This document shows, one piece after another, positions 1 to 64,000 of a stretch of DNA of 64,000 nt. Below the pieces are notes generated by a model. It did not search any database. It was given only the letters and a program-made list of their open reading frames with translations, and was not told the DNA's origin. Made by a program: the position numbers and the translations under genes. Each line of letters starts with the position of its first letter. Positions within the stretch are counted from its first letter, which is position 1. Where the stretch lies: contig JANYAS010000079.1 in assembly GCA_025361205.1 (NCBI GenBank), positions 488 to 64,487 of the forward strand, given 5' to 3'. The DNA comes from Holophagaceae bacterium. Its GTDB lineage: Bacteria; Acidobacteriota; Holophagae; Holophagales; Holophagaceae.

Positions 1-263
1 TGGTGGGGCTCGCGGTGCTGCATCGGGTGGATCCGGTTTATCCCGATTTCGCCCGCAGTGCGCGGATCCAGGGGCCCGTGGTGCTGATGATGACCGTGGA
101 CGAGCGGGGCCAGCCGAGCCAGGTCCAGGTGCTGGAAGGCCACCCGGTCTTCCACGAGGCGGCCTTGCAGGCGGCCCGCCAGTGGCGGTTCGAGCCCGCA
201 CGCCTCGACGGGCAGCCTGCCTCCGCCACCTTTCGGCTCGCCCTGAAATTCTCGCTGAGGTGA
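1..263 (+). CDS. tonB: Energy transducer TonB, C-terminal domain (5' truncated by window edge)
   Basis: P.YP..AR.ARIQG.VVL.MTVDERG...V.VLEG.PVF..AAL.AARQWRFEPA..DGQP pattern typical of TonB_C; stop at 261-263. Confidence 0.85.
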   Translation, partial: VGLAVLHRVDPVYPDFARSARIQGPVVLMMTVDERGQPSQVQVLEGHPVFHEAALQAARQWRFEPARLDGQPASATFRLALKFSLR

Positions 264-275
264 TACCGTGTACCT

Positions 276-630
276 GTGGATCAGGGCGTCGCTGTCCGTA
301 AGGGCAGAGGAAAGTCCGGGCTCCGCAGGGTACTGGGCCTGGTAACACCAGGGCGGGGTGACCCGACGGACAGTGCAACAGAGAACAGACCGCCGATGGC
401 CGCGCAAGCGGATCAGGCAAGGGTGAAACGGTGGGGTAAGAGCCCACCGCCGGACTGGCAACAGGACGGGCAAGGTAAACCCCCCAGGGAGCAAGACCAA
501 ATAAGCCGGCGTACCGCGCAAGCGGTGAGGGTTGACCCGACCGAGCCGGCGGGTAGGTCGCTAGAGGTGGCTGGCAACAGCCATCCCAGAGGAATGACGT
601 CCCGCGACAGAACCCGGCTTACCGATCCAC
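276..630 (+). ncRNA. rnpB: RNase P RNA (bacterial type A)
   Basis: Universally conserved GAGGAAAGTCCGGGCTCC (306-323), AGTGCAACAGAGAACAGACCGCC, GGTGAAACGGTGGGGTAAGAGCCCACCG, GGTAAACCCC..GAGCAAGACC and ACAGAACCCGGCTTA; P1 ends GTGGATC (276) and GATCCAC (630) are complementary. Confidence 0.97.
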
Positions 631-633
631 CAT

Positions 634-664
634 GGCCCCCGCAAGGGGGCCGTGCTTATGTTTT
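634..664 (+). terminator. Probable intrinsic terminator of rnpB
   Basis: GGCCCCC-GCAA-GGGGGCC hairpin (634-651) followed within ~10 nt by a T-rich tract. Confidence 0.55.
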
Positions 665-860
665 CCGGGGGAGGCTCCGTCTCCGCGACGATGGAGCGGG
701 AGCAGCCTCCTGGGGAGGCTGCGTGAGGCGGAGGGCGCTGCGCGCCTCCGGGTATCGCAACGCTTAGCGTTGCTCCCACGCGCCGAAGGGCGCGCGGACC
801 CAAAGCCTCCCCCCGGACCCCTGCGCAGACGCCCGGCAAAGCCCTGCATCTGCTTGACCA
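664..860. repeat. REP/MITE-like intergenic palindromic element, copy 1
   Basis: Inverted ends CCGGGGGAGGCT..AGCCTCCCCCCGG; core GCGCTGCGCGCCTCCGGGTATCGCAACGCTTAGCGTTGCTCCC shared with 3786-3890 (-) and 5071-5245. Confidence 0.7.
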
Positions 861-1078
861 ACACGGTCCCCAGGAGGGGGCCGCGCTTTTCTACATTCGC
901 GCTATCGGCTAGGCTTTGATTTGATCTCCGAGTAGGCCTCTGACCTGTCCCCTCCATCCCCATTGCTGCCCGCCTGGACTTGGCGCGTACGCAGTGCGCC
1001 TGGGCTGAGGCCTGGATGTGACGTTGAGGCAGGCTGCGGTTGACGCAGCCCCGTGCGGCCGTTCCTTTGGAGTTTCCC

Positions 1079-1843
1079 ATGTTCCACAATTTGTCCTGTC
1101 TGGCCCGCCGTTTGGAGCGCGCCCAGGCCCTTCAGAACGAGCGATTCAACCGGGCTGCCGGCGGCCAGAGTCTGCCGGTGGGGGGCGGCTTCGCCCATTT
1201 TCGCGGCGCGGCCCATCCGCTCAACCAGGCTCTGGGCCTGGTTGAGCCCGTTGCCGAGGCAGAGTTGGCGGCGGTCGAGGCCTTCCTCGGGGCGCCCACG
1301 GTGCTGGAACTGAGCCCAGGCGCCGACCCCGAACTCTGGCCGCTGCTCGCCCGGCGGGGCTACCGCCTGCACCAGTTTCAGCAGCTGTGGGTCCGGGACG
1401 TCCCGGATCCACCCCGACCCATCTCCGCCCCCGAGCGGGGGATCCGTCCTGCCCGGCTGGAGGAGGCGCGCACCTACAACCGCATCGTGGCTGCGGGGTT
1501 CTTGGAGAGGGACGACTGGTGGGACCTGGAACCGCCCTTCGAAGCCGCCCTCGACGTCCTCGACGCCTGGGGTTTCCTGGCCTTCGTGGACGGGGAACCT
1601 GCGGGAGCGGCCATGCTCGGCATCGTGGATGGCGTGGCCCTGCTGTCGGGTGACGCCGTGCTGCCCCGCTGCCGAGGGCAGGGCCTCCAGCAGGCGCTCA
1701 TCCGGGCCCGCCTTGCCTTGGCGAAGGAGCGGGGCTGTGATTTGGCCTGCGCCTCCACGGCCCCCGGAACGGCCAGCCAGCGGTCCTATGAAGCCTGCGG
1801 GTTCCATGTGGCCTATCCCAAGGTGGAGATGGCCCGGGGGTGA
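1079..1843 (+). CDS. GNAT family N-acetyltransferase
   Basis: Acetyl-CoA motif VLPRCRGQGLQQALI near the C-terminus; start placed at ATG 1079 behind GGAG. Confidence 0.8.
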   Translation: MFHNLSCLARRLERAQALQNERFNRAAGGQSLPVGGGFAHFRGAAHPLNQALGLVEPVAEAELAAVEAFLGAPTVLELSPGADPELWPLLARRGYRLHQFQQLWVRDVPDPPRPISAPERGIRPARLEEARTYNRIVAAGFLERDDWWDLEPPFEAALDVLDAWGFLAFVDGEPAGAAMLGIVDGVALLSGDAVLPRCRGQGLQQALIRARLALAKERGCDLACASTAPGTASQRSYEACGFHVAYPKVEMARG

Positions 1844-1885
1844 ACACCGCTGGGAAGGCTGGTGCGGCGTATGGTTCCATGAAGC

Positions 1886-3040
1886 ATGCGCCGCCCTTCG
1901 CCCCAGACCGCCGCCCTGCTCGTGACGGCGCTCGCCTTCCATGTGGACATGCTCCTCTACTACCTGCTGGTGCCCCTGCTGCCGAGGTACGCCCGGGAGT
2001 TGAACCTCAACCAGATGCAAATCGGCATCCTCTTCGGCAGCTACGCCGTGGCCCTGCTGCTGGCCACCTTCCCAGTGGCCATGCTTTCGGACCGCTACGG
2101 CCGACGCACGCCCATGCTCTGGGGGCTGGCCGGCCTCGCCGTGACCACGCTGGTGTTCGCAGTGTCGAAGCAATACTGGCTGCTGGTCCTGGCCCGCTTC
2201 CTCCAGGGCGCGGCGGGCTCTGCCACCTGGCTACCGGGGATGGCACTCCTGGCGGACCACTTTCCGAAGGAGTCGAGAGGGCGGGCCATGGGGACGGCCT
2301 TCGCCGCGGCGAACCTCGGCGTGCTCATCGGCCCTCCCCTGTCGGGCTTCCTGGATCAGCACGTGGGGCCGTCCGCCCCGTTTCTGCTGGGTACCGTGCT
2401 GGTGGCCCTGGATGCAGGCGGGCGGGCCTTCCTGCTGCCGGTGGTGGAACCGAAGCGGGGGCCACGCCTTCCTTTCCGACAATTGCTGTCCAATCCTGTC
2501 ATCCGGCTCTTCGCGGGGGCCATGGCGCTGGGGTCGGGGCTGTGGGCCCTGATCGAGTCCACCCTCCCGCTGGATCTGGACCATCGCCTGGGCCTGAGCC
2601 CCACCCAGATCGGCCTCTGCTTCGCGGCTGCAGCCCTGGCCCATACCTTCTCCTCGCCGCTGATGGGGCGGCTGTCCGACCGCATCGGGCGCGTGAAGGT
2701 GCTGCGCATGGGCCTCGTTTTATCGGTGATCATGCTGCCGCTGCCAGTCCTGGTTCCGGCTCCCTGGATGGTGGTCCTCGCCATGATGGGCCTGGGCGCC
2801 ACGGCCAGCTTCATCATGAGCCCCTGCAGCCCAGCGGTGGCGGACCAGGTGGAACGGCAGGGCAGCCAGAGCTTCGCTTCCGCCTTTTCCGTCCTGAACC
2901 TCGCCTACTCTGTGGGCTTGATGTTGGGCCCCCTGCTGGGTGGCGCCCTGGTGCAGGGACTGGGCCTGCCCGTGGCCCTGGGGTTGTGCGGACTGGGCTT
3001 CGGCGCTTACTTGCTGGCGACCCGGGGTTTCACTGCTTGA
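1886..3040 (+). CDS. MFS transporter (DHA1/TetA-like)
   Basis: About 12 hydrophobic segments; motif A LSDRYGRR and its repeat GRLSDRIGR. Confidence 0.9.
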   Translation: MRRPSPQTAALLVTALAFHVDMLLYYLLVPLLPRYARELNLNQMQIGILFGSYAVALLLATFPVAMLSDRYGRRTPMLWGLAGLAVTTLVFAVSKQYWLLVLARFLQGAAGSATWLPGMALLADHFPKESRGRAMGTAFAAANLGVLIGPPLSGFLDQHVGPSAPFLLGTVLVALDAGGRAFLLPVVEPKRGPRLPFRQLLSNPVIRLFAGAMALGSGLWALIESTLPLDLDHRLGLSPTQIGLCFAAAALAHTFSSPLMGRLSDRIGRVKVLRMGLVLSVIMLPLPVLVPAPWMVVLAMMGLGATASFIMSPCSPAVADQVERQGSQSFASAFSVLNLAYSVGLMLGPLLGGALVQGLGLPVALGLCGLGFGAYLLATRGFTA

Positions 3041-3743
3041 AGGCGCGGTAGATCCAGCGGTCCTCTGCCTCGGCCCAGGGACGTCCATCCAGTCCGCCGT
3101 AGGCTCGGGCCACCACGAAGCCTGCCTCGTCCAGGAACGCGCGGATCTCGGCATCCGTGGGAATCCAGATGTCGTGGCGGAAAGCCGCACCCTGGCAGAG
3201 CCGTTCCGTGAAGATGCGACGGCCGTCCGGGCTCCACTGGGCCCGCTCCTGGTAGCCCTCCGGATATTCCAGCCAATCGGCTTCCCCCTGCGCCACCAGG
3301 CTCCGAAGGTAGGTCCGTCCCGCCAGGTCCAGCAGGAGCGTACCCCCGGGACGCAGCACCCGGGCGAACTCCGAGAGCTGGAGGAGGTTCTCCGCCTCGG
3401 TGGCGAAATAGCCCCAGCTCGTGTAGGCGCAGAACACGCCGTCGGCGCCCCCCGTATGGAAGGGGAGAGCCCGAAAGTCTAGGCGGACGAGGGGCGCGGG
3501 ATGGTCGGCCTGGTGTCTCGCCAGATTGAGGGGGCTCAAGTCCCCGCCGATGATCTCCAGGCCCCGTGCGCGGAGATGGGGATGCAGGCGGCCCCAGCCA
3601 CAGGGGAGGTCGAGCACCCGACTTCCGGGCTTCAGGTCCAGCAAGGCCGCCAGCGCAGGGCCCTCTACGGCCGCGTCCTGGACCTTGTCAGCGTAGATGG
3701 CGAAATAGGCGGGATGGTTGAAATCCCAGGCAAACCATTCCAT
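3030..3743 (-). CDS. Class I SAM-dependent methyltransferase
   Basis: RVLDLPCGWGR motif I; DFRALPF; RVLRPGGTLLLD. Confidence 0.88.
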   Translation of the reverse strand: MEWFAWDFNHPAYFAIYADKVQDAAVEGPALAALLDLKPGSRVLDLPCGWGRLHPHLRARGLEIIGGDLSPLNLARHQADHPAPLVRLDFRALPFHTGGADGVFCAYTSWGYFATEAENLLQLSEFARVLRPGGTLLLDLAGRTYLRSLVAQGEADWLEYPEGYQERAQWSPDGRRIFTERLCQGAAFRHDIWIPTDAEIRAFLDEAGFVVARAYGGLDGRPWAEAEDRWIYRAFKQ

Positions 3744-3785
3744 AGACCGAGTGTGGCAGACCGCAACCTTCAGCGGAAAAGCAGA

Positions 3786-3890
3786 GGAGCAACGCTAGTC
3801 GATGCGATACCCGGGAGCGCGCAGCGCGGAATCCTTGGAGAATAAAAGCAGAGGACCCGGGGGTATGCGCGCAGCGCGGAACCCCCGGAC
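3786..3890 (-). repeat. REP-like element, copy 2 (two partial units in tandem)
   Basis: Reverse complement reads TCCGGGGGTTCCGCGCTGCGCGC ... TTCCGCGCTGCGCGCTCCCGGGTATCGCATCGACTAGCGTTGCTCC, matching the 735 and 5071 copies. Confidence 0.65.
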
Positions 3891-3894
3891 AAAA

Positions 3895-4449
3895 TTAACC
3901 CTCTTCGGGTTCCGCCTTCACGAGCTTCACGGATGGCGTGGGCTGGGGGCTGTTCACGATGCCCTTCCAGACATAGCGCGTGCCACGCTTCTGGCCGCTC
4001 TTGACGATCAACTTGGCCTCCTCCAGTTCGGTGAATAGGCGCCGGAGGGTGGCGGGGGCCCAATCGCACTCTTTGAGATCCAGGGCAACCTGGGCCTCGA
4101 AGCTGCTCAAGGAACCCTTGTCCTGCAGGGTCCGCATGAGTTGGTTCTTCAGGTCCTCGAGTTCGGGCTTGGAACGCCGGGCCTTGGTCTTGAAGGCCGG
4201 CGCCGGCTCCGAAGCGGGCACCTGCACAGGGGCCTTCGGGGCAGGCGTGAAGGGGGTGGGAGCGAGCGCCGTCGCCTGGGCCTGAACGAGCAGGCCATCC
4301 ACATAGATGTCACCCCGTTCGGGCTGGAAGAGCACCACCACGGAGCCGGGCGCCATGCCTTCATGCTGGAGGGCCGTGATGACCCGTTCTCCGATCCGTG
4401 CTTTCTGGTCGGAGGAAAGTTGGGGGGATTCGATAATGACGATGGCCAT
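3895..4449 (-). CDS. Hypothetical protein: tautomerase-like N-terminus, Pro/Ala linker, putative winged-helix C-terminus
   Basis: N-term IVIIESPQLSSDQKARIGERVITAL..G..P.SVVVLF resembles a beta-alpha-beta 4-OT unit; C-term ATLRRLFTELEEAKLIVKSGQKRGTRY resembles wHTH; ATG 4449 has GGAG RBS (alternative GTG 4455). Confidence 0.6.
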   Translation of the reverse strand: MAIVIIESPQLSSDQKARIGERVITALQHEGMAPGSVVVLFQPERGDIYVDGLLVQAQATALAPTPFTPAPKAPVQVPASEPAPAFKTKARRSKPELEDLKNQLMRTLQDKGSLSSFEAQVALDLKECDWAPATLRRLFTELEEAKLIVKSGQKRGTRYVWKGIVNSPQPTPSVKLVKAEPEEG

Positions 4450-4565
4450 GGGCACTCCACTATGTATACGGGAAGGTAATAATACTCCTTGGGTCTAGGT
4501 TTGTAAAAAGGTGATTGTGCGACGGATTCTCAAACAAATCAGTTAAGCTTCCCGCTGAGGGTCCC

Positions 4566-5066
4566 ATGCGCAAGACCAAGATCGAACGGCCCGAGGAACA
4601 GCAGCGATTCGAGAGCTTTCTGCGGTCCCGCCAGCTGAAACTGACCGGTGAACGCCTGGAACTGGTGGAGGAGGTCTTCGGCCAGCCCCACCATTTCGAT
4701 GCCGATCAGCTGCACATGGCCCTGAAGCAGAAGGGCAAGGCCATCAGCCGGGCCACGGTCTACCGCACGCTGGACCTGTTGGTGCAGTGCGGCCTGGTGC
4801 GGAAGAGCAGCTTCGGCGACCAGCACGCCCACTACGAGGCCGTCCGCAGTGATGAGCACCACGACCACCTGATCTGCCTGAACTGCGACGCCATTATCGA
4901 GTTCTTCCGTCCGGACCTGGAGGCCCTCCAGGAGCAGATCTGCCGGGAGTTTGCCTTCAAGCCGATGCATCACAGCCACCAGATATTCGGACTGTGCCAG
5001 GCCTGCCAGGGTCTTGTAACCGACGATTCCGTGCTCGCCCACCGGATGAGCCAGCTCAGCACTTGA
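4566..5066 (+). CDS. fur: Fur family transcriptional regulator
   Basis: LKLTGER, ISRATVYRTLDLL, HHDHLICLNC and two CxxC motifs. Confidence 0.93.
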   Translation: MRKTKIERPEEQQRFESFLRSRQLKLTGERLELVEEVFGQPHHFDADQLHMALKQKGKAISRATVYRTLDLLVQCGLVRKSSFGDQHAHYEAVRSDEHHDHLICLNCDAIIEFFRPDLEALQEQICREFAFKPMHHSHQIFGLCQACQGLVTDDSVLAHRMSQLST

Positions 5067-5070
5067 TGCT

Positions 5071-5245
5071 CTCCGGGGGTTCCGCGCTGCGCGCCTCCAG
5101 GTATCGCAACGCTTTGCGTTACTCCCACGCACCAAGGGGCGCAGGGACCTGGAGCCTCCCCCCAGGCCCCCGCGCAAAACCCGGCAGAGCCGGATTTTGC
5201 TTTGTCTACCTCCAGAGGTTTCGCAACGCCTAGCGGGGCTCCCCC
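5071..5245 (+). repeat. REP-like element, copy 3 plus trailing partial unit
   Basis: 5084-~5205 aligns over ~120 nt with 735-~857; a degenerate extra unit CCTCCAGAGGTTTCGCAACGCCTAGCGGGGCTCCC lies at 5210-5245. Confidence 0.7.
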
Positions 5246-5331
5246 GCGTAGAAATTGGCGGAGTCGGGCTTTTGCCTACTCCTGGGTCTTCATCTCATAG
5301 CCGCCAGGCTTGCAAAGCGCTAGGCTGGACC

Positions 5332-6399
5332 ATGGCTAAGCTCACGATCCAGGATCTCCAGCGTCTTCCCAAGACGGATTTGCACGTCCATCTGGACGGC
5401 AGTCTCCGTATAGCGACCATCCTTGACTTGGCAGAACAGCAGAAAGTGAAGCTCCCCGCGGACTCTATCGAGGGGCTACGCCCCTTCGTGGAGGTGGGGG
5501 ACGACTGCAAGTCACTGGTGGAATACCTCAGGGCCTTCGACGTCACCCTTTCGGTGATGCAGACCTATGAAAGCCTGGTGCGCACCGCGTTCGAATTGGC
5601 CGAGGATTCGGCCAAGGAGAATGTCCGCTACCTGGAAGTGCGCTACAGCCCCATCCTCCATCAGCAGCAGGGGCTGACGCTCCACGCCATCGTACAGGCG
5701 GTGCTGGAAGGCCTGGCCCAGGCCGAGCGGAAGTACAACATCAAGACCGGCGTCATCCTCTGCGGCATGCGCCACATCTCACCGGACATCTCGCTGCGGC
5801 TGGCGGACCTCACCGTGGCCTTCAAGAACAAGGGCGTGGTGGGTTTTGACCTGGCGGGCGCCGAGGAGAACTTCCCCGCCAAGCGCCACAAGGACGCCTT
5901 CAGCCGCGTGCTCCAGAACAACATCAACTGCACCCTCCACGCAGGCGAGGCCTACGGCCCCGAGAGCATCCACCAGGCCATCCACCTCTGCGGAGCCCAC
6001 CGCATCGGCCACGGTGTGCGGCTCATCGAGGATGGGGACCTGCTGAACTATGTGAACGACCACCGCATCCCGCTGGAGTGCTGCCCCTCCAGCAACGTGC
6101 AGACCAAGGCCGTGAAGAAGATGGCCGATCATCCCATCCGCCTCTTCTACGACCTAGGCCTCCGTGTCACGGTGAACACGGACAACCGTATGGTGACGAA
6201 CACCACGGTCAGCCACGAGTTCCAGGTCATCCACGAGGAACTGGGCTTCAACCTCGAGGAAATCAAGGAACTCATCATCATGGGGTTCAAGAGTGCCTTC
6301 TTGCCTTATGCCCTGAAACGGGCCCTGCTGGCTGAAGTGGTGCATGAACTGAAGGCCTTCAAGCCCGGCAGCCTGGAGAGTAAAAAGGAACAGCTCTAA
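5332..6399 (+). CDS. add: Adenosine deaminase
   Basis: LPKTDLHVHLDGS, GFDLAGAE, TLHAGEA, HRIGHG, LECCPSSN, VNTDN motifs. Confidence 0.93.
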   Translation: MAKLTIQDLQRLPKTDLHVHLDGSLRIATILDLAEQQKVKLPADSIEGLRPFVEVGDDCKSLVEYLRAFDVTLSVMQTYESLVRTAFELAEDSAKENVRYLEVRYSPILHQQQGLTLHAIVQAVLEGLAQAERKYNIKTGVILCGMRHISPDISLRLADLTVAFKNKGVVGFDLAGAEENFPAKRHKDAFSRVLQNNINCTLHAGEAYGPESIHQAIHLCGAHRIGHGVRLIEDGDLLNYVNDHRIPLECCPSSNVQTKAVKKMADHPIRLFYDLGLRVTVNTDNRMVTNTTVSHEFQVIHEELGFNLEEIKELIIMGFKSAFLPYALKRALLAEVVHELKAFKPGSLESKKEQL

Positions 6400-6493
6400 G
6401 GACGGGTCGGCACGGTCTCGCGAATCGGCAGAGCTGATACCGGGAAAGGGAACAGCACTAAGGCTGGTATCCTGACTGTCGAGGTCAAGATTC

Positions 6494-7489
6494 ATGCTCG
6501 ATCGTTTCTCCGCCTTTCTCGACTGCCATGCCCGGGTCCTTCTCACGACGCACGAGAATCCTGACGGGGATGGTGTGGGCGCGGCCATTGCGTTGGCCGC
6601 CCACCTGAAAGAGGCCGGTAAGGAAACCCGGATCGTGGTGACCCCTGCGCTGCCCGAGAACCTTCGCTTTCTGGATCCCGAGGGCTGGGTCGAGGCTTAC
6701 GACCCCCTGGGCGCCCACCGGGAGCTGGCCGCGTGGCCGGATGCCTGGCTGCTCATCGATGCCTCGGAACCCCACCGCATGGGACCGCTGTTTGCGGCCT
6801 TCGAGCGGACCGAGGCCGCCCGCGCATGCCTCGATCACCACCTGAAGGACGCGCCCAAAGGCTTCGATGCCGAGTTCACCGATTCCACCGCCAGCGCCAG
6901 CGCAGAACTGGTCTACGACCTGGTGCGGCCCCGCATCGGCGGGGACCTCCCCCCCGTAATGGCCCAGGCGCTTTATGCGGGCATGGTGAGCGACACGGGC
7001 AACTTCCGCCACTCCAACAGCACTCCGAAAATCCACCATGCAGCCGCGGATCTCATCGCCCAGGGCATCCATCCTGCCCGCACTTACAATGCCCTCTACC
7101 AGACGGCCACGCCCGCCAAGCTCAAGCTCTTCGGCCGGGCCATGGGCGGGTTACAGCTTCGCGACGGCGGACGCTTCGCCTACGTCTCCGTGACCCAGGC
7201 GGACCTCGTCGCCTGTGGCGCCACGCACGAAGATCTGGACGAACTGGTGGAAGAACCTCGCAAGCTGAAGGGGGTGGAGGTGGCGGCGCTCTTCTCGGAA
7301 ACCGACGACGGCCGCGCCAAGGTCAGCCTGCGGTCCCGGGAATTGGTGGACGTAAACGCCGTCTGCCGCCAGTTCGGCGGCGGCGGCCACCGGCTGGCCT
7401 CCGGCGCCAAGGCCGCCCAGCCCCTGGAGGCCTTCATCGCTCAGGTGGAAGCCGCTGTGGTGGCTCAAATGGGTCGCGATATTGTCTAG
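6494..7489 (+). CDS. nrnA: DHH family phosphoesterase (bifunctional oligoribonuclease/PAP phosphatase NrnA)
   Basis: HENPDGDG, LIDAS, DHH, SDTGNFR, GGGHRLASG. Confidence 0.9.
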   Translation: MLDRFSAFLDCHARVLLTTHENPDGDGVGAAIALAAHLKEAGKETRIVVTPALPENLRFLDPEGWVEAYDPLGAHRELAAWPDAWLLIDASEPHRMGPLFAAFERTEAARACLDHHLKDAPKGFDAEFTDSTASASAELVYDLVRPRIGGDLPPVMAQALYAGMVSDTGNFRHSNSTPKIHHAAADLIAQGIHPARTYNALYQTATPAKLKLFGRAMGGLQLRDGGRFAYVSVTQADLVACGATHEDLDELVEEPRKLKGVEVAALFSETDDGRAKVSLRSRELVDVNAVCRQFGGGGHRLASGAKAAQPLEAFIAQVEAAVVAQMGRDIV

Positions 7490-7595
7490 AATATGAATTA
7501 GACGAAATGGGTTGCCCGGATGGAACCCTGACATCAAACTTCATCCCTGCCTCGGGTGGCATCCAAAGACCAAGCCGCCCTTTTCCTGGACTCCC

Positions 7596-8255
7596 ATGTC
7601 GCCCAAAGATCCCAGCAGCGCCCCGAAGCTTGAGCTCTTCTGTAAGCTCCAGGCGGACAAGGTGCCTTTCATTGCCAAGGCGAATGTCCCCTCCATCTTC
7701 GGTATGTTCACCGTCTACGGCTTCCTCGAGCACGCCACGGGCAAGGAGCACCTCGCCATCGTCAGCGGCGAGATCGACGCCCGCCGCCGCATCGCAGTGC
7801 GCATCCACTCGGAGTGTTGGACCGGCGATGTGCTGGGCAGCCTGAAATGCGACTGCCGCCAGCAGCTTGAAGAGGCCTTGCGCCACATCTCCGAACACGG
7901 CGGCATGGTGTTGTACCTGCGCCAAGAGGGTCGGGGCATCGGCCTCCTGAACAAGCTCAAGGCCTACACGCTGCAGGAACAGGGACTCGACACGGTGGAG
8001 GCCAACCACTCGCTGGGCTTCCCCGATGACCTGCGCACCTACGACTGCGCGGTGGAGATGCTGAAATTTTTCGGCATCACCCAGGTGAAACTGCTCACCA
8101 ACAATCCCCGCAAGATCGGCGCCCTGGAATCCGCCGGCATCGAGGTGGAGCGGGAGCGTCACCAACTGGCCTCCAACCCCCACAACCTGCGCTACCTCAA
8201 GACCAAGGCCCGCAAGAGCGGCCACCTTCTGGATTTCGAAGAGGAAGTGCTTTAG
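7596..8255 (+). CDS. ribA: GTP cyclohydrolase II
   Basis: VRIHSECWTGDVLGSLKCDCRQQL, YLRQEGRGIGL, LLTNNPRK. Confidence 0.95.
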   Translation: MSPKDPSSAPKLELFCKLQADKVPFIAKANVPSIFGMFTVYGFLEHATGKEHLAIVSGEIDARRRIAVRIHSECWTGDVLGSLKCDCRQQLEEALRHISEHGGMVLYLRQEGRGIGLLNKLKAYTLQEQGLDTVEANHSLGFPDDLRTYDCAVEMLKFFGITQVKLLTNNPRKIGALESAGIEVERERHQLASNPHNLRYLKTKARKSGHLLDFEEEVL

Positions 8256-8270
8256 CGGTTAGCCCCTTTC

Positions 8271-8309
8271 AGCTATCGGTTGACAGTCGAGAGCCGACGG
8301 CTGATAGCT
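8271..8309. repeat. Intergenic inverted repeat/hairpin
   Basis: AGCTATCGGTTG...CGGCTGATAGCT outer stem (with G-U pairs) and inner GTCG-AGAGC-CGAC. Confidence 0.5.
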
Positions 8310-8315
8310 ATAGCT

Positions 8316-8771
8316 ATGCCCGTTCCCCTTCCCGCCCCCGTCTCCGACCAGACCATCACCAACATCTCCCATGTCATCCAACTCTCGGTGGCGCCGGTCT
8401 TCTTGCTGACGTCCATCGGCACCATCCTCGGGGTGCTCTCTGCACGGCTGGCGCGCATCGTGGACCGGGCGCGGGCCCTCAATGACCGGCTTGAAACGGC
8501 CTTGGAAGATCGGATGCCCGGCATTCGCATGGAAATGCACATCCTGGCCCGGCGGCGGAAGCTGGTGAACCTGGCCATCACGGCCGGCACCACCGCGGCC
8601 CTGCTGGTGTGCGTGAGCATCGCCACGGTGTTTCTCGGGGCCGTGATGAAGGCCAGCGTGGCCTTGGTGGTGGCCTCGCTCTTCATCCTGGCCATGGCCG
8701 CCTTCGTGGCAGCCCTGGTGTTCTTCCTCCGCGAAGTGCTCCTCGCGTCGCGAAGCCTGCATTTGACCTAA
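8316..8771 (+). CDS. DUF2721-like membrane protein
   Basis: VIQLSVAPVFLLTSIG...RLARIVDRAR and three TM helices. Confidence 0.75.
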   Translation: MPVPLPAPVSDQTITNISHVIQLSVAPVFLLTSIGTILGVLSARLARIVDRARALNDRLETALEDRMPGIRMEMHILARRRKLVNLAITAGTTAALLVCVSIATVFLGAVMKASVALVVASLFILAMAAFVAALVFFLREVLLASRSLHLT

Positions 8772-8783
8772 ACGAGGTGTGAC

Positions 8784-9575
8784 ATGACGCAGTCCTTGGC
8801 TGGCAAGGTGGCGCTGGTGACCGCGGCCAGTCGGGGCCTGGGGCGGGCCTCGGCGGAGGCCCTGGCCAGGGCCGGCTGTGACCTGGTGATCTGCAGCCGC
8901 GACCGGGCCTCAGTGGACCGCGCCGCGGAGGAGATTCGCCGCGCCACTGGGCGGGCGGTGCTCTCGGTAGTGGCAGACCTCAGTGACGCCGAGGCGATTC
9001 AGAAGGTGCTGGATGCCGCCATGGTGGCCCATGGCCACGTGGACGTGCTGGTGTCCAACACAGGCGGGCCCCAACCTGGGCCCTTCATGGGCTTTGACGA
9101 TACTGCCTGGCAGGGGGCCTTCGATGCCCTGCTCATGCCCGCCGTGCGCCTGGCTCGGGGCGTGGTGCCCGGCATGCAGGCCCAGGGCTGGGGGCGCATC
9201 CTGTTCATCACTTCCAGCGCCGTAAAACAACCCATCCCCGCGCTGGTGCTTTCGAATTCCTTGCGCGCCGCCGTGACCGCCATGGCCAAGACCCTGGCGG
9301 GCCACGTGGCGAAGGATGGCATCACCGTGAACTGCGTGGCCCCGGGCCGCATCCTCACGGACCGCGTTCGGTTCCTCGATGGCGAGGCCGCCAAGGCCAG
9401 CGGCCGCCCCTTGGAAGACCTTCAGGCGGAACTGGCCACTCGAATTCCCGTGGGGCGCTATGGTGAACCACGCGAGTTCGGCGAGGCCGTGGCCTTCCTC
9501 GCCAGTCCCGGCGCCGCCTACATCACCGGCAGCACGCTGGCGGTGGATGGCGGGGCGATCGGCTCGCTGCTGTAG
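8784..9575 (+). CDS. SDR family oxidoreductase (FabG-like)
   Basis: VALVTAASRGLG, LVSNTGGP, LSNSLRA, ITVNCVAPG. Confidence 0.9.
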   Translation: MTQSLAGKVALVTAASRGLGRASAEALARAGCDLVICSRDRASVDRAAEEIRRATGRAVLSVVADLSDAEAIQKVLDAAMVAHGHVDVLVSNTGGPQPGPFMGFDDTAWQGAFDALLMPAVRLARGVVPGMQAQGWGRILFITSSAVKQPIPALVLSNSLRAAVTAMAKTLAGHVAKDGITVNCVAPGRILTDRVRFLDGEAAKASGRPLEDLQAELATRIPVGRYGEPREFGEAVAFLASPGAAYITGSTLAVDGGAIGSLL

Positions 9576-9587
9576 GCTGCCTGGTTG

Positions 9588-10970
9588 CTAGAGGCTCTTG
9601 ATGGCCGCGATCTCCTGGGGGTTCAGGAAGCGCCAGGTGCCGGGCTTGAGTAAGGGATCGGCCAGGGGCCCGAACTGCACGCGACGCAGCTTGCTGACGG
9701 GATGGCCCACCGCGGCGAACATGCGGCGGATCTGCAGGTTCTTGCCCTCGGTGAGGGTTACCTTCAGCCAGGGGTTGTCGCCCTTTTCCGCGACTTCGAC
9801 ATGGCAGGGTTTCAGGCGTCGCCCGCTGAGGATGAAGCCTTCCTGAAACTCCTTGATCAACTCCGGGCTGGGGTTGCGATGCACCTTCACCAGGTAGACC
9901 TTGGGGATCTCGTGCTCGGGGCCCATGAGCACCTGAGCCAGGGCACCGTCGTTGGTCATGAGCAGCAGGCCCTCGGAGTTGAAGTCGAGGCGGCCCACGG
10001 GGTAGATGCGGGCGGGCACGTCATGCAGGAGGGCCATCACCGTGGGCCGGCCCCGGTCGTCCTTCACGGTGGTGACGTAGCCCTTGGGCTTGTTCATGAG
10101 GATGTAGACCGGCGCTTCGCGTTCGATGGGCTCGAAGTTCACGGTGATCTCATCCTTGCGCGGATCAGCGAGGGTGCCCAGTTCGGTGACGGTCACGCCG
10201 TTCACCTGCACGCGACCGGAGAGGATGATCTCCTCGCAGGCCCGGCGGCTGGCCACGCCCGCGGCGGCGAGAATCTTCTGCAGGCGTTCCTGCCCGGCGC
10301 TCTTGGTGCGGGGCGCGGACTTTTTGGGGGCGACGGCCTTCGGAACGGCGACCGGCTTCCCGGCCGAACGGGGTCGCAGGGGGGTGCTGGCAGCCGGGCG
10401 GGCACCCGGGCGTCTCACGGGACGGACGGTGACGTCCGCGTCCGGACGGGGGCCCGAGCGCCGCACGGGGCGGACCATGGCATCCGCCGCGGGACGGGAG
10501 CCAGCGGGTCGCGCAGGGCGGGCCGTAGCATCCGACGTTGAGCGGGAGCGGGAACGCTCCACCTGGCCGGAGGAAGGGGCCGAAGCCTCACGCAGACTCA
10601 GGGGTCGCGCGGGGCGGGCAGGGGCGTCCGAAGTCGAGCGGGAAGTCGGTCGTCGGGTGGGACGGTCGCTGGCCTCCCCCGTCCGGCGGGGACGGGAGCG
10701 TTCCACGGGACGGGCGGAGGGGGCCGAGGTCTCGCGCAGACTCAGGGGTCGCGCGGGGCGGGCGGGGGCATCCGGGGTGGTGCGGGAGCCGGGGCGTCGC
10801 GCCGGCGGGCGTTCGGTCGCGTCCGGAGCCGTGCGAGTGTCTGAGCGTCGTGCCGGGCGGGCCGGGGCGTCTGCATCCCGGCGGGTCCTGGGGCGTCCAG
10901 CAGGACTGGCGGCCGAGGTCTTCTTCGGGGCGGGCACGGTTCTCGACCCCTTAGGGGTGAACTTTCGCAT
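9588..10970 (-). CDS. rluB: 23S rRNA pseudouridine synthase (RluB-type) with ~220-aa repetitive N-terminal extension
   Basis: S4 domain ERLQKILAAAGVASRRACEE; catalytic YPVGRLDFNSEGLLL; LTEGKNLQIRRMF. Confidence 0.9.
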   Translation of the reverse strand: MRKFTPKGSRTVPAPKKTSAASPAGRPRTRRDADAPARPARRSDTRTAPDATERPPARRPGSRTTPDAPARPARPLSLRETSAPSARPVERSRPRRTGEASDRPTRRPTSRSTSDAPARPARPLSLREASAPSSGQVERSRSRSTSDATARPARPAGSRPAADAMVRPVRRSGPRPDADVTVRPVRRPGARPAASTPLRPRSAGKPVAVPKAVAPKKSAPRTKSAGQERLQKILAAAGVASRRACEEIILSGRVQVNGVTVTELGTLADPRKDEITVNFEPIEREAPVYILMNKPKGYVTTVKDDRGRPTVMALLHDVPARIYPVGRLDFNSEGLLLMTNDGALAQVLMGPEHEIPKVYLVKVHRNPSPELIKEFQEGFILSGRRLKPCHVEVAEKGDNPWLKVTLTEGKNLQIRRMFAAVGHPVSKLRRVQFGPLADPLLKPGTWRFLNPQEIAAIKSL

Positions 10971-11024
10971 GGCGTCTCCTTCGGCGTCTCCCGACGCGGA
11001 AGCCTCATTCTATCAGGTCACTTG

Positions 11025-11594
11025 TCAGGCCACCGGGGTTTGCGTGGCCCGCATGAAGTAGTGGATGCCCGACGCCAGCGCCAAGGTGGCCACCGCCCAG
11101 TACATCTCCGGCAGGAGGGGGTCCATCCAGGGCCGGTAGCCGATGGCGTTGAACAGCAGCCCGAGGGAAATGGCGATCAATTGCATGGCCGTGCTGAGTT
11201 TCCCGAGGAGGCTCGGGCGGAACTTGGCGTTGGTCATGTGATCGGCCGACGCGATGGAATAGAAAGAGATCACCAGGTCCCTCATGACGGCCAGGATGGC
11301 CACCCACACCGGGATGGGGGCGGTCATGCCCTCGGTGCGCCAGGCCATGAGGACGAAGGCCGTGGTCATCAGCAGTTTGTCAGCGGCGGGATCCAGGATG
11401 GCGCCCAGGTCTGAGCTCTGATTGAAGGTCCTGGCGATGAGGCCGTCCAGCAGGTCGGTGAACCCGGCGGCGGCGAACAGGATGCACGCCTGCCAGTGGT
11501 GGCCGTACCAGAGCGCGATGGCGAAAAAGGGGATTGCCAGGATCCGCAGCAGGGTCAGTGCGTTGGGGAGGGTGAGTTGGCTGGATGGATGCAT
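11025..11594 (-). CDS. CDP-alcohol phosphatidyltransferase (PgsA/cardiolipin synthase type)
   Basis: LPNALTLLRI; DLLDGLIAR...LGAILDPAADK signature. Confidence 0.9.
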   Translation of the reverse strand: MHPSSQLTLPNALTLLRILAIPFFAIALWYGHHWQACILFAAAGFTDLLDGLIARTFNQSSDLGAILDPAADKLLMTTAFVLMAWRTEGMTAPIPVWVAILAVMRDLVISFYSIASADHMTNAKFRPSLLGKLSTAMQLIAISLGLLFNAIGYRPWMDPLLPEMYWAVATLALASGIHYFMRATQTPVA

Positions 11595-11675
11595 TTCCAC
11601 CAGTCTAGACGGAGATCACATCCTCCCGCCCGGGCCTTGTTGCATGCTGGGACTGAGCTACACTGAATGTCGGAG

Positions 11676-11692
11676 TTGAGACTATGACTCAA
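11676..11692. promoter_or_regulatory. Candidate Fur-type operator overlapping the feoA start codon
   Basis: Palindrome TTGAG-ACTATGA-CTCAA spanning ATG 11684. Confidence 0.45.
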
Positions 11693-11929
11693 AATCTATC
11701 GGTTCCTTTAAGTCTTCTCCAACCTGGAGATCAGGGAGAAGTTGTCCTGGTGAAGGCCCACGGGCATGTGCGCCAACGGCTGCTGGAAATGGGGTTCATC
11801 CGGGGGGCGCTGCTGCGGGTGGAAAAGCTCGCGCCGCTAGGCGACCCCATGGAACTGGTGATCAAGGGCTACCACCTGTCCCTGAGGCGGGAAGAGAGCT
11901 CCTGCATCCTTGTCCATCGGGTGGCCTGA
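11684..11929 (+). CDS. feoA: Ferrous iron transport protein A
   Basis: RQRLLEMGFIRG...KLAPLGDPMELVIKGYHLSLRREE. Confidence 0.93.
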   Translation: MTQNLSVPLSLLQPGDQGEVVLVKAHGHVRQRLLEMGFIRGALLRVEKLAPLGDPMELVIKGYHLSLRREESSCILVHRVA

Positions 11930-14100
11930 TGACCTTGACAGTCGCCCTGGCGGGCAATCCCAACTGCGGGAAAACCACGCTATTCAACGCCCTGACCGGG
12001 GCTCGGCATCATGTGGGCAACTGGCCCGGGGTCACGGTCGAGCGCCGCAGCGGGACCTTCGAACAGGATGGGCTCACGCTGGAGGTGGTGGATCTCCCGG
12101 GCACCTACTCGCTATCGGCCCGCAGTGAGGACGAGCGGGTGGCGGCGCAGTTTCTGGCCGCGCCCGAAGTGGACTTGGTCCTGAACGTGCTCGATGCCTC
12201 GAACCTGGAGCGCAACCTCTACCTCAGCACCCAACTGTTGGAGCTCGGCAAGCCCGTGGCCTATGTGCTGAATATGGTGGATGACGCGGAGAACCGCGGC
12301 GTCCGCATCGACGTGCCGGCCATGGAACTGCTGCTGGGCGGCCCGGTCATCCCTACGGTGGGAAACCGGGAGCAGGGCATCTCGGAGCTGAAGACGCTCT
12401 TGGCGGCCTTGGCCCGCGGTGAAACAGGCCGGCACCGGCAGGTCACCGTGGACTACGGCCACGACATCGAAGGCGAACTGAAAAAAATCGAGACCGAGAT
12501 CGGCCGGGACGAGCGGCTGAAGGCGGCCCTGCCGCCCCGGTGGCTGGCCCTGCAGCTGCTGGAGAACAATGCCGAGGCGAAGCGCAGGATGGTCGAAAGC
12601 CATGCCAGCGAGGCGATCGGACAGCAATTGTCAAAAAGTTTTGCCTTCCTCGAGCCGCACCTGGGCGCCGACGGCGCCACGCTGGTGGCCGAGCGCAGGT
12701 ACGGGTTCGCCCACGGCCTCGTGAAGGAGGTGGCCACCGCCGCGGACGATAAGCGGACCCCCACCTCCCGCCTCGACGCGATCCTCACGCACCGGCTCCT
12801 GGGCATCCCGATCTTCGTGGGTGTGTTGGCCCTGATGTACTCCCTCTCTTTCATCCTCGGGAAGATTCCCCAGGACTGGATCGCGGAGGGGTTCAAGGCC
12901 CTGTCCGGGTTTGCCGCGGCCCGCCTGCCGGCCGGCGAGCTCACCAGCCTACTGGTGGACGGGGTCATTCCCGGAGTGAGCGCCGTGATCGTTTTCATGC
13001 CCGTGATCATGATCCTCATGGGCTGCATCGCGTTCTTGGAGGACACCGGTTACATGGCCCGGGCGGCCTTCATCATGGATCGCCTGATGCACGTCATGGG
13101 CCTCCACGGGAAAAGCTTCATTCCCCTCATCATGGGCAGCGGTTGCAACGTGCCGGCCATCCAGGCGGCCCGCACCATCGAGAACCGCCAGGACCGTCTC
13201 ATCACCATCCTCGTGACGCCGCTGGTGAGCTGCTCGGCGCGCCTGCAGATCTACATCGTCATCGCCGGCACCTTCTTCACCCCCGTCAAGGCCGCCCTCG
13301 CCATCATCGCCATGCACTTCCTGGGCCTGGGGCTGGCGGTGCTCATGGGCCGCCTGCTGCGCAGCGCCCTGTTTTCCGGGCCCAGCACACCCTTCGTCAT
13401 GGAGCTGCCGCCCTACCGCCTGCCGGTGCTGAAGGCCACGCTCATCCACATGTGGGAGAAGGGCTCCATCTTCCTCACCCGCGCGGGCACAACCATCTTT
13501 GCAGGTGCCACACTGGTGTGGTTCTTGTCCCGCTATCCGGGCATCGCCAACCGCCAGTGGACGCTGGAATACCAGCAGCAGCGCCAGGCGGTGGCAGGGC
13601 TGAGCCTGCCTGCCGCCGAGTCGGAGGAGCGCCTGCGGGCCCTGCAACTGGCCCACGAAAGCCGCATCGTGAACACCAGCCTGGCTGCGCGCTTGGGGCA
13701 GAAAGTGGAGCCGATATTGCGGCCCATCCTCGATCCGGACCACAAACGCCCCGAGGCCTGGAAGGATGTCATTGCCCTCACCGCAGGCTTTGTGGCCAAG
13801 GAGATCGTGGTCTCCACCATGGCTGTCATCCATCAGGCCAGCGAGGAACCCAAGGAAGGCGAGCGCCTCAGCCCGCTGCAGGTGGCCCTCCGGGACGGCT
13901 CGGGCCTGAGCCCCCTCACGGCCCTGGCCTTCATGATCTTCACACTCATCTATACGCCCTGCCTGGGTACCCTTGCCATGATCCGGCGGGAGGCGGGCAG
14001 TTGGGGTTGGGCGGGGTTCACCGTCGTCTACGGCTTGGCCCTCGGCTGGGGCCTGGCTTGGGCCACCGTGGTGACCGGCCGCTGGATGGGGTTCGCATGA
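11929..14100 (+). CDS. feoB: Ferrous iron transport protein B
   Basis: GNPNCGKTTLFNALTG, NWPGVTVE, DLPGTYSL, MELPPYRLP, YTPCLGT. Confidence 0.97.
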   Translation: MTLTVALAGNPNCGKTTLFNALTGARHHVGNWPGVTVERRSGTFEQDGLTLEVVDLPGTYSLSARSEDERVAAQFLAAPEVDLVLNVLDASNLERNLYLSTQLLELGKPVAYVLNMVDDAENRGVRIDVPAMELLLGGPVIPTVGNREQGISELKTLLAALARGETGRHRQVTVDYGHDIEGELKKIETEIGRDERLKAALPPRWLALQLLENNAEAKRRMVESHASEAIGQQLSKSFAFLEPHLGADGATLVAERRYGFAHGLVKEVATAADDKRTPTSRLDAILTHRLLGIPIFVGVLALMYSLSFILGKIPQDWIAEGFKALSGFAAARLPAGELTSLLVDGVIPGVSAVIVFMPVIMILMGCIAFLEDTGYMARAAFIMDRLMHVMGLHGKSFIPLIMGSGCNVPAIQAARTIENRQDRLITILVTPLVSCSARLQIYIVIAGTFFTPVKAALAIIAMHFLGLGLAVLMGRLLRSALFSGPSTPFVMELPPYRLPVLKATLIHMWEKGSIFLTRAGTTIFAGATLVWFLSRYPGIANRQWTLEYQQQRQAVAGLSLPAAESEERLRALQLAHESRIVNTSLAARLGQKVEPILRPILDPDHKRPEAWKDVIALTAGFVAKEIVVSTMAVIHQASEEPKEGERLSPLQVALRDGSGLSPLTALAFMIFTLIYTPCLGTLAMIRREAGSWGWAGFTVVYGLALGWGLAWATVVTGRWMGFA

Positions 14101-14279
14101 GCCTCCAGTTCATCGCCGTCCTCGCCCTGGCAGGCGCCGCAGCCCTTTGGTTCCTGCGGGGGATCCTCCAGGAATTCCAGCCAGAGGAGGCGAAGGACTG
14201 CGCCTCCGGAGGGGGATCCTGCGGAGGTTGCCCCTTTCAAGCCCCGGTCCACCAGGGCAGTGGACCCCTCGGGAAGTAG
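14097..14279 (+). CDS. Small FeoB-associated Cys-rich membrane protein (60 aa)
   Basis: ATGA overlap with the feoB stop; MSLQFIAVLALAGAAALWFL TM helix then CASGGGSCGGC. Confidence 0.75.
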   Translation: MSLQFIAVLALAGAAALWFLRGILQEFQPEEAKDCASGGGSCGGCPFQAPVHQGSGPLGK

Positions 14280-14372
14280 ATTATCCTCAGGAACCTGCGG
14301 GGGAAGTCCGCCCCCACTGATTGACAACGCCCTCGGCTGGGTCGACATTCAGCGCATTCTCGGCTGATCCCG

Positions 14373-14623
14373 GGGGAAGAGGTTCATTTCAAGGCGGGCG
14401 AGGTGGTGGAGAAGAATTTCGGCACCTACGAGATCCCCCGCTTCTCCTGGCTCCCCAAGCTTGACCTGATCCTCGTCGACAACCCGGACGTGCCCGCCCA
14501 GGGCGGCGGCGAGCCCCCATTCCCGTCATGGGTGCACTCCTCGCCAACGCCATCCATGATGCTCTGGGCGTGCGGCTGTTCCAACTCCCCATGACCCCTG
14601 ATACGGATTCGCATTCAAAATAA
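14373..14623 (+). pseudogene. 3' remnant of a xanthine-dehydrogenase-family molybdopterin-binding subunit
   Basis: GEEVHFKAGEVVEKNFGTYEIPRFSWLPKLDLILVDNPDVPAQGGGEP, then a frameshift to IPVMGALLANAIHDALGVRLFQLPMTP; no N-terminal part. Confidence 0.75.
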
Positions 14624-14626
14624 GGA

Positions 14627-14751
14627 TCACCACCAAGACACCAGTAATCATTTCGCCTCGTGTATCGCCGCAGGCGATACCGAGAGGGCACCAAGAAAAG
14701 CAGAAGCCAATACTCAGGCAGTTCTTGGTGCCCTTGGTGCCTTGGTGGTGA
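14627..14751. repeat. Nested inverted repeats (CACCAAG-type cruciform)
   Basis: TCACCACCAAGACACCA (14627) vs TGGTGCCTTGGTGGTGA (14735); AGGGCACCAAGAA (14685) vs TTCTTGGTGCCCT (14722); GTATCGCC-GCA-GGCGATAC. Confidence 0.7.
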
Positions 14752-14811
14752 AGTTGCCTTTTCTTTCGTCCTGAACGCTCGTTGGTATGAGCGGATCATG
14801 GCGCCGCTGAA

Positions 14812-14848
14812 CAAGAAACGGCCCCGGTCTTGAGAGACCGGGGCCGTT
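14812..14848 (-). terminator. Intrinsic terminator downstream of HU gene
   Basis: AACGGCCCCGGTCTC-TCAA-GACCGGGGCCGTT stem followed by TTCTTG on the minus strand. Confidence 0.7.
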
Positions 14849-14869
14849 CCTGTCTTCAGATACGGGGTG

Positions 14870-15187
14870 CTACTTCTTCGCGACCTTTTTGGCGGGCTTG
14901 GCCTTGGCCTTCGCCTTGGCAGCGGCCTTCGAGGGCTTGAAGCCCACGCTCTTCGAGGCGGCGATCTTGATGGCAGCGCCGGTCTGGGGATTGCGACCGG
15001 TGCGGGCCGCACGGGACTTCTGGACGAAGGTGCCGAACTGGAAGATGGCGACCTTGTTGCCCTTGCCCACGGTGGCGTTGATGGAAGCGAAGGTCTCGCC
15101 GAGGGCCTCGTAGGCCGCGGACTTGGTGACGTTGAGCTTCGCTGCCAGCTGGTCAGCGAGATCACGGAGAGAAATAGAATCGGCCAA
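14870..15187 (-). CDS. hup: HU family DNA-binding protein with Lys/Ala-rich tail
   Basis: FGTFVQKSRAARTGRNPQTGAAIKIAASKSVGFKPSK; TTG start behind GGAGG. Confidence 0.93.
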   Translation of the reverse strand: MADSISLRDLADQLAAKLNVTKSAAYEALGETFASINATVGKGNKVAIFQFGTFVQKSRAARTGRNPQTGAAIKIAASKSVGFKPSKAAAKAKAKAKPAKKVAKK

Positions 15188-15273
15188 GGTGGCCTCCTTG
15201 AAAGTAGCGCCATCGGGCGCTGTGAGTTGTCTACTGCCGGAACGATGGAGTCGTTGAATCGCAGCCCACTGTC

Positions 15274-15765
15274 TCAGAGTTTTTCTTTTTGGTCTGCATA
15301 TTTTGTAAGAATCTCGTTTGCCAGGGCAGCCTTGATCCCCAGTAGCGCAGCGGCCTGGGTCATGCTCCTGCCGGTTTCGATGGCCCCTTGGATGAAATCC
15401 CGCCGGGCGGCCAGGAGGGTTCCGGGCGTGTGGCCGTCCCCTTGGCCGTCTTCCGCCAGGAGGGCCCGGAACAGCGTCCGCTGCAGGATTGGCCCCAGAT
15501 CCGGCTGATTAACCTCCGAAGCCCTCCTGGGGGTTCCCAGGGGGCGGATGACCCCGTCCTCCTGGCTGATGAGGCCCCGGAGCTGGAGCTTCAGGAGGCG
15601 GCCGTACAAACGCCGGGCCAAACGACCCTTGGCGCCCCGGTGGGACTTGGGGGACACCAGGAGCACCGAAAAGTGATCGAGCAGGGCCCTTCGGGCGACG
15701 CCATCGGCATAGGTCTCCTCGAGCACCGCCCGAATCCAAGCTCCGCTCAGTCGTCCGACCGCCAT
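15274..15765 (-). CDS. Hypothetical protein, possible helix-turn-helix
   Basis: ATG with GGGAGG RBS; C-term GRSMTQAAALLGIKAALANEIL resembles an HTH. Confidence 0.55.
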   Translation of the reverse strand: MAVGRLSGAWIRAVLEETYADGVARRALLDHFSVLLVSPKSHRGAKGRLARRLYGRLLKLQLRGLISQEDGVIRPLGTPRRASEVNQPDLGPILQRTLFRALLAEDGQGDGHTPGTLLAARRDFIQGAIETGRSMTQAAALLGIKAALANEILTKYADQKEKL

Positions 15766-15807
15766 GGTTGCCTCCCGACGCGTGTGCGGCCGGCGGGCGT
15801 TCCCGAA

Positions 15808-16230
15808 TCACTTCGCCTGCAGGGTCTCGATGTACTTGACCAGGTTGTGGACGCGGATGTTGGTCGCGCCTTCACTCCGGCTGTCGATGGAACGGAAGAC
15901 CGGCCCCCACACGGGCATGTCCGCAGTCCCATGGGCCCGGCTGGTGGACGCGCCCCGGATGCTCTCGGAGATGCGCACGCCCGGGAACTCGCCCTGGTTC
16001 TGCCTGGTGAGAATCGTCAAGTCCGGGACCGGGGCCTTCAAGGACGGGGCCACCGTGCCGTCGCCGAGACCTTTGAGGCCATGACAGCTGGCGCAGTAGG
16101 CCTGGTAGACCTTTTCGCCGGAGGTGGGCAGGGTGTAGGCTGCGGGAACATTCTTGACGGCGGGCTGCTGGGCCATCGCTGGCAGGGAGACGGCGGCGAT
16201 GAGGGCTGACAACCAGGAGGAACGGACCAT
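15808..16230 (-). CDS. Monoheme c-type cytochrome, exported
   Basis: Signal peptide, CASCH heme motif, HGTADMPVWG distal Met. Confidence 0.9.
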   Translation of the reverse strand: MVRSSWLSALIAAVSLPAMAQQPAVKNVPAAYTLPTSGEKVYQAYCASCHGLKGLGDGTVAPSLKAPVPDLTILTRQNQGEFPGVRISESIRGASTSRAHGTADMPVWGPVFRSIDSRSEGATNIRVHNLVKYIETLQAK

Positions 16231-16412
16231 TTCGGACTCCTTCAAGGGTGGGAAGGCAGCGGCCTGGGGCAAGCGGCGCTGGAGGGGGGCAGAGCGAGTG
16301 GTGCCGCGGCGCATCGGTCAATCCCGCCCACAGCCATCAATATGAATGATACATAGGGCATCCTTCAATGATTTCAGTCAGAATTCCCTGGGCCCAGAAC
16401 GTTGGGCGCGAG

Positions 16413-17303
16413 CTACAATCCCCGCGCCCACTCCGGCCGGAGCGGCACCTGGCCGGCGAGCGCCGCGTCGATGGCGGCGAGAATCGCCGCTCGGTCCCGC
16501 GGCAGGCGGCCCCCGATGGGCAGATAGTTCGAGGCATGGTTGGAGCGGAAGATGGCGGCGCTGGGGTGGGCTTCCTCGATGAACCAACGCAGTTCGGTGA
16601 GCAGTTCGGGGACTTCGGGAAGTTCGAAGCGCCCCTGGTGCTCGAGTTTCGAGAGGGGCGTGCCCGGGATGACCGTCAGGGTCAGGGTCGAGAGGAAGCG
16701 GGGATCCATGGCCGTGGCGAGGTGGCCGGAGGCGCGTGCGTGCGCCTCGCTGCGCTCGCGTCCCCCGGCGCCCAGCAGGAAGATCAGGGACTGCTCCAGG
16801 CCTGCCTCCCGGGCTTTGCGGGCGGCCTCAACATGCTCGGCCGCGCTGGCCCCCTTCGCGATGCGCCGGAGTGTCGGGTCATCCCCGGATTCGGGGCCGA
16901 TGTAGAGCAGGGAAAGGCCCAGCTCCCTCAGGCGGCGCAGTTCGTCCGGCGACTTTTCGAGCAGGTTGCGCGCGGTGGCATAGGTGCTGACGCGCCGAAG
17001 GCGGGGGAAAGAAGCCGTCAAGGCGAGCAGGATGGGCTCCCACTGGCCGAGGTCCATGCCCAGCGGATCGCCGTCGGCCACAAAGACGTGCCGCACCCCT
17101 TCCGCAAATCGGGCGCGGGCTTCGGAAATGTCGGCCAGGACGTCATGGAGGGGCCGCACCTGGTAGCGCTTGCCCCGGTACATGGCGCAGTAGGTGCAGG
17201 CATTCCAGGAGCAGCCCAGCGTCGCCTGCAGGATGAACGAATCGGCCTCGCTGGGCGGGCGGAAGAGGGGTTCGTGGTAGCGCACGAAGGCATTCTCCCG
17301 CAT
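16413..17303 (-). CDS. Radical SAM protein
   Basis: LFRPPSEADS..LQATLGCSWNACTYCAMY; YIGPESGDD; start ATG 17303 or GTG 17285. Confidence 0.9.
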   Translation of the reverse strand: MRENAFVRYHEPLFRPPSEADSFILQATLGCSWNACTYCAMYRGKRYQVRPLHDVLADISEARARFAEGVRHVFVADGDPLGMDLGQWEPILLALTASFPRLRRVSTYATARNLLEKSPDELRRLRELGLSLLYIGPESGDDPTLRRIAKGASAAEHVEAARKAREAGLEQSLIFLLGAGGRERSEAHARASGHLATAMDPRFLSTLTLTVIPGTPLSKLEHQGRFELPEVPELLTELRWFIEEAHPSAAIFRSNHASNYLPIGGRLPRDRAAILAAIDAALAGQVPLRPEWARGL

Positions 17304-17404
17304 TGGGCCCGATCCTGGGGCACGGAATCCATGACCATGCCCTCTGCGTTCGCAGCACACTCAGGGAAGGAATCGGTCCTGCGAACAAACACATGAGGTG
17401 TCCC

Positions 17405-18709
17405 ATGTTCAGGAAAGCCATTCCAGGGCAGGCAATCGCATTGACGCTCAGTTTCCTGACCATGGCGTGCAGGACTCCAGTCGAAGAAACGCACAGGTCT
17501 TCCGACCCGGCCGCGCAGCCGAAGGTCGCCAAGACAGCCAAGGACTCGGACGTCCGGCGTGCTGCGGCGGAAAAGCTGACGGACCAGGCCGTCCTGGCCT
17601 TACTCGCCACCACCGACACGGAACCGGAGGTGCGCAGGGTCGCGGTGGAACGGCTGACGGATCAGGCTGTCCTGGCCCGAGTAGCCAAGAGCGATCCGGA
17701 TTCGGGGGTGCGCGAAACCGCTGTGAAGAAGCTGACGGACCAAAGCTTCTTGGCGCAACTCGCGTTGACTGACGAGGAAGTGAAGGCTCGCCAGCCTGCG
17801 ATGACGGAGGTGGCAGCTCCCGTTTCCAAGACGGCCGCCGCGGGCTCCAAGGCAAGGCAGATCGATGCGGAGAAACCGGCGGGCTTGGTCGTCCGGGCCC
17901 AACCCGCCGGGGCCGAGGGGGAATCCGTGAAACCCAAGCCCGCCGAGGCAAAGCTGCCGGAGCCGGTGGCCGCAGCCCAGGACGCCGTGGCGACCAAGGA
18001 TCCCGGGAACCAGCCTGTCGATGGCGTCTATCTGGCGGGCCAAGTCGTCACGGCCCAACCCGCCCGGGTCGAGGCGGGAGCCAAGGTGCTCAAGCCCGCC
18101 GAGGTGCAACTGAAGGACCAGGTTGCCCTGGCCCATGCGGCCAAGACGGCTCCAGACTCCGCTGCACGGCGGGCCGCGGTGTTGCAGCTGATGGACCAGG
18201 CCGCCCTCAACCAGATCGCCCGGGGCGATGTGGATTGGAGTGTCCGCATGGCGGCCGTGCAAAGACTGACGGACCAGGGCGTCCTCGGCCAAGTCGCCAT
18301 CTCCGACTTGGACGCCGACGTGCGCAAGGTGGCTGTCAGCCTCCTGACCTTTCAGGCCGCCCTGGCCCGGGTTGCCGGCAGCGATAAGGATTGGAGCGTG
18401 CGCAGGGCCGCGGTGGAGAGACTGACGGACCAAGGCGCCCTGGCCCGAATCGCCACGAGCGATGACGATGCGGACCTCCGCAAGCTCGCGGTGAGCCTGC
18501 TGACAAACCAGGCTGCCCTGGGCCGGGTGGCTAGGAGCGACAGGGATTGGAGCGTACGCAAGGCCGCCGTGGAGCGGCTGACGGACCAGGCCGCCTTGGC
18601 TCAGGTCGCCTCAAGCGACGAGGATGCAGACATTCGCAAGCTCGCCGTGAGCAAGTTGACGGATCCGGCCGCTTTGGCCCGGGTCGTTCGGGGCAAGAGC
18701 GGTGGTTGA
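17405..18709 (+). CDS. Exported (possibly lipoprotein) helical-repeat protein, HEAT/LRV-like 26-aa repeats
   Basis: About 11 copies of DQAALARVA.SD.DWSVR.AAV.RLT; signal peptide ending LTMAC; GAGGTG RBS. Confidence 0.75.
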   Translation: MFRKAIPGQAIALTLSFLTMACRTPVEETHRSSDPAAQPKVAKTAKDSDVRRAAAEKLTDQAVLALLATTDTEPEVRRVAVERLTDQAVLARVAKSDPDSGVRETAVKKLTDQSFLAQLALTDEEVKARQPAMTEVAAPVSKTAAAGSKARQIDAEKPAGLVVRAQPAGAEGESVKPKPAEAKLPEPVAAAQDAVATKDPGNQPVDGVYLAGQVVTAQPARVEAGAKVLKPAEVQLKDQVALAHAAKTAPDSAARRAAVLQLMDQAALNQIARGDVDWSVRMAAVQRLTDQGVLGQVAISDLDADVRKVAVSLLTFQAALARVAGSDKDWSVRRAAVERLTDQGALARIATSDDDADLRKLAVSLLTNQAALGRVARSDRDWSVRKAAVERLTDQAALAQVASSDEDADIRKLAVSKLTDPAALARVVRGKSGG

Positions 18710-18718
18710 AACGAGTCA

Positions 18719-18741
18719 GGACCGGCGTTTTCGCCGGGTCC
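18719..18741. terminator. Hairpin after repeat-protein gene
   Basis: GGACCGGCG-TTTT-CGCCGGGTCC. Confidence 0.35.
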
Positions 18742-18840
18742 AGATTCACGCGATGGGCCCAGCGGGCTTGATCCCATCCCCGGCCCTGCCAGGGTGGAAG
18801 GGTGTCATTCCCAGGACGGACACCTTCGGAAGGCCCCTCC

Positions 18841-21663
18841 ATGTCCCGCACGTTCCGCCCTGGTCAGCGATGGATCAGTACCAGCGAACCCGAATTGGGG
18901 CTGGGGGTGGTGCGGGCCATCGCCCTTCACACCATCACCCTTCGCTTCGGGGCCAGCGGGGAGACCCGGGAATACGGTCGGGAGCAGGCGCCCCTGCAGC
19001 GGATCCGCTTCAGGGTGGGGGACGGAATCCAGGACCGGGAGGGTCGATCCCTCCTCGTCCAGCGGGTTCGAGAGGCCGACGGCACCGTCGTTTACGGGGG
19101 TGAGGGTTGGGAACTGCCGGAAGTGGAGCTCAGCGATACGCTCAGCTTTGATGAGCCCGAGGCACGGCTGCTGGCGGGCCAGTTCGATCCTCCGGCGGCC
19201 TTCGAGCTCCGGGTGGCGGCCCTCAAACAGCAGCACCGTCGCCGGATTTCCAAGGTGCGGGGCTTCGCGGGCGGGCGGATCCAGCTCATCCCGCACCAGC
19301 TGGGCATCGCCGCAGATGTCACGGAACGGCTGGCGCCCCGGGTCCTGCTCGCCGACGAGGTGGGTCTGGGCAAGACCATCGAAGCCTGCCTCATCCTGCA
19401 TCGGCTCATCGCCACGGGCCGGGTGAAGCGGGCCCTGATCCTGGTGCCCGAGTCCCTCGTTCACCAGTGGTTCGTGGAGCTGCTACGCCGCTTCAACCTC
19501 TGGTTTGCCATCTACGACGAGGCCCGGTGCGCCGATCCGGAGACGCCGGAGGGCAACCCCTTCTTGGACGCCCAGCTGGTGCTCTGCAGCCTTGGCCTCC
19601 TGAGCGGCGAAGGTCCGCGCCTCCAACAGGCCCTGGCGGCGGGCTGGGATCTGCTCGTGGTGGACGAGGCTCACCACTTGGGCTGGTCCCCCGAGGCCAG
19701 CAGCCCGGAGTACGCGGCCGTGGAGGCCCTGGGGAGCCGAACCCCGGGCCTGCTGCTGCTCACGGCCACGCCGGAGCAGCTGGGCATGCCCGGGCACTTT
19801 GCGCGCCTGCGGCTGCTGGATCCAGACCGCTACGCCGATCTGGGCACCTTCCTCCAGGAAGCGGAGCAGTACCGGGAGGTCGCCCGCCTGGCGGACCACT
19901 TGCTGCTGGGTCAGGCGCTGGACCCGGCCCAGGTGAGCCGCTTGGCAGCGCTGCTCGCCGAGCCGGTAGCCGACCTGCAAGACCGCCTGGTGAACCTATC
20001 GGACCCGGCCCGCCAGGCCCTGATCGCGCAGCTGGTGGATCGCCACGGCACGGGCCGGGTCATGTTCCGGAATACCCGCGCCACCATCCGTGGCTTTCCC
20101 CCGCGCAGAGCCCACCTGGTCCCCTTGGCGGCTGACAATCCAGGGCTGGCTCTGCTGAGGAAGGAATGGGCCAGCGACGCCTCCGGCACTTGGCGAATGG
20201 ATCTCGCCGGGGACCGTCGCACGGCCTGGCTCTCCGGGCTCCTGGGCATCCTCGGCGAGGCGAAGGTGCTGGTCATCTGTCGCACCCGGCCCAAGGCCGA
20301 GGCCCTGGAAGCGGACCTGCGGCAGCGCCTCACCGTGAAGCTGGCCCTCTTTCACGAGGGCCTGTCCCTGGTGCAGCGGGACCGCGGAGCCGCCTGGTTC
20401 GCCGAGGCGCACGGGGCGCGCCTCCTGATCTGCTCCGAAATCGGCAGCGAAGGGCGGAACTTCCAGGCCGCCCATCACCTGGTCCTCTTCGACCTGCCCC
20501 TGGATCCCGCCCTGCTGGAACAGCGGATCGGGCGCCTGGACCGCATCGGGCAGAGGGCCGATATCCAGATTTATGTACCCTTTGTCGAGGGGAGTCCGCA
20601 GGAGATCCTAGCCCGCTGGTACCACGAGGGTCTGAATGCCTTCGAGGCGCCGGTGCATGGGGCGGGCGAACTGCTGGCGCGCTTCGGCGATCGGATCCAG
20701 GCGCTGGCCTTGCGCCCGGACCGGGGCGCCCTGGAGCGCCTGATCGCCGATACGCGCAGGGCCCATGGGGCGATCCGCGCCCGTCTGGAGCAGGGCCAGG
20801 ACCGCCTGCTGGAGCTGAATATCGGCCGGCCGGAACGGGCGGCCAGCCTGGTTCAGGCGATCCAGGCCCAGGACAGCGACCGATCCCTGGACGACTTCCT
20901 GCTGTCCGTCCTGGACCACGCCTGCATCGAGGTGGAAGAAGTGGCGCCCCGGACCTACCATCTCGGCTCCGCGGGGGTGCTGGAGGACGCCTTCCCGGGG
21001 CTGCCCACCGAAGGGCTCACGGTCACCTGCGACCGGGCCCGGGCCCTGGCCCGGGAGGACCTACCCTTCCTGACCTGGGACCACCCCCTGGTGTCGGGGG
21101 CCTTCGATCTCGTGCTGGGCTCGGGCCAGGGCAACAGCGGCTTCGCCCACTGGCCGGACGCCACCCCGGGCCTGTACCTGGAGGCGATCTATGTGCTGGA
21201 GACCATCGCGCCTTCGCACCTGCATGCCGACCGCTTCTTGCCTCCCACGCCCTTGAGGGTGCTGGTGGACCACCAGCGTCAGGATCTGAGCCGCACCCTG
21301 ACCCGCGCATCCTATGTGCGACGGCTGAAGGATGCGGGCACCCATGCGCTGCTGGACCAGGCCACCTTTCGCGAATCCGTGCTTCCGCGCATGATCACCT
21401 GCGCCCACGGCCTCGCCCAAGGGCGCGTGCCCGACCTGATCGCCCGGGCCCGCCAAGCCTTGACCGAGCAACTGGGCCTGGAGGAAGCGCGCCTGAGGGC
21501 GCTGCAAAAGGTGAACCCCGGCGTCCGCCCGGAGGAGATCACCCTACTGGTCCAGCAGCGACAGGACCTCGACCACCACCTCGCCACCGCCCGCCTGCGC
21601 CTGGACGCCCTTCGGCTCATCCATCGGGGAGCGGCGACTCCTACCCGAGGCGCCCGTCCCTAA
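18841..21663 (+). CDS. rapA: RNA polymerase-associated SWI2/SNF2 ATPase RapA
   Basis: GQRWISTSEPELGLG N-terminus, LADEVGLGKTIEA, VDEAHH, SEIGSEGRNFQ, EQRIGRLDRIGQ. Confidence 0.93.
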   Translation: MSRTFRPGQRWISTSEPELGLGVVRAIALHTITLRFGASGETREYGREQAPLQRIRFRVGDGIQDREGRSLLVQRVREADGTVVYGGEGWELPEVELSDTLSFDEPEARLLAGQFDPPAAFELRVAALKQQHRRRISKVRGFAGGRIQLIPHQLGIAADVTERLAPRVLLADEVGLGKTIEACLILHRLIATGRVKRALILVPESLVHQWFVELLRRFNLWFAIYDEARCADPETPEGNPFLDAQLVLCSLGLLSGEGPRLQQALAAGWDLLVVDEAHHLGWSPEASSPEYAAVEALGSRTPGLLLLTATPEQLGMPGHFARLRLLDPDRYADLGTFLQEAEQYREVARLADHLLLGQALDPAQVSRLAALLAEPVADLQDRLVNLSDPARQALIAQLVDRHGTGRVMFRNTRATIRGFPPRRAHLVPLAADNPGLALLRKEWASDASGTWRMDLAGDRRTAWLSGLLGILGEAKVLVICRTRPKAEALEADLRQRLTVKLALFHEGLSLVQRDRGAAWFAEAHGARLLICSEIGSEGRNFQAAHHLVLFDLPLDPALLEQRIGRLDRIGQRADIQIYVPFVEGSPQEILARWYHEGLNAFEAPVHGAGELLARFGDRIQALALRPDRGALERLIADTRRAHGAIRARLEQGQDRLLELNIGRPERAASLVQAIQAQDSDRSLDDFLLSVLDHACIEVEEVAPRTYHLGSAGVLEDAFPGLPTEGLTVTCDRARALAREDLPFLTWDHPLVSGAFDLVLGSGQGNSGFAHWPDATPGLYLEAIYVLETIAPSHLHADRFLPPTPLRVLVDHQRQDLSRTLTRASYVRRLKDAGTHALLDQATFRESVLPRMITCAHGLAQGRVPDLIARARQALTEQLGLEEARLRALQKVNPGVRPEEITLLVQQRQDLDHHLATARLRLDALRLIHRGAATPTRGARP

Positions 21664-21673
21664 ATCGGTAGGG

Positions 21674-22420
21674 TCAGCAGCCCCGCCGCCGTGCTTCGGA
21701 CACGAGGTAGAGGCCCAGATCCACCGGGTCCACGGGGAGGTGGGGCAGGCCCGCCACGAAGCCCGGACGACCCACCCGGTCATCGAGGGGGGCCTGGGGG
21801 CAGAGGGTCTGGAACCGCGCGACCAGCAGGCCAAGGTTCGCCAGGGTCGCGGGACGCATCTCGGCGCCCAGGCACTGGTAGCTCATGCGGTGTTCATAGA
21901 CCATCAGATCCGGCTGGCCGTCCCCCCGCTGCACCAGGAGAAAGGGCTCCTTGGCGTGGGTGCTGTGCTCCTGCACCTTCTCCACCGATTTGGTCAGGAG
22001 GAGGCCCCCGCTGAGGACGGCCCGCCCCAGGTTGAAGCGGGTTTCCTTCGTCTTCAGGACTTGGGTGGAGGTGTGGATTCGCGCCCCCCGTTGCAGGAGG
22101 CGCACCGCCGCCGCGGGACAGGTATGGGAGTCGCCCTTCGCGTCCTGGACCCGGAACCCCCCCGGCTCCCAGGTCAGGTTTCGCACCACCACGCGAGCCT
22201 CGTCTGTGGGCACCGTCGCAGGTTCCGCCGCCCAGGCCACGAACCCTTCGGACGCCAGGGCCGCCGCGAAGGCTTCCCCCTCCAAGGAATTCCGCAGGAG
22301 GATCCGTGGCAGGGTGCCCGCCAGAAGTCGCGTGGCATCTGCCAGGGCCAGACCGCTCAGTTGGGCCGCCCGAGACAGGGCCTCGGTCTGCTCAGGGATA
22401 CGGCCCACGACCATAAACAT
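21674..22420 (-). CDS. Hypothetical protein
   Basis: 248-aa ORF with host-like codon use filling the gap between rapA and acuC. Confidence 0.6.
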   Translation of the reverse strand: MFMVVGRIPEQTEALSRAAQLSGLALADATRLLAGTLPRILLRNSLEGEAFAAALASEGFVAWAAEPATVPTDEARVVVRNLTWEPGGFRVQDAKGDSHTCPAAAVRLLQRGARIHTSTQVLKTKETRFNLGRAVLSGGLLLTKSVEKVQEHSTHAKEPFLLVQRGDGQPDLMVYEHRMSYQCLGAEMRPATLANLGLLVARFQTLCPQAPLDDRVGRPGFVAGLPHLPVDPVDLGLYLVSEARRRGC

Positions 22421-22464
22421 GCAGCGAGTATGGGCTACGGCACCAAGGGGTAGTCTGGAAACAA

Positions 22465-23598
22465 CTAAAACCAGAGGGGGCAGAGGGAGTCCAACAACCG
22501 CGCGACGACATCCCGGTTGCGGCGGGTCCGCGCCTCTCGGCCCCCCAGTTCTGGGAAGGTCTGCTCAGAGTCGTGCAGATTTTGTCCGACGGCCGGACCG
22601 AGGACGGTGCGCCAGCGTTCCAGCCAGTCCGGGGGCAACTTCTGGGGCACTGGGAGCTCCATCACCGTGAGGTAGAGAAGCGCCCAGACCCGGGCCACGA
22701 CCTGGGCTTCGTAGCCCCCGCCCAGGGTGAAGAGCACCCGGCCCTGGGTGTGGGTATCCGCCAGTTCAAGGATGCGACGGTAGAGGGTCTGGAAGGTCTG
22801 CGTGGTGAGGGCGAGGTCCCCCAGGGGATCGTCGAAGTGCGCATCTGCGCCCGCCTGGACCACCAATACATGCGGCGAAAACCAGTCCAGGGCCCGGGGT
22901 ACCACCGCCTCGAAGGCCTCCAGATAGTCCTCGGCGCCGGTGAAGGGCTCCAGGGGGACGTTCACCGAGAGACCCCGGGCGGTGCCACCGCCCAGTTCCT
23001 GGATGTGGCCCGTGCCGGGATAGAGGTAGTGTCCGGATTCGTGGAAGCTGAGGGTGAGCACCCGCTCGTTGTCATAGAACAGGTTCTGAACCCCATCCCC
23101 GTGGTGCAGGTCGATGTCCAGGTAGGCCACGCGGTAGCCGTGATCCACCAGGGCCTGGATGGCCACGGCCAGGTCGTTGTAGAGGCAGAAGCCTTCGGCG
23201 CGGCCCCTCTGGGCGTGATGCAGTCCCCCGCCCAATTGGAGAACTCGCCGCTCGGAGGCCGCCATGAGCAGCCGGGCGCCATGGAGGGTCCCGCCCACCA
23301 GCCACCGGGCGGCCCGATCCATGCCGGGGAAGATGGGATTGTCCGGCGTGCCCAGGCCGAACTGGTCCGCTTCGGGCCGGGCCTCGCCTCGGTCCAGGGC
23401 CTCGACCGTGGCCACGTAGGCTTCGTCGTGGATGGAAAGGATCTCTTCCCGGGTGGCTGCCGGGGCCGCGATGGGCGACACCGGTCCCCCCAGGGATTGG
23501 AGCAGGTCCAGGAGCATGGCCAGCCGTGCCGGCGTGAAGGGATGCTCCGGACCGAAGTCGTACCCGGCATACTCCGGGCGGTAAATCAGGGCGGCCAT
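22465..23598 (-). CDS. acuC: Acetoin utilization protein AcuC / Zn-dependent lysine deacetylase
   Basis: YDFGPEHPF.P.R, GGGLHHA, GFCLYND, DIDLHHGDG, QAGADAH..DPL. Confidence 0.9.
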   Translation of the reverse strand: MAALIYRPEYAGYDFGPEHPFTPARLAMLLDLLQSLGGPVSPIAAPAATREEILSIHDEAYVATVEALDRGEARPEADQFGLGTPDNPIFPGMDRAARWLVGGTLHGARLLMAASERRVLQLGGGLHHAQRGRAEGFCLYNDLAVAIQALVDHGYRVAYLDIDLHHGDGVQNLFYDNERVLTLSFHESGHYLYPGTGHIQELGGGTARGLSVNVPLEPFTGAEDYLEAFEAVVPRALDWFSPHVLVVQAGADAHFDDPLGDLALTTQTFQTLYRRILELADTHTQGRVLFTLGGGYEAQVVARVWALLYLTVMELPVPQKLPPDWLERWRTVLGPAVGQNLHDSEQTFPELGGREARTRRNRDVVARLLDSLCPLWF

Positions 23599-23602
23599 GG
23601 GA

Positions 23603-24238
23603 TCAGTTCGGCCAGGGTTTCGGGGGTGGCCACAGGATCTCGAAATCCACGGCCCGCAGCGCCTCGGCCAGGGGCCGGCCCTGGTTCGAGTCCACCCTCA
23701 GCACTGTGCGTAGGGCGCCGCCGGGGCCGGGGCCGGGGCAGGTGAGGATGGAATGGATGTTGATGTTCCGGCTCGCCAGGAAGGCCGTGAGGCGGGCCAA
23801 TTCCCCCGGCTGATCCGCCAGGGCCACCTCCAACCGCGAGGAGGGCTTGGTGACGCCGGTGAGGAGGATGAGCGCGTCCAGGATATCCATGCCGGTGAGG
23901 ATGCCCACGAGCTCGGCTCCATCCATGACCGGGAGGCAGCCGATCTTGTGGGCGCGCATGATCCGGGCGGCATCCTCCACTGGATCCAGTGGGTCGGCGG
24001 TCAGCACGGGGCTGGTCATGGCCGTGGAGACCGGGTCCCCGGCGGTGTGGGGGGTGCCCGAGAGGTTGCTGGTGGTGGCGCGCAGGTCCCGGTCCGTAAG
24101 GACGCCAACCAGGCGGCCCTGGTCCACCACGGGCAGGTGCCGGATGCCCCGGGATTGGAAGAGGCCAAAGGCTTCCCCAAGGGTGGTTCCGGTGGGGATC
24201 ACCGTCACCGGACTCCGCATGATGTCTTTTACGAGCAA
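23603..24238 (-). CDS. acuB: CBS + ACT domain protein (AcuB)
   Basis: VKDIMRSPV, IRHLPVV, IGCLPV CBS pair; LADQPGELARL ACT domain; TTG start behind GAGGAGG. Confidence 0.85.
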   Translation of the reverse strand: MLVKDIMRSPVTVIPTGTTLGEAFGLFQSRGIRHLPVVDQGRLVGVLTDRDLRATTSNLSGTPHTAGDPVSTAMTSPVLTADPLDPVEDAARIMRAHKIGCLPVMDGAELVGILTGMDILDALILLTGVTKPSSRLEVALADQPGELARLTAFLASRNINIHSILTCPGPGPGGALRTVLRVDSNQGRPLAEALRAVDFEILWPPPKPWPN

Positions 24239-24273
24239 GGCGGTCCTCCTCGAAATGGTTCCAAGTCAGGGGT

Positions 24274-26715
24274 TTAAGGGGTGCGGAAACCGACCTGGGA
24301 GAAAGTCATGATCAGGTCGGGTTGCAGCGGCAGGGGGTGTCCGGGGCCGGTGTCTTCGGGCGGGACCAGGATCTGGGCCTCCAGGCTGAAGAGCCAGGGC
24401 AGTTCCTCCACCAACTGGGTCAACCGACCCAGGGTTTCGGCCAGGCCGCACAAGGGGTGCAGGTGCAGCCGCTCGAGGACATCGGCGATGTCGAGGTCGG
24501 TGAGGGGGGTGATGCGCAAGATGGAGTCCGCGTGGGATCGGTGGAACCGCCAGATGGGGCCGAAATCCGGATCCACCGAGAGGCCCAGGGTGACTGGCAT
24601 CCCTCCAGGGACGCCGGGTTCGGGATCCGCGATGGCGAGGCCGAAGTGGGCCAGGAGTGCCTGGGACTGGGTTGCCGTAAAGGTCGAAGGTCCAGCGCCC
24701 TCCGCGAGCCCCTCGATGTGTTGTTCCACGCGCTGCCTGGCTTGTCCTGCCTCCAGATCCTCATAGCTGAGGATCCGGCCCGGGGGCTGCATGCGGACCT
24801 CGGCGTACTCCACCACCTTGGAGAGCGCCAGGGCCGCCGACTCCGGGAATCGATACGAAGGGAAGGTCCGGTGCACCCCGCCGCTTTCGCCCAGGGAACT
24901 GGCCCCCACGGCCACCGCACCGCTGACTCCCATCAGGGACAGCAGGGTCGGTTTGGGGATGCCGGTGCTTCGCTCCGCCCGCACCGCGGCCCGCCGGATG
25001 GCCCGGGCCACCAGGGTGGGATCACAGGCCCCCACGCAGGCGAAGGTGGCGATGAGAGCGTCCACCTCTGGGTGTTCGAGGGCCTCCAGGCAGGCCCGTT
25101 CATAGTGTTCCGGGGTGGCCAGGGCATGCAGATTCATCAGGCCGGGACCGGAGATGCGCATGCCCCGGGACTCGCAGGCATCCGCGCAGATCGTGGCCAC
25201 CCCGCCGGAGTTGCTGACTACGGCCACGCGATTCCCCCGGGGCAGGGGCTGGTGGGATAGCAGCAGGGCAATGTCGAACAACTCCTCCAGGGTGTCGGCC
25301 CGGATCACGCCGGCCTGGTGGAACAGCGCCTCGACCTCCGCATCGTTTTGGGGGCTGGCCCCGATGTGGGCCTGGGCCATGCGCCGGCCCGCATGGCTCC
25401 GGGCAGACTTCACGCACAGCACTGGCTTCCGGCGGGAGATCCGGCGGGCCAGCCGGGCGAAGCGGCGGGGATTGCCGAAGGTCTCCAGGTAGAGCAGGGC
25501 CACGTCCGTATCCGGATCCTCTTCCCAGTACTGGAGCAGGTCATTCCCCGAGACATCCGCCCGATTGCCCGCCGACACGAAGGTGGAGAAACCCAGGCCC
25601 CGCTCCGCCGCGTATTGCAGGATCACCACCCCCAGGGCCGCAGAATGGCTGAAGAAGCCCACCCGCCCCCGGGGGGGCATGGTTGTGGCCAGGCTGGCGT
25701 TCAACTGCACGGCCGGGTTCGTGTTCAAGAGGCCGAGGCAGTTGGGCCCCACCAGCCGCGCGCCCCGGCTGCGCACCAGGCGCACCAGGCGCTGCTGCCG
25801 CCGGGCTCCGTCCGGACCGGCTTCGGCAAAGCCGGCCGCGAGCACCAGCAAGCCCCGGGCCCCCTTGTCGAGGGCCTCCTTCGCCAGGGGGATGACTTTA
25901 CCGGCTGGGACCGCCAGGACCACCAGATCGGGGGCCTCCGGCAGGGAGTCCAGGGAGGGATAGGCGCGCACCCCCTCGATGGCCCGGGCCTCGGGGTTGA
26001 CCGGGTAGACCGCGCCCTGGAATCGGCTCTGGAGGATGTGGCGGAAGATGGCGTTGCCGATGGAGGCGGGATTCCGGGAGGCGCCCACCACGGCCACGGT
26101 TTCGGGCCGCAGCAGAGGCACCAGGGAATTGGCCGCCGCCACCCGCTCCCGGACCTCCGCCCGCTCCCGCTGGGCCTGGGGGGCGCTCAGGGGGAAGTGC
26201 ACATGGATGACCCCGCCCTCCATGGCCCGCCGGGTCTCGAAGCCCGAATCCCGGAACACATTGGTCATTTTGTCGTTTCTGAACAGCACGTACGCCTCGA
26301 AGCCCACATAGCCGGCGCCCGCGGCGATCCCCGCCAGGCGTTCGAGAATCAAGGAGCCGATGCCACGACCCTGATGCTCATCCGCGACCATGAAGCTGAC
26401 CTCCGCGACGGCCCCCCCATTGCCCACGTAGTCTCCCAGCCCCAGCACGCGCTCCTCGGCCCCCTCGCCCTCCACGGCCAGGAGGCAGGCGCGCTGGTGC
26501 GGATGGTCATCACAGAGCTCCTCCACGAACTTGCGGGAGACGCGGGATATGCCACCCATGAATCTCAGGGCCAGCGCCTCTCGGGAGAGGCTCTGGATGA
26601 AGACCTCCACCCGATCCGCATCCTCGGGCAAGGCGATGCGAAGGAGGATCCCCTGGCCGTCCTTCAGCAGGACGAATTCCCGGTAGCCGGCGCCGTCAGG
26701 GATGATGCTGAACAC
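24274..26715 (-). CDS. Protein lysine acetyltransferase (Pat/PatZ-like): N-terminal GNAT fused to an acyl-CoA ligase-like domain
   Basis: VADEHQGRGIGSLILERL GNAT; PETVAVVGASR, YPVNP, GPNCLG, FVSAGNRADVS, VSNSGG; start GTG 26715 (uncertain). Confidence 0.85.
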   Translation of the reverse strand: MFSIIPDGAGYREFVLLKDGQGILLRIALPEDADRVEVFIQSLSREALALRFMGGISRVSRKFVEELCDDHPHQRACLLAVEGEGAEERVLGLGDYVGNGGAVAEVSFMVADEHQGRGIGSLILERLAGIAAGAGYVGFEAYVLFRNDKMTNVFRDSGFETRRAMEGGVIHVHFPLSAPQAQRERAEVRERVAAANSLVPLLRPETVAVVGASRNPASIGNAIFRHILQSRFQGAVYPVNPEARAIEGVRAYPSLDSLPEAPDLVVLAVPAGKVIPLAKEALDKGARGLLVLAAGFAEAGPDGARRQQRLVRLVRSRGARLVGPNCLGLLNTNPAVQLNASLATTMPPRGRVGFFSHSAALGVVILQYAAERGLGFSTFVSAGNRADVSGNDLLQYWEEDPDTDVALLYLETFGNPRRFARLARRISRRKPVLCVKSARSHAGRRMAQAHIGASPQNDAEVEALFHQAGVIRADTLEELFDIALLLSHQPLPRGNRVAVVSNSGGVATICADACESRGMRISGPGLMNLHALATPEHYERACLEALEHPEVDALIATFACVGACDPTLVARAIRRAAVRAERSTGIPKPTLLSLMGVSGAVAVGASSLGESGGVHRTFPSYRFPESAALALSKVVEYAEVRMQPPGRILSYEDLEAGQARQRVEQHIEGLAEGAGPSTFTATQSQALLAHFGLAIADPEPGVPGGMPVTLGLSVDPDFGPIWRFHRSHADSILRITPLTDLDIADVLERLHLHPLCGLAETLGRLTQLVEELPWLFSLEAQILVPPEDTGPGHPLPLQPDLIMTFSQVGFRTP

Positions 26716-26877
26716 AGGGTGCCTCAAGGTTCGGGTGCGACGCGACCACCCTACCACGGCCTTCCGGCGCGTGTTTCCCCCCGCGAGCCTTTCTTCGGCT
26801 TGTCCTGTTTCGTCTCGTACTGCGGATCGGGTCCATCATAAAAGGGATCCCATCGCCTCATCGCCCAGGAGATCCCC

Positions 26878-28554
26878 ATGAACGAACGCGAGACGTTCCT
26901 CCAGGCTCGGAATCTCCTGTTCCAGCATCGGGAGGACCGTGCCGGTGCCCGCCGCGACTTCCGGTGGCCCGTCCTGGAGACCTTCAACTGGGCCCTCGAC
27001 TACTTTGATGTCTATGCCGCCGGGAATCCCCATCCCGCTCTCTGGATCGTGGAAGAGAACGGCAGCGAGGCGAAGGTCAGCTTCCAGGAGCTCTCGCACC
27101 GCAGCAACCAAGTGGCCAATGCGCTGAGGGCCCTGGGCGTCCGGCGGGGCGAGGGTGTGCTCATCATGCTGGACAACGTGCAGCCGCTCTGGGAGGTGGT
27201 GCTGGCCTGCATCAAGCTGGGGGCCGTGCTGGTGCCATCCACCCTGCTGCTCTCCCCGAAGGACCTGGAGGATCGCATCGAGCGGGGCGGCATTCGGCAC
27301 TTGGTGGTGGATGCCGCCCAGACCGCCAAGTTCGAAGGCATGGATCCCAGCCTCACGCGCCTCAGCGTGGGCGGCGAGGTCCCCGGCTGGAAAGATGTCG
27401 CCGGGCTGTACGCCGGTCCCACGAGCTATGTGCCCGATGCCCCCACCAAAGCCACGGACCCCATGCTGCTCTACTTCACGTCCGGGACCACGGCCAAGCC
27501 CAAGCTGGTCCTCCACACCCACCAGTCCTATCCCGGGGGCCACCTCAGCACCATGTACTGGGTGGGGCTGCGGGAGGGGGACATCCACTACAACATCAGC
27601 TCCCCCGGTTGGGCCAAGCACGCCTGGAGCAGCTTCTTCGCGCCCTGGAACGCCGGCGCCTGCATCTTCGTCTACCGGTCCGCCCGGTTCAGCGCCGCAG
27701 CCACCCTCCAGGTCATCGCCGACAAGGGTGTCACCACCCTCTGCGCGCCTCCCACCGTGTGGCGGCTATTCATCCAGGAGGACCTCGCCGCCTACAAGAC
27801 CAAACTCCACGCCCTGGTGGGGGCCGGCGAGCCCCTGAACCCCGAGGTCATCAGCCAGGTGCAGAAGGCCTGGGGCCTCACCATCCGCGACGGCTATGGC
27901 CAGACGGAAACCACCGCCATCGTGGGCAACTCGCCGGGCCTGACCGTCAAGGCCGGGTCCATGGGCCTTCCCCTGCCGGGCTACGACGTGCTGCTGCTGG
28001 ACGTGGACGGCAAGGAGGCCGAGGAGGGCGAGATCGCCCTGAAGCTCACTCCCAGGCCCCTAGGTCTCATGGTGGGCTATAAGGATGACCCGTCCAAGAT
28101 GGCGAAGGCCGAAGCGGAAGGCTTCTATCGCACGGGGGACGTGGCCACCCGGGATGCGGACGGTTACCTGTTCTTCGTCGGCCGGGCCGATGATGTCTTC
28201 AAGAGTTCCGACTACCGCATCAGTCCCTTCGAATTGGAATCCTTCCTCATCGAGCATGAATTCGTAGCTGAGGCCGCGGTGGTGCCCAGCCCGGATCCCC
28301 TCCGGCTGGCGGTGCCCAAGGCCTACATCATCCTGCGGGCTGGCTGCGAACCGAATCGCGACACGGCCTTGGCCCTGTTCCAGTTCATCCGCGAGCGGCT
28401 CTCGCCCTACAAGCGCATCCGGATTATCGAGTTCGGCGACCTGCCGAAGACCATCTCCGGTAAGATCCGGCGGGTGGAACTCCGGAAGCGGGCCGCGGAG
28501 CAGACCCATTCGCCCGCGGAATTCCGCGAGGAGCAGTTCCCGGAACTGAAATAG
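26878..28554 (+). CDS. AMP-forming acyl-CoA synthetase (ACSM/AcsA-like)
   Basis: YFTSGTTAKPK, GYGQTET, YRTGD, GRADD, LPKTISGKIRR. Confidence 0.92.
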   Translation: MNERETFLQARNLLFQHREDRAGARRDFRWPVLETFNWALDYFDVYAAGNPHPALWIVEENGSEAKVSFQELSHRSNQVANALRALGVRRGEGVLIMLDNVQPLWEVVLACIKLGAVLVPSTLLLSPKDLEDRIERGGIRHLVVDAAQTAKFEGMDPSLTRLSVGGEVPGWKDVAGLYAGPTSYVPDAPTKATDPMLLYFTSGTTAKPKLVLHTHQSYPGGHLSTMYWVGLREGDIHYNISSPGWAKHAWSSFFAPWNAGACIFVYRSARFSAAATLQVIADKGVTTLCAPPTVWRLFIQEDLAAYKTKLHALVGAGEPLNPEVISQVQKAWGLTIRDGYGQTETTAIVGNSPGLTVKAGSMGLPLPGYDVLLLDVDGKEAEEGEIALKLTPRPLGLMVGYKDDPSKMAKAEAEGFYRTGDVATRDADGYLFFVGRADDVFKSSDYRISPFELESFLIEHEFVAEAAVVPSPDPLRLAVPKAYIILRAGCEPNRDTALALFQFIRERLSPYKRIRIIEFGDLPKTISGKIRRVELRKRAAEQTHSPAEFREEQFPELK

Positions 28555-28595
28555 GCTTCGAACGCCCTTCTCCCTTCCCGCATGCCGGAGGCCCC

Positions 28596-30431
28596 ATGAA
28601 ATACCTCGACGATGATCGTGATATTCGCTTCAACCTCTTCGAGTGGCTCGATCTGGACGCCGTGCTGAAGGCTGGACCCTTCGAAGAGGTGGACCGGGAC
28701 CAGCTAGCCATGGTGCTGGATGAGGCCCTGAAGGTGGCCCGGGGCAGCGTCGCCGCCTGCAACGAAGAGGGCGACCGCACCGGAGCCCGGTTCGAGAATG
28801 GCAAGGTCAAACTGCCGGAGGGATTTGGGGCTGCCTACCGGGATCTCGCGTCAGGTGGCTGGATCAGCCCCACCATGGGGCCGGACTTTGGCGGCATGGG
28901 CCTGCCCGAATCCGTGGGGACAGGGATCAGCGAATTGATCATGGGAGCCAATACCGCCCTGGGCCTGGAGGTGCTGCTCACCCGCGGCGCCGCCCATCTT
29001 ATCGAGACCTTCGGAAGCGATGACTTGAAGGCCGCTTACTGCGAAAAGATGTACACCGGAGCGTGGACCGGCACCATGTGCCTCACCGAGGCCGGCGCCG
29101 GCAGCGACTTGGGCGCGCTCACCACCAAGGCCATCATCCAGCCCGACGGCTCCTACTTGCTCAGCGGCGAAAAGATCTTCATCACCAGTGGGGATCATGA
29201 CCTGACGCCGAACATCATCCATGCCGTGCTGGCCCGAACACCGGGAGCGCCCGCCGGACCCAAGGGCCTCAGCCTCTTCGTGGTGCCCAAGATCCGGGTG
29301 AAGGCGGATGGCACCCTCGGCGAAGGCAACGACGTCACCTGTGCGGGCATCGAGCACAAGCTGGGGATCCATGGCTCGCCCACCTGCAGCCTCGTCTTCG
29401 GGGTCAACGGCGCCAGCCAGGGTTTCCTGCTGGGGCAGGAGGGACAAGGAATTTCCCTCATGTTCCAGATGATGAACGCCGCCCGGTGGGAAGTGGGCGT
29501 CCAGGGGTTAAGCAACGCCTCCGCAGCCCACCAGGCCGCCTTGGCCTATACGAAGGAGCGCCTGCAGGGGCGCGGCCCCAGCGCGGGCAAAGGGGCCGGG
29601 CAGTCCCTCATCGTTGAACACCCCGACGTGCGCCGGATGCTCCTCATGCAGTCCGCCTACGTGCAGGCTATGCGGGCCCTGGTGTCCTACACCGCGTGGT
29701 GCATGGACATGGCCCACGTCTCCGCGGGCGAGGAGAAGGATCGCTGGCAGGGCCTCGTGGAGCTGTTCACGCCGGTCTGCAAGGCCTGGTGCTCGGACTG
29801 GGGCTTCCGGGTGACGGAATGGGCGCTGCAGACCTACGGCGGCTACGGCTACACCATGGACTATCCGGCGGAGCAGTACCTGCGGGACTGCAAAATCGCC
29901 TCGATCTATGAGGGCACCAACGGCATTCAGGCCCTGGATCTGGTGGGCCGGAAGTTCCGCATGCAGGAAGGCCGCCCCATGAAGGACCTAATGAAGCTGG
30001 TCGGGGCCACGGTCCAGGCCCTGGCTGCGGATCCAGTCCTGGGGCCCTCCGCTCAGCAGCTGGCCGACGCTGCCAAGGCCCTCGGGGCCGTGCTCCAAGA
30101 TCTCCCCACCCAGAAAAACGCCACCCTGCTGAACATCCTGAACGCCGTGCCCATCCTCGATATGCTGGGCCACGTGGTGGCGGGCCACCTGCTCCTCCAA
30201 CAGGCCGCCCTTGCGCAGCAGAAGGGCCAGGAGCTGCTGCGGGAGCGCGGCGTGCAGCCCGGGGACCCGGCAGCACTTAAGGCCCTGCTGGCAGAAAGCC
30301 GGGAGGCGGCCTTCTACCAGAACAAGGTGCAGGCCGCGATCCATTTCGCCCACCGGGGCCTGCCCCTGGTGGCGGCTCAGGCCGTGGCGCTGCTGGCCGG
30401 GGAGACGGCCCCCATGGAGGCGGTGTTCTAG
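28596..30431 (+). CDS. Acyl-CoA dehydrogenase
   Basis: GTMCLTEAGAGSD, KIFITSG, GGYGY, IYEGTNGIQALDL. Confidence 0.93.
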   Translation: MKYLDDDRDIRFNLFEWLDLDAVLKAGPFEEVDRDQLAMVLDEALKVARGSVAACNEEGDRTGARFENGKVKLPEGFGAAYRDLASGGWISPTMGPDFGGMGLPESVGTGISELIMGANTALGLEVLLTRGAAHLIETFGSDDLKAAYCEKMYTGAWTGTMCLTEAGAGSDLGALTTKAIIQPDGSYLLSGEKIFITSGDHDLTPNIIHAVLARTPGAPAGPKGLSLFVVPKIRVKADGTLGEGNDVTCAGIEHKLGIHGSPTCSLVFGVNGASQGFLLGQEGQGISLMFQMMNAARWEVGVQGLSNASAAHQAALAYTKERLQGRGPSAGKGAGQSLIVEHPDVRRMLLMQSAYVQAMRALVSYTAWCMDMAHVSAGEEKDRWQGLVELFTPVCKAWCSDWGFRVTEWALQTYGGYGYTMDYPAEQYLRDCKIASIYEGTNGIQALDLVGRKFRMQEGRPMKDLMKLVGATVQALAADPVLGPSAQQLADAAKALGAVLQDLPTQKNATLLNILNAVPILDMLGHVVAGHLLLQQAALAQQKGQELLRERGVQPGDPAALKALLAESREAAFYQNKVQAAIHFAHRGLPLVAAQAVALLAGETAPMEAVF

Positions 30432-30555
30432 GGCGCAGTCCCGCTGGGAAGGGTTCAGGGTAGGACCTCAAGGGGGCCCGGAGCCCTTGCGTCGCGGGCC
30501 GGTCGCCAGGTGGTTTCGCCTTGGTCTGCGCCATTCCACGGCCCTGCCGCGCCTT

Positions 30556-31071
30556 CTAGGGGATACCCGCCGGCCGGGCTTCCAGGAACGTCAGGTAGAG
30601 CCTTAGATCCAGCTCCAACTGGAAGTAGTTGGGTGCCATGTGCGTGCACAACTGATAGAACGCCTTGTTGTGGGCGCCCTCTTTCATGTGCGCCAGTTCG
30701 TGGACGAGGACCATCTTCAGGAAGTCGGCGGGCGCCTCGCGAAAGACGGCGGCCACCCGGATCTCCCGGCTGGCCTTGAGCCGGTGGCCCTGGACCCGGG
30801 ACACGGTGGTATGGGTGCCCAGGGCATGGCTCAGTGCCTGCAGCCTGCTGTCGTACAGCACCTTGGTGAGCGGCGGCGTGTTGCGCATGAAGCGGTTCTT
30901 CCATTCGACGGCAAGCTCGAACAGGGCCTTGTCGTTGCGCGCCGCATGGGCCTCGCCGTAGCGGCTCTGGAGGTAGTCCCCCAAACTGCCCTGGTCGATT
31001 AGGTCGAGGACCTGGGCCTGCACGGCTGGGCCGTAGGCCTCGAGGTATTTCAGGGGTATCGCCGGCTTCAC
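30556..31071 (-). CDS. YgjP/DUF45-like zinc metallopeptidase
   Basis: VLVHELAHMKEGAHNKAFYQLC; start GTG 31071. Confidence 0.8.
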   Translation of the reverse strand: MKPAIPLKYLEAYGPAVQAQVLDLIDQGSLGDYLQSRYGEAHAARNDKALFELAVEWKNRFMRNTPPLTKVLYDSRLQALSHALGTHTTVSRVQGHRLKASREIRVAAVFREAPADFLKMVLVHELAHMKEGAHNKAFYQLCTHMAPNYFQLELDLRLYLTFLEARPAGIP

Positions 31072-31123
31072 GGGGCCCCCCCACTCGGGCAGGCTGGACC
31101 AGTAGGCACTGGACCTTCCGCCC

Positions 31124-31972
31124 TCATGGGGTGCCGGCCAATCGGATCCCATCCGCCTCGATCAGAATGCGTCGGGTTTTATAGAGGGCGCCAAGGGTCT
31201 GCTTGAACACCTTCTTGCTGATGCCGAACAGCTCGTAGATCTCCTCGGGTCGGCTCTTGTCCGACACCGGCAGAAACCCGCCCCGGCGCTTCAATACGTC
31301 GAGCAGGCCCTGGGCGACGGCATCAATCTTGGCGTAGCCCGGTGCGCTGAGGGCAACGTTCAACTTCTGATCCTCGCGGAGGGCCTTGATGTAGCCTTCG
31401 CGGGTCTCGCCGCGGGTGAGCTCACTGAAGATGTCGCTGTTGTGCACCATGCCCCAGTAGCGGTGGTTGACCACCACGCGGGCACCGAGCTCCGTGAAGT
31501 CCGCGATCATCACGCCGATTTTGTCCCCTTCCTGGAAGCCCTCGGCCTCATCACGCAGGAAATCGTCCAGGCGGGAGGAGGCGGCCATCCGGCCCTGGTC
31601 ATCCGTGAACAGCACCACCATGACCTTCTGTCCCACTTTAATTCGCTGGCGCTGCTCGTGCTTTACTTCCTTCCACGGCAGGAGCAGGTCCTTGGGCAGG
31701 CCCCAGGCCAGAAAGGCCCCGGCCTTGTTGACCGCCACGACCTTCAGGTGAGCCACCTCGCCGCGTTGGGCGAGGGGCATTTTGATGCTGGCGCTGATGT
31801 GGCCTTCGCCATCCCTGTAGACAAACACGTTCAGGACCTGGCCAGATGCACTATCCCTCGGCACCTGGGCCAGCGGCAGCAGAAGCTCCCCCACGGAACG
31901 AGCATCGAGCAGGGCCCCCTCGGGCGTCAGGCGCAGGATCGTGAGTGCGTTGAGGGTGCCGAGGGTTGCCAT
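31124..31972 (-). CDS. cvfB: CvfB/YitL family S1 RNA-binding protein
   Basis: GAFLAWGLPKDLLLP, REDQKLNVAL, FGISKKVFKQTLGALYK. Confidence 0.88.
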   Translation of the reverse strand: MATLGTLNALTILRLTPEGALLDARSVGELLLPLAQVPRDSASGQVLNVFVYRDGEGHISASIKMPLAQRGEVAHLKVVAVNKAGAFLAWGLPKDLLLPWKEVKHEQRQRIKVGQKVMVVLFTDDQGRMAASSRLDDFLRDEAEGFQEGDKIGVMIADFTELGARVVVNHRYWGMVHNSDIFSELTRGETREGYIKALREDQKLNVALSAPGYAKIDAVAQGLLDVLKRRGGFLPVSDKSRPEEIYELFGISKKVFKQTLGALYKTRRILIEADGIRLAGTP

Positions 31973-32405
31973 CAAACCGCCAAAGGAAGGGGACCCTTCC
32001 AGGATAAACGCTTCAGGGTGGCCAACGGTCACGGCCACCGGGGATGGGGTGCTGCCCTCAGGTTTCTGTCCGGACCCTCCGGTCCGAAGCCACCAAGAGA
32101 GAGGAAGGCCGGCACCACAAAGAGAATGAACAGGGTGCCATCGACCCGTTCCTTCGAGGTGGCATAGAGGCTGAGCCGTCCGCACATGGGAGAAGGATAG
32201 CTGCAGCCGGCTGCGGAGTTCGGCCGCGAGCCAAAGTCTGATCACCGCAAAAGCTTCCCCCCTTTTTGGGGCTTCGCGGCAGAATGGACGCGAACCATGG
32301 GTCTAGAGAACCGATCGTGGAGCGTGAGCATCGAATGTTGATTTCAGCCGTCCATCTCGTTTCATTGTCAAAGCCCTGGGTCGCAGCACCGAGGGACCTT
32401 GGGCG

Positions 32406-33644
32406 GTGAGTCCAACCCTGATGGCCTGCCCCGAGTGTGACTACCTGCAGCAGGTTGAGGATCCGACCCGGAGCGGCATGGTTCTGTGCATCCGCTGCGG
32501 CGCGTTCCTTCGGAAGAGCAATCGCGGCTCCATGGACGCGGCGTTGGCCTGGTACCTCGCGGCCCTCATCCTGTTCGCCCTGGCCAACGCGTTTCCCCTG
32601 CTGTCGCTGCACCTCCACGGCACGGTGCAGGAGGCCTCCATACCGGGTTGCGCCACCCTGCTGGCCGACCTGGGCTGGCCCTGGCTTTCCGCCGTACTCA
32701 TCACGACCGTCATCCTGGCCCCCACCGTGCATTTCAGCGGCATGGTCTACGTGCTGTTCCAGATTCGAAGGGGCCGACAGTCGCCTTGGACCGCCCGCAT
32801 CTTCCGGATGGTGGGGCCCTTCCAGGCCTGGGGCATGGCGGAAGTCTTTGTGCTGGGCATCATCGTTTCCTACGTGAAGCTGTCCAGCATGGCTGAGGTC
32901 GTTCCAGGGCCTTCCATCTACGCCCTGGGCGGTTTCATTTTGGTGGCCGCAGCCGCCATCACCTCCCTGGATGCAGGCACCCTCTGGGAGGCCTTGGGGC
33001 CTTCCCCCGCCCACCCAGCGCCCCTCCCGGGCGCCGTCACGGCCCTTCAGGCTGCTCTGGTGGTGTGTCCCACCTGTGGTAGCCTTTCGCCGCTCCGCCC
33101 CCGCACCCGCTGCCCGCGCTGTGGGGCGACCCTACACAGCCGCAAGCCGGAAAGCCGGGAGCGAACTTGGGCACTGCTGCTCACCGCCATCATTCTGTAC
33201 GTCCCCGCGAATATACTGCCGGTGATGCAGGTGGTGTCCCTGGGCCGGGTGGAGGCGAACACGATTTTAGGCGGGATCATCTACTTTGTGGAGAGCGGGT
33301 CCTGGCTGCTGGCCCTCATCATCTTCATCGCCAGCGTGGTGGTGCCGATTCTCAAGATCGCGATTCTCAGCTTCCTGCTCATCTCCGAGCACTACCGCTC
33401 GGCCTGGCGACCGGACCAGCGGGCCCGCCTGTACCGGCTGACGGACCTGGTGGGCCGCTGGTCCATGGTGGATATCTTCGTGGTCACCCTGATGGTGGCC
33501 ATGGTGGAACTGGGCAACCTCGCCACCATCGCGCCGGGGCCCGGTGCCGTGGCCTTTGCCCTGATGGTGGTGGCCACCATGTTGGCTGCCACCAGTTTCG
33601 ATCCCAGACTGGTCTGGGATTCCCTGGAGCCTACCCATGGATGA
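32406..33644 (+). CDS. pqiA: Paraquat-inducible protein A (inner membrane component)
   Basis: CPECD..CIRCG and CPTC..CPRCG Zn knuckles; RWSMVDIFVV; FDPRLVWD. Confidence 0.93.
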   Translation: MSPTLMACPECDYLQQVEDPTRSGMVLCIRCGAFLRKSNRGSMDAALAWYLAALILFALANAFPLLSLHLHGTVQEASIPGCATLLADLGWPWLSAVLITTVILAPTVHFSGMVYVLFQIRRGRQSPWTARIFRMVGPFQAWGMAEVFVLGIIVSYVKLSSMAEVVPGPSIYALGGFILVAAAAITSLDAGTLWEALGPSPAHPAPLPGAVTALQAALVVCPTCGSLSPLRPRTRCPRCGATLHSRKPESRERTWALLLTAIILYVPANILPVMQVVSLGRVEANTILGGIIYFVESGSWLLALIIFIASVVVPILKIAILSFLLISEHYRSAWRPDQRARLYRLTDLVGRWSMVDIFVVTLMVAMVELGNLATIAPGPGAVAFALMVVATMLAATSFDPRLVWDSLEPTHG

Positions 33645-35229
33645 GATTCCTGAAGCTAAGGTCGTCATTCGGCGGCGCCCCTCCCTGGTCTGGCTGCTGC
33701 CACTGGTGGCGGCTTTCATCGGCGCCTGGATGGCCGTGAAGGCTTACCGGGCCACCGGTCCCACCATCACCATCACGTTCCTATCTGCCGAGGGTCTGGA
33801 GGCCGGACAGACCCGCCTGCGGTTCAAGGACGTGGATATCGGCAGGGTCACCGCCATCAATCTGAGCAAGGACCTCAGTCAAGTGGTGGTAACCGCCAAA
33901 CTGAAAAAGGAAGCCGCAGGTCTGCTCTCCAAGAGCACGCGATTCTGGGTGGTCAGGGCTCGCATCGGCAACAGCGGCATTTCGGGGTTGGGGACCCTGC
34001 TTTCAGGTGCCTACATCGTGATGGATCCGGGCCCGCCCGGCGCGGAGGGACCGTTCCAACTCGATTACAAGGGGCACGAAAGCGCCGGCCTGGTGACCAG
34101 CCATCTGCCCGGAGTCTTGGTGCACCTGCGCGCCGAGAAGGTGGGATCGCTGAATATCGGATCCCCCGTGCGGTACCGGCAGATCCGCGTGGGCGAAGTG
34201 GCGGGTTTCGATCTGGACAAAGGGGGGCGATCCATCTCCATCATGGTCTTCATCAATGCGCCCTACGACGCACTCATTCACAGGAATACGCGGTTCTGGG
34301 ACGCTGGGGCCCTGGACGTCTCCCTGGACACCACGGGCCTCCACGTGCAGTCGGATTCCTTCGTAGACATCCTGCTCGGTGGCATTGCCGTGGAGAACCC
34401 CATGAGCCTGGAGGACAGCGGACCGATGGTTCCGGGTCAGATGTTCACCTTGTATTCCAACCGAGGCAGCAACAAGGAACAGATATTCCTAGACCGCCAT
34501 TACTATGTGCTGAACTTCAGCGAATCCGTACGGGGTTTGGCCCAAGGCTCCCCGGTGGAGTATCAGGGCATCAAGGTCGGGCAAGTGGAGGATTTCAGAC
34601 TCGAGTTCCACACCGGGAGCCTGGAGGGCAAGATCCCCGTCCTGATCGTTCTGGAGCCCGAGCGCTTCTCGGTGGTGGGCGGCAAGAGCAGTTCCACCGA
34701 ACGTGTGATCGAACAGATGGTTCAGAAGGGCTTGCGGGCCCAGCTGAAATCCGCCTCCCTGCTCACGGGCGGCATGTTCGTGGATCTGAGTTTCCATCCT
34801 GAGGCCCCACGGCGGAGCATTGGCCACTATGGCAAATTCCCGGAGCTGCCCACCCTGCCTTCCACCATGGGGGCCATGCTGGCCAACATGGCCAGCTTCG
34901 TGGAGCGCCTGCAGAAACTGCCGTTAGAGGAGGTGGTGAACCAGCTGCGCGCCGCCCTCCCCGCCCTGAAGGAGACCCTGCAGCAGGCCAAAGCCCTGTT
35001 GACCCGTCTGGACCAGGAGACCGCGCCCCAGGCCAAGGAAACCCTGGCCCAGGCCCAGGCCACCCTGGCCACGCTGGACAAGACCCTGCGTTCGGATTCC
35101 CCCACCCAGCAGGAGCTCCATAAAGCTTTGGAGGAATTCGCCAAGGCCTCCCGGTCCGTCAAGGAGCTTGCAGACACTCTGGAGCGGAACCCGGAATCAC
35201 TGATCTTTGGGAAGGGAAAGCAGAAATGA
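33637..35229 (+). CDS. pqiB: Intermembrane transport protein PqiB (MCE domains)
   Basis: SLVWLLPLVA, GLEAGQTRLRFKDVDIG, TRFWVV, GLGTLLSGAYI, PESLIFGK. Confidence 0.93.
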   Translation: MDEIPEAKVVIRRRPSLVWLLPLVAAFIGAWMAVKAYRATGPTITITFLSAEGLEAGQTRLRFKDVDIGRVTAINLSKDLSQVVVTAKLKKEAAGLLSKSTRFWVVRARIGNSGISGLGTLLSGAYIVMDPGPPGAEGPFQLDYKGHESAGLVTSHLPGVLVHLRAEKVGSLNIGSPVRYRQIRVGEVAGFDLDKGGRSISIMVFINAPYDALIHRNTRFWDAGALDVSLDTTGLHVQSDSFVDILLGGIAVENPMSLEDSGPMVPGQMFTLYSNRGSNKEQIFLDRHYYVLNFSESVRGLAQGSPVEYQGIKVGQVEDFRLEFHTGSLEGKIPVLIVLEPERFSVVGGKSSSTERVIEQMVQKGLRAQLKSASLLTGGMFVDLSFHPEAPRRSIGHYGKFPELPTLPSTMGAMLANMASFVERLQKLPLEEVVNQLRAALPALKETLQQAKALLTRLDQETAPQAKETLAQAQATLATLDKTLRSDSPTQQELHKALEEFAKASRSVKELADTLERNPESLIFGKGKQK

Positions 35230-35834
35230 CACCGCAGACGATGTTCATCCTTTTCCTGGTCCTCACCGCCAGCCTGGGCTGCCTGAAGCACTCTCCACCA
35301 GCGGCGTTCCATACCCTCCGGCCGTTGGTCCGGGCCCAAGAAAAACCTGCGCCCGCCCCGGGTTCCATGGGCACCTTGGCCCTCGAAGTCATGCCCGTGT
35401 GTTTGCCCGAAGCGTTGCAACGACCCCAGCTCATGACCACTTCGGGGGCGGGCACGTTGGAACTTTCGGACACTCACCGTTGGGGCAATGGTCTGGACCG
35501 GGACATGCAGCGGGTACTGGCGGAGAACCTGACGGTGCTCCTGGGCAGTGACGCGGTGGTGGTCTATCCCTTCGGGGAACGGGTGAAGGCCGCCTACCGC
35601 CTCGAGGTGGATGTGCAGCGCTGCGATGGTCGCCCCGGCGGGGTGCTGAGTCTTCGGGCCACCTGGATGGTCATCCCCTTTTCAGGGGGGCCAGCCCTCC
35701 TGCGGAAAAGGGTCCACCTCGATGAGCCCGTGACTGGCCCCGATCTCGACGCGCTGGTCAATGCCCACAGCCGGATCCTGGAGACGCTCAGCCGAGAAGT
35801 CGCGGAGGGCCTGCGACAGGGGCTCCCGCGGTAG
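35226..35834 (+). CDS. pqiC: PqiC family lipoprotein
   Basis: Lipobox SLGC; HRWGNGL; directly after pqiB. Confidence 0.85.
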   Translation: MTPQTMFILFLVLTASLGCLKHSPPAAFHTLRPLVRAQEKPAPAPGSMGTLALEVMPVCLPEALQRPQLMTTSGAGTLELSDTHRWGNGLDRDMQRVLAENLTVLLGSDAVVVYPFGERVKAAYRLEVDVQRCDGRPGGVLSLRATWMVIPFSGGPALLRKRVHLDEPVTGPDLDALVNAHSRILETLSREVAEGLRQGLPR

Positions 35835-35861
35835 CTGTTTACAGGACCTTGGACGCCCCCC

Positions 35862-36617
35862 TCAGTTCGGTGCCACCAGGCTTGGGTTGGGCTGGGGCTC
35901 CTTGGGTGTGGGGAGGATGACCTCCCCGGTGGACCGCATCAAGAGGGTGTAGACCATGTTGGGCAGCAACCTGCCGTAGATCGCTTGGCCGTGCATGGCC
36001 TTCACACCTGACTGCTTGGCCAGCGCCTCATTGTTGGCCACGTCCCAGAAGCGGGTCCAAAGTTCCTGCTCGAAGGAGCTGGGGGCCGTGCGGGCCGCAT
36101 AGATCTCGGGAGCCACCCCGTGGCGGTCCAGGATGTACCCGTCGTCAGGCTTGACACGGTTGGTGAAGATCCGCCGGAAGAGCAGCAGAGCCTTGCCTTT
36201 CAGGGGGTCCGCCTGTTCCACGAAATGATCCTCGAATTTGATGACCAGGGTATCGATGTAGACTTCGTCGCCCTTGAGCTCCACCAAGCGCTGCTCCCCG
36301 ATGACGCCGCCCTGGGGGTCCAGTTCCGTAAAGCGCAGTTTGTTCACGGTCTCACCGGCTTCGTCCTTGGTCTGGGAAATCACTTCCAGCTGGGCCCGGC
36401 GCTCGGTGAATTCCAGCAGCTTCAGGTAGGTCTTGAGGCGGCCATTCTCCTTATCCAGCGACGCGATCCGGGCTACCATCTTGCGGCGAGGCGCCAGGAC
36501 CAGCTGATCAGCCAGGTAGATCCCCGCCGCCCCGGCGCCCACGATCACCACGGACCAAAGGAAGAGCCGGAAAGGGAAGGGGCGATGCGGGGCCTTGGTG
36601 GGAATCTGGTCGGTCAT
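35862..36617 (-). CDS. Hypothetical membrane-anchored protein
   Basis: N-terminal TM helix, short coiled coil, host-like codon use. Confidence 0.65.
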   Translation of the reverse strand: MTDQIPTKAPHRPFPFRLFLWSVVIVGAGAAGIYLADQLVLAPRRKMVARIASLDKENGRLKTYLKLLEFTERRAQLEVISQTKDEAGETVNKLRFTELDPQGGVIGEQRLVELKGDEVYIDTLVIKFEDHFVEQADPLKGKALLLFRRIFTNRVKPDDGYILDRHGVAPEIYAARTAPSSFEQELWTRFWDVANNEALAKQSGVKAMHGQAIYGRLLPNMVYTLLMRSTGEVILPTPKEPQPNPSLVAPN

Positions 36618-36689
36618 GGGTACCTCAGGGGAGACTCAACTAGCCATCAGTAGGCAGGACCGCCCCCGTGGGCTGGTGCTGGAGTCATG

Positions 36690-36872
36690 GATTTCAGTTC
36701 ATCCCGCGCAGGCAGGGTGTTTTGCCAGTGAACGTTGTTCTTCTGGGTCTCGATGGGTGCGGAGAGGTTGGAATAAAAGCGCGGGATGTTCTCGCGCAGC
36801 TGCGCGAAGATCCGATCGAATTTCCGCTTCGACAGCCGGGTCAGCAACTTTGCATACGCTAAATCCGTCAGG
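36690..36872 (-). pseudogene. Possible C-terminal remnant of an acidobacterial Zn-dependent phospholipase C-family protein
   Basis: LTDLAYAKLLTRL...LRENIPRFYSNLSAPIET resembles the C-terminal region of that family (recalled, not searched). Confidence 0.35.
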
Positions 36873-37084
36873 AAGGGCCAGGACGCGGACATTCAAAAAC
36901 CCCGCGCCATCCGGCCCGCCACCTGGCGATGACTGCTCCATCTGCTGCTCCTTCTGCGATGGTGCTGAACCACTTGAGGATCGCCGGAAAGGGCAGCGCC
37001 TCGCTTTTACGGTGTTGGGTCGAATGATGGGTCAAACACTCTAGAGTTCAACGGCCAGCCCCTGCCTTTTGGTGAAGCCTCTGG

Positions 37085-37894
37085 TCAGGGCGACCCAGGC
37101 GGCTCCTGGTCGGTGGGAATGCCGACCAGATAGCGGAAAAAGGCCACGGATCGATTCATGGCCGAGGCTTCATGGCCGGCGGTCAAGGCACTCGCATTCT
37201 TGCCGGTGCGCGCAAGGCTGTAGAAACGCCAGACGTCGGGCGACTCGCGGTGAAAGAAGTAGATGGATTGCAGCTCCCCTGGTCGGAACATGGGCCAAAA
37301 AAGGTAGCGGAGGGTGGTGGTGTTTTCGGTCTCGAACACCAGGCTATCGGGACTCACGCTGTGGATGCGCAGGCGGTAGGTAGCCTTGCCTGACATGTTG
37401 TCTTCCTGCCGAAAATATAGAATCCGACCTTCCTTGAGTTCCTCCGGTGCAAAGTCGGTGCGGCTGTGGTCGCCGGCGGGGCCGTCCAACGCGTTGGCTT
37501 GGACCACCAGCGTCTTCCAGCGCTTGGTGGTGGTGGACCAATAGCGCATCCCTGCGAACTCCGAGATGGCCCCCGCCCGCCGCAGCAGGCCGGTGGATCC
37601 GGAGGCTTGGCGGAAGCGTGCCGTCATGGCCACCAGAGAGGTGAAACCCGTTTCCGTCCAGCCGGTGCAGGCAGGAGGCGACCAACTCTGCCCGAGCCCG
37701 GAAGGGTCCAAGGCCATCAGGGTCGGCGGGGCGCCCAGCTCGGGATAAGGCGGGAACGGAGCAGCCCCGCAGGGCGGCTGCAGCCCGGCGACCCCGGGGC
37801 TCGGGGCCTGACCGCCCAGGATCAGCGCGGACAAAGCCAGTGCGGCGAGCCTGGGCCACCTGCGCTGACGCAACTGTGGGGCTGTTGGTATCAC
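37085..37894 (-). CDS. Hypothetical exported protein
   Basis: Signal-like LAALALSALILGG; start estimated at GTG 37894. Confidence 0.6.
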   Translation of the reverse strand: MIPTAPQLRQRRWPRLAALALSALILGGQAPSPGVAGLQPPCGAAPFPPYPELGAPPTLMALDPSGLGQSWSPPACTGWTETGFTSLVAMTARFRQASGSTGLLRRAGAISEFAGMRYWSTTTKRWKTLVVQANALDGPAGDHSRTDFAPEELKEGRILYFRQEDNMSGKATYRLRIHSVSPDSLVFETENTTTLRYLFWPMFRPGELQSIYFFHRESPDVWRFYSLARTGKNASALTAGHEASAMNRSVAFFRYLVGIPTDQEPPGSP

Positions 37895-37968
37895 TGTCCA
37901 TCTCCCGTTTCCTGATCCACACAAGGGCGGGGCCACCTGAGCGGCCCCGATGAACCCCTTAGGCAGCC

Positions 37969-38148
37969 CTACTTGCCCAGAACCTTTTCCACTTCGCCGA
38001 CCTTTTTCTGCACTTTGCCACTGACCTTTTCAACGGTGCCTTCGGCCTCCAGGTTGGGGTTGCCGGTGGCCTTGCCAGCGACCTCCTTAACCTTGCCTTT
38101 GACTTCATGAAGCTTGCCTGCGGCCTGATCCTTCGTGCTTTCCTTCAT
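37969..38148 (-). CDS. csbD: CsbD family general stress protein (59 aa, absent from ORF track)
   Basis: MKESTKDQAAGKLHEVKGKVKEVAGKATGNPNLEAEGTVEKVSGKVQKKVGEVEKVLGK; GGAGG RBS. Confidence 0.9.
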   Translation of the reverse strand: MKESTKDQAAGKLHEVKGKVKEVAGKATGNPNLEAEGTVEKVSGKVQKKVGEVEKVLGK

Positions 38149-38261
38149 GGTGATACCTCCTGGATGGTGAAACGTGAAGGGGGACTTGCATCTTCGATTG
38201 CGCCGGTGGTTCCGGCCGCGCGACCAGGGTGCTTGGGCAGAGCGGGCCGCATCGGAGGGAA

Positions 38262-39125
38262 CTACCGGAGGGTGACTTGCTCAGAGGCTGTCAGGGAAAA
38301 GGTGACGGTGTGGGAGGCTGGAATCCGGATCACGGTGTCGGCGCTGGCGGCCGCGAGGGCGGTTCCCGCGACGGCACCCGCCGCCGCGCCGCCCAGGGCG
38401 TGATCACCCTGGTGGTTCTTGTCAGTGAGCAGGCCCACCAGGGCCCCGATGGCTGCGGTGCCTCCGATATACTTCGCATCGCGCGAGCCGATGGCGTCAC
38501 CCACCACCACGAAGGTGCCCGCGTCCACCCCGTTACGGCCCACGGTGGTCAGACGGATACCCAGCCCGCCCTTGCCACTGGCGAGGCGTCCTGCAGGCAT
38601 GCTTTGGGCCACCACGCCGCTGACGGTGGTGCCCGCAGGCCATGCCACGGTGTTCCCCACCACCACGTCCTCGGCCAGGGTGCCTGTCCAGGGATCCCCG
38701 GCCTGGTCCTTGTCGGTAGCGAGGTCGGCGCCCATGCGGACGGTGATGCGGGCACCGCTGGGTACTTCGACGGTTTTTACCTGGGGGAGCTGGGCCACAG
38801 GCGTGGAGGCCATGGTGGCAGCCTCTTGGCGCCGTTCGCTGGCGCGCTGGCGGGCGTCCGCGAGCTGGCGGTCCAGGGCGCGGATATGGGAGGCCGAGAT
38901 CTGGTTGGTGGTCTCCTGATCGCCGGTCCCGCGATTCTTGCCGGCCTTCATATCGGTCACCTGCTGCTCCAGGGCGGCCACGCGATCGTCCGCCGCCTTT
39001 GCCTGCATCTGGGCCGCGACCTGGGCCTGGACTTTGAGGTCATTGGCCTTCGGTTCGCAGGCGGTGAACCCGCCGACCAGAAGTACCGCGAGCGAGCCTG
39101 TGGTGAGGAGATGTCGGCTGATCAT
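38262..39125 (-). CDS. Lipoprotein with coiled coil, TrbI/VirB10-like beta domain and glycine zipper
   Basis: Lipobox FTAC; VPSGARITVRM...GD.W.GTLAEDVVV; IGGTAAIGALVG..ALGGAAAGA. Confidence 0.65.
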   Translation of the reverse strand: MISRHLLTTGSLAVLLVGGFTACEPKANDLKVQAQVAAQMQAKAADDRVAALEQQVTDMKAGKNRGTGDQETTNQISASHIRALDRQLADARQRASERRQEAATMASTPVAQLPQVKTVEVPSGARITVRMGADLATDKDQAGDPWTGTLAEDVVVGNTVAWPAGTTVSGVVAQSMPAGRLASGKGGLGIRLTTVGRNGVDAGTFVVVGDAIGSRDAKYIGGTAAIGALVGLLTDKNHQGDHALGGAAAGAVAGTALAAASADTVIRIPASHTVTFSLTASEQVTLR

Positions 39126-39565
39126 GTCTGCTCCTTAAGCAGGAAGGGTGGGCGGATGGTGTCCTGTAAGGGGACCGCCTGTTGTGGGTTCGGGGTGGCC
39201 TCACGAGTGGTGGACGCCCTGGCAACCGTTGAATCTGATGATCTCGATGACAGACCTTGAGGCTACGGCTTCCTACAGCGGGTTCTGTGCCAAGAACGCA
39301 ACCACAGTATCGTCATGGCTTATGCAATGTAATGAACACAGGCCAACCTTCGCGGTGCATCAAACTGAAGGTGGCAATCTTCAATTTGAGGGTCTTGGCG
39401 AGGGACCGGTGGTGGAGCAGTCCGGCGAGGTGGGCACCCAGGCAGCCACCGGCGCGTCCTCCCGATAGGGGTCGAGGGCTCGGTCACCTGGGTACGGAAG
39501 TTGGTGTTGAGCCACTGCCTGAGTCAAAAAAACCGTAATGGAAGGCCTCCAACTAGACTGGATCC

Positions 39566-40216
39566 ATGACCTCTATAGCCACCGACTGTGAACGTCTCAC
39601 CCCGGCTGATGGTTTGGCTTTCTCGAACCTGTATTCGATTTACGTGGAAGCGATCCCAGAGAGAGAACGCAAGACCCGGGACCAAATCGAGGGCCTTCTC
39701 TTGAGACCTGATTACCAGACCCTGGTGATCAAGGCGGATAGGGAGCTGGTCGGATTCAGCATTCTGTTTCTACCTCTGAACAGCCCGTTCTTCCTGCTGG
39801 AGTACATGGCCATCAAGCTCTCCAGGCGGAGCCATGGATTCGGGTCAGAATTGCTCAAAAGGACATTCAAGGCAGGCTTCTCCGACCCGAATCGCAGCTG
39901 CTGTCTGATTGAAGTGGATCGACCCTGCGTGGGCCACCCTGACCGGGAATCCCAAGAACGACGCCAGCGTTTTTATCGAAGCCATGGCTGCCTTGCGGTG
40001 GAGGGACTTTCTTATGTCTTGCCCTTGCCCGGAGCCACCCCACCGCCCGCCATGGACCTCATGGTCCGTTTCCCATCGCCGCCAGCACCTCTGGGGCGCT
40101 CGTTGGTCGAAGACTGGTTGAGGACCCTATACATGGGGGTCTATGGATGTCCTTCTTCGGACCGCAGAATTCATGAAATGCTGAAGACCGTCTCGGATCC
40201 AATTCGGCTTATCTGA
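39566..40216 (+). CDS. GNAT family N-acetyltransferase
   Basis: LLEYMAIKLSRRSHGFGSELL; RRQRFYRSHG. Confidence 0.75.
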   Translation: MTSIATDCERLTPADGLAFSNLYSIYVEAIPERERKTRDQIEGLLLRPDYQTLVIKADRELVGFSILFLPLNSPFFLLEYMAIKLSRRSHGFGSELLKRTFKAGFSDPNRSCCLIEVDRPCVGHPDRESQERRQRFYRSHGCLAVEGLSYVLPLPGATPPPAMDLMVRFPSPPAPLGRSLVEDWLRTLYMGVYGCPSSDRRIHEMLKTVSDPIRLI

Positions 40217-40234
40217 GGTCACTGGGGGTTACCT

Positions 40235-40693
40235 GTGTGGAAAGTGCTGATGCATCCCGACTATGCGACATTTTGGACGGCGATTGGTGCGATGAGCACA
40301 GGACTGGCGGCCATTCTTGGGGCGATCGCACTGCTTTACACCATCTCGGCGTTCCGCAAAACCATGAAGACCAACCACTACACAAGTCTTGACACCATGT
40401 ACATGACCATCTTGAACATGACCCTGGAGAGGCCCCACCTCAAGACCCCCCGAGGGGTGAAGGACGAAATTCAGAAATCTGAATACGACACCTTTGCCTA
40501 TATTCTCTGGAACTTCCTGGAATCCATCTACGACCACTGCCTAGAGGACAAGCACTTGCAGTCCACGTGGTACCCGGCGATCAGCGCTGAAAGCAAGGTC
40601 CACCAGGCCTGGCTGGAGGAGCCCGAAAATCGGACCAAGTTTAAGAAGGACTTCTGCCGATTCATCCGCGATGGTTGCTTCGACGCGCAATGA
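40235..40693 (+). CDS. Hypothetical protein with N-terminal TM helix
   Basis: WTAIGAMSTGLAAILGAIALLY followed by a helical soluble domain. Confidence 0.65.
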   Translation: MWKVLMHPDYATFWTAIGAMSTGLAAILGAIALLYTISAFRKTMKTNHYTSLDTMYMTILNMTLERPHLKTPRGVKDEIQKSEYDTFAYILWNFLESIYDHCLEDKHLQSTWYPAISAESKVHQAWLEEPENRTKFKKDFCRFIRDGCFDAQ

Positions 40694-41140
40694 ACCTCAT
40701 GCAAGGCACTGCGATTTTCGTAATGGACCCTGCCACCGGCAACGTTCCAGGAAGTGACTCAGGGGCGAGTTCCACCCGAGCGTAAGCCATCACTAGGCGG
40801 AATAACCACCTGCTCATCCAATTTAATCGGGACGGCGAGCCCGACACCATTGCGAGACTTACGGAGTTGGGCCGAGGCTTCTACGGAGCCGCCTTCCGTC
40901 CCCACGCAGGGCGCCGGGAACCACTACCGGGATCAAGGCCCCTCGTGGAGATGGCCGAACTCGTCACCCCCATGCTGGACCTGTATCTGCAGCCATACTG
41001 AATTGAGGACACTTTAGAGATGATGCACTAGCGGGCGGGAGGGACGTCATGAGTGCCCTCTGAACTGGACATTCTTCAGATAGGTGTAAATCATTTCGTC
41101 ATGGGCACAACGGTTTCGCCGCACGCAAGGAGGACCGGCC

Positions 41141-43294
41141 ATGGTCGATCAGCCTGAGCACGGGACGAGTAAGGAGGTCTCCGCTGGGAAGGGGTATCCC
41201 CTCGGCGCAAACATCACTCCTGAGGGCGTGAACTTCGCCCTCTACTCCCATAACGCCAGCCAGGTTTTCCTGCTCCTCTTCGATCGGCCCGACAGCCTGC
41301 CTTCGGATGTGATCAAGATCGAGAACCGCACTCGTTTCGTTTGGCATGTGTGGGTCCACGGGCTCAAAGCGGGACAGCTCTACGGTTTCAAGGTGCAAGG
41401 TGAGTTCGACCCCGCCAGGGGCTTGCGCTTCAACGACCAAAAATTGTTGATGGACCCTTACGCAAAGGCGCTGACGGGAAAGTTCAAGAATAGGGGCAAC
41501 CTTCTCTTAGCCTATGACGTGGAGGCTTCGTCACAGGACCTTTCCAAGGATCTCCGGGACAACACGTTGATTGTTCCCAAATCGATCGTCATCGACGATC
41601 AATTCGATTGGCAGGGAGACCTGCCCCCGGGCCTTCCGCTCGAACAACTGGTCATCTATGAAGTGCACGTCAAAGGTTTCACTGCTCACCCTTCTTCCCG
41701 GGTGAACCACAGCGGCACCTACCTGGGCTTCATCGAGAAGATCCCTCACCTCAAAGGCCTCGGCATCAATGCCGTGGAACTGCTTCCGGTCCATGAACAT
41801 GTTGTGGAGGACTTTCTGCAGGACAAGGGGCTCACGAACTACTGGGGTTACAACACCATCGGGTTCTTCGCGCCCGAGTCCTCCTACGGCACGGGCGCCG
41901 CCCCCGGGGTCCAGGTGGCGGAATTCAAGACCTTGGTCCGGGAGCTCCATCGTGCGGGCATCGAAGTGATCCTGGATGTGGTGTTCAATCACACTGCGGA
42001 GGGGAACGAGCGAGGCCCTACGATCTGCTACCGGGGGATCGACAATCCGTCCTACTACCTCCTGACGGGAGGGGAGCCGGAGCCGGGCCGGTACTACATG
42101 AACTACACCGGCTGCGGAAACTGCGTGAACCTCGCGAGTCCGCCTGCCACTGGCCTGGTGATGGACAGCCTGCGGTACTGGGTGGAGCAGATGCATGTGG
42201 ACGGTTTCCGGTTCGACCTGGCTTCGGTCCTCGGGCGAGAAGCCGGGTCCTTTCGGCGGTCGGCGTCGTTCTTCAACGTGGTCGCGCAAGACCCGGTGCT
42301 GGCGCGGGTGAAGCTCATTGCCGAGCCCTGGGACCTCGGGGACGACGAGGTTGGGAACTTCCCTGTGGATTGGTCGGAGTGGAACGGCCGGTTCCGGGAC
42401 ACCTTGCGGAGGTTCGAGAAGGGGGACGGCGGACAGCTTCCCGAAATAGGTTGGCGGCTCACCGGCTCCGCTGATCTCTATGGCGATGATGGCCGCTCAC
42501 CCTACAACAGCATCAATTTCATCACGTGCCACGACGGTTTTACACTTGGCGATCTGGTGTCCTACAACGAGAAGCACAACGATGCGAATGGCGAAGGAAA
42601 CCGGGACGGATCGAATGACAACCTGTCCTGGAATTGCGGCATAGAAGGTGAGACTTCGGCTCCCGACATACTCGGACTCCGCATGCAGCTCGCGAAGAAC
42701 CACCTCTGCGCGCTCCTCTTTGCGTCGGGTACGCCCATGCTGCTCGGTGGCGACGAGTTCCTGCGCACCCAGAAAGGCAACAACAACGCCTACTGTCAGG
42801 ACAACAACGTCAGTTGGTTCGACTGGAATGAGGCCGCGAAGAATCGCGATATGGTGGATTTCGTCCGGAAGGCCATCGCCTTCACCCGGCATTGCCCCAT
42901 TCTGCAGCGCCAGAAATACTTTGCCGGCACGGATGGCGACGGCAACAGGATTCCCGATCTGCAATGGTTCGGAACCAACCTCGATGACCTTGCGTGGAAC
43001 GATCCCGAGGCGCGGACCCTTTGCTACCAGCTCGACGGCGCTGAAGCGGGGGGGGACTATCTGCTGTTCCTGATCTTGAACGCGGACCACCAACTCCAAG
43101 CGATCCGCATCCCCCCTCCGCTTGCTGGGGGGAATTGGCGACGGGTGATCGACACCAGCCTGCCCATGGGACAGGATTTCAGCGAGCCCGGTCAAGAATT
43201 CCTGCTCGCTCCCCAGGACCATTACCTGGCCAATCCGAGAAGCACGGTGGTGCTTATCTGTAGGCCTGAGCAGGCCATGGTCCAGACACCATGA
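41141..43294 (+). CDS. glgX: Glycogen debranching enzyme (isoamylase, GH13)
   Basis: YPLGA, LMDPYAK, NYWGYNT, DGFRFDLAS, LIAEPWD, ITCHDGFTL, GNNNAYCQDN. Confidence 0.95.
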   Translation: MVDQPEHGTSKEVSAGKGYPLGANITPEGVNFALYSHNASQVFLLLFDRPDSLPSDVIKIENRTRFVWHVWVHGLKAGQLYGFKVQGEFDPARGLRFNDQKLLMDPYAKALTGKFKNRGNLLLAYDVEASSQDLSKDLRDNTLIVPKSIVIDDQFDWQGDLPPGLPLEQLVIYEVHVKGFTAHPSSRVNHSGTYLGFIEKIPHLKGLGINAVELLPVHEHVVEDFLQDKGLTNYWGYNTIGFFAPESSYGTGAAPGVQVAEFKTLVRELHRAGIEVILDVVFNHTAEGNERGPTICYRGIDNPSYYLLTGGEPEPGRYYMNYTGCGNCVNLASPPATGLVMDSLRYWVEQMHVDGFRFDLASVLGREAGSFRRSASFFNVVAQDPVLARVKLIAEPWDLGDDEVGNFPVDWSEWNGRFRDTLRRFEKGDGGQLPEIGWRLTGSADLYGDDGRSPYNSINFITCHDGFTLGDLVSYNEKHNDANGEGNRDGSNDNLSWNCGIEGETSAPDILGLRMQLAKNHLCALLFASGTPMLLGGDEFLRTQKGNNNAYCQDNNVSWFDWNEAAKNRDMVDFVRKAIAFTRHCPILQRQKYFAGTDGDGNRIPDLQWFGTNLDDLAWNDPEARTLCYQLDGAEAGGDYLLFLILNADHQLQAIRIPPPLAGGNWRRVIDTSLPMGQDFSEPGQEFLLAPQDHYLANPRSTVVLICRPEQAMVQTP

Positions 43295-43373
43295 GGCTGT
43301 CTGATCGCGTGCTACTGCCGTTGAAGATGGCGGTATTTCGGATGAAGGAGCGGTTCTGAACTGGACGAATTTG

Positions 43374-44282
43374 ATGCGATCCCGCCGTGATAGGTGCCGT
43401 TGCCCGGTGCTCGTGAGGCTGGGCTTGATTCTGGGTCTGGCCGCTTCGGGCCAAGCCCAGAGCACCTTCGCCACCTGTCCCCCGCTGCCGACTGGGGTCG
43501 CGTCCGTCACCGTTCTCGATAGCAAGGGCCGGTACGTGGGTCGAATCCCTTCCCAGAAACGCTACTGGGTCCCCCTCGACCGGATTCCAGTCTTCCTTCA
43601 ACAGGCCCTGCTGGCGGTGGAGGATGCCAGGTTCTACGAGCACGGGGAATCGATTTCCGCAGCATCGCCCGAGCTGCGGTCAAGGATGTCATCAAGGGAA
43701 GCATGGCTTAAGGGGGTTCGACCATCACCCAACAGCTGATCAAGAACAAGTTCCTGACTTCAGCCCGCACCCTCGACCGGAAGCTCGATGAGGCCAGCAT
43801 GGCCCTCGAGTTCGAGAAGCAGTACACCAAAGGGCAGATCCTGGAAATGTACTTCAACGAGATCTATTTCGGGAACGGCGCTCAGGGTATCGTTCAAGCC
43901 GCCCGCCTCTACTTCGACAAGAGCCCCGAAGAATTGGCCGATGGCGAAGGCCTACTCCTGGCGGGTGTGCCCAAGAATCCGGGGCGCTACAACCCCTTTG
44001 GGAAAGGGGTCGATGTGGCCGAGCGGGAGGGATATCGTCCTCAAACGCATGGAGGACCTCCAGCTCCTTACGCCCCAGCGGCGACTGGCACTCCAGGCCC
44101 ACGGCGCAGCCGCGCGTCCCCTGGGACTGGCCCCGCAGTATCTGGCCCAGATCCGAACGCAGCTGATCGCGCGCTTGGGGGCTGACGCAGTCGAGCAGGG
44201 GGGTCTGGAGGTGATCGCCGCCCTCGATCTGGACCTGCAAAAAAGGGCGGAACAGACCCTGCGAGATAGCGTCAAGCGCCTC
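43374..44282 (+). pseudogene. Class A PBP (transglycosylase) pseudogene, transpeptidase part lost
   Basis: LAVEDARFYEH | frameshift | GIDFRSIARA..SMA*GGSTITQQLIKN (in-frame TAA) ... ILEMYFNEIYFG | frameshift | RDIVLKRM...TLRDSVKRL. Confidence 0.85.
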
Positions 44283-44522
44283 CCCTGCCCAGTCTGCGGC
44301 CTAGCATCCAAGGTGCATGACACCGAGGAGAAGTCCTGGCGCCATCTGGACTTCTTTCAGCATTCGGCCTATCTCACGGCCCGCGTGCCCCGCTGCAAGT
44401 GCGACGAGCACGGCGTCAAGCAGGTCAACCTCATCACTATCGCTTACCTCATCGCAGGCAAACTTACCTTCAACCTGGCACCCCTATAACCCTCCACTAC
44501 CCACACGATCTGAGGAGGAACC
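44283..44522 (+). mobile_element. Internally deleted ISL3-family element remnant
   Basis: zf-ISL3 CPVCG...HDTEEKSWRHLDFFQH.AYLTARVPRCKCDEHG joined to transposase tail NLITIAYLIAGKL; right end CTACCCACACGATCTGAGGAGGAACC. Confidence 0.8.
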
Positions 44523-44609
44523 GACCTTCCGCTTTGCCCTTCAGCTCGTCGTTCTTACCCTCGCGTTTCAGTTCCTTGTTGCCGGTAACCCAACGCGGCT
44601 CGGTTCCCA

Positions 44610-45296
44610 TCACGCCTGGAGTAGGGAAGGCTCCCGTTCACCCAGTAGCAGCCTGTTTTTCGGCGTGATATCCCCTGGAATCAGTTGGGTGAACACACGG
44701 TACCCGTTAGAGCGTAGGCGGGCCACACGAGCGGCATCCATGGCCAGCTGACCATCCATCCAGCCCTCCAGCCCCCCGAGATCGGCATGATCGAGGTCGT
44801 GGCAGCAGGGCAGAACAGCCACGCGGGCCCCGACCTCCACCGCCCTTGCCAGGATCAAGTCGGTCAGCCCACCGCAGGCGTGCGCCGAGACTACAACATC
44901 CTGCCGCTCCAACGGCAAGTCCTGCAGGTCGGTCTCCAGGAAATGGACCCTGCCTTGCAGGCGCGGCCAGGCTTGACTCAGCGCGGCATGCAAGGTCGCA
45001 GCACTTTTTGGAAGGCTTTGGTCCACGGCCAAGGCTTCCGGGGAAGTGTCGTCCAGCAGCAGGAGGATTTGCGCCAGCAGTCCATGTCCACAGGCAAGGT
45101 CGATGATCCGCCCCCCTCTGAATCGGCGGCGCACCCTGCGAGCGACCTCCCACGCCTCGAAAAGTTCCTTCCGCGGCAGGCAACCCGCTCGGCAGGCCGC
45201 CCTGGCGATGGCGTCGAACAGAGACACTCCTCCGAACAATGGGAGGCTGCGTTCCGTCAGTCGATTGCGGGACGAGTGGTCCATAGGGCTTTTCAT
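44610..45296 (-). CDS. SAM-dependent methyltransferase (Methyltransf_32-like)
   Basis: IIDLACGHGLL; VVSAHACGGLTD; VAVLPCCH. Confidence 0.85.
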   Translation of the reverse strand: MKSPMDHSSRNRLTERSLPLFGGVSLFDAIARAACRAGCLPRKELFEAWEVARRVRRRFRGGRIIDLACGHGLLAQILLLLDDTSPEALAVDQSLPKSAATLHAALSQAWPRLQGRVHFLETDLQDLPLERQDVVVSAHACGGLTDLILARAVEVGARVAVLPCCHDLDHADLGGLEGWMDGQLAMDAARVARLRSNGYRVFTQLIPGDITPKNRLLLGEREPSLLQA

Positions 45297-45408
45297 TTCC
45301 CATCGTGTATAGCAGGCGTCTGGGGGTCAACGCGTGCGAGTAGGCCGGTCGGAGTGGCCTCGACTGGAACCCAAGGCAGCAGAGGATCATCCACGGCTTC
45401 CAGATGAA

Positions 45409-45861
45409 TCATGACCCGCTAAAATCGACTTCGTTGGGAAGCTCATCCTTGTCGGAATCTTTCTGATAGGGGAAGTGCTCGGCCAATCGCTCGCCCAACA
45501 GGGTGATACCTCGCTCAAGCCCTTCGGTGTAATTCAACCGACTGAAATGGTCGGAGAGGCAGGCGACGAGGTCGTTCCAGAAGGCCTGCCCCACCTTGGC
45601 GTGGATGCCTTCGTCCCCGACGACAGCAAAGCGTTTCCGGCTGGGGACCAGGAAGATCAGGATTCCATTGCGATCCTTGGTGGCCTCCATGCCCATGCGG
45701 CGGAAGGCCTTCTGGGCGGTCTTCTGGACATCGCCCACGAAGAAGGGGGCGACGGAAATCCGGATCTCGCCGGAAGTGCTGATTTCGGCCGCCTGGATGG
45801 CACGGACGATTCGTGCTTCATCCAAGTGCTCCCTCAGGCTTTTCTGTGTCATTCCCCACAT
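45409..45861 (-). CDS. TPM domain protein
   Basis: AIQAAEISTSGEIRISV...RNGILIFLV...GDEGIHAKVG...NELP. Confidence 0.85.
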   Translation of the reverse strand: MWGMTQKSLREHLDEARIVRAIQAAEISTSGEIRISVAPFFVGDVQKTAQKAFRRMGMEATKDRNGILIFLVPSRKRFAVVGDEGIHAKVGQAFWNDLVACLSDHFSRLNYTEGLERGITLLGERLAEHFPYQKDSDKDELPNEVDFSGS

Positions 45862-45878
45862 GGAGAATCCCCCTTGTC

Positions 45879-46601
45879 TCACCATGATCCAGAGGCCCCA
45901 CCACCACCGGACCTGCCGCCGCCGCCCGACCATCCGCCGCCGCCGGAACCGCCGCCGCCTCTCCCTCCCGACATGAGGCTGAATAACAGCCCGATGGCCA
46001 GGCTCGGATTCGTGACGATCAGTACCAGCAATCCCAGCGCCATGAAGCCCAGGAGAATCTTTGTGCCGAGGCCCATGGGAGGGCTGCGGGGATGGGAAGA
46101 CGCGTCTTGGCCTCCTGGGGCGCGGGTCTCTCCTCCCAGGGTGCCCAGGATGCGATCCACTCCTGCTGTTGCGGCGCCATCCCAATCGCCCGACTGAAGC
46201 TTCGGCACGATGGCTTCCGACAGGATGCGGGAAGCGATGAGATCCGGCATTTGTCCTTCCAGTCCGTACCCCACCTCAAGGCGGAGCTTGTGGTCCTGGG
46301 TCATGAGGAAGAGCACCAAGCCGTCGTCCAGACCCTTGCGCCCCACCTTCCAAGCAGCAAAGGTGCGCACCGCCCAGTCTTCAATGGGAACGCCCCCGGT
46401 GCTTTCGCCGATCCAGACCAGTACCTGATGCCCCGTCGTCTTTTCGTAGGCGGCCAGACGTCGGTCCAGCGCCACACGCGTTTCGAGGGAGAGTACGTGC
46501 GGTCCATCGGTCACCCATCGCTGGGGTGGGGGCACGGCCGTCTGAGCCCTCAGACCAGACTGGAGCAGGAGCCACAGCAGAAGGGCGACAAATTTGGGCA
46601 T
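45879..46601 (-). CDS. TPM domain protein (YgcG-like) with Gly-rich tail
   Basis: WVTDGPHVLS, WKVGRKGLDDGLV, RLEVGYGLEG, GGGRSGGGGASGSW. Confidence 0.88.
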   Translation of the reverse strand: MPKFVALLLWLLLQSGLRAQTAVPPPQRWVTDGPHVLSLETRVALDRRLAAYEKTTGHQVLVWIGESTGGVPIEDWAVRTFAAWKVGRKGLDDGLVLFLMTQDHKLRLEVGYGLEGQMPDLIASRILSEAIVPKLQSGDWDGAATAGVDRILGTLGGETRAPGGQDASSHPRSPPMGLGTKILLGFMALGLLVLIVTNPSLAIGLLFSLMSGGRGGGGSGGGGWSGGGGRSGGGGASGSW

Positions 46602-46603
46602 GT

Positions 46604-47215
46604 TCAGAACTTGACTTTGGGAGCCTGTTCAGCCCCGGCCTGGGCTTTGAAGTAGGTCTTCTCCTTGAACCGATCGCCAAAGAAGGAAGCGATGAGCATG
46701 GTCGGGAAGCTGTTGCGCTTGGTGTTGAAAGCCTGGGCCGCCTCGTTGAAGCGCATCCGCTCCACGGCAATGCGATTCTCAGTGCCCTCCAACTGGACCT
46801 GGAGATCCCTGAAATTCTGGGTGGCCTTCAGGTCGGGGTATTTTTCCACCACCACCATTAGGCGGGAGAGGGCTGATCCGAGTCCCTGTTGTGCCTCCTG
46901 GAATCGCGCCATGGCAGCCGGGTCCTGGGTGGGCTTCACCCCAGCCGTCACTTGACCGACCTTGGCTCGCGCTTCCGTAACGGCGGTGAAGGTGTCCTTC
47001 TCGAAGGCTGCGGCGCCCTTGACGGTCTCCACCAAGTTTGGTACCAGGTCCAGGCGGCGCTGATAGACATTCTCGACTTGGCCCCATTTGGCCTCAACGG
47101 CCTGATTCAGACTGTTCAAGGAGTTGTAGGAACCCACAGTGGCCAAGCCCAGAAAGAGCACGACCAGTAGGAATAGTCCCCCACAACCCAAGGCAATCTT
47201 GCTTCCAGTTCCCAT
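46604..47215 (-). CDS. lemA: LemA family protein
   Basis: YQRRLDLVPNLVETVKG, YPDLKATQNF, LEGTENRIAVER; ATG 47215 behind GGAGG. Confidence 0.93.
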   Translation of the reverse strand: MGTGSKIALGCGGLFLLVVLFLGLATVGSYNSLNSLNQAVEAKWGQVENVYQRRLDLVPNLVETVKGAAAFEKDTFTAVTEARAKVGQVTAGVKPTQDPAAMARFQEAQQGLGSALSRLMVVVEKYPDLKATQNFRDLQVQLEGTENRIAVERMRFNEAAQAFNTKRNSFPTMLIASFFGDRFKEKTYFKAQAGAEQAPKVKF

Positions 47216-47532
47216 GGACCCTCCTTGGTCTTCAGTGTAAGGATGATGGCCTTGGTTGGAGCAAGAAACCAAAAAAGGAATGGAAAGCACGAATAGAAGT
47301 CAAACCGTTGGTTCGACCAAGCCAATGCCCTTGATGGGCATCAACGAGAATATCTCCCGATGCTCTGGTGGACCTTTGGGCATTCGAGGCCTCGTACACC
47401 TTGGCGAACGACGCGACGAACTTGACGCCCAGGATCTTCCCGACGGATGACTTCGATCTTCAAACTGATGGAATCAGTAGCTCATTCTGATTGAGCCCCC
47501 CATCGATGGAGAAGGGTAATTAATCATAAATA

Positions 47533-47575
47533 TAATGCAATAAATAACATAATCATTGGATCAAATATTGCATTA
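47533..47575. promoter_or_regulatory. AT-rich inverted repeat, candidate operator of the SOD-encapsulin operon
   Basis: TAATGCAATA-N23-TATTGCATTA, with ATAATCATT (Fur-box half) inside. Confidence 0.45.
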
Positions 47576-47629
47576 AGGCCTCCACGTAGATAGCGCATGG
47601 CCCCGATCATCTACCAAGGGAGGAAGTTC

Positions 47630-48244
47630 ATGGCCTACGAGCCCAAGAATTACGATCACCTGAAGGGGGGCGCACTGGATGGATTCAGTGATAGCCAGCT
47701 GGACTTGCACTTCACCCTCTACAAGGGCTACGTGGCGAAGCTCAACGAGATTGAAGAAAAACTGGCTGTGGCCATCAACACCAAGCCCAACTATTCCTTC
47801 AACGAATACAGCGAGTTAAAGCGGCGGGAGGCCGTGGCTTTCAATGGATCCTTCCTCCACGAACGCTACTTCGAGAACCTGGGGAAAGATGCCGCCATCA
47901 GCTCTGGCCTCCAGAAGGCTTTGGACGGGCAGGGGGGCAAGGTCAACATCTTGGCCGATCTAAAGGCCGCAGCCCTCAGCGGCCCGGGCTGGGCACTGCT
48001 CACCCTCAATCGGCGGGACGGTAGGCTCCACTCCTATTTTGTGGCGGAGCATCACATAGGCATGCCTATCGACCAGGATCTGCTCCTGGTCCTGGATAGC
48101 TGGGAGCACGCCTTCATGGTGGATTTCGGCATCAAACGCCCAGCCTACATCGACGCTTTCTTCACCAACATCAAGTGGAGCGAAGTGTCCAAGCGCTGGG
48201 TCGGTTCGAGAACCGGCGGAAGAGAAGGTGATCGCCATGAGTAG
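47630..48244 (+). CDS. sod: Fe/Mn superoxide dismutase family protein (ChrC-like HxxLYxGYV type)
   Basis: LHFTLYKGYV, FNGSFLHERYFENL, LDSWEHAFMVDFG metal ligands. Confidence 0.88.
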   Translation: MAYEPKNYDHLKGGALDGFSDSQLDLHFTLYKGYVAKLNEIEEKLAVAINTKPNYSFNEYSELKRREAVAFNGSFLHERYFENLGKDAAISSGLQKALDGQGGKVNILADLKAAALSGPGWALLTLNRRDGRLHSYFVAEHHIGMPIDQDLLLVLDSWEHAFMVDFGIKRPAYIDAFFTNIKWSEVSKRWVGSRTGGREGDRHE

Positions 48245-48575
48245 CGGATTCATTGAACCTGGGCTTTCTAGCCAAGCATCGAACATCCACCGGGCCCTCA
48301 CCAGCCTGCAGGAGGAACTAGAAGCCATCGACTACTACCACCAGCGGGTGGATGTGTCGGATGACGAGTCCCTAAAGGCCGTTCTGGCCCACAACCGCGA
48401 TGATGAAATGGAACACGCGATGATGTTGATGGAATGGCTTCGCCGCGCCATGCCTGAATTCGATGTCCAGATGAAAAAGCTCCTGTTCACATCTGGTGAC
48501 ATCACCGAACCGGCGGACGGAGTCGAACCCCAAGTGGCAAGTGCAATTGGGCTGGGGCTGGGAAACCTGAAATGA
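48237..48575 (+). CDS. Encapsulin-associated ferritin-like protein (Flp/EncFtn cargo)
   Basis: SLQEELEAIDYYHQR...HNRDDEMEHAMMLMEWLRR; C-terminal cargo-loading peptide GLGLGNLK. Confidence 0.92.
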   Translation: MSSGFIEPGLSSQASNIHRALTSLQEELEAIDYYHQRVDVSDDESLKAVLAHNRDDEMEHAMMLMEWLRRAMPEFDVQMKKLLFTSGDITEPADGVEPQVASAIGLGLGNLK

Positions 48576-48604
48576 ATGGGGCACTGGCCCGGGGAGATAC
48601 GGTC

Positions 48605-49426
48605 ATGAAAGACATACTCAGGCGCGACATGGCACCCATCGTGGAGGGGGCCTGGAAGGAAATCGATCTGCAAAGTGCTCGCATCCTCAAGGGAAACCTT
48701 TCTGGGCGGAAACTGGTGGATTTTTCTGGACCTCACGGTTGGCAGTTCGCGGCCCTCAACCTCGGGAGGCTGGAGGTGGGACCCGGGGAGGGCAAGGACG
48801 GAGTGACCTGGGGGCTGCATAAGGTCCAACCTCTGGTAGAAGTTCGAGTCCCTTTTACCCTGGGTCTCTGGGACCTAGATGACGTGGCGCGGGGGGCGAA
48901 GAACCCGAACCTGGACGCATTGAAGGAGGCTGCGCGCAAGGTGGCAATCTTCGAGGAAACGGCCATTTATCGGGGGTTGGGAGGGGCGGGCATCCTGGGA
49001 ATGCTCGAAGGCTCCGGTCATGCTCCCGTGCCTTTGGGCCCCGACCTGAGCAAGCTCACCGAGTCATTGGAATTGGCCCTGCTTGCGATTCAGGAGGCCG
49101 AGATCGGTGGACCCTTTGCGCTAGTGCTAGGAACGCTGCCGTATAAGTGGCTGATGGTTGGGGACCCGAATGCCTACCCGCTGCGAAACCGGGTCGAAGC
49201 CATGTTTTCAGGCGGAATCCATTGGAGTCCTGTTCTGGAAGGAGGGGCTGTGCTATCGCTCCGAGGTGGAGATTTCGAGATGACTGTGGGCCAAGATCTG
49301 AGCATCGGATACAAAATGCACGACGCGAGAAATGTCGAGTTGTACTTTACCGAATCATTCACCTTCCACGTGCTTGAACCCGCGGCAGCCGTGGAGTTGA
49401 AACCGCAGGATCTCTTGAAACAATAG
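48605..49426 (+). CDS. Family 1 encapsulin shell protein
   Basis: LRRDMAPI..AWKEID, GRKLVDFSGPHGW, GGDFEMTVGQDLSIGY, LYFTESFTF. Confidence 0.95.
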   Translation: MKDILRRDMAPIVEGAWKEIDLQSARILKGNLSGRKLVDFSGPHGWQFAALNLGRLEVGPGEGKDGVTWGLHKVQPLVEVRVPFTLGLWDLDDVARGAKNPNLDALKEAARKVAIFEETAIYRGLGGAGILGMLEGSGHAPVPLGPDLSKLTESLELALLAIQEAEIGGPFALVLGTLPYKWLMVGDPNAYPLRNRVEAMFSGGIHWSPVLEGGAVLSLRGGDFEMTVGQDLSIGYKMHDARNVELYFTESFTFHVLEPAAAVELKPQDLLKQ

Positions 49427-49466
49427 GTCCAGCCTTGCGGACCCGATCTTCGAGAAGGACCGCCCC

Positions 49467-51029
49467 ATGAGTGAACATGCCGACACCAGCGGGTTGGACT
49501 TCGCGAAGGATGGAATCGCCTTTTCAGAGCTCGAAGACGGAAAACCGATCGCCGGGCAGGCGAACGGTGACGCGCTGCTCATCATACGTCGGGGTGAGGC
49601 CTGCTTCGCGGTCGGCGCCACTTGCACGCATTACGGTGGACCCCTCGTCGACGGCATCGTCGAGGGTGATACGATCCGTTGCCCATGGCATCATGCTCGC
49701 TTCGCGCTCGCGACCGGCGAAGCTAACGGACCTCCAGCGCTGGACGCGATTCCCTGCTTCCAGGTTGAGCGGAGGGGTGACCGGGTTTTCGTGCTCGGCC
49801 GTGCGAAGCTGGTAGGGAACGCACCTGGTGGCAACCCGCAGCGATCGCTATCTGGCGGTCCGCAATCGATCGCGATCGTGGGAGGAGGTCCCGCAGGGAC
49901 CGCGGCGGCAGAAATGTTGCGGCGCGAAGGCTACGAAGGGCCCATCACGTTCTTCGCGCCAGAAGCGTCATCACCGGTGGACCGGCCCAACCTATCAAAG
50001 GACTATCTTGCCGGGAGTGCAGCCGAAGAATTAATCCCACTGAGACCGCCGGAACACTTCGCCGAACACCGCATCGATCTGCGCCGCGAGACCGTCCTGG
50101 CACTGGAAGGGAAATCGCTGGTCCTCAAGGGCGGTTCGGAGGCGTTCGACGCGATCTTGCTCGCAACGGGTGCGGCGCCGGTCCGTTTAGAGATACCGGG
50201 TGCGGAGCATGCCCACTTGCTTCGCACGCTCGCCGATAGCCACGCAATCATTGCGAATGCGAAAGGACCTATTCTCGTGATCGGCTCCTCGTTCATTGGC
50301 CTCGAGGTAGCAGCGGCATTGATCGCGAGAGGCCTCGAAGTACACGTGGTCGGGCGGGACAAGGTGTTGCTTGAACCAATTCTAGGTCCCGAATTTGGCG
50401 CATTTGTGCAAGAGGTTCACGAGAAGAAGGGGGTTCACTTCCATCTCGGTACCTCCCCAAAGGAGATCGACGCGTATGGGGTGGTGCTCGAGAACGGGCG
50501 CGTCGACGGTAAGCTCGTCATTATGGGCGTCGGTGTCCGCCCCGAGATTGCGCTCGCAGAAAAGGCCGGCATTGCCATCGACCGGGGAATCGTGGTCGAC
50601 GATCAATTCCGCACGAGTGCCCCCGGTGTCTGGGCCGCAGGCGACATTGCCCGCTTCCCCTATCCTTTTACTGAGGAGCGCGTCCGCATCGAGCACTGGG
50701 TTGTGGCCGAGCAGCAGGGACAAGCTGCTGCGCGCAGCATGCTTGGGAAGGGAACCCGCTTCGATCGCGTTCCCTTCTTCTGGAGCGCGCACTACGATGT
50801 CAGCATCGGTTACGTCGGTCATGCCGGGACTTGGGATCGAATCGATATCGCGGGTAATTTCGCACGGCGCGATGTGGCTGTCGCGTACCGCCGTGGCGGA
50901 CAAACCCTTGCGGTGGCCGCCATCGGACGTGACGAACTGTTACTCCGGGCCGAAGCAGCGATCGAACGGGGAGATGAAGCGACACTCACGCGATTGATCC
51001 CACCCAGCGCCACCGATGGAAGACCATGA
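49467..51029 (+). CDS. Rieske [2Fe-2S] + FAD/NAD(P)H oxidoreductase fusion
   Basis: CTHYGGPL...CPWH Rieske ligands; IVGGGPAG, ILLATGA, VIGSSFIGLE, WAAGDIA, VPFFWS. Confidence 0.92.
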   Translation: MSEHADTSGLDFAKDGIAFSELEDGKPIAGQANGDALLIIRRGEACFAVGATCTHYGGPLVDGIVEGDTIRCPWHHARFALATGEANGPPALDAIPCFQVERRGDRVFVLGRAKLVGNAPGGNPQRSLSGGPQSIAIVGGGPAGTAAAEMLRREGYEGPITFFAPEASSPVDRPNLSKDYLAGSAAEELIPLRPPEHFAEHRIDLRRETVLALEGKSLVLKGGSEAFDAILLATGAAPVRLEIPGAEHAHLLRTLADSHAIIANAKGPILVIGSSFIGLEVAAALIARGLEVHVVGRDKVLLEPILGPEFGAFVQEVHEKKGVHFHLGTSPKEIDAYGVVLENGRVDGKLVIMGVGVRPEIALAEKAGIAIDRGIVVDDQFRTSAPGVWAAGDIARFPYPFTEERVRIEHWVVAEQQGQAAARSMLGKGTRFDRVPFFWSAHYDVSIGYVGHAGTWDRIDIAGNFARRDVAVAYRRGGQTLAVAAIGRDELLLRAEAAIERGDEATLTRLIPPSATDGRP

Positions 51030-51796
51030 GCGACGTTCCCTGCATCAAGACTCTGACCGCAGTGCCGACGCTGGATGACCTCGTCGCGCGTGATCGTGAT
51101 CATGACTGCGAGGGCTTTGGCAAACATCATATCTGCGTAAAGGTGGAGGCGGTCGCCGACCTACCCACACGCTTTGGTCACTTCCGCATCGTCGCCTTCT
51201 ACAACAATCGGGATGGAAAGGAGCATGTCGCGATCGTTCATGGTGACGTACTCGGCGGTCAAGAGGTCGTTACACGCCTGCACTCCGAGTGCCTGACTGG
51301 CGACGCGCTCGGATCCCTCCGATGCGACTGCCGCGACCAACTCGGTGTCGCGCTCACCCGCATCGCCCAGGAGCCCTGCGGTGTGCTCCTTTATCTGCGC
51401 CAGGAAGGTCGCGGTATCGGACTCTTGAACAAGATCCGAGCCTATGCCCTTCAGGATGGTGGGCTCGATACCGTAGATGCGAATCTGGCCCTGGGATTTC
51501 GCGATGACGAGCGCGACTACGCCATTGCTGCGCACATGCTCGCGAGTCTTACCGTGAAATCGATCCGCCTCCTCACCAATAACCCACGCAAGGTCGAGGA
51601 GCTTGTGCGCTATGGGATCGAGGTCCGTGAGCGCCTTCCGCATGTCATTCCGGCAAACGAATTCAACCTTTTCTACCTCGAAACCAAGGCTCATCGCTCG
51701 GGGCACTTCATCGATTTCGAGGGCAAGCCGCATGTCGCGGAACAGGACGAGCCCATCGTGGTCACCCCATCGACAAACTCGCCGGTCCAACCATGA
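51026..51796 (+). CDS. ribA: GTP cyclohydrolase II, second copy
   Basis: TRLHSECLTGDALGSLRCDCRDQL, YLRQEGRGIGL, LLTNNPRK; ATGA overlap with upstream gene. Confidence 0.93.
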   Translation: MSDVPCIKTLTAVPTLDDLVARDRDHDCEGFGKHHICVKVEAVADLPTRFGHFRIVAFYNNRDGKEHVAIVHGDVLGGQEVVTRLHSECLTGDALGSLRCDCRDQLGVALTRIAQEPCGVLLYLRQEGRGIGLLNKIRAYALQDGGLDTVDANLALGFRDDERDYAIAAHMLASLTVKSIRLLTNNPRKVEELVRYGIEVRERLPHVIPANEFNLFYLETKAHRSGHFIDFEGKPHVAEQDEPIVVTPSTNSPVQP

Positions 51797-51839
51797 CGTT
51801 TGCCGAGTTGATGCGGAGAACCGCAGTGCGGGGGATTCC

Positions 51840-52150
51840 ATGAAGGAACCTGCCTACGCGCCCTCGGGCCATTTCAGTTGGCCGAAACGGCTCACCACCG
51901 ATAGTGAGGGGGCCACACGCTTCCACGCGGCCCTGTTCAACCGGGAAGCCGTGGACCTCGACAGGCCCACGGGCAGCTACACCAGCTTCAGGTTGGATGA
52001 CCTGGACGGGGCGGCCGCCTATCAGGCGGGGCCTGATCAGGTCGCACCATCCCACTGGAAAGTCTACGTGGCCGTCTGCAGCGCCGACAAATCGGCTGCG
52101 AAAGCCGCGGCCGATCCGCGATCCTGCAGGGCCGGTGTTCGCGATCATCA
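51840..52150 (+). pseudogene. Degenerate VOC/glyoxalase-family remnant
   Basis: YAPSGHFSWPKRLTTDSEGATRFHAALF.REAVD...SYTSFRLD...PSHWKVYVAV.SADKSAAKA; second half missing. Confidence 0.6.
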
Positions 52151-52195
52151 AGTTGCTGGAGAGTTGAGACTGTTCGCGGGGCTGGGGAGGAAAAA

Positions 52196-53006
52196 ATGCG
52201 ATTGCCGTCCCGGTGGTTCGGGGTGGACAAGGGACGCTATTCTCTGCGTGTCACTTCTCGGGATTCTGCAGTTCTGGCGGAGTGTCTTGGGGGCAGCACC
52301 GGTCCCGGTCCGCTTCACCGAGGGAACAGTCCGCGGCTTTCTCGTGCTCACCGACACCGGCGGGGGACGGATTGCATCGGGGGACTTCTCCCAGGTTAGC
52401 GGGGCGGGTGAGATCCAGACCCACACCGTTTTTCACTTCAAGGATGGGTCTGAGCAGGGCGAGACGGTGGTCTTCACCCAGAAGCCCACCTTTGTGTTGA
52501 AGAGCTATCACCTGGTCCAAAAGGGCCCCGCGTTCCGTGATGACATGGACGTCATGCTGGTGCGGGCCACCGGACATTACCTCGTCAAAACCAAGGCGCA
52601 CAAGGATGGGCAGGAGAAGGTGGTGGAGGGCAGGATCGATCTGCCGCTCGATGTCTATAACGGCATGATCCCAGTGGTCACGAAGAACCTGGTCAAGGGG
52701 GCCAAGGAGACGGTTCACATGGTGGGATTTACACCTAAACCCAGAGTGATCGGCTTGGAGATAAACCCTTCAGGCGAGGAGAAACTGCAGATCGGCGATC
52801 TCAAAAAGACCGCGCTGCACTACGTACTGAAACCGAAGCTAGGCTTGCTCGAAATCCCCGCTACACTGTTCGGGCGTATGCCGCCTGACAACCATATCTG
52901 GATCCTCGCGGGCGATGCCCCGGCTTTTGTCAAGTTCGAGGGACCGCTCAGCGTCGAAGGGCCCATCTGGCGCATTGAACTTACCAGCCCGATATGGCCG
53001 AAGTAG
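52196..53006 (+). CDS. Hypothetical exported protein, apparent frameshift near 52220
   Basis: ATG 52196 behind GGGGAGGA; removing one G from GGGG joins MRLPSRWFG to WTRDAILCVSLLGIL..AAPVPVRFTEG. Confidence 0.55.
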
Positions 53007-53076
53007 CCGGCGGCCCTATCGTCGCGCGAGGCGGGTACTGTCCCCAAATGAAGGTGTCGAGTCAGGAGGAGCAGGG

Positions 53077-54201
53077 ATGACCGACCTTCGGTTGCAACGA
53101 ATCGGGCTCGTCATGAAGCCGGAGGCGGGCAACCCGATGGAGACCGAAGGCATCTTGAATCCGGCCGCCGTCCGTGGGCCTGACGGTCACCTGTACCTGT
53201 TCCCACGGTTGGTCGCAAAGGGCAACTACTCGCGTATCGGTATTGCGCGAGTGCGATTCGATGAAGCCGGCGATCCCATCGGCGCCGATCGCCTTGGCAT
53301 CGCCCTTGAACCGGAGGCGGATTATGAACTGCGGCCTGGCGGAGGCGGTGGCTGTGAAGACCCGAGAATTACGTTTGTGGAACCGCTTCAGCGCTTTGTG
53401 ATGGCCTACACGGCCTTTTCCTCGAACGGCCCACGGATAGCGCTGGCCTTATCGAAGGATCTGTTCCACTGGGAACGGTTGGGTCTCGCGAGTTTCCATT
53501 CCTATGACTGCATCGAGTTTGAAGGCATCGACAACAAGGATGCCACTGTCTTCCCGGTTGCCATTCGCGATCCCGCCGGTAAACCCGCTCTGGCGATCCT
53601 CCACCGGCCCCTGTTTCCCGGTACTCGTCCCGAGGAGAAAGTGTGCCACCCGGTGTCTCGCAAAGCAGATCTGCAGATGGAAAGCATCTGGATTTCCTAC
53701 TGTCCGATCGACATGAATGACGCGCCTTACCACCTCGGGCATTTCACTTCGCATAACCGGTTAGCCCATCCGGTCGCAACCTGGGAGCGGCTCAAGATTG
53801 GCTGCGGCACTCCGCCCATCCTGACGCGACATGGTTGGCTGATCATCTACCATGGTGTGGGTGACACGACAGTGAAGAACCCGGAAGTCCTCGAGCTGCG
53901 CTATTCGGCGGGCTTGATGATCCTTTCCGACGAAAACCCCCGCCTCGTCCGATATCGTTCCCCCGAGCCGGTCTTGATACCTGGGTCGAGGCAAGAACTA
54001 CACGGATTTCATTCCAATATTGTATTTCCCACCGGCATCGATCGACGCGATGACCTGGGCAGTCCCGACCGTTTCGACGTCTACTTCGGGATGGGTGACA
54101 ACCGGATTGGTGCTGCCCGCCTGGACCTGCCGGCACATCTCTCACCCGAGGAGCACGCCGACATCCTCGGCCCAATCGACAATGGTTCTCGTTCAAGTTG
54201 A
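53077..54201 (+). CDS. GH130-like glycoside hydrolase/phosphorylase (DUF377)
   Basis: GILNPAAV, GCEDPRIT, DNKDATVFP, KIGCGTPPI, NIVFPTG. Confidence 0.85.
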   Translation: MTDLRLQRIGLVMKPEAGNPMETEGILNPAAVRGPDGHLYLFPRLVAKGNYSRIGIARVRFDEAGDPIGADRLGIALEPEADYELRPGGGGGCEDPRITFVEPLQRFVMAYTAFSSNGPRIALALSKDLFHWERLGLASFHSYDCIEFEGIDNKDATVFPVAIRDPAGKPALAILHRPLFPGTRPEEKVCHPVSRKADLQMESIWISYCPIDMNDAPYHLGHFTSHNRLAHPVATWERLKIGCGTPPILTRHGWLIIYHGVGDTTVKNPEVLELRYSAGLMILSDENPRLVRYRSPEPVLIPGSRQELHGFHSNIVFPTGIDRRDDLGSPDRFDVYFGMGDNRIGAARLDLPAHLSPEEHADILGPIDNGSRSS

Positions 54202-54433
54202 GGGGATGTCCCCTTCATTTTGATTTGGAACACTTAGCCAACTTAGGCAACCAGTTCAGTAAGGACTCTTGTTTTCTAGCTATACAGTTTGGCCTGGAAT
54301 CTGCTCAGGCCATGCACGGGAATCCTTATATGTTGTGAGGGTTTTCGCATCTGGAGGTCCCGTGATGCGGTCTGATTAGCCCTCCAACTCAATGCCAATG
54401 CTATGCCTAGAACTGAAGTCTAAGGGGGTTGCC

Positions 54434-55255
54434 ATGAGCACGATCACCACCCAGGACGGCACGCAGATCTATTTCAAGGATTGGGGCTCGGGTCCGCCCG
54501 TGGTCTTCAGTCACGGCTGGCCCCTCAATGCGGATGCCTGGGAGTCCCAGATGGTCTTCCTGGGTTCCCATGGCTATCGCTGCATCGCCCATGATCGCCG
54601 TGGCCACGGCCGGTCCAGCCAGCCCTGGAATGGCAATGACATGGACACCTATGCCGACGACCTGGCCGAACTGATCGATGCCCGGGATCTCAACGGCGCA
54701 ACCTTGATCGGCCACTCCACGGGCGGCGGGGAGGTAGCCCGCTACATCGGTCGCCACGGCGCCTCCCGGGTTGCCAAGGCCGTCTTGCTGGGTTCGGTGA
54801 CTCCGTTGATGCTGAAGACGGAGGCCAACCCCGGTGGGCTACCGATCAAAGTCTTTGATGACATCCGAGCGGGCGTCTTCGCCGACCGCTCGCAGTTCTT
54901 CAAGGACCTGACCACACCGTTTTACGGCGCCAACCGCCCGGGTTCCAAGGTCACGCAAGGCATGAGGGAGGCCTTCTGGCTCCAAGGCATGCAGGGCGGT
55001 CTCAAGGGCGAGCTCGATTGCATCAAGGCCTTCTCCGAAACGGATTTCACCGAGGACCTGAAGAAGATCGAGGTACCGACGCTGATCATCCACGGCAATG
55101 ACGATCAGATCGTGCCCATTGCAGCCTCGGCCCTGCCGTCGTCGCAACTCGTCAAGAAGGCGACGCTGAAAATCTATCCGGGTGGCCCACACGGTCTGGC
55201 GGAAACGCACAAGGACCAGCTCAACGCCGATTTGTTGGCCTTCCTTAAGGCTTGA
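54434..55255 (+). CDS. cpo: Alpha/beta hydrolase, non-heme chloroperoxidase/arylesterase type
   Basis: [37 protein letters not shown]. Confidence 0.9.
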
Positions 55256-55281
55256 GCACATACCCTATCCGGAGGTACACG

Positions 55282-55884
55282 ATGACTAAGATTCTCGTTC
55301 TTTACTTCAGCATGTATGGCCACACCGAGAACATGGCGAACGCGGTGGCAACAGGCGCGCGTACCATCGAAGGCACCGAAGTCACCGTCAAGCGCGTGCC
55401 CGATCTGGTGCCAGAAGACGTGGCACGCAAAGCTGGCGCCAAGCTCGACCAAGCAGCGCCGGTCGCCACAGTGGACGAGCTGCCGAACTACGATGCGATC
55501 ATCTTCGGCACCCCGACCCGATTCGGGAACATGTGCGCGCAGATGCGCAACTTCCTGGATCAGACCGGCGAGCTGTGGCTGAACGGCAACCTCATCGGAA
55601 AAGTAGGCAGCGTGTTTACGTCCACGGCCACCCAGCACGGCGGGCAGGAAACGACGATCACCTCGTTTCATACCACCCTGTTGCACCAGGGCATGCTCAT
55701 TGTCGGTGTCCCCTATTCCTGTAAGGAGCTGATGAACATGAGTGAGGTGTCCGGTGGATCGCCCTACGGTGCCGGGACCCTGGCAGGAGGCGATGGCCTT
55801 CGTCAGCCCTCGGAGAATGAGCTAGCCATTGCTCATTTCCAGGGGGAGCATGTGGCCAGGATCGCCAAAAAACAGTCCGCATGA
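55282..55884 (+). CDS. wrbA: NAD(P)H:quinone oxidoreductase type IV
   Basis: [39 protein letters not shown]. Confidence 0.95.
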
Positions 55885-55941
55885 GTCGAGCAACGCCAGG
55901 CCTTCAACTCATTTCATCGTCCCGTTAAAGCCAAAGAAGGC

Positions 55942-58047
55942 TTGGGCCATTCGGACCCCTTCCGGGGAGGCGGTATCCGCAACGCAGCTCTCGATAATCT
56001 CTGCATCAATACCATCCGCTTCCTGTCCGTGGATGCCATCGAGAAAGCCAACAGTGGCCACCCGGGATTGCCGCTGGGGGCGGCGCCCATGGCCTACGCC
56101 TTGTGGACAGAATGCCTCTCCCACAACCCGCTGGATCCCCACTGGGCCAACCGGGACCGCTTCGTGCTCTCTGCGGGCCATGGCTCGATGCTGCTCTATA
56201 GCCTGTTGCATCTCACCGGCTACGATCTCCCCCTGGATGAGCTCCAACGGTTCCGCCAGTGGGGGAGCCGCACGCCGGGCCATCCGGAACGGGGCCTGAC
56301 CCCGGGTGTGGAAGTCACCACCGGACCCTTGGGCCAGGGCTTCGGAAACGGGGTGGGCATGGCCATCGCCGAAGCCCACCTGGCGGCCCGCTACAACCGT
56401 CCAGGTCTCGACATCATCGACCATTACACCTATGGGCTCGTCAGCGATGGCGATCTCATGGAAGGCGTGGCCTCCGAAGCCGCGTCCCTTGCTGGTCACC
56501 TGCAACTGGGCAAGCTCATCTTTCTCTATGACAGCAATCGCATCACGCTCTCGGCCTCAATGCACGTCTCCAGCTCGGAGGATCCAGCCGCACGGTTCAA
56601 AGCCTATGGCTGGCACACCCTGACCGTGCCGGATGGCAACGACCCGGGGGCGATCTCGACGGCCATTCGGGAGGCGCGGGGGGAGCGGGAGCGTCCGTCG
56701 TTGATCGTGGTGAACACCCAGATCGGTTTTGGCTCCCCCCACAAGCAGGGCACCTTTGGCGTTCACGGGTCGCCCCTGGGGGCTGCGGAAGTGAAGCTGA
56801 CCAAGGAGGCCCTCCATTGGCCCGGGGAACCCCCATTCCTCATTCCGGAGGAGGCCCTTGCCCATTTCCGTCAGGCCGTGGAGCGCGGTCGGCAGGCCCA
56901 GGAAGGTTGGAACCAACGCCTGGCCCAGTACGAGGCACAGTATCCCGAGTTGGCCGCCGAGTTGCGTGGCCTCTTGGCGGGCACGCTGCCGGCGGGCTGG
57001 AGCGAAGGCATACCCAGCTTCCCCGCTGACGCCAAGGGCCTCGCCACCCGGGTGGCCTCGGGCCAGGTCATGCAGGCCCTCAAATCGGCCCTGCCAGGCT
57101 TTCTGGGTGGCTCTGCTGACCTCGACCCCTCCACCAACACGGCCCTGAAAGACGCGGGCGATTTCGAAAGCCCGGCCAGGGCGCAGGGCGACCTCCAGGG
57201 CGCTGTGGGGGAAGCCTGGGGTTACGCGGGACGCAACCTCCATTTCGGCATCCGGGAACATGCCATGGGCAGTATCCTCAACGGCCTGGCTGCCCATGGC
57301 GGGCTGCTTCCGTTCGGCGCGACCTTCCTTACCTTCTCCGACTATCTGCGGCCCGCCATCCGTCTGGCGGCCCTGATGCAGCTACAGGTCGTCTACGTCT
57401 TCACCCATGACAGCGTCGCCCTGGGGGAGGACGGCCCCACCCACCAGTCCGTGGAGCACCTCGCCGCCCTCCGGGCCATCCCGGATCTGGTCGTCATCCG
57501 GCCGGGCGACGCCAACGAAACGGCCGTGGCCTGGAAGGTGGCCATCCAGAACCGGAAGGGGCCCGTGGCCCTGATCCTGAGCCGCCAGAACCTGGCGACC
57601 CTCGACCGCGCCGAGCTGGCCCCGGCGGAAGGGCTCGAGCGTGGCGCCTACATTCTCTCGGACCCGCCGGCAGGACAGGCACCCCAAGTCATTCTCATCG
57701 CCACGGGTTCGGAGCTGGGGCTCATCGTGGCAGCCCGGGAGATCCTCGAGAAGGAGGGCGTCCCAATCCGGCTGGTATCCATGCCCAGTTGGGAACTGTT
57801 CGAGCAGCAGTCGGCGGAGTACCGGGAACGGGTGCTGCCAGCTTCCATTCCGGCGCGACTGGCGGTGGAGGCGGGCATCTCCCAGGGTTGGGCGCGCTAC
57901 GTGGGCGACCGGGGCGCCACCCTCAGCGTGGACCACTTCGGGGCCTCGGCCCCGGGCCCGGTGCTGCTGCGGGAGTTCGGCTTCACACCGGAAAACGTGC
58001 GCATGCGGGTCCTGGATCTCATCGCCCGAAACGGGAACACCCCATGA
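55942..58047 (+). CDS. tkt: Transketolase
   Basis: [50 protein letters not shown]. Confidence 0.96.
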
Positions 58048-58508
58048 AGGTCGCCATCGGCTGTGATCATGGCGGCTTCGTCCTCAAGACCGCCCTCCAG
58101 GAAATGCTGCTGAGGTCGGGGCATCAGCTGCTGGACTGCGGCGCCCACAGCTTTGATCCCGAGGATGATTACCCTGATTTCACCCAGGCCGTCGGTGAGG
58201 CCATCCAGCGTCATGAGGCCGACCGGGGCCTCATCATTTGCGGCAGCGGGGTGGGCGCCTCGGTGGCCGCCAACAAGCTGCGGGGCATCCGGGCCGGGCT
58301 CTGCCATGACACCTATTCGGCCCATCAGGGGGTGGAGGACGACAACATCAACGTGCTCTGCCTAGGAGGATGGGTGGTGGGTTCCGTCCTTGCCGAGGAG
58401 ATCGTGATCGCATTCCTGTCGGCGCGGTTCAGTGGGGCGGAACGGCACCTGCGCCGGCTCGGTAAGGTAGCGCACCTGGAGCAGGGCGGGGTCTCACCCT
58501 TGAAATGA
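58044..58508 (+). CDS. rpiB: Ribose-5-phosphate isomerase B
   Basis: [28 protein letters not shown]. Confidence 0.95.
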
Positions 58509-58564
58509 CCGCTGGAAGGCTCCCCCATTTTGGGATGGCAAGGACGGTTGAAGGAGGCAACGCG

Positions 58565-59992
58565 ATGGGCGATCCCGGAACGCCTTACTGTGAAGTTGGC
58601 ATGGTGGGTCTCGGAGTGATGGGTCGGAACCTGCTCCTCAATATCGCCGACCACAGCTTTCCGGTGGCGGGCTATGACCAGGACCCGGCCAAGGTGGAGG
58701 CGCTCCGCCAGGAGGCGGGGACGCGTGATGTCCAGGGGGTCGGTGACCTGAAGTCGCTGGTGGCCCTGCTCCGCCCGCCCCGGGCCCTCATCCTGCTGGT
58801 CCCGGCCGGTGCGCCGGTGGATGCGGTGAGCGGGGAACTGCGTGGGCTATTGGAAGACGGCGACCTCATCATCGATTCCGGAAATTCCCATTTCAAGGAT
58901 ACCGATCGCCGGGAAGACGAGTTGAAGCGAAGCCGGATCGGCTTTCTCGGCGTGGGTATTTCCGGTGGAGAACGGGGCGCGCGGGAAGGGGCGAGCATCA
59001 TGGCGGGCGGTACTGTGGCCGCCTACGACCGGATCCGGCCGGTGTTGGAGGCGGTCGCCGCGAAGGTCGGCGGCGAACCCTGTGTGGCCCACCTCGGGCC
59101 CGGCTCCACGGGCCACTTCGTGAAGATGGTCCACAACGGCATCGAGTACGGCCTCATCCAACTGCTGGCGGAATCCTACGACCTGATGAAGCGGGGCCTC
59201 GGTCTGGACAACGCTGCGATGCAGGAACAGTACGAGACCTGGAACCGGGGTGAACTCAGTGGCTACCTGGTGGAGATCACCGCGCGCATCCTTGGCCGCC
59301 CCGATGACCTGACCGAGCATCGGCTCATCGACGAGATCCTTCCCGTGGCCCGGCAGAAGGGCACCGGGATGTGGACCTCCCAGATCGCCATGGACCTGCA
59401 GACGCCGATCCCCACCATCGATAGCGCGGTCGCCATGCGCAACCTTTCAGCCTTGGAGGAGGAACGGAACCGCGTCGGCCCGTCCCTGGCCCGGCCCATC
59501 GAGCCCTTCAGGGGCGACCGGGATGCCTTCCTGTCCCAATTGCAGCAGGCCCTCCACGCCGGCATGATCCTCACCTACGCCCAGGGGTTCGCCATACTGC
59601 CCGTGGCTTCCCGTGAGTACCACTACACCATCGATCTGGCCGCCGTGGCGCGCATCTGGCGCGGCGGCTGCATCATTCGTGCGGCGCTGCTGGAGCCCGT
59701 CCGGGCCGCTTTTGAGCGGGAGCCTGGGCTGCCCAATCTGCTGCTGGATCCCACCCTGGCCGAGCACCTCCAGGCCAGCGAGGCCGGGCTGCGGGAGGTG
59801 GTGGCCACGGCGATCCGGATGGGGCTGCCCCTCCCCGGGCTAGCCTCGGCCCTGACCTATCTGGACAGCTACCGCAGCCCCTGGCTTCCGGCCAACCTCA
59901 TCCAGGCCCAGCGGGACTATTTCGGTGCCCACACGTATGAGCGCAGCGACCGGCCAGGGACCTTTCACACCGAATGGGAGCAGCCGCGATGA
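58565..59992 (+). CDS. gndA: NADP-dependent 6-phosphogluconate dehydrogenase
   Basis: GLGVMGRNL, IDSGNS, GHFVKMVHNGIEY, QKGTG, QAQRDYFGAHTY. Confidence 0.96.
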   Translation: MGDPGTPYCEVGMVGLGVMGRNLLLNIADHSFPVAGYDQDPAKVEALRQEAGTRDVQGVGDLKSLVALLRPPRALILLVPAGAPVDAVSGELRGLLEDGDLIIDSGNSHFKDTDRREDELKRSRIGFLGVGISGGERGAREGASIMAGGTVAAYDRIRPVLEAVAAKVGGEPCVAHLGPGSTGHFVKMVHNGIEYGLIQLLAESYDLMKRGLGLDNAAMQEQYETWNRGELSGYLVEITARILGRPDDLTEHRLIDEILPVARQKGTGMWTSQIAMDLQTPIPTIDSAVAMRNLSALEEERNRVGPSLARPIEPFRGDRDAFLSQLQQALHAGMILTYAQGFAILPVASREYHYTIDLAAVARIWRGGCIIRAALLEPVRAAFEREPGLPNLLLDPTLAEHLQASEAGLREVVATAIRMGLPLPGLASALTYLDSYRSPWLPANLIQAQRDYFGAHTYERSDRPGTFHTEWEQPR

Positions 59993-61521
59993 AGGCCAAG
60001 GACCGGCCTGAACCCACCCTGTTCGTGCTCTTCGGCGGCACCGGCGACTTGGCCTGGCGGAAACTGGTGCCGGCCCTCTTCGATCTCTATATCGATGGGC
60101 ACCTGCCGAACCCCTTCGGGATTCTCGCCGTGGGCCGAGGGGACTTTGACGATGCCAGCCTGAGCCGGCATTACCGGGAAGGGGTCGACCGGCATTCCCG
60201 GCGCGGGATCGCCCGGGACGAGGACTGGGGGGCCTTTGCTGCTCAGATCCACTTCCTTCGGGGTGATCCCGGCAGCCAGGAAATCTATGCTTCGCTGGCG
60301 GAGGCGTGCGCGCGGTTGGATCAGGAATGGCAGGTGAAGGCCCAACGCATTTTCTACATGGCCACGCCGCCCGACCTCTTCGGGGTGATCCCCAAATATT
60401 TGAAGGAGGCGGGCCTGGCCCAGGACTTGGAGCGCGCCCGGATCGTGGTGGAAAAGCCCATCGGTTGCGACCTTGCCTCCGCCCTGAGCCTCAACGCCAC
60501 CCTGGGGGACTGTTGCCAGGAAGCCCAGATCTTCCGCATCGATCACTATCTCGGCAAGGAGACCGTGCAGAACATCCTGGCTTTCCGGTTCGCCAATCCC
60601 ATGTTCGAACCCATCTGGAACCGTCGCTACGTGGACTACGTGACCATCACTGTGGCCGAGGCCGTGGGTGTGGCGCACCGCGGGGGCTACTACGAAAAGG
60701 CCGGGGCCCTGCGCGACATGGTCCAGAACCACCTGATGCAGATCCTCTGCCTGGTGGCGATGGAGCCCATGGTTTCGTTCCAGGCGGACGAGATCCGCAA
60801 CAAGAAGGTGGATGTCCTTCACGCGATCCGGCCCATACCCCGAGACGAAGTGAGCCAGTACGCCATCCGCGGTCAGTATAACGAGGGTTGGATGGACGGT
60901 CAGAAGGTCCCCGGCTACAGGGAGGAGGCTGGGGTCGGTCACCATTCCCAGACAGAGACCTTCGTGGCCCTGAAACTGCTGGTGGACAACTGGCGCTGGA
61001 AGGATGTGCCCTTCTACCTACGCACGGGCAAACGGATGCCCCGCCAGGTCTCAGAAGTGGCCATCCAGTTCAGGGCGGTGCCGCACCAGTGCTTCCCGGC
61101 CGAAGCCACCCAGGACTGGCAGCCATCGCGGCTCATTATGCTGATCCAGCCCGAGCAGGGCATCATCCTGCGCTTCCAGGCCAAGCAGCCCGGCCCCAAG
61201 ATGCATCTGCGCACCTCCGAAATGCGCTTTGATTACAGCCAGGCCTTCGCCAATCCCTCACCCGATCCCTACGAGACCCTGCTCTGGGACGTGATGAAGG
61301 GAGATACCACCTTGTTCATGCGCCCCGATCAGGTGGAGGCAGCCTGGCAGGTCCTGGCGCCCATCCTGGACGTCTGGTCCTCGGCCACCCCCAACGATTT
61401 CCCCAACTACCCCGCCGGCACCTGGGGACCCGAAGCCACCCAGGGCCTGCTCGCCAAACAGGGCCATCGCTGGCCATTGCCGGTGGATCTGGCCGGTTCG
61501 CCCGACAAGGGCCAGCCATGA
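59989..61521 (+). CDS. zwf: Glucose-6-phosphate 1-dehydrogenase
   Basis: FGGTGDLA.RKL.P, RIDHYLGKE, RDMVQNHL, GVPFY-like KDVPFYLRTGK. Confidence 0.96.
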   Translation: MKAKDRPEPTLFVLFGGTGDLAWRKLVPALFDLYIDGHLPNPFGILAVGRGDFDDASLSRHYREGVDRHSRRGIARDEDWGAFAAQIHFLRGDPGSQEIYASLAEACARLDQEWQVKAQRIFYMATPPDLFGVIPKYLKEAGLAQDLERARIVVEKPIGCDLASALSLNATLGDCCQEAQIFRIDHYLGKETVQNILAFRFANPMFEPIWNRRYVDYVTITVAEAVGVAHRGGYYEKAGALRDMVQNHLMQILCLVAMEPMVSFQADEIRNKKVDVLHAIRPIPRDEVSQYAIRGQYNEGWMDGQKVPGYREEAGVGHHSQTETFVALKLLVDNWRWKDVPFYLRTGKRMPRQVSEVAIQFRAVPHQCFPAEATQDWQPSRLIMLIQPEQGIILRFQAKQPGPKMHLRTSEMRFDYSQAFANPSPDPYETLLWDVMKGDTTLFMRPDQVEAAWQVLAPILDVWSSATPNDFPNYPAGTWGPEATQGLLAKQGHRWPLPVDLAGSPDKGQP

Positions 61522-61631
61522 CGGTGAGGCGAGCGGGTCCCAGAGATGGTGGTGATTGTGGCGGCTTTGGCGGGCTCGAGGCCCTGCGGACGCTGGCCGA
61601 CGCTGCCCTGCACGTGACTTCGGCGTCATGA
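61518..61631 (+). pseudogene. N-terminal scrap of an NAD(P)/FAD oxidoreductase (NDH-2-like)
   Basis: ATGA overlap with zwf; VVIV / GGFGGLEALRTLADAALHVT across a one-base frameshift. Confidence 0.6.
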
Positions 61632-61695
61632 TTAACAGAGACCCCTCCCGCGCCCCGGTCTGTCATCCCTCCTCGTCTCTCAATCGCAGGATCTC

Positions 61696-63723
61696 GTGCC
61701 TCACACCCCTTCGATCCCGTCGCCTCAGCTGGCGCCTGAACGTCTTACCCCGCTGCCGACGGCGGGCGCCCAAGCCCGCGCCCGGCGGTGGTGGATCGCG
61801 CTCGGCGCGGCGCTGGTCCTGGGAGTGTTCCTTCCTCTCGGCGTCCTGACGCTGCTCCGCTCCGCACCCGTCCGACGCGCGCTCCGCGAACGCGCCGTCA
61901 CCGAGCTCGCCACCCGGCTCCCAGGTGCGCGCCTCGAGGGAACGGTAAACGTCGATGCTGCGTTCCGACTCGTGATGGGGCCGGTCGTGCTCGGCCTGCC
62001 CGGTGACAGGACGCCGCTCCTCGTGGTCGACCGAGTCGCCGTACAACCGCGTCTGTGGCGCCTCGTCAGCGGTCACCTGGAGGCAGGGGTGGTCGCCCTG
62101 CAAGGCGTGCACGTCCTGGCGGGCTGGGGGGGGGAGCGTTTCGTGGACCTCGCGCGTGCCCTCCGCCCAGGCAACCCGCGAGCGACCAGCTCGGGGCCGG
62201 GGCACGACGCGCCTGCGCCACCGATGGTCACATTCTCCGGGCTGGAGGTGCGTCTCGAGGGCGCACCGTCCAGGCGGTTGCCCGTCGTCTGGGGCCCGCT
62301 GGGCGGACGCCTACACCTCGATCGCGATCGAGGAACGGGCGAGCGCACCCATGCCTCGATCGCGCTCGAGGGTCCGGGGCGCGCGGAGGGCGCGATCGAG
62401 GTCATGTGGGGCGGCGGCCCTGGCGCACTCCAGATCCGACTCCACGGGCTGGGTGCCGAGGCGCTCCCAGAATGCCTGCACGCGCGACTTCCCTTCGAGC
62501 TCCGAGCCGGCGCGGTCGACCTCTCGTTCGAGGCACCGCACCTTGAGGCGCTCTCACAGGGCGAGGGCCAGCTCACGCTCGTCACGCGCAACCTCTCGGT
62601 GTTCGCGGAGCGGCTCGCGCCCGAGCCTGTGGGCCCGCTCTCGGTCCGCTTGGCGGGTCGCGTGCGCTGGGACGCTGTCGCGCGGACTGCGGCCCTGGTG
62701 GAGGCAACGGTGGCCCTGGACGACGCGGGTCGGGCCGCGCTGAAGGTCGCGCTCTCGGTCGCGGCGCGCCCCGAGCCTCACTTCGAGCTCGCGCTTCGCG
62801 CGACTGCGGTGGACTGGACGGTCCTCGCCGCATCCCTTCCCCCGGCGCTCGCACCTCCGCGCGGCGCCCCACGGCTCACTGGCCTACTCGCGGGCTCTCT
62901 CACACTCGCCGGTCCGCTTCGCCAGCCCGCCGCATGGCGGCTCGATGGAGAGGTGGACCCGAGCTACCTCGCGCCAGCACTGGCCGCTGGCGGACCCAAT
63001 CTGGCGCGCCCCTTCGTCTGCGAGGCGCTCCTCACTCGTGGCGGTAGGCGGCGAGTGACCATCGGCCCGGAGAACCCCGCGTTCGTGCCCCTGGGCGAGC
63101 TTCCGAACCACCTCGTGCGCGCGGTGCTCGCGAGCGAGGACGCCGGCTTCTACGGCCACAAGGGGTTCGACCTGTCCGAAGTCCAGGAGGCCCTATCAAA
63201 CGGGGGCCGAATGCGCGGCGCTTCCACCCTCACCCAACAGCTCGCTAAGAATCTCTTCCTGTCACGCGACCGCACGCTCTCGCGCAAGGTTCGCGAGGCA
63301 CTCGCGACCGTCGCACTCGAGGTCGCGGTGGGGAAGCGTCGGATCCTCGAGATCTATCTCAACCTGGCGGAGTGGGGCGACTGTGTGAACGGGATCGGCG
63401 AGGCAGCCCGGCACTGGTTCGGCAAGGACGCACGCGCCCTGAGCCCCAAGGAGGCGGCCCTGCTCGCAACCGTGATCCCGAACCCGGTGCGCTACGAAAT
63501 GTACCGCAGGCGAGGCGCACTCACGCCCGCCTGGGAAGTGCGGGTGGACGACCTGCTCATGAAGCTCCACGCCACCGGCGTGCTCGATGACGAAAGCCTG
63601 CGCGCCGCGGAGGCGGAGACGCTCACCTTCACCACAAGCCCGCGATCGAAGCGAGCCCCACCTGACAAGCGGCTAGAACGTGTGTTTCCGGCAGGCCGGG
63701 CTGATCTGAGTCCCGGAATCTAA
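61696..63723 (+). CDS. Large monofunctional peptidoglycan transglycosylase (GT51 at C-terminus)
   Basis: N-terminal TM, ~420-aa beta-rich region, then LASEDAGFYGH, GASTLTQQLAKNL, RKVRE, ILEIYLNLAEWG; no transpeptidase domain. Confidence 0.85.
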   Translation: MPHTPSIPSPQLAPERLTPLPTAGAQARARRWWIALGAALVLGVFLPLGVLTLLRSAPVRRALRERAVTELATRLPGARLEGTVNVDAAFRLVMGPVVLGLPGDRTPLLVVDRVAVQPRLWRLVSGHLEAGVVALQGVHVLAGWGGERFVDLARALRPGNPRATSSGPGHDAPAPPMVTFSGLEVRLEGAPSRRLPVVWGPLGGRLHLDRDRGTGERTHASIALEGPGRAEGAIEVMWGGGPGALQIRLHGLGAEALPECLHARLPFELRAGAVDLSFEAPHLEALSQGEGQLTLVTRNLSVFAERLAPEPVGPLSVRLAGRVRWDAVARTAALVEATVALDDAGRAALKVALSVAARPEPHFELALRATAVDWTVLAASLPPALAPPRGAPRLTGLLAGSLTLAGPLRQPAAWRLDGEVDPSYLAPALAAGGPNLARPFVCEALLTRGGRRRVTIGPENPAFVPLGELPNHLVRAVLASEDAGFYGHKGFDLSEVQEALSNGGRMRGASTLTQQLAKNLFLSRDRTLSRKVREALATVALEVAVGKRRILEIYLNLAEWGDCVNGIGEAARHWFGKDARALSPKEAALLATVIPNPVRYEMYRRRGALTPAWEVRVDDLLMKLHATGVLDDESLRAAEAETLTFTTSPRSKRAPPDKRLERVFPAGRADLSPGI

Positions 63724-64000
63724 AGCCAATATTGGATCCACCTGAGTGGCACCGACTCAATCCAAATCGCCTGTACTTGGGTTCCATTGGCCGCGGTCGG
63801 ACCTCCGGGCCTGAACAGGGCGGTTGGTTCGCATCATCCAATCTGATCCGTGTATATGGTTGGGAAGCGTGAAAGCCCTGGGAGCCTTCCGAGAGGATCC
63901 CCTTGCAAAAGGATGCGAAGAGATCTGTTGATCGGTTCGCCGGACCTCTGGATCAATGCATTGGGCCAGGTCCTCACCAGGCGCCCCTTCCTTTTCAACT

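Follow-up and report, generated by a model that had tools for sequence, protein, structure and literature searches.

Encapsulated ferritins (EncFtn, also called Flp) of the Family 1 encapsulins, as known from Rhodospirillum rubrum, Haliangium ochraceum and Thermotoga maritima, are encoded directly upstream of their shells, and combine a two-helix protein bearing Glu/Glu/His ferroxidase residues and a C-terminal targeting peptide with an HK97-fold shell protein of ~270 aa. The locus described here shares these traits, but differs in having a conserved third gene, encoding a superoxide dismutase (SOD), which overlaps the 5' end of the cargo gene. The IMEF operons of Firmicutes are likewise iron-storage encapsulin operons with a conserved extra redox protein, in their case a 2Fe-2S ferredoxin (PMC8346489). 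That ferredoxin co-purifies with shells and bears a conserved targeting-like motif at its N-terminus, whereas no conserved signal is present in the Holophagaceae SOD, which most likely stays unencapsulated. The EncA-EncBCD system of Myxococcus xanthus also houses ferritin-like cargo, and has been tied to oxidative-stress protection (McHugh 2014, through the passage of PMC7762939 that cites it), but its shell is T=3, its several cargos are partly encoded elsewhere and its operon lacks an SOD. Within the parts of the large 2021 encapsulin census available to us, no SOD-type accessory gene is described for Flp operons; the SOD entries in the available portion of its supplement lie 7-8 genes from DyP operons, and that portion contains no Geothrix, Holophaga or Acidobacteria entries, which makes it weak evidence. 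The literature searched yielded no report of an EncFtn operon that includes an SOD, in keeping with the remark of a first-pass annotation of this DNA that it was not aware of SOD as a standard member of Family 1 Flp operons, and the SOD-EncFtn-shell arrangement as a combined superoxide and iron defence appears unreported.

The window, that is, the whole stretch of 64,000 nucleotides that was analysed, belongs to a Holophagaceae acidobacterium from sediment; the acidobacteria that carry the arrangement are mostly anaerobic and iron-cycling. The features of the locus, all on the plus strand, are as follows.

47458..47494, plus strand: candidate enhancer (UAS), an imperfect inverted repeat CTTCAAACTGA-N13-TCATTCTGATTGA, ~60-100 nt upstream of the -24 element
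47557..47571, plus strand: candidate sigma-54-type -24/-12 promoter TGGATCAAATATTGC (TGG-N8-TTGC), 73 nt before the SOD ATG
47618..47623, plus strand: Shine-Dalgarno sequence GGGAGG of the SOD gene, read from the sequence
47630..48244, plus strand: SOD gene (Fe/Mn family, divergent paralog, 204 aa), from Pfam, structure and homologue alignment
48237..48575, plus strand: EncFtn/Flp cargo gene (encapsulated ferritin, 112 aa), from PF22277, TIGR04535 and ferroxidase alignment
48549..48572, plus strand: C-terminal targeting (cargo-loading) peptide GLGLGNLK of EncFtn, read from the sequence
48605..49426, plus strand: Family 1 encapsulin shell gene (273 aa), from PF04454, NF041155 and PDB 7ODW
49427..49444, plus strand: inverted repeat GGTCC-N8-GGACC, a weak hairpin without a T-run, directly 3' of the shell stop
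49467..51796, plus strand: downstream genes, specific to this window and possibly co-transcribed, from Pfam
49467-51029, plus strand: the first of these, a Rieske [2Fe-2S] and FAD/NAD(P)H reductase fusion, from Pfam
51026-51796, plus strand: the second, GTP cyclohydrolase II RibA, overlapping the preceding gene by 4 nt, from Pfam

The SOD reading frame runs from the ATG at 47630 to the TAG at 48242-48244, and the EncFtn ATG at 48237 sits within the ...CAT GAG TAG of the SOD end, so that the two genes overlap by 8 nt. The EncFtn stop is followed after a gap of 29 nt by the shell ATG at 48605, with GGGGAG as the shell ribosome-binding site; a longer shell frame could be read from 48572, and homologues begin at MKDILRR. 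Both distances had been given in the first-pass annotation and are exact in the sequence. GGAG is kept at the Shine-Dalgarno position of the SOD gene in all linked loci, i.e., those in which the SOD adjoins the encapsulin genes. The repeat at 49427..49444 is at best a possible transcription terminator; the scan flagged only a minus-strand terminator-like site there, and such sites were no more numerous than in shuffled sequence. The Rieske-FAD reductase and RibA were rejected as members of the conserved unit, as they are missing from all 85 other SOD loci compared. By tblastn, the 64-kb window contained no second SOD, no Dps, no rubrerythrin (Rbr) and no sigma-54 activator.

The cargo and shell proteins appear to form an otherwise ordinary Family 1 encapsulin iron-storage system with a T=1-type shell, judging from profile and structure matches. 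EncFtn scores 122.7 bits against PF22277 and 124.6 bits against TIGR04535, marginally below the cutoff of 125 for the latter, and its E27, Y34, E57 and H60 align with the ferroxidase residues of R. rubrum and H. ochraceum and with the corresponding positions in 5DA5, 7OE2 and 3K6C. The intact ferroxidase motif and the GLGLGNLK peptide, both claimed in the first-pass annotation, thus stand, and homologous EncFtn proteins share a G-L-G-L-G-x-(L/M)-K ending. The shell scores 257 bits against PF04454 (cutoff 24.3) and 264 bits against NF041155 encap_f1 (cutoff 100), and matches PDB 7ODW at E 2e-67, the nearest solved structures being the T=1 shells of H. ochraceum and T. maritima. For the pair taken together, 7ODW/7OE2, 5DA5 and 3DKT are the top matches among solved structures.

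The SOD is more divergent. It passes the Pfam Sod_Fe_C threshold (62.2 bits, cutoff 20.9), falls below that of Sod_Fe_N (19.9 bits, cutoff 27), and misses every cutoff of the NCBIfam SodA/SodB equivalogs, with 36-64 bits against cutoffs of 300-363. Its closest characterised relative is the Fe-SOD of Aquifex pyrophilus, 1COJ (E 6e-36, 42% identity), with which it shares the four metal ligands and a His, not Gln, at the C-domain second-sphere position. The AF2 model (pLDDT 84.8) contains the two-domain SOD fold, an alpha-hairpin N-domain and an alpha/beta C-domain, and superposes on 1COJ with a Foldseek TM of 0.85; it gave 249 PDB matches at E <= 0.001, of which the best 50 of 249 are all SODs with 1COJ on top, and PDB titles such as that of 1N0N occur among the matches. 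All four metal ligands, as had been noted from the sequence at first, are in place: H27, H77, D156 and H160 match the ligand positions of 1COJ and 1MA1, and none of them varies among 26 homologues; Tyr34, Trp158 and Glu159 are likewise invariant in the homologue alignment. The clade differs from the Aquifex enzyme in helix 1, which reads HFTLYKGY against HFEAHYKGY; one residue is deleted, and the second-sphere 'His30', retained in Aquifex, is replaced by Leu. The His30/Tyr34 pair is thus incomplete, with Tyr34 kept and a ligand-to-Tyr spacing of 7 instead of 8. This trait is common to the whole clade and to many distant members of the subfamily, and the H-x3-L-Y-x-G-Y helix is found in a large, widespread subfamily as well as in the SOD paralog of the Rbr/Dps cluster discussed below.

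The loss of His30, the altered spacing of helix 1 and the low Sod_Fe_N and equivalog scores (64 bits against 300) would be compatible with a metal-binding relative that is no dismutase at all, and that would, for example, deliver or handle iron for the compartment. We regard this as hardly credible, since the four ligands, Tyr34, Trp158 and Glu159 are all invariant, the predicted fold superposes on active Fe-SODs, and the same helix is widespread in the subfamily, including the paralog that belongs to an oxidative-stress cluster. Moreover, a genuine canonical SOD holds the same operon position in two other loci (L120 and L137, see below). In MnSOD, substitutions of His30 reduce activity without eliminating it. 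Enzymatic activity of the linked SOD is probable.

Beyond ...WSEVSKR, the linked SOD carries a variable C-terminal tail of about 13 residues, put at 13-15 aa for the gene of the window and at 11-20 aa among homologues; it is rich in G, R, K and E, spans the EncFtn ribosome-binding site and constitutes a further difference from the Aquifex enzyme. Such a tail is present on all linked SODs at nearly constant length and is missing from the unlinked paralogs, whose N-terminus is identical to that of the linked SOD. It could accordingly be read as a signal making the SOD an unconventional cargo or a shell-bound partner, recruited through the basic tail or via EncFtn, in a two-enzyme nanoreactor; non-canonical N-terminal signals are known for the ferredoxins of IMEF systems (PMC8346489). 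Against this reading, the tail is variable in sequence among homologues and lacks the hydrophobic G-x-L/I-G-x-L-K type motif that EncFtn displays in these operons; read-through across the EncFtn ribosome-binding site, together with the ATGA overlap, accounts for the tail. The canonical SOD of L120/L137 ends in an ordinary SodB C-terminus, without any overlap. As a loading peptide the tail was rejected for its lack of conservation and because the ribosome-binding site and overlap explain it, and we consider a recruited SOD highly improbable. Comparison of homologues revealed no conserved targeting peptide at either the C- or the N-terminus and no hydrophobic LxxGxLK-type motif, which upholds the initial impression of an SOD without an evident loading peptide; with no such peptide, the SOD most likely acts outside the shell, as a free cytosolic, non-encapsulated enzyme. 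A more elaborate form of the recruitment reading, in which an SOD inside or docked on the encapsulin by a non-canonical signal would convert superoxide to H2O2 for immediate Fe2+ oxidation and mineralisation, is very unlikely; if it were true, it would be the first demonstrated case of an encapsulin that couples the removal of reactive oxygen species to iron storage.

The strongest case for a functional association comes from the recurrence of the gene order. The triad occurs in 12 GTDB species-level Holophagaceae genomes and in Geothrix edaphica, with differing flanks. An SOD followed by EncFtn (and the shell) was found at 13 of 80 GTDB SOD loci (12 distinct contigs), none of the linked GTDB loci repeats the flanking genes of the window, and the triad has different neighbours also in Geothrix limicola, a groundwater MAG and G. 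edaphica. Recurrence across species amid varied flanks indicates that the linkage is not due to chance. The stop/start overlap of SOD and EncFtn (4, 8 or 20 nt) is present in 10 of 12 distinct loci, and the other two have a gap of 7-8 nt. Linked SODs are under purifying selection (median dN/dS 0.086 at dS ~1) and, with the exception of L011, form one clade in NJ trees without support values, built on loci from one genome scan and one metagenome scan. At least eight assemblies, according to contig titles and locus annotation, hold both the linked SOD and the SOD of the Rbr/Dps cluster. The linked SOD is thus a dedicated paralog clade. Two loci that looked like shell-less SOD-EncFtn copies (L014 and L016) proved to be the same 10.5 kb in both orientations on one palindromic contig, and are probably an assembly artefact.

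The association is, at the same time, restricted and labile. Among 29 close metagenome encapsulin operons with at least 300 nt of upstream sequence, ~8 have the SOD, 2 retain truncated remnants of it, a canonical SOD is present in 1, and ~16-18 lack any SOD, from which the SOD is judged dispensable to the encapsulin operon. Only 3 of the ~9 named Geothrix species seen here have the triad, and several others have the Dps-cluster SOD only. The triad is confined to one bacterial family, Holophagaceae, and is often lost. The survey of encapsulin neighbourhoods that the first-pass annotation had proposed located the linkage elsewhere in Holophagaceae, with one SOD clade; the proposed SOD-encapsulin linkage stands for the 12 species-level genomes and G. 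edaphica, but is missing from roughly half of the nearest encapsulin operons. L120 and L137, which come from two samples and share 97% shell identity, have a canonical SodB-type SOD immediately 5' of EncFtn and the shell gene; this arrangement is absent in relatives at 90%, 77%, 75% and 70% shell identity. It was therefore discarded as a deep conserved feature, and is a second, non-orthologous recruitment, real but shallow.

Frequent secondary losses, with SOD losses or pseudogene remnants beside an intact EncFtn and shell gene (L115, L116, L088/89, L092), together with the mere ~4 positions at which the linked SOD and the housekeeping paralog differ, would suit an explanation by plain co-regulation or historical accident, in which a duplicated SOD is kept for a shared stress signal with no mechanistic interplay. 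The evidence makes this explanation rather improbable: the triad outlasts synonymous-site saturation at a dN/dS of 0.09, the start/stop overlap is maintained in most loci, a non-orthologous SOD was recruited to the same position a second time, and a parallel Dps-SOD cluster exists.

With regard to expression, the SOD/EncFtn overlap leaves no intergenic space for a separate EncFtn promoter, and the three genes may be co-transcribed. Upstream of the SOD, the exact TGG-N8-TTGC motif is found at -73 to -90 in 6 distinct linked loci, the window counted, and a near motif, TGG-N8-ATGC, in 2 further ones, out of 13; 5 of the 13 lack it. Of 68 unlinked SODs, 2 are preceded by the motif, and of 43 Rbr clusters none is. 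As the bare motif is not rare in the window (18 matches, 10.5 expected), it is its positional conservation that serves as evidence for a candidate sigma-54-type promoter upstream of the SOD, which may depend on RpoN. A block of the putative UAS, CtTCgaaCTGAagGaG...TCA..TTG.T.G, is kept in 8 orthologous upstream regions that are otherwise unalignable, which is consistent with a role as an enhancer. An Rfam scan of 47200-49600 returned one sub-threshold chance match only, and hence no riboswitch or sRNA in the leader. A by-eye check of the AT-rich stretch 47520-47556 for Fur/PerR boxes found no palindrome shared across loci, and a generic sigma-70 and terminator scan was uninformative, with counts not above those in shuffled sequence. 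The sequencing runs that hold the sequence are DNA sediment metagenomes only, and no RNA runs were found.

The same family possesses a second SOD arrangement, a Rbr-DUF3501-Dps-SOD cluster found at 49 of 80 GTDB SOD loci, with which Dps/SOD oxidative-stress regulons in general can be grouped for comparison. Like the encapsulin operon, it joins an SOD of the same subfamily to an iron sequestrator of the ferritin superfamily in one co-directional cluster. It differs in that the self-assembling Dps takes the place of EncFtn and shell, in that the SOD gene comes last there and first in the encapsulin operon, and in the absence of the sigma-54-type motif upstream; a regulon shared by the two was rejected because that motif precedes Rbr at none of the 43 loci. 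Dps is a mini-ferritin that prefers H2O2 as its oxidant, and the pairing of an SOD with an H2O2-using ferritin thus has a local precedent.

This precedent, along with the conservation, overlap and selection that attest the SOD-encapsulin linkage, lends some appeal to a relay, in which H2O2 produced by the SOD right beside the shell, on its outer side, would serve the encapsulated ferroxidase as oxidant for Fe2+, in one coupled pathway that consumes both reactive species. The first-pass annotation had treated H2O2 use by ferroxidases as an established premise, but for EncFtn it is not established; a 2020 review (PMC7762939) leaves the choice between O2 and H2O2 as preferred substrate undecided, and the relay is for that reason pure conjecture. 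The EncFtn models in a 2025 review (PMC12746231) have H2O2 or water released, with none consuming H2O2. No sequence feature places the SOD near the shell, and many sister operons function without the SOD. We accordingly consider the relay unlikely.

We favour, at a probability of about 0.6, a three-gene operon specific to Holophagaceae, in which an extra, non-encapsulated SOD precedes an ordinary EncFtn encapsulin in a combined superoxide and iron defence. An activator-dependent promoter 5' of the SOD, probably of the sigma-54 type, would drive all three genes, and the overlap of the SOD stop with the EncFtn start suggests that both proteins are produced together. The free cytosolic SOD would clear superoxide, which, if left, would free Fe2+ from Fe-S clusters and ferric mineral, while EncFtn would oxidise Fe2+ and the shell would sequester the product; iron would thereby be held apart from the H2O2 made by the SOD, and Fenton chemistry would be blocked. 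The Rbr-DUF3501-Dps-SOD cluster may repeat this superoxide/iron logic in the same genomes. A physiological synergy of SOD and encapsulin is here inferred.

The scope of the finding is limited to one bacterial family, with frequent loss and with components that are each individually ordinary. It bears nevertheless on the role of EncFtn encapsulins, as iron stores or as oxidative-stress devices, and on the oxidant of the ferroxidase; a native SOD partner makes the choice between O2 and H2O2 directly addressable. The triad is present in the cultured isolates Geothrix rubra, G. limicola and G. edaphica, and its occurrence in some Geothrix, with only the Dps-cluster SOD in others, offers a natural comparison and a tractable system. 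The conserved, overlapping and presumably translationally coupled SOD is genomic evidence for a use of the compartment against superoxide and iron toxicity, at least in these acidobacteria, and the Dps-SOD cluster that parallels it in these genomes suggests the same kind of defence.

The three open reading frames of the first-pass annotation lie where it placed them, and its identities, a superoxide dismutase (SOD), an encapsulated ferritin cargo of the Flp type (EncFtn) and an encapsulin shell (Enc), are confirmed by Pfam and NCBIfam model searches:

Genes of the SOD-EncFtn-Enc triad in the window
ATG 47630 to TAG 48242-48244, forward strand: SOD gene, with GGGAGG 5' of the ATG; Pfam Sod_Fe_C, 62 bits
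ATG 48237, end 48575, forward strand: EncFtn gene; Pfam EncFtn-like, 123 bits
ATG 48605, forward strand: shell gene, preceded by GGGGAG; Pfam Linocin_M18, 257 bits; family-1 encapsulin by NCBIfam

As read from the sequence, SOD and EncFtn overlap by 8 nt, the EncFtn ATG lying inside ...CAT GAG TAG, and 29 nt separate the EncFtn end from the shell ATG, which matches the start of homologous shells (MKDILRR...). Among solved structures, the shell is nearest to those of H. ochraceum and T. maritima, both of the T=1 type. An alignment with solved EncFtn proteins pairs E27, Y34, E57 and H60 of EncFtn with their ferroxidase residues, and the last eight residues are GLGLGNLK, in agreement with the intact motif and peptide first described.

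The closest protein relatives belong to Geothrix, Holophaga, Mesoterricola and Holophagaceae MAGs, and the window sequence itself is present in sediment metagenomes. With each GTDB species represented by a single genome, a scan yielded 80 SOD loci, all from Holophagaceae or Holophagales, whose contexts were assigned by tblastn with the window proteins:

Contexts of the 80 SOD loci
SOD followed by EncFtn (and Enc): 13 loci (12 distinct contigs)
Rubrerythrin-DUF3501-Dps-SOD cluster: 49 loci
Stand-alone SOD: 13 loci
Upstream sequence too short to classify: 5 loci

The linkage on which the first-pass annotation relied is thus present in other genomes. The flanking genes of the window (LemA 5'; Rieske-FAD reductase and RibA 3') occur in none of the other SOD loci, and gene tables place the triad among quite different neighbours in Geothrix limicola, a groundwater MAG and G. 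edaphica; since the flanks differ, the conserved unit is exactly SOD, EncFtn and shell. The SOD stop and EncFtn start overlap by 4 nt (ATGA) in 8 distinct loci and by 8 or 20 nt in 2 more, including the window, while 2 loci have a gap of 7-8 nt. The linked SODs, except that of locus L011, form one clade in a neighbour-joining (NJ) tree, and purifying selection on them is strong (median dN/dS 0.086 at dS ~1). Because at least 8 assemblies hold both a linked SOD and a rubrerythrin/Dps-cluster SOD, the linked gene is an extra, dedicated paralog.

Several observations concern these neighbourhoods. In Holophagaceae, the second SOD paralog stands last in the conserved rubrerythrin-DUF3501-Dps-SOD cluster (L051:3333-5579 and 48 further loci, e.g., L040, L047 and L054), in which the rubrerythrin, DUF3501 and Dps assignments were confirmed by Pfam. 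In the window, the reverse strand at 45409-47290, divergent from the operon, carries LemA and then two TPM-domain genes, of which the second encodes a Gly-rich C-terminus, a common membrane-associated trio that is unrelated to the SOD-encapsulin finding. At 49467-51796 (forward strand), 40 nt 3' of the shell gene, lies a 520-aa Rieske [2Fe-2S]-FAD/NAD(P)H ferredoxin-reductase-type fusion, overlapped by 4 nt by GTP cyclohydrolase II (RibA, flavin synthesis); among linked loci this pair is unique to the window genome, and it could conceivably serve to release iron reductively from the compartment. Loci L014 and L016, in which SOD-EncFtn is followed by an alpha/beta-hydrolase-like ORF (by eye) and no shell gene, share 10.5 kb at 100% identity and are one contig, JAUXSE010000042.1, in opposite orientations; this palindromic contig is probably an assembly artefact.

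From the other side, with the shell protein as query, metagenomes yielded 43 loci, 29 of them with at least 300 nt 5' of EncFtn. The survey of encapsulin neighbourhoods proposed earlier finds that SOD linkage recurs (~8/29, with partial SODs in 2 further, shorter loci), but also that SOD is absent from ~16-18 of the 29. A different SOD stands upstream in one, and only an N-terminal remnant in two: residues 1-66 before an intact EncFtn-Enc (L115:89-286), and residues 1-46, then out of frame, again with EncFtn-Enc intact (L116:3377-3652). These pseudogene remnants, cut short by frameshift or deletion, document ongoing SOD loss. In an NJ tree of shells, SOD-bearing operons form a large subclade with scattered losses and a sister group without SOD, and hence, in one branch of the Holophagaceae encapsulin operons, SOD is an accessory that is ancestral but can be dispensed with. 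At least once more, in a narrow lineage, a non-orthologous SOD has come to occupy this position: directly 5' of EncFtn-Enc, L120 (97-2029) has a canonical Fe-SOD of the SodB type, with an HHGKHH helix and scores of 110-140 bits for both Pfam domains, and L137 (128-1967), from a different sample and with a 97% identical shell, has the same order. This canonical SOD is absent 5' of EncFtn in relatives at 90%, 77%, 75% and 70% shell identity.

In three different metagenomic proteins of 380-390 aa (P0277, P0278 and P0281), an N-terminal EncFtn runs in frame into a family-1 shell that is 77-85% identical to the L120 shell, with the targeting peptide degenerated at the junction. They look bacterial (acidobacterial-like); the 2021 encapsulin census describes all Flp-fusion encapsulins as archaeal. 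Among more distant EncFtn-Enc loci, an AhpC/peroxiredoxin gene, another oxidative-stress neighbour, lies divergently 5' in L133 (2888-3448), and L133 and L134 share an AAA_16/nSTAND-type ATPase gene 3' of the shell gene.

The closest solved relative of the window SOD is the Aquifex pyrophilus Fe-SOD 1COJ (E 6e-36, 42% identity), on which its AlphaFold model (pLDDT 84.8) superposes with TM 0.85. All four metal ligands noted at first reading (H27, H77, D156 and H160) are invariant across 26 homologues, as are Y34, W158 and E159. Its N-domain falls under the Pfam cutoff (19.9 vs. 27), and with the NCBIfam SodA/SodB equivalogs the protein reaches 36-64 bits, where the cutoffs are at least 300. Helix 1 reads HFTLYKGY, whereas that of Aquifex reads HFEAHYKGY, the gateway His30 being replaced by Leu with one residue fewer. 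This trait is common to the whole clade and so not window-specific, and it recurs in many cluster representatives of other origin at 40-55% identity, some of which carry signal peptides. We read the window protein as a divergent member of a large SOD subfamily, for which dismutase activity is predicted as probable. Linked SODs differ from other paralogs at only ~4 positions; the most striking, residue 26 (window 47705-47707), directly before the first ligand, H27, is Leu in 12/12 Enc-linked and Gln in 64/68 unlinked SODs, the sole paralog-specific change near the metal site.

Linked SODs also bear a C-terminal tail of ~13 residues, which unlinked paralogs lack. These tails are not conserved (WVGSRTGGREGDRHE, GEAVASDSGRSRS, SAATRHDQAKRQR, GYLPIPGRREEII and others) and lack the hydrophobic pattern seen in the EncFtn targeting peptide, upholding the earlier view that the SOD has no evident loading peptide. 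The tail coding sequence includes the purine-rich EncFtn ribosome-binding site and start codon, which accounts for its G/R/K/E bias and fixed length. We infer that the overlap of the two genes produced the tail as a by-product, and that the SOD would be a free cytosolic enzyme.

The 339 nt 5' of the window SOD were compared among loci:

Candidate promoter element
47557-47571, forward strand: candidate sigma-54 -24/-12 element TGGATCAAATATTGC, with spacing that fits sigma-54

The exact motif lies 73-90 nt before the SOD ATG in 6 distinct linked loci, window included (n = 13), with a near variant in 2 more; it precedes 2/68 unlinked SODs. An imperfect inverted repeat (window 47458-47494), common to the same 8 loci, lies ~60-100 nt 5' of the motif in otherwise unalignable sequence, and this is the usual location of an activator site. 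The element is only a candidate sigma-54 promoter, because the bare pattern is not rare in the window (18 matches vs. 10.5 expected) and tblastn found no activator gene within the 64 kb. TGG-N8-TTGC was found before the rubrerythrin gene in 0/43 clusters, despite a sigma-54-type activator gene divergently 5' of the cluster in ~10 loci. The SOD/EncFtn overlap leaves no intergenic room for a separate EncFtn promoter, although there may be one inside the SOD gene. An Rfam scan of 47200-49600 gave no match above threshold.

The reading with the best support is that of a joint defence module, in which a free SOD and the EncFtn with its shell would be produced together. The SOD would remove superoxide, a mobiliser of iron from Fe-S clusters and ferric mineral, while EncFtn and shell would remove Fe2+, so that H2O2 from the SOD could not drive Fenton chemistry. 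The duplicate logic of the rubrerythrin-DUF3501-Dps-SOD cluster in the same genomes supports this. The first-pass annotation had proposed a narrower relay, in which SOD-made H2O2 is the oxidant for EncFtn; this is possible, but its premise is not established, as, according to a 2020 review, it is not known which oxidant EncFtn prefers (PMC7762939) and a 2025 review discusses models releasing either H2O2 or water (PMC12746231).

Taken singly, the components of the proposed defence module are all ordinary. What is new is the accessory gene, a conserved SOD that overlaps the cargo gene and has a paralog clade dedicated to it. The titles and abstracts listed by a full-text search for encapsulin and superoxide dismutase hold no report of a SOD-EncFtn operon, superoxide is unmentioned in the text of the 2021 census, and the SOD entries displayed from its supplement are 7-8 genes from DyP operons. 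A literature search found no paper on encapsulin and Geothrix together. The arrangement is limited in scope, being family-restricted and often lost, and cultured carriers are available in which the role and the oxidant of EncFtn encapsulins are testable.

Follow-up and report, generated by a model that had tools for sequence, protein, structure and literature searches.

A SOD-EncFtn-encapsulin gene cluster of a Holophagaceae bacterium with a Rieske/FAD reductase-RibA pair joined downstream

Within the 64-kb stretch of Holophagaceae DNA analysed here (the window), five genes lie on the + strand, encoding a Fe/Mn-family superoxide dismutase of Aquifex type (SOD; 47630-48244), an encapsulated ferritin cargo (EncFtn; 48237-48575), a family-1 encapsulin shell of 273 aa (48605-49426), an AIF3-like Rieske-FAD/NAD(P)H-Reductase_C fusion (the reductase; 49467-51029) and a RibA paralog, which is a monofunctional GTP cyclohydrolase II (51026-51796). 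All five are real genes and correctly assigned: the identities proposed for them in an earlier note were borne out by profile and structure matches, as was their shared orientation. SOD matched Pfam Sod_Fe_C (6e-17) and, as best solved structure, the Aquifex FeSOD 1COJ (6e-36), and it keeps the aligned His/His/Asp/His ligand motifs (LH.., FLHE, DSWEH). EncFtn matched PF22277 (6e-36), scored 124.4 bits for TIGR04535 (cutoff 125), contains EELEA and DEMEH motifs and in the PDB matched the proteins of Haliangium ochraceum (1.4e-23) and Rhodospirillum rubrum (1.6e-23). The shell scored 264 bits for NF041155 (cutoff 100); the closest shells are those of Geothrix and Holophaga. The reductase consists of an N-terminal Rieske [2Fe-2S] domain (CTH...CPWH), a Pyr_redox_2 FAD/NAD(P)H oxidoreductase domain and Reductase_C, matches putidaredoxin reductase 1Q1R at 1e-51 over residues 134-489 and belongs to a family with more than 8000 homologs. 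The RibA paralog scored 248 bits for TIGR00505 (cutoff 206) and carries a conserved 35-aa Cys/His-containing N-terminal extension as well as a C-terminal extension.

The cage itself resembles known systems. The Thermotoga maritima Flp/EncFtn system (TM0785/TM0786; PDB 3DKT, 7KQ5, 7MU1) likewise has a family-1 shell of ~265-273 aa (phmmer E 1e-58 to ours) and an EncFtn-type cargo gene directly 5' of the shell, with a C-terminal targeting peptide on the cargo. In the window this peptide (...AIGLGLGNLK) was found in EncFtn only, and in none of SOD, the reductase and RibA; the EncFtn tail LG[IL]G.LK is conserved across 77 loci. In contrast to T. maritima, the window comes from a mesophilic Holophagaceae of sediment, with SOD coupled upstream and reductase-RibA fused downstream. 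The decameric ferroxidase cargo type is shared with the EncFtn of H. ochraceum and R. rubrum (PDB 7ODW/7OE2, 5DA5), and among solved structures the shell of H. ochraceum matches ours best (7ODW, 2e-67), although it has Thr at the position of T. maritima W87. We know of no SOD or reductase partners described for these two encapsulins.

The earlier note had aligned EVRVPFTLGLW of the shell with ELRATFTLDLW of T. maritima, and this alignment stands: by sequence, the flavin-stacking Trp87 and Arg79 of T. maritima (PMC8086157, PMC8610991) are both conserved, as W89 and R81. The Trp was also found in 57 of 80 EncFtn-type shells, all of which lack such a reductase; it is therefore a trait of the clade rather than a signature of this cluster, and no evidence for the electron-transfer mechanism which had been proposed from it.

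The spacing of the genes had been described as overlaps or gaps of no more than 40 nt, which holds for the 8-nt overlap of SOD and EncFtn, the 4-nt overlap of reductase and RibA and the 40-nt spacer between shell and reductase; EncFtn and shell do not overlap but are 29 nt apart, because homologs set the shell start at ATG 48605 (MKDILRR). The shell-reductase spacer (49427-49466, +) ends in the reductase RBS GAGAAGGA and contains no terminator, folding no better than its shuffles (z = -0.44). An assembly chimera at this junction was ruled out, as four sediment metagenome runs yielded independent contigs which cross it with uniform coverage (48168-54600; 46994-54484). A shift of codon style at ~49.45 kb, which the earlier note had suspected, was not borne out, with GC3 at 0.65 in EncFtn, 0.66 in the shell, 0.66 in the reductase and 0.69 in RibA; the rise in GC near this point is due to codon positions 1 and 2.

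While no terminator lies inside the five genes, as claimed, the string does not end with them but runs past RibA through three further co-oriented ORFs to 54.2 kb: a stretch without annotation (51840-52240), a conserved but likewise unannotated gene of ~252 aa (~52248-53006), whose 2148 representative homologs match the long ORF only at residues ~135-388, and a gene for a GH130 glycoside phosphorylase (53077-54201). The first convincing intrinsic terminator 3' of the SOD promoter lies at 54199-54217 (+), where a GC stem is followed by UUUUGAUUU (-20.9 kcal/mol, z = -4.1; none of 200 shuffles equalled it). Tight co-orientation thus reaches beyond the five genes and does not single them out. In relatives the shell is adjoined by an alpha/beta hydrolase and WrbA, which in the window lie at 54.4-55.9 kb, so that ~5 kb of extra genes stand behind the shell. 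The genes gnd (58505-59992) and zwf (59974-61521), which had been proposed to supply NADPH, are indeed nearby; however, they belong to a tkt-rpiB-gnd-zwf block beyond a terminator and four other genes, which lends no support to a dedicated system.

Upstream, the AT-rich gap 5' of SOD contains a sigma-70-like promoter candidate, TGGAGA-18-TATAAT (47507-47536, +), which matches at 10/12 positions, with the count of such sites in the region not above chance. Its position fits the start of an operon. A conserved element, GGATCAAATATTGC (47558-47571, +), occurs once in the 64-kb window and in a single + strand copy 5' of SOD or EncFtn in 12/18 Holophagaceae loci, and may thus serve the encapsulin operon as an operator or promoter element; a SD sequence, GGGAGGAAG, precedes the SOD ATG. 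Searches for Fur and PerR boxes 5' of SOD gave nothing significant.

Comparison with other loci divides the cluster into two modules. In all 77 informative loci EncFtn lies directly 5' of the shell and, judged by gene order, the two form a universal module. In 9 Holophagaceae loci an intact SOD ortholog directly precedes EncFtn, and two more have decayed copies (truncated in L011, a remnant in L010), by which the order SOD-EncFtn-shell is evidently a Holophagaceae habit; the SOD family of the window stands alone in Mesoterricola. Neither the reductase nor RibA was found within 10 kb of any of the 80 species-level EncFtn-encapsulin loci, 66 of which extend 2.5 kb or more downstream, and the pair is lacking in 16 informative Holophagaceae encapsulin loci. 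Seen from the other side, encapsulin was present at 0/80 metagenome reductase loci and was lacking in 11/12 looked-up reductase contexts (the exception being contig L172) and in 11/13 distinct contexts of close reductase orthologs. The reductases linked to RibA fall within one clade, and the pair stands away from any encapsulin in at least 4 relatives (L001, L086, L168 and L178). From these gene neighbourhoods the reductase-RibA pair is evidently a module separate from EncFtn-shell, to which SOD is added in Holophagaceae.

The two modules are known to be fused in two lineages only, the window and L172. The latter has the order SOD-EncFtn-shell-reductase with a 16-nt gap between shell and reductase and a decayed RibA remnant; it aligns collinearly with the window (73% nucleotide identity), and the reductase ORF is intact in both. 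The earlier note had named a lack of recurrence in other genomes as counting against its reading. The gene order was in fact found once more, in L172, so a complete lack of recurrence is not what we observed; on the other hand RibA has decayed there, and none of the 80 species-level encapsulin loci has the arrangement. In NJ trees (200 bootstraps) the window grouped with L168 in 200/200 replicates and with L172 in 0/200, while {window, L168, L172} was recovered in 41/200. As window and L172 are not sisters in these trees, a single origin of the fusion needs at least one later separation. Two independent fusions may have happened instead and would then point to a functional tie stronger than the one we assign here.

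Several stand-alone reductase orthologs (L001, L002, L085, L087 and L169) have a TAAAAT box ~35-42 nt 5' of the ATG, and this -10-like box is missing 5' of the fused reductases of the window and L172. The last 30 nt of the window's shell gene contain a weak promoter-like site, TTGAAA-16-AACAAT (49397-49424, 9/12), which could drive the reductase independently of the SOD promoter. In L172 the 16-nt gap is too short to hold a promoter, and the 3' end of its shell gene shows no evident one either. Co-transcription of shell and reductase is probable.

We consider the best explanation, with a probability of roughly 60%, to be an ordinary iron cage with SOD, behind which the reductase-RibA pair has become joined as a lineage-restricted operon fusion leading to co-regulation. 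The C-terminal LGLGNLK would anchor EncFtn decamers within a shell like that of T. maritima, where they would oxidise Fe2+ and deposit the iron. With an Aquifex-type Fe-SOD preceding EncFtn-shell, and here translationally coupled to it, this would be an oxidative-stress/iron-detoxification operon, presumably driven from the AT-rich region at ~47.5 kb. The reductase-RibA module would have lost its own upstream region on fusing directly behind the shell gene in the window lineage and in L172, and its transcription most likely now depends on read-through from the promoter of SOD/encapsulin. Such read-through would make the link one of co-regulation, extra reductase and flavin synthesis being induced at the same time as SOD and the cage; we infer that a stress/iron regulon may span the operon.

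A less probable reading, though the best of the alternatives, is that the pair landed behind the shell by rearrangement, is expressed from a weak promoter of its own in the shell 3' end and has neither regulation nor function in common with the cage, the arrangement in L172 being the same accident inherited. The surroundings of the reductase differ in almost every ortholog (13 contexts), pointing to frequent rearrangements around the gene; the site at 49397-49424 could be such a promoter, the same terminator-free string holds GH130 and an unrelated conserved protein, {window, L168, L172} is not rejected as a clade and L172 has lost RibA. On the other side, both junctions fall ~16-43 nt from the reductase start, removing the ancestral TAAAAT box, the junction in L172 leaves no place for a promoter and the reductase has stayed intact in both lineages.

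We regard as unlikely the dedicated five-gene flavin/iron system of the earlier note, in which electrons would pass from NAD(P)H through FAD and the Rieske centre to flavin on shell W89, reducing and releasing iron, with RibA raising the flavin supply. The conserved Trp and Arg fit it, as does the recurrence in L172 with its 16-nt gap and intact reductase, and independent fusions (window and L172 sisters in 0/200) would imply selection for the linkage. An undiscovered auxiliary electron-transfer factor has been postulated for Flp encapsulins (PMC8610991), and there are analogues. In Myxococcus xanthus (EncA with EncB/C/D) the flavin-dependent NAD(P)H ferric reductase EncD is genetically tied to an iron-storing encapsulin, but EncD is a 100-aa helical hairpin cargo which has a targeting peptide and resides inside the shell (PMC11126975), whereas the window's reductase is a 520-aa Rieske/FAD enzyme of unrelated sequence, without a targeting peptide and rarely linked. 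Bfd-like [2Fe-2S] ferredoxins also stand beside iron-storage compartments in IMEF operons and in Pseudomonas Bfr-Bfd, with a proposed role in electron delivery for iron release (PMC8346489, PMC8610991); these ferredoxins are small and conserved across many operons, with an N-terminal TVGSL targeting motif in those of IMEF systems, whereas the window's Rieske-type domain shares a polypeptide with its own reductase, has no targeting motif and accompanies a shell in two lineages only. The reductase has no shell-docking motif, its N-terminus being the family's ordinary SGPD region. Further points against a dedicated system are the absence of reductase and RibA from 80 encapsulin loci of other species (57 of which have the Trp), the 11/13 reductase contexts without encapsulin and the decay of RibA in L172. 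Moreover, a flavin-less W90E shell of T. maritima did not differ from the wild type in how it stored iron and released it (PMC8610991). Electron transfer from the reductase to the cage would be purely speculative, and physical contact between reductase and shell conjectural.

It is also doubtful that the pair works in flavin-based reduction of iron outside the cage, with free flavins as soluble Fe(III) reductants or shuttles and only a shared iron/redox response linking it to the cage. In favour of this, the host is a Holophagaceae with shells closest to those of Geothrix and Holophaga, the riboflavin which its relative Geothrix fermentans secretes carries electrons to Fe(III), many bacteria have riboflavin genes linked to their iron status (PMC6041382), and flavin-related neighbours accompany the pair in L086 and L178; but the cluster has no export or shuttle gene, the link is one of context only and L172 has lost RibA. 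As to those neighbours, NDH-2 comes next after the pair in L086, with a flavin-reductase-domain gene nearby, and RibD_C flanks the pair in L178.

The order Rieske, Pyr_redox_2, Reductase_C is shared with AIF3 (AIFM3)-like fusions and the putidaredoxin reductase type (PDB 1Q1R). We know of no acceptor described for bacterial AIF3-like Rieske/FAD fusion proteins. The subclade of the window's reductase is set apart from other such fusions by its downstream RibA paralog.

We found that the five co-oriented genes at 47.6–51.8 kb on the + strand have the identities which the earlier note had given them, with profile and structure matches in agreement. The shell gene encodes a family-1 encapsulin (HK97-fold Linocin_M18 / encap_f1; NF041155: 264 bits, cutoff 100; PF04454: 1.9e−76), and in a PDB comparison it matched 23 solved family-1 shells at E ≤ 2.5e−51, with values of 2e−67 for 7ODW and 1e−58 for the T. 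maritima shell. As its homologs begin with MKDLLRR or MTDILRR, the shell was taken to begin at 48605 (+ strand), 29 nt after the gene for the encapsulated ferritin cargo, EncFtn. EncFtn (48237–48575, + strand) was identified by PF22277 (6e−36; 122.6 bits, cutoff 27), scored slightly below the cutoff of TIGR04535 (124.4 vs 125) and matched H. ochraceum and R. rubrum EncFtn at ~1e−23; its EELEA and DDEMEH motifs align to solved EncFtn structures (Glu/Glu-x-x-His ferroxidase residues). It ends in AIGLGLGNLK, a targeting peptide, and a tail of the LG[IL]G.LK type is kept on EncFtn in 77 related loci. Judged by sequence, what is robust here is an EncFtn encapsulin of the canonical kind, within a SOD-coupled operon typical of the Holophagaceae.

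A scan for related shells, taking one genome per species, gave 80 loci from Holophagaceae, Verrucomicrobiota, Planctomycetota, Bacteroidota, Myxococcota and other groups. In each of the 77 loci having upstream sequence, EncFtn lay directly 5′ of the shell, and unbiased clustering of all flanking ORFs in the 80 loci revealed no other partner conserved across phyla. Neither a reductase nor a RibA like those of the window was found within 10 kb of the shell in any of the 80 loci, 66 of which have at least 2.5 kb of downstream sequence; at E ≤ 1e−3 there were only two unrelated matches, both fragments lying 5–7 kb away on the opposite strand. The five-gene order was found in none of these species-level encapsulin loci, 16 informative Holophagaceae loci included.

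In Holophagaceae the encapsulin operon is repeatedly accompanied by an alpha/beta hydrolase (54392–55255 in the window) and by the FMN-dependent NAD(P)H:quinone oxidoreductase WrbA (55252–55884; NF002999: 349 bits) (loci L005, L014–L017, L020, L021 and L030), with the hydrolase ~100 nt after the shell in L015 and L021. Because these neighbours flank the cassette in relatives, the window can be said to carry ~5 kb of extra genes between shell and hydrolase. Among flavoproteins, WrbA recurs beside encapsulin more often than the Rieske reductase does, and in L020 it stands directly 5′ of EncFtn, co-oriented, where other loci have SOD. The zwf and gnd genes, which had been proposed as a nearby source of NADPH, do occur within a tkt, rpiB, gnd and zwf group at 55.9–61.5 kb, but beyond a terminator at 54.2 kb, the hydrolase and WrbA.

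The first gene of the cluster is an Fe/Mn-family SOD (47630–48244, + strand) of which Pfam detects just the C-terminal domain (6e−17); it aligns over its full length to the Fe-SOD of Aquifex pyrophilus (1COJ, 6e−36), with the His/His/Asp/His ligand motifs LH.., FLHE and DSWEH kept, and overlaps EncFtn by 8 nt. An intact SOD was found directly 5′ of EncFtn in nine Holophagaceae loci. Decayed copies were seen in three loci: an internally deleted, truncated gene in L011 (9215–9589), a 49-aa remnant in L010 (9472–9618) and a premature stop at ~1390 in L009. SOD is probably ancestral to the Holophagaceae encapsulin cassette and dispensable in it. No targeting peptide was found on SOD, the tails being 11–12 non-conserved residues which are missing from stand-alone orthologs. 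In Mesoterricola the same SOD family stands alone, tail-less, after GTP cyclohydrolase I, which argues that SOD is the ordinary enzyme of this clade and a frequent, dispensable operon partner, not a cargo. The tail of encapsulin-linked SODs (window 48205–48244 and orthologs) is rich in Gly, Ser and charged residues, stand-alone orthologs having 192 aa; it may merely result from SOD running over the start of EncFtn, or it may be a flexible linker. In a Methylomirabilota MAG (L060, 10967–11467) an unrelated Fe/Mn SOD, just 27% identical to that of the window, lies immediately 3′ of an EncFtn–encapsulin pair, apparently a second association of SOD with the compartment, independent of the Holophagaceae one.

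Upstream of SOD we found a 14-nt element, GGATCAAATATTGC (pattern GGWTYRRWWNWTGC), at 47558–47571, which is unique in the 64-kb window. Of 18 Holophagaceae loci, 12 (L005 9469, L006 8089, L010 9324, L011 9141, L016 8957, L017 2583, L021 9593, L030 8952 and others), SOD-less ones among them, have a single copy on the + strand 5′ of the SOD/EncFtn operon; the element is a candidate operator or promoter sequence for this encapsulin operon. A Fur/PerR box 5′ of SOD was rejected, the best matches (12/19 and 12/15) not exceeding block-shuffled AT-rich controls in most loci. On the upstream side of the SOD promoter region, a LemA gene and two TPM-domain genes make up a divergent cluster (45409–47290, − strand).

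The fourth gene encodes a Rieske/FAD reductase (49467–51029, + strand; Pfam: Rieske 1.4e−14, Pyr_redox_2 6.5e−59, Reductase_C 9.5e−9) in which an N-terminal Rieske domain (CTHYGGPL...CPWHHARF) precedes a putidaredoxin-reductase-like FAD enzyme (IVGGGPAG, for the FAD/NAD(P)H fold) and Reductase_C. This AIF3-like architecture is widespread (> 8000 homologs). The reductase gene overlaps by 4 nt that of RibA, a monofunctional GTP cyclohydrolase II (51026–51796, + strand; TIGR00505: 247.7 bits, cutoff 205.85), whose HSECLTGD...RCDC and LLYLRQEGR align to the Zn-binding Cys triad and catalytic Tyr of E. coli RibA. We found no targeting peptide on either protein: at the N-terminus the reductase has the SGPD region common to its family, at the C-terminus it is unconserved, and the extensions of RibA also occur on copies unlinked to encapsulin.

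Reductase contexts were collected from 80 metagenome loci and 12 closest-ortholog look-ups, giving 13 distinct contexts with orthologs of at least 69% identity. The reductase is followed by RibA in four of the comparison loci (L001, L168, L178 and L086, the last with NDH-2 next), and the RibA-linked reductases fall in one clade. Seven contexts lack both RibA and encapsulin, and 11 of the 13 lack the five-gene order. The reductase–RibA pair is a module separable from encapsulin. The combination of encapsulin, Rieske-FAD reductase and ribA, for which the earlier note had proposed a synteny search, did recur once, but with a decayed RibA. This single case is L172, an 8.2-kb ENA contig which reads SOD–EncFtn–shell–reductase and is collinear with the window at 73% nucleotide identity (reductase 75%, shell 77% and EncFtn 69% identical), with 16 nt from the shell stop to the TTG start of the reductase. 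About 310 nt past the reductase, the N-terminal extension of RibA survives as a remnant (TKTLT..LDDLV..DHD.EGF); the five-gene order was therefore once present in a second lineage, where RibA has since decayed.

A single fusion with at least one later separation fits the data, though there may have been two independent fusions. In NJ trees the window shell is sister to that of L005 (89%), a locus without SOD and reductase, and the window reductase is sister to that of L168 (96/100 and 200/200 bootstraps), a locus without encapsulin. The window and L172 reductases never paired (0/200), a clade of window, L168 and L172 reductases was recovered in 41 of 200 replicates, and the backbone is a polytomy. 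In a further reading, which we rate as improbable, the fusions in the window and L172 arose independently and reflect selection for co-expressing an NAD(P)H-dependent Rieske flavoprotein with a flavin-binding EncFtn encapsulin of the Trp87 type. The reductase would then be the 'unknown auxiliary electron-transfer factor' that has been postulated for Flp encapsulins, and the locus a natural system for testing reductive iron release via shell-bound flavin.

The junction itself, a spacer of 40 nt between shell stop and reductase start (49427–49466), contains no terminator, as it folds no better than shuffled sequence (z = −0.44). An assembly chimera was ruled out, since independent contigs from four sediment metagenome runs cross the junction at even depth (48168–54600 and 46994–54484). 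The spacer has no homology to the longer shell tails of L005 and L007, and shares a weak 10-mer similarity with the L172 junction (49/2000 shuffles). The final 30 nt of the window's shell gene contain a promoter-like site (9/12 match). Stand-alone reductase orthologs (L001, L002, L085, L087 and L169) have in common a TAAAAT box, ~35–42 nt 5′ of their ATG, as well as a conserved ribosome-binding site, AAGGA. The fused copies in the window and L172 keep this site and have lost the box, which is the pattern of a promoter-less operon fusion. A search among RNA runs gave none containing the sequence. From the short gaps, the lack of a terminator and the loss of the box, we consider it most likely that reductase and RibA are co-transcribed with the encapsulin operon. 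In two sampled lineages the reductase–RibA module has been fused behind the shell with its own promoter left out, and the fusion most likely puts it under the same control as the encapsulin operon.

The terminator-free co-oriented run which had been seen as a mark of the cluster does span the five genes, but is not confined to them: it continues past RibA through an unannotated stretch, a conserved unannotated protein of ~252 aa and a GH130 gene to the first convincing terminator at 54199–54217 (−20.9 kcal/mol, z = −4.1). The gene for the ~252-aa protein (~52248–53006) lies inside a long ORF (51603/51840–53006), of which homologs match only residues ~135–388; the protein has a hydrophobic N-terminus and is a member of a large family (2148 representatives at E ≤ 1e−3, 144 at ≤ 1e−30) for which neither Pfam nor NCBIfam has a model. 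The ORF's initial ~130 codons (51840–52240) are without homologs and may be non-coding. A frameshifted glyoxalase-like gene at 51840–52170 was dropped, as neither Pfam nor NCBIfam gave support.

The residues on which a role for flavin had been built are correctly aligned: EVRVPFTLGLW corresponds to ELRATFTLDLW of T. maritima, with R79 and W87 conserved as R81 and W89. The window shell has the Trp and Arg of the flavin-binding T. maritima subclass and may bind flavin. Arg79 is kept throughout the 80 EncFtn-type shells and the Trp equivalent to W87 in 57 of them, the latter in agreement with a published figure of 72% for close homologs (PMC8086157); as none of the 80 has the reductase nearby, the Trp is a trait of the clade and not evidence for this partner.

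How iron exits Flp/EncFtn encapsulins and what the flavin of T. maritima-type shells does are open questions in the field; published mutants gave negative results, and the existence of an auxiliary redox partner has been postulated. The T. maritima shell needs this Trp (W87, numbered W90 in the tagged construct) to bind flavin, the flavin-less W90E shell stored and released iron like wild type, and an undiscovered auxiliary electron-transfer factor was proposed by analogy with Bfd (PMC8610991). The direct transfer of electrons from the reductase to shell flavin, as the earlier note had it, is possible but unsupported, and we regard it as quite unlikely. Equally speculative, by analogy with the relative Geothrix fermentans (PMC6041382), is that reductase and RibA may serve flavin-based iron reduction outside the cage. 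Two kinds of analogue are known, EncD, a ferric-reductase cargo in M. xanthus (PMC11126975), and Bfd-like ferredoxins encoded in IMEF operons (PMC8346489); these bear targeting peptides and are conserved members of the operons concerned, whereas the window reductase has neither property. In its main text, the large census of encapsulins makes no mention of superoxide dismutase or of riboflavin genes.

Comparative genomics shows that the reductase is not a general partner, which leaves this locus a concrete but weak redox-partner candidate. It should be noted that tight co-orientation in one genome and a conserved 'signature' residue do not define a system. The descriptive gain consists of a SOD–EncFtn–shell operon common in Holophagaceae with SOD as a non-cargo accessory gene, a conserved element 5′ of this operon, a separable reductase–RibA module and a clear promoter-less operon fusion.

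The shift in codon style at ~49.45 kb, from which a separate acquisition of the last two genes had been suspected, is absent, GC3 being 0.65–0.69 from EncFtn through RibA. The same range holds for GH130 (48237–54201 vs flanks), with higher values for SOD (0.76), the unannotated gene (0.76), the hydrolase (0.79), WrbA (0.74) and tkt/gnd/zwf (0.82); this dip could reflect expression level or origin. Around the 49.4–54.4 kb segment, a search for flanking direct or inverted repeats and for marks of mobile elements gave only short repeats at chance level. In several metagenome runs, contigs break at 48167/48168 and 54600–54690, with loose ends in which the SOD gene has a variant 3′ end (RPEYINAFME). 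The samples apparently contain related Holophagaceae strains side by side, sharing SOD and hydrolase and differing in between.

In L178, the ortholog closest to the L172 reductase (1223–2764) is called as a protein of 370 aa which starts past the Rieske domain; the stretch coding for this domain seems to have been disrupted or lost, though RibA follows. RibA itself has an N-terminal extension of ~35 aa (PCIKTLT..PTLDDLV.RD.DH[DE]CEGFG..H[IV]CV) with conserved Cys and His and a conserved C-terminal one (ID..GKPH..EQDDPV), both absent from E. coli RibA (window 51026–51130 and 51700–51796; L001 9560–10312; L086 4632–5387; L125 4460–5194). They may form a small add-on for metal binding or regulation.
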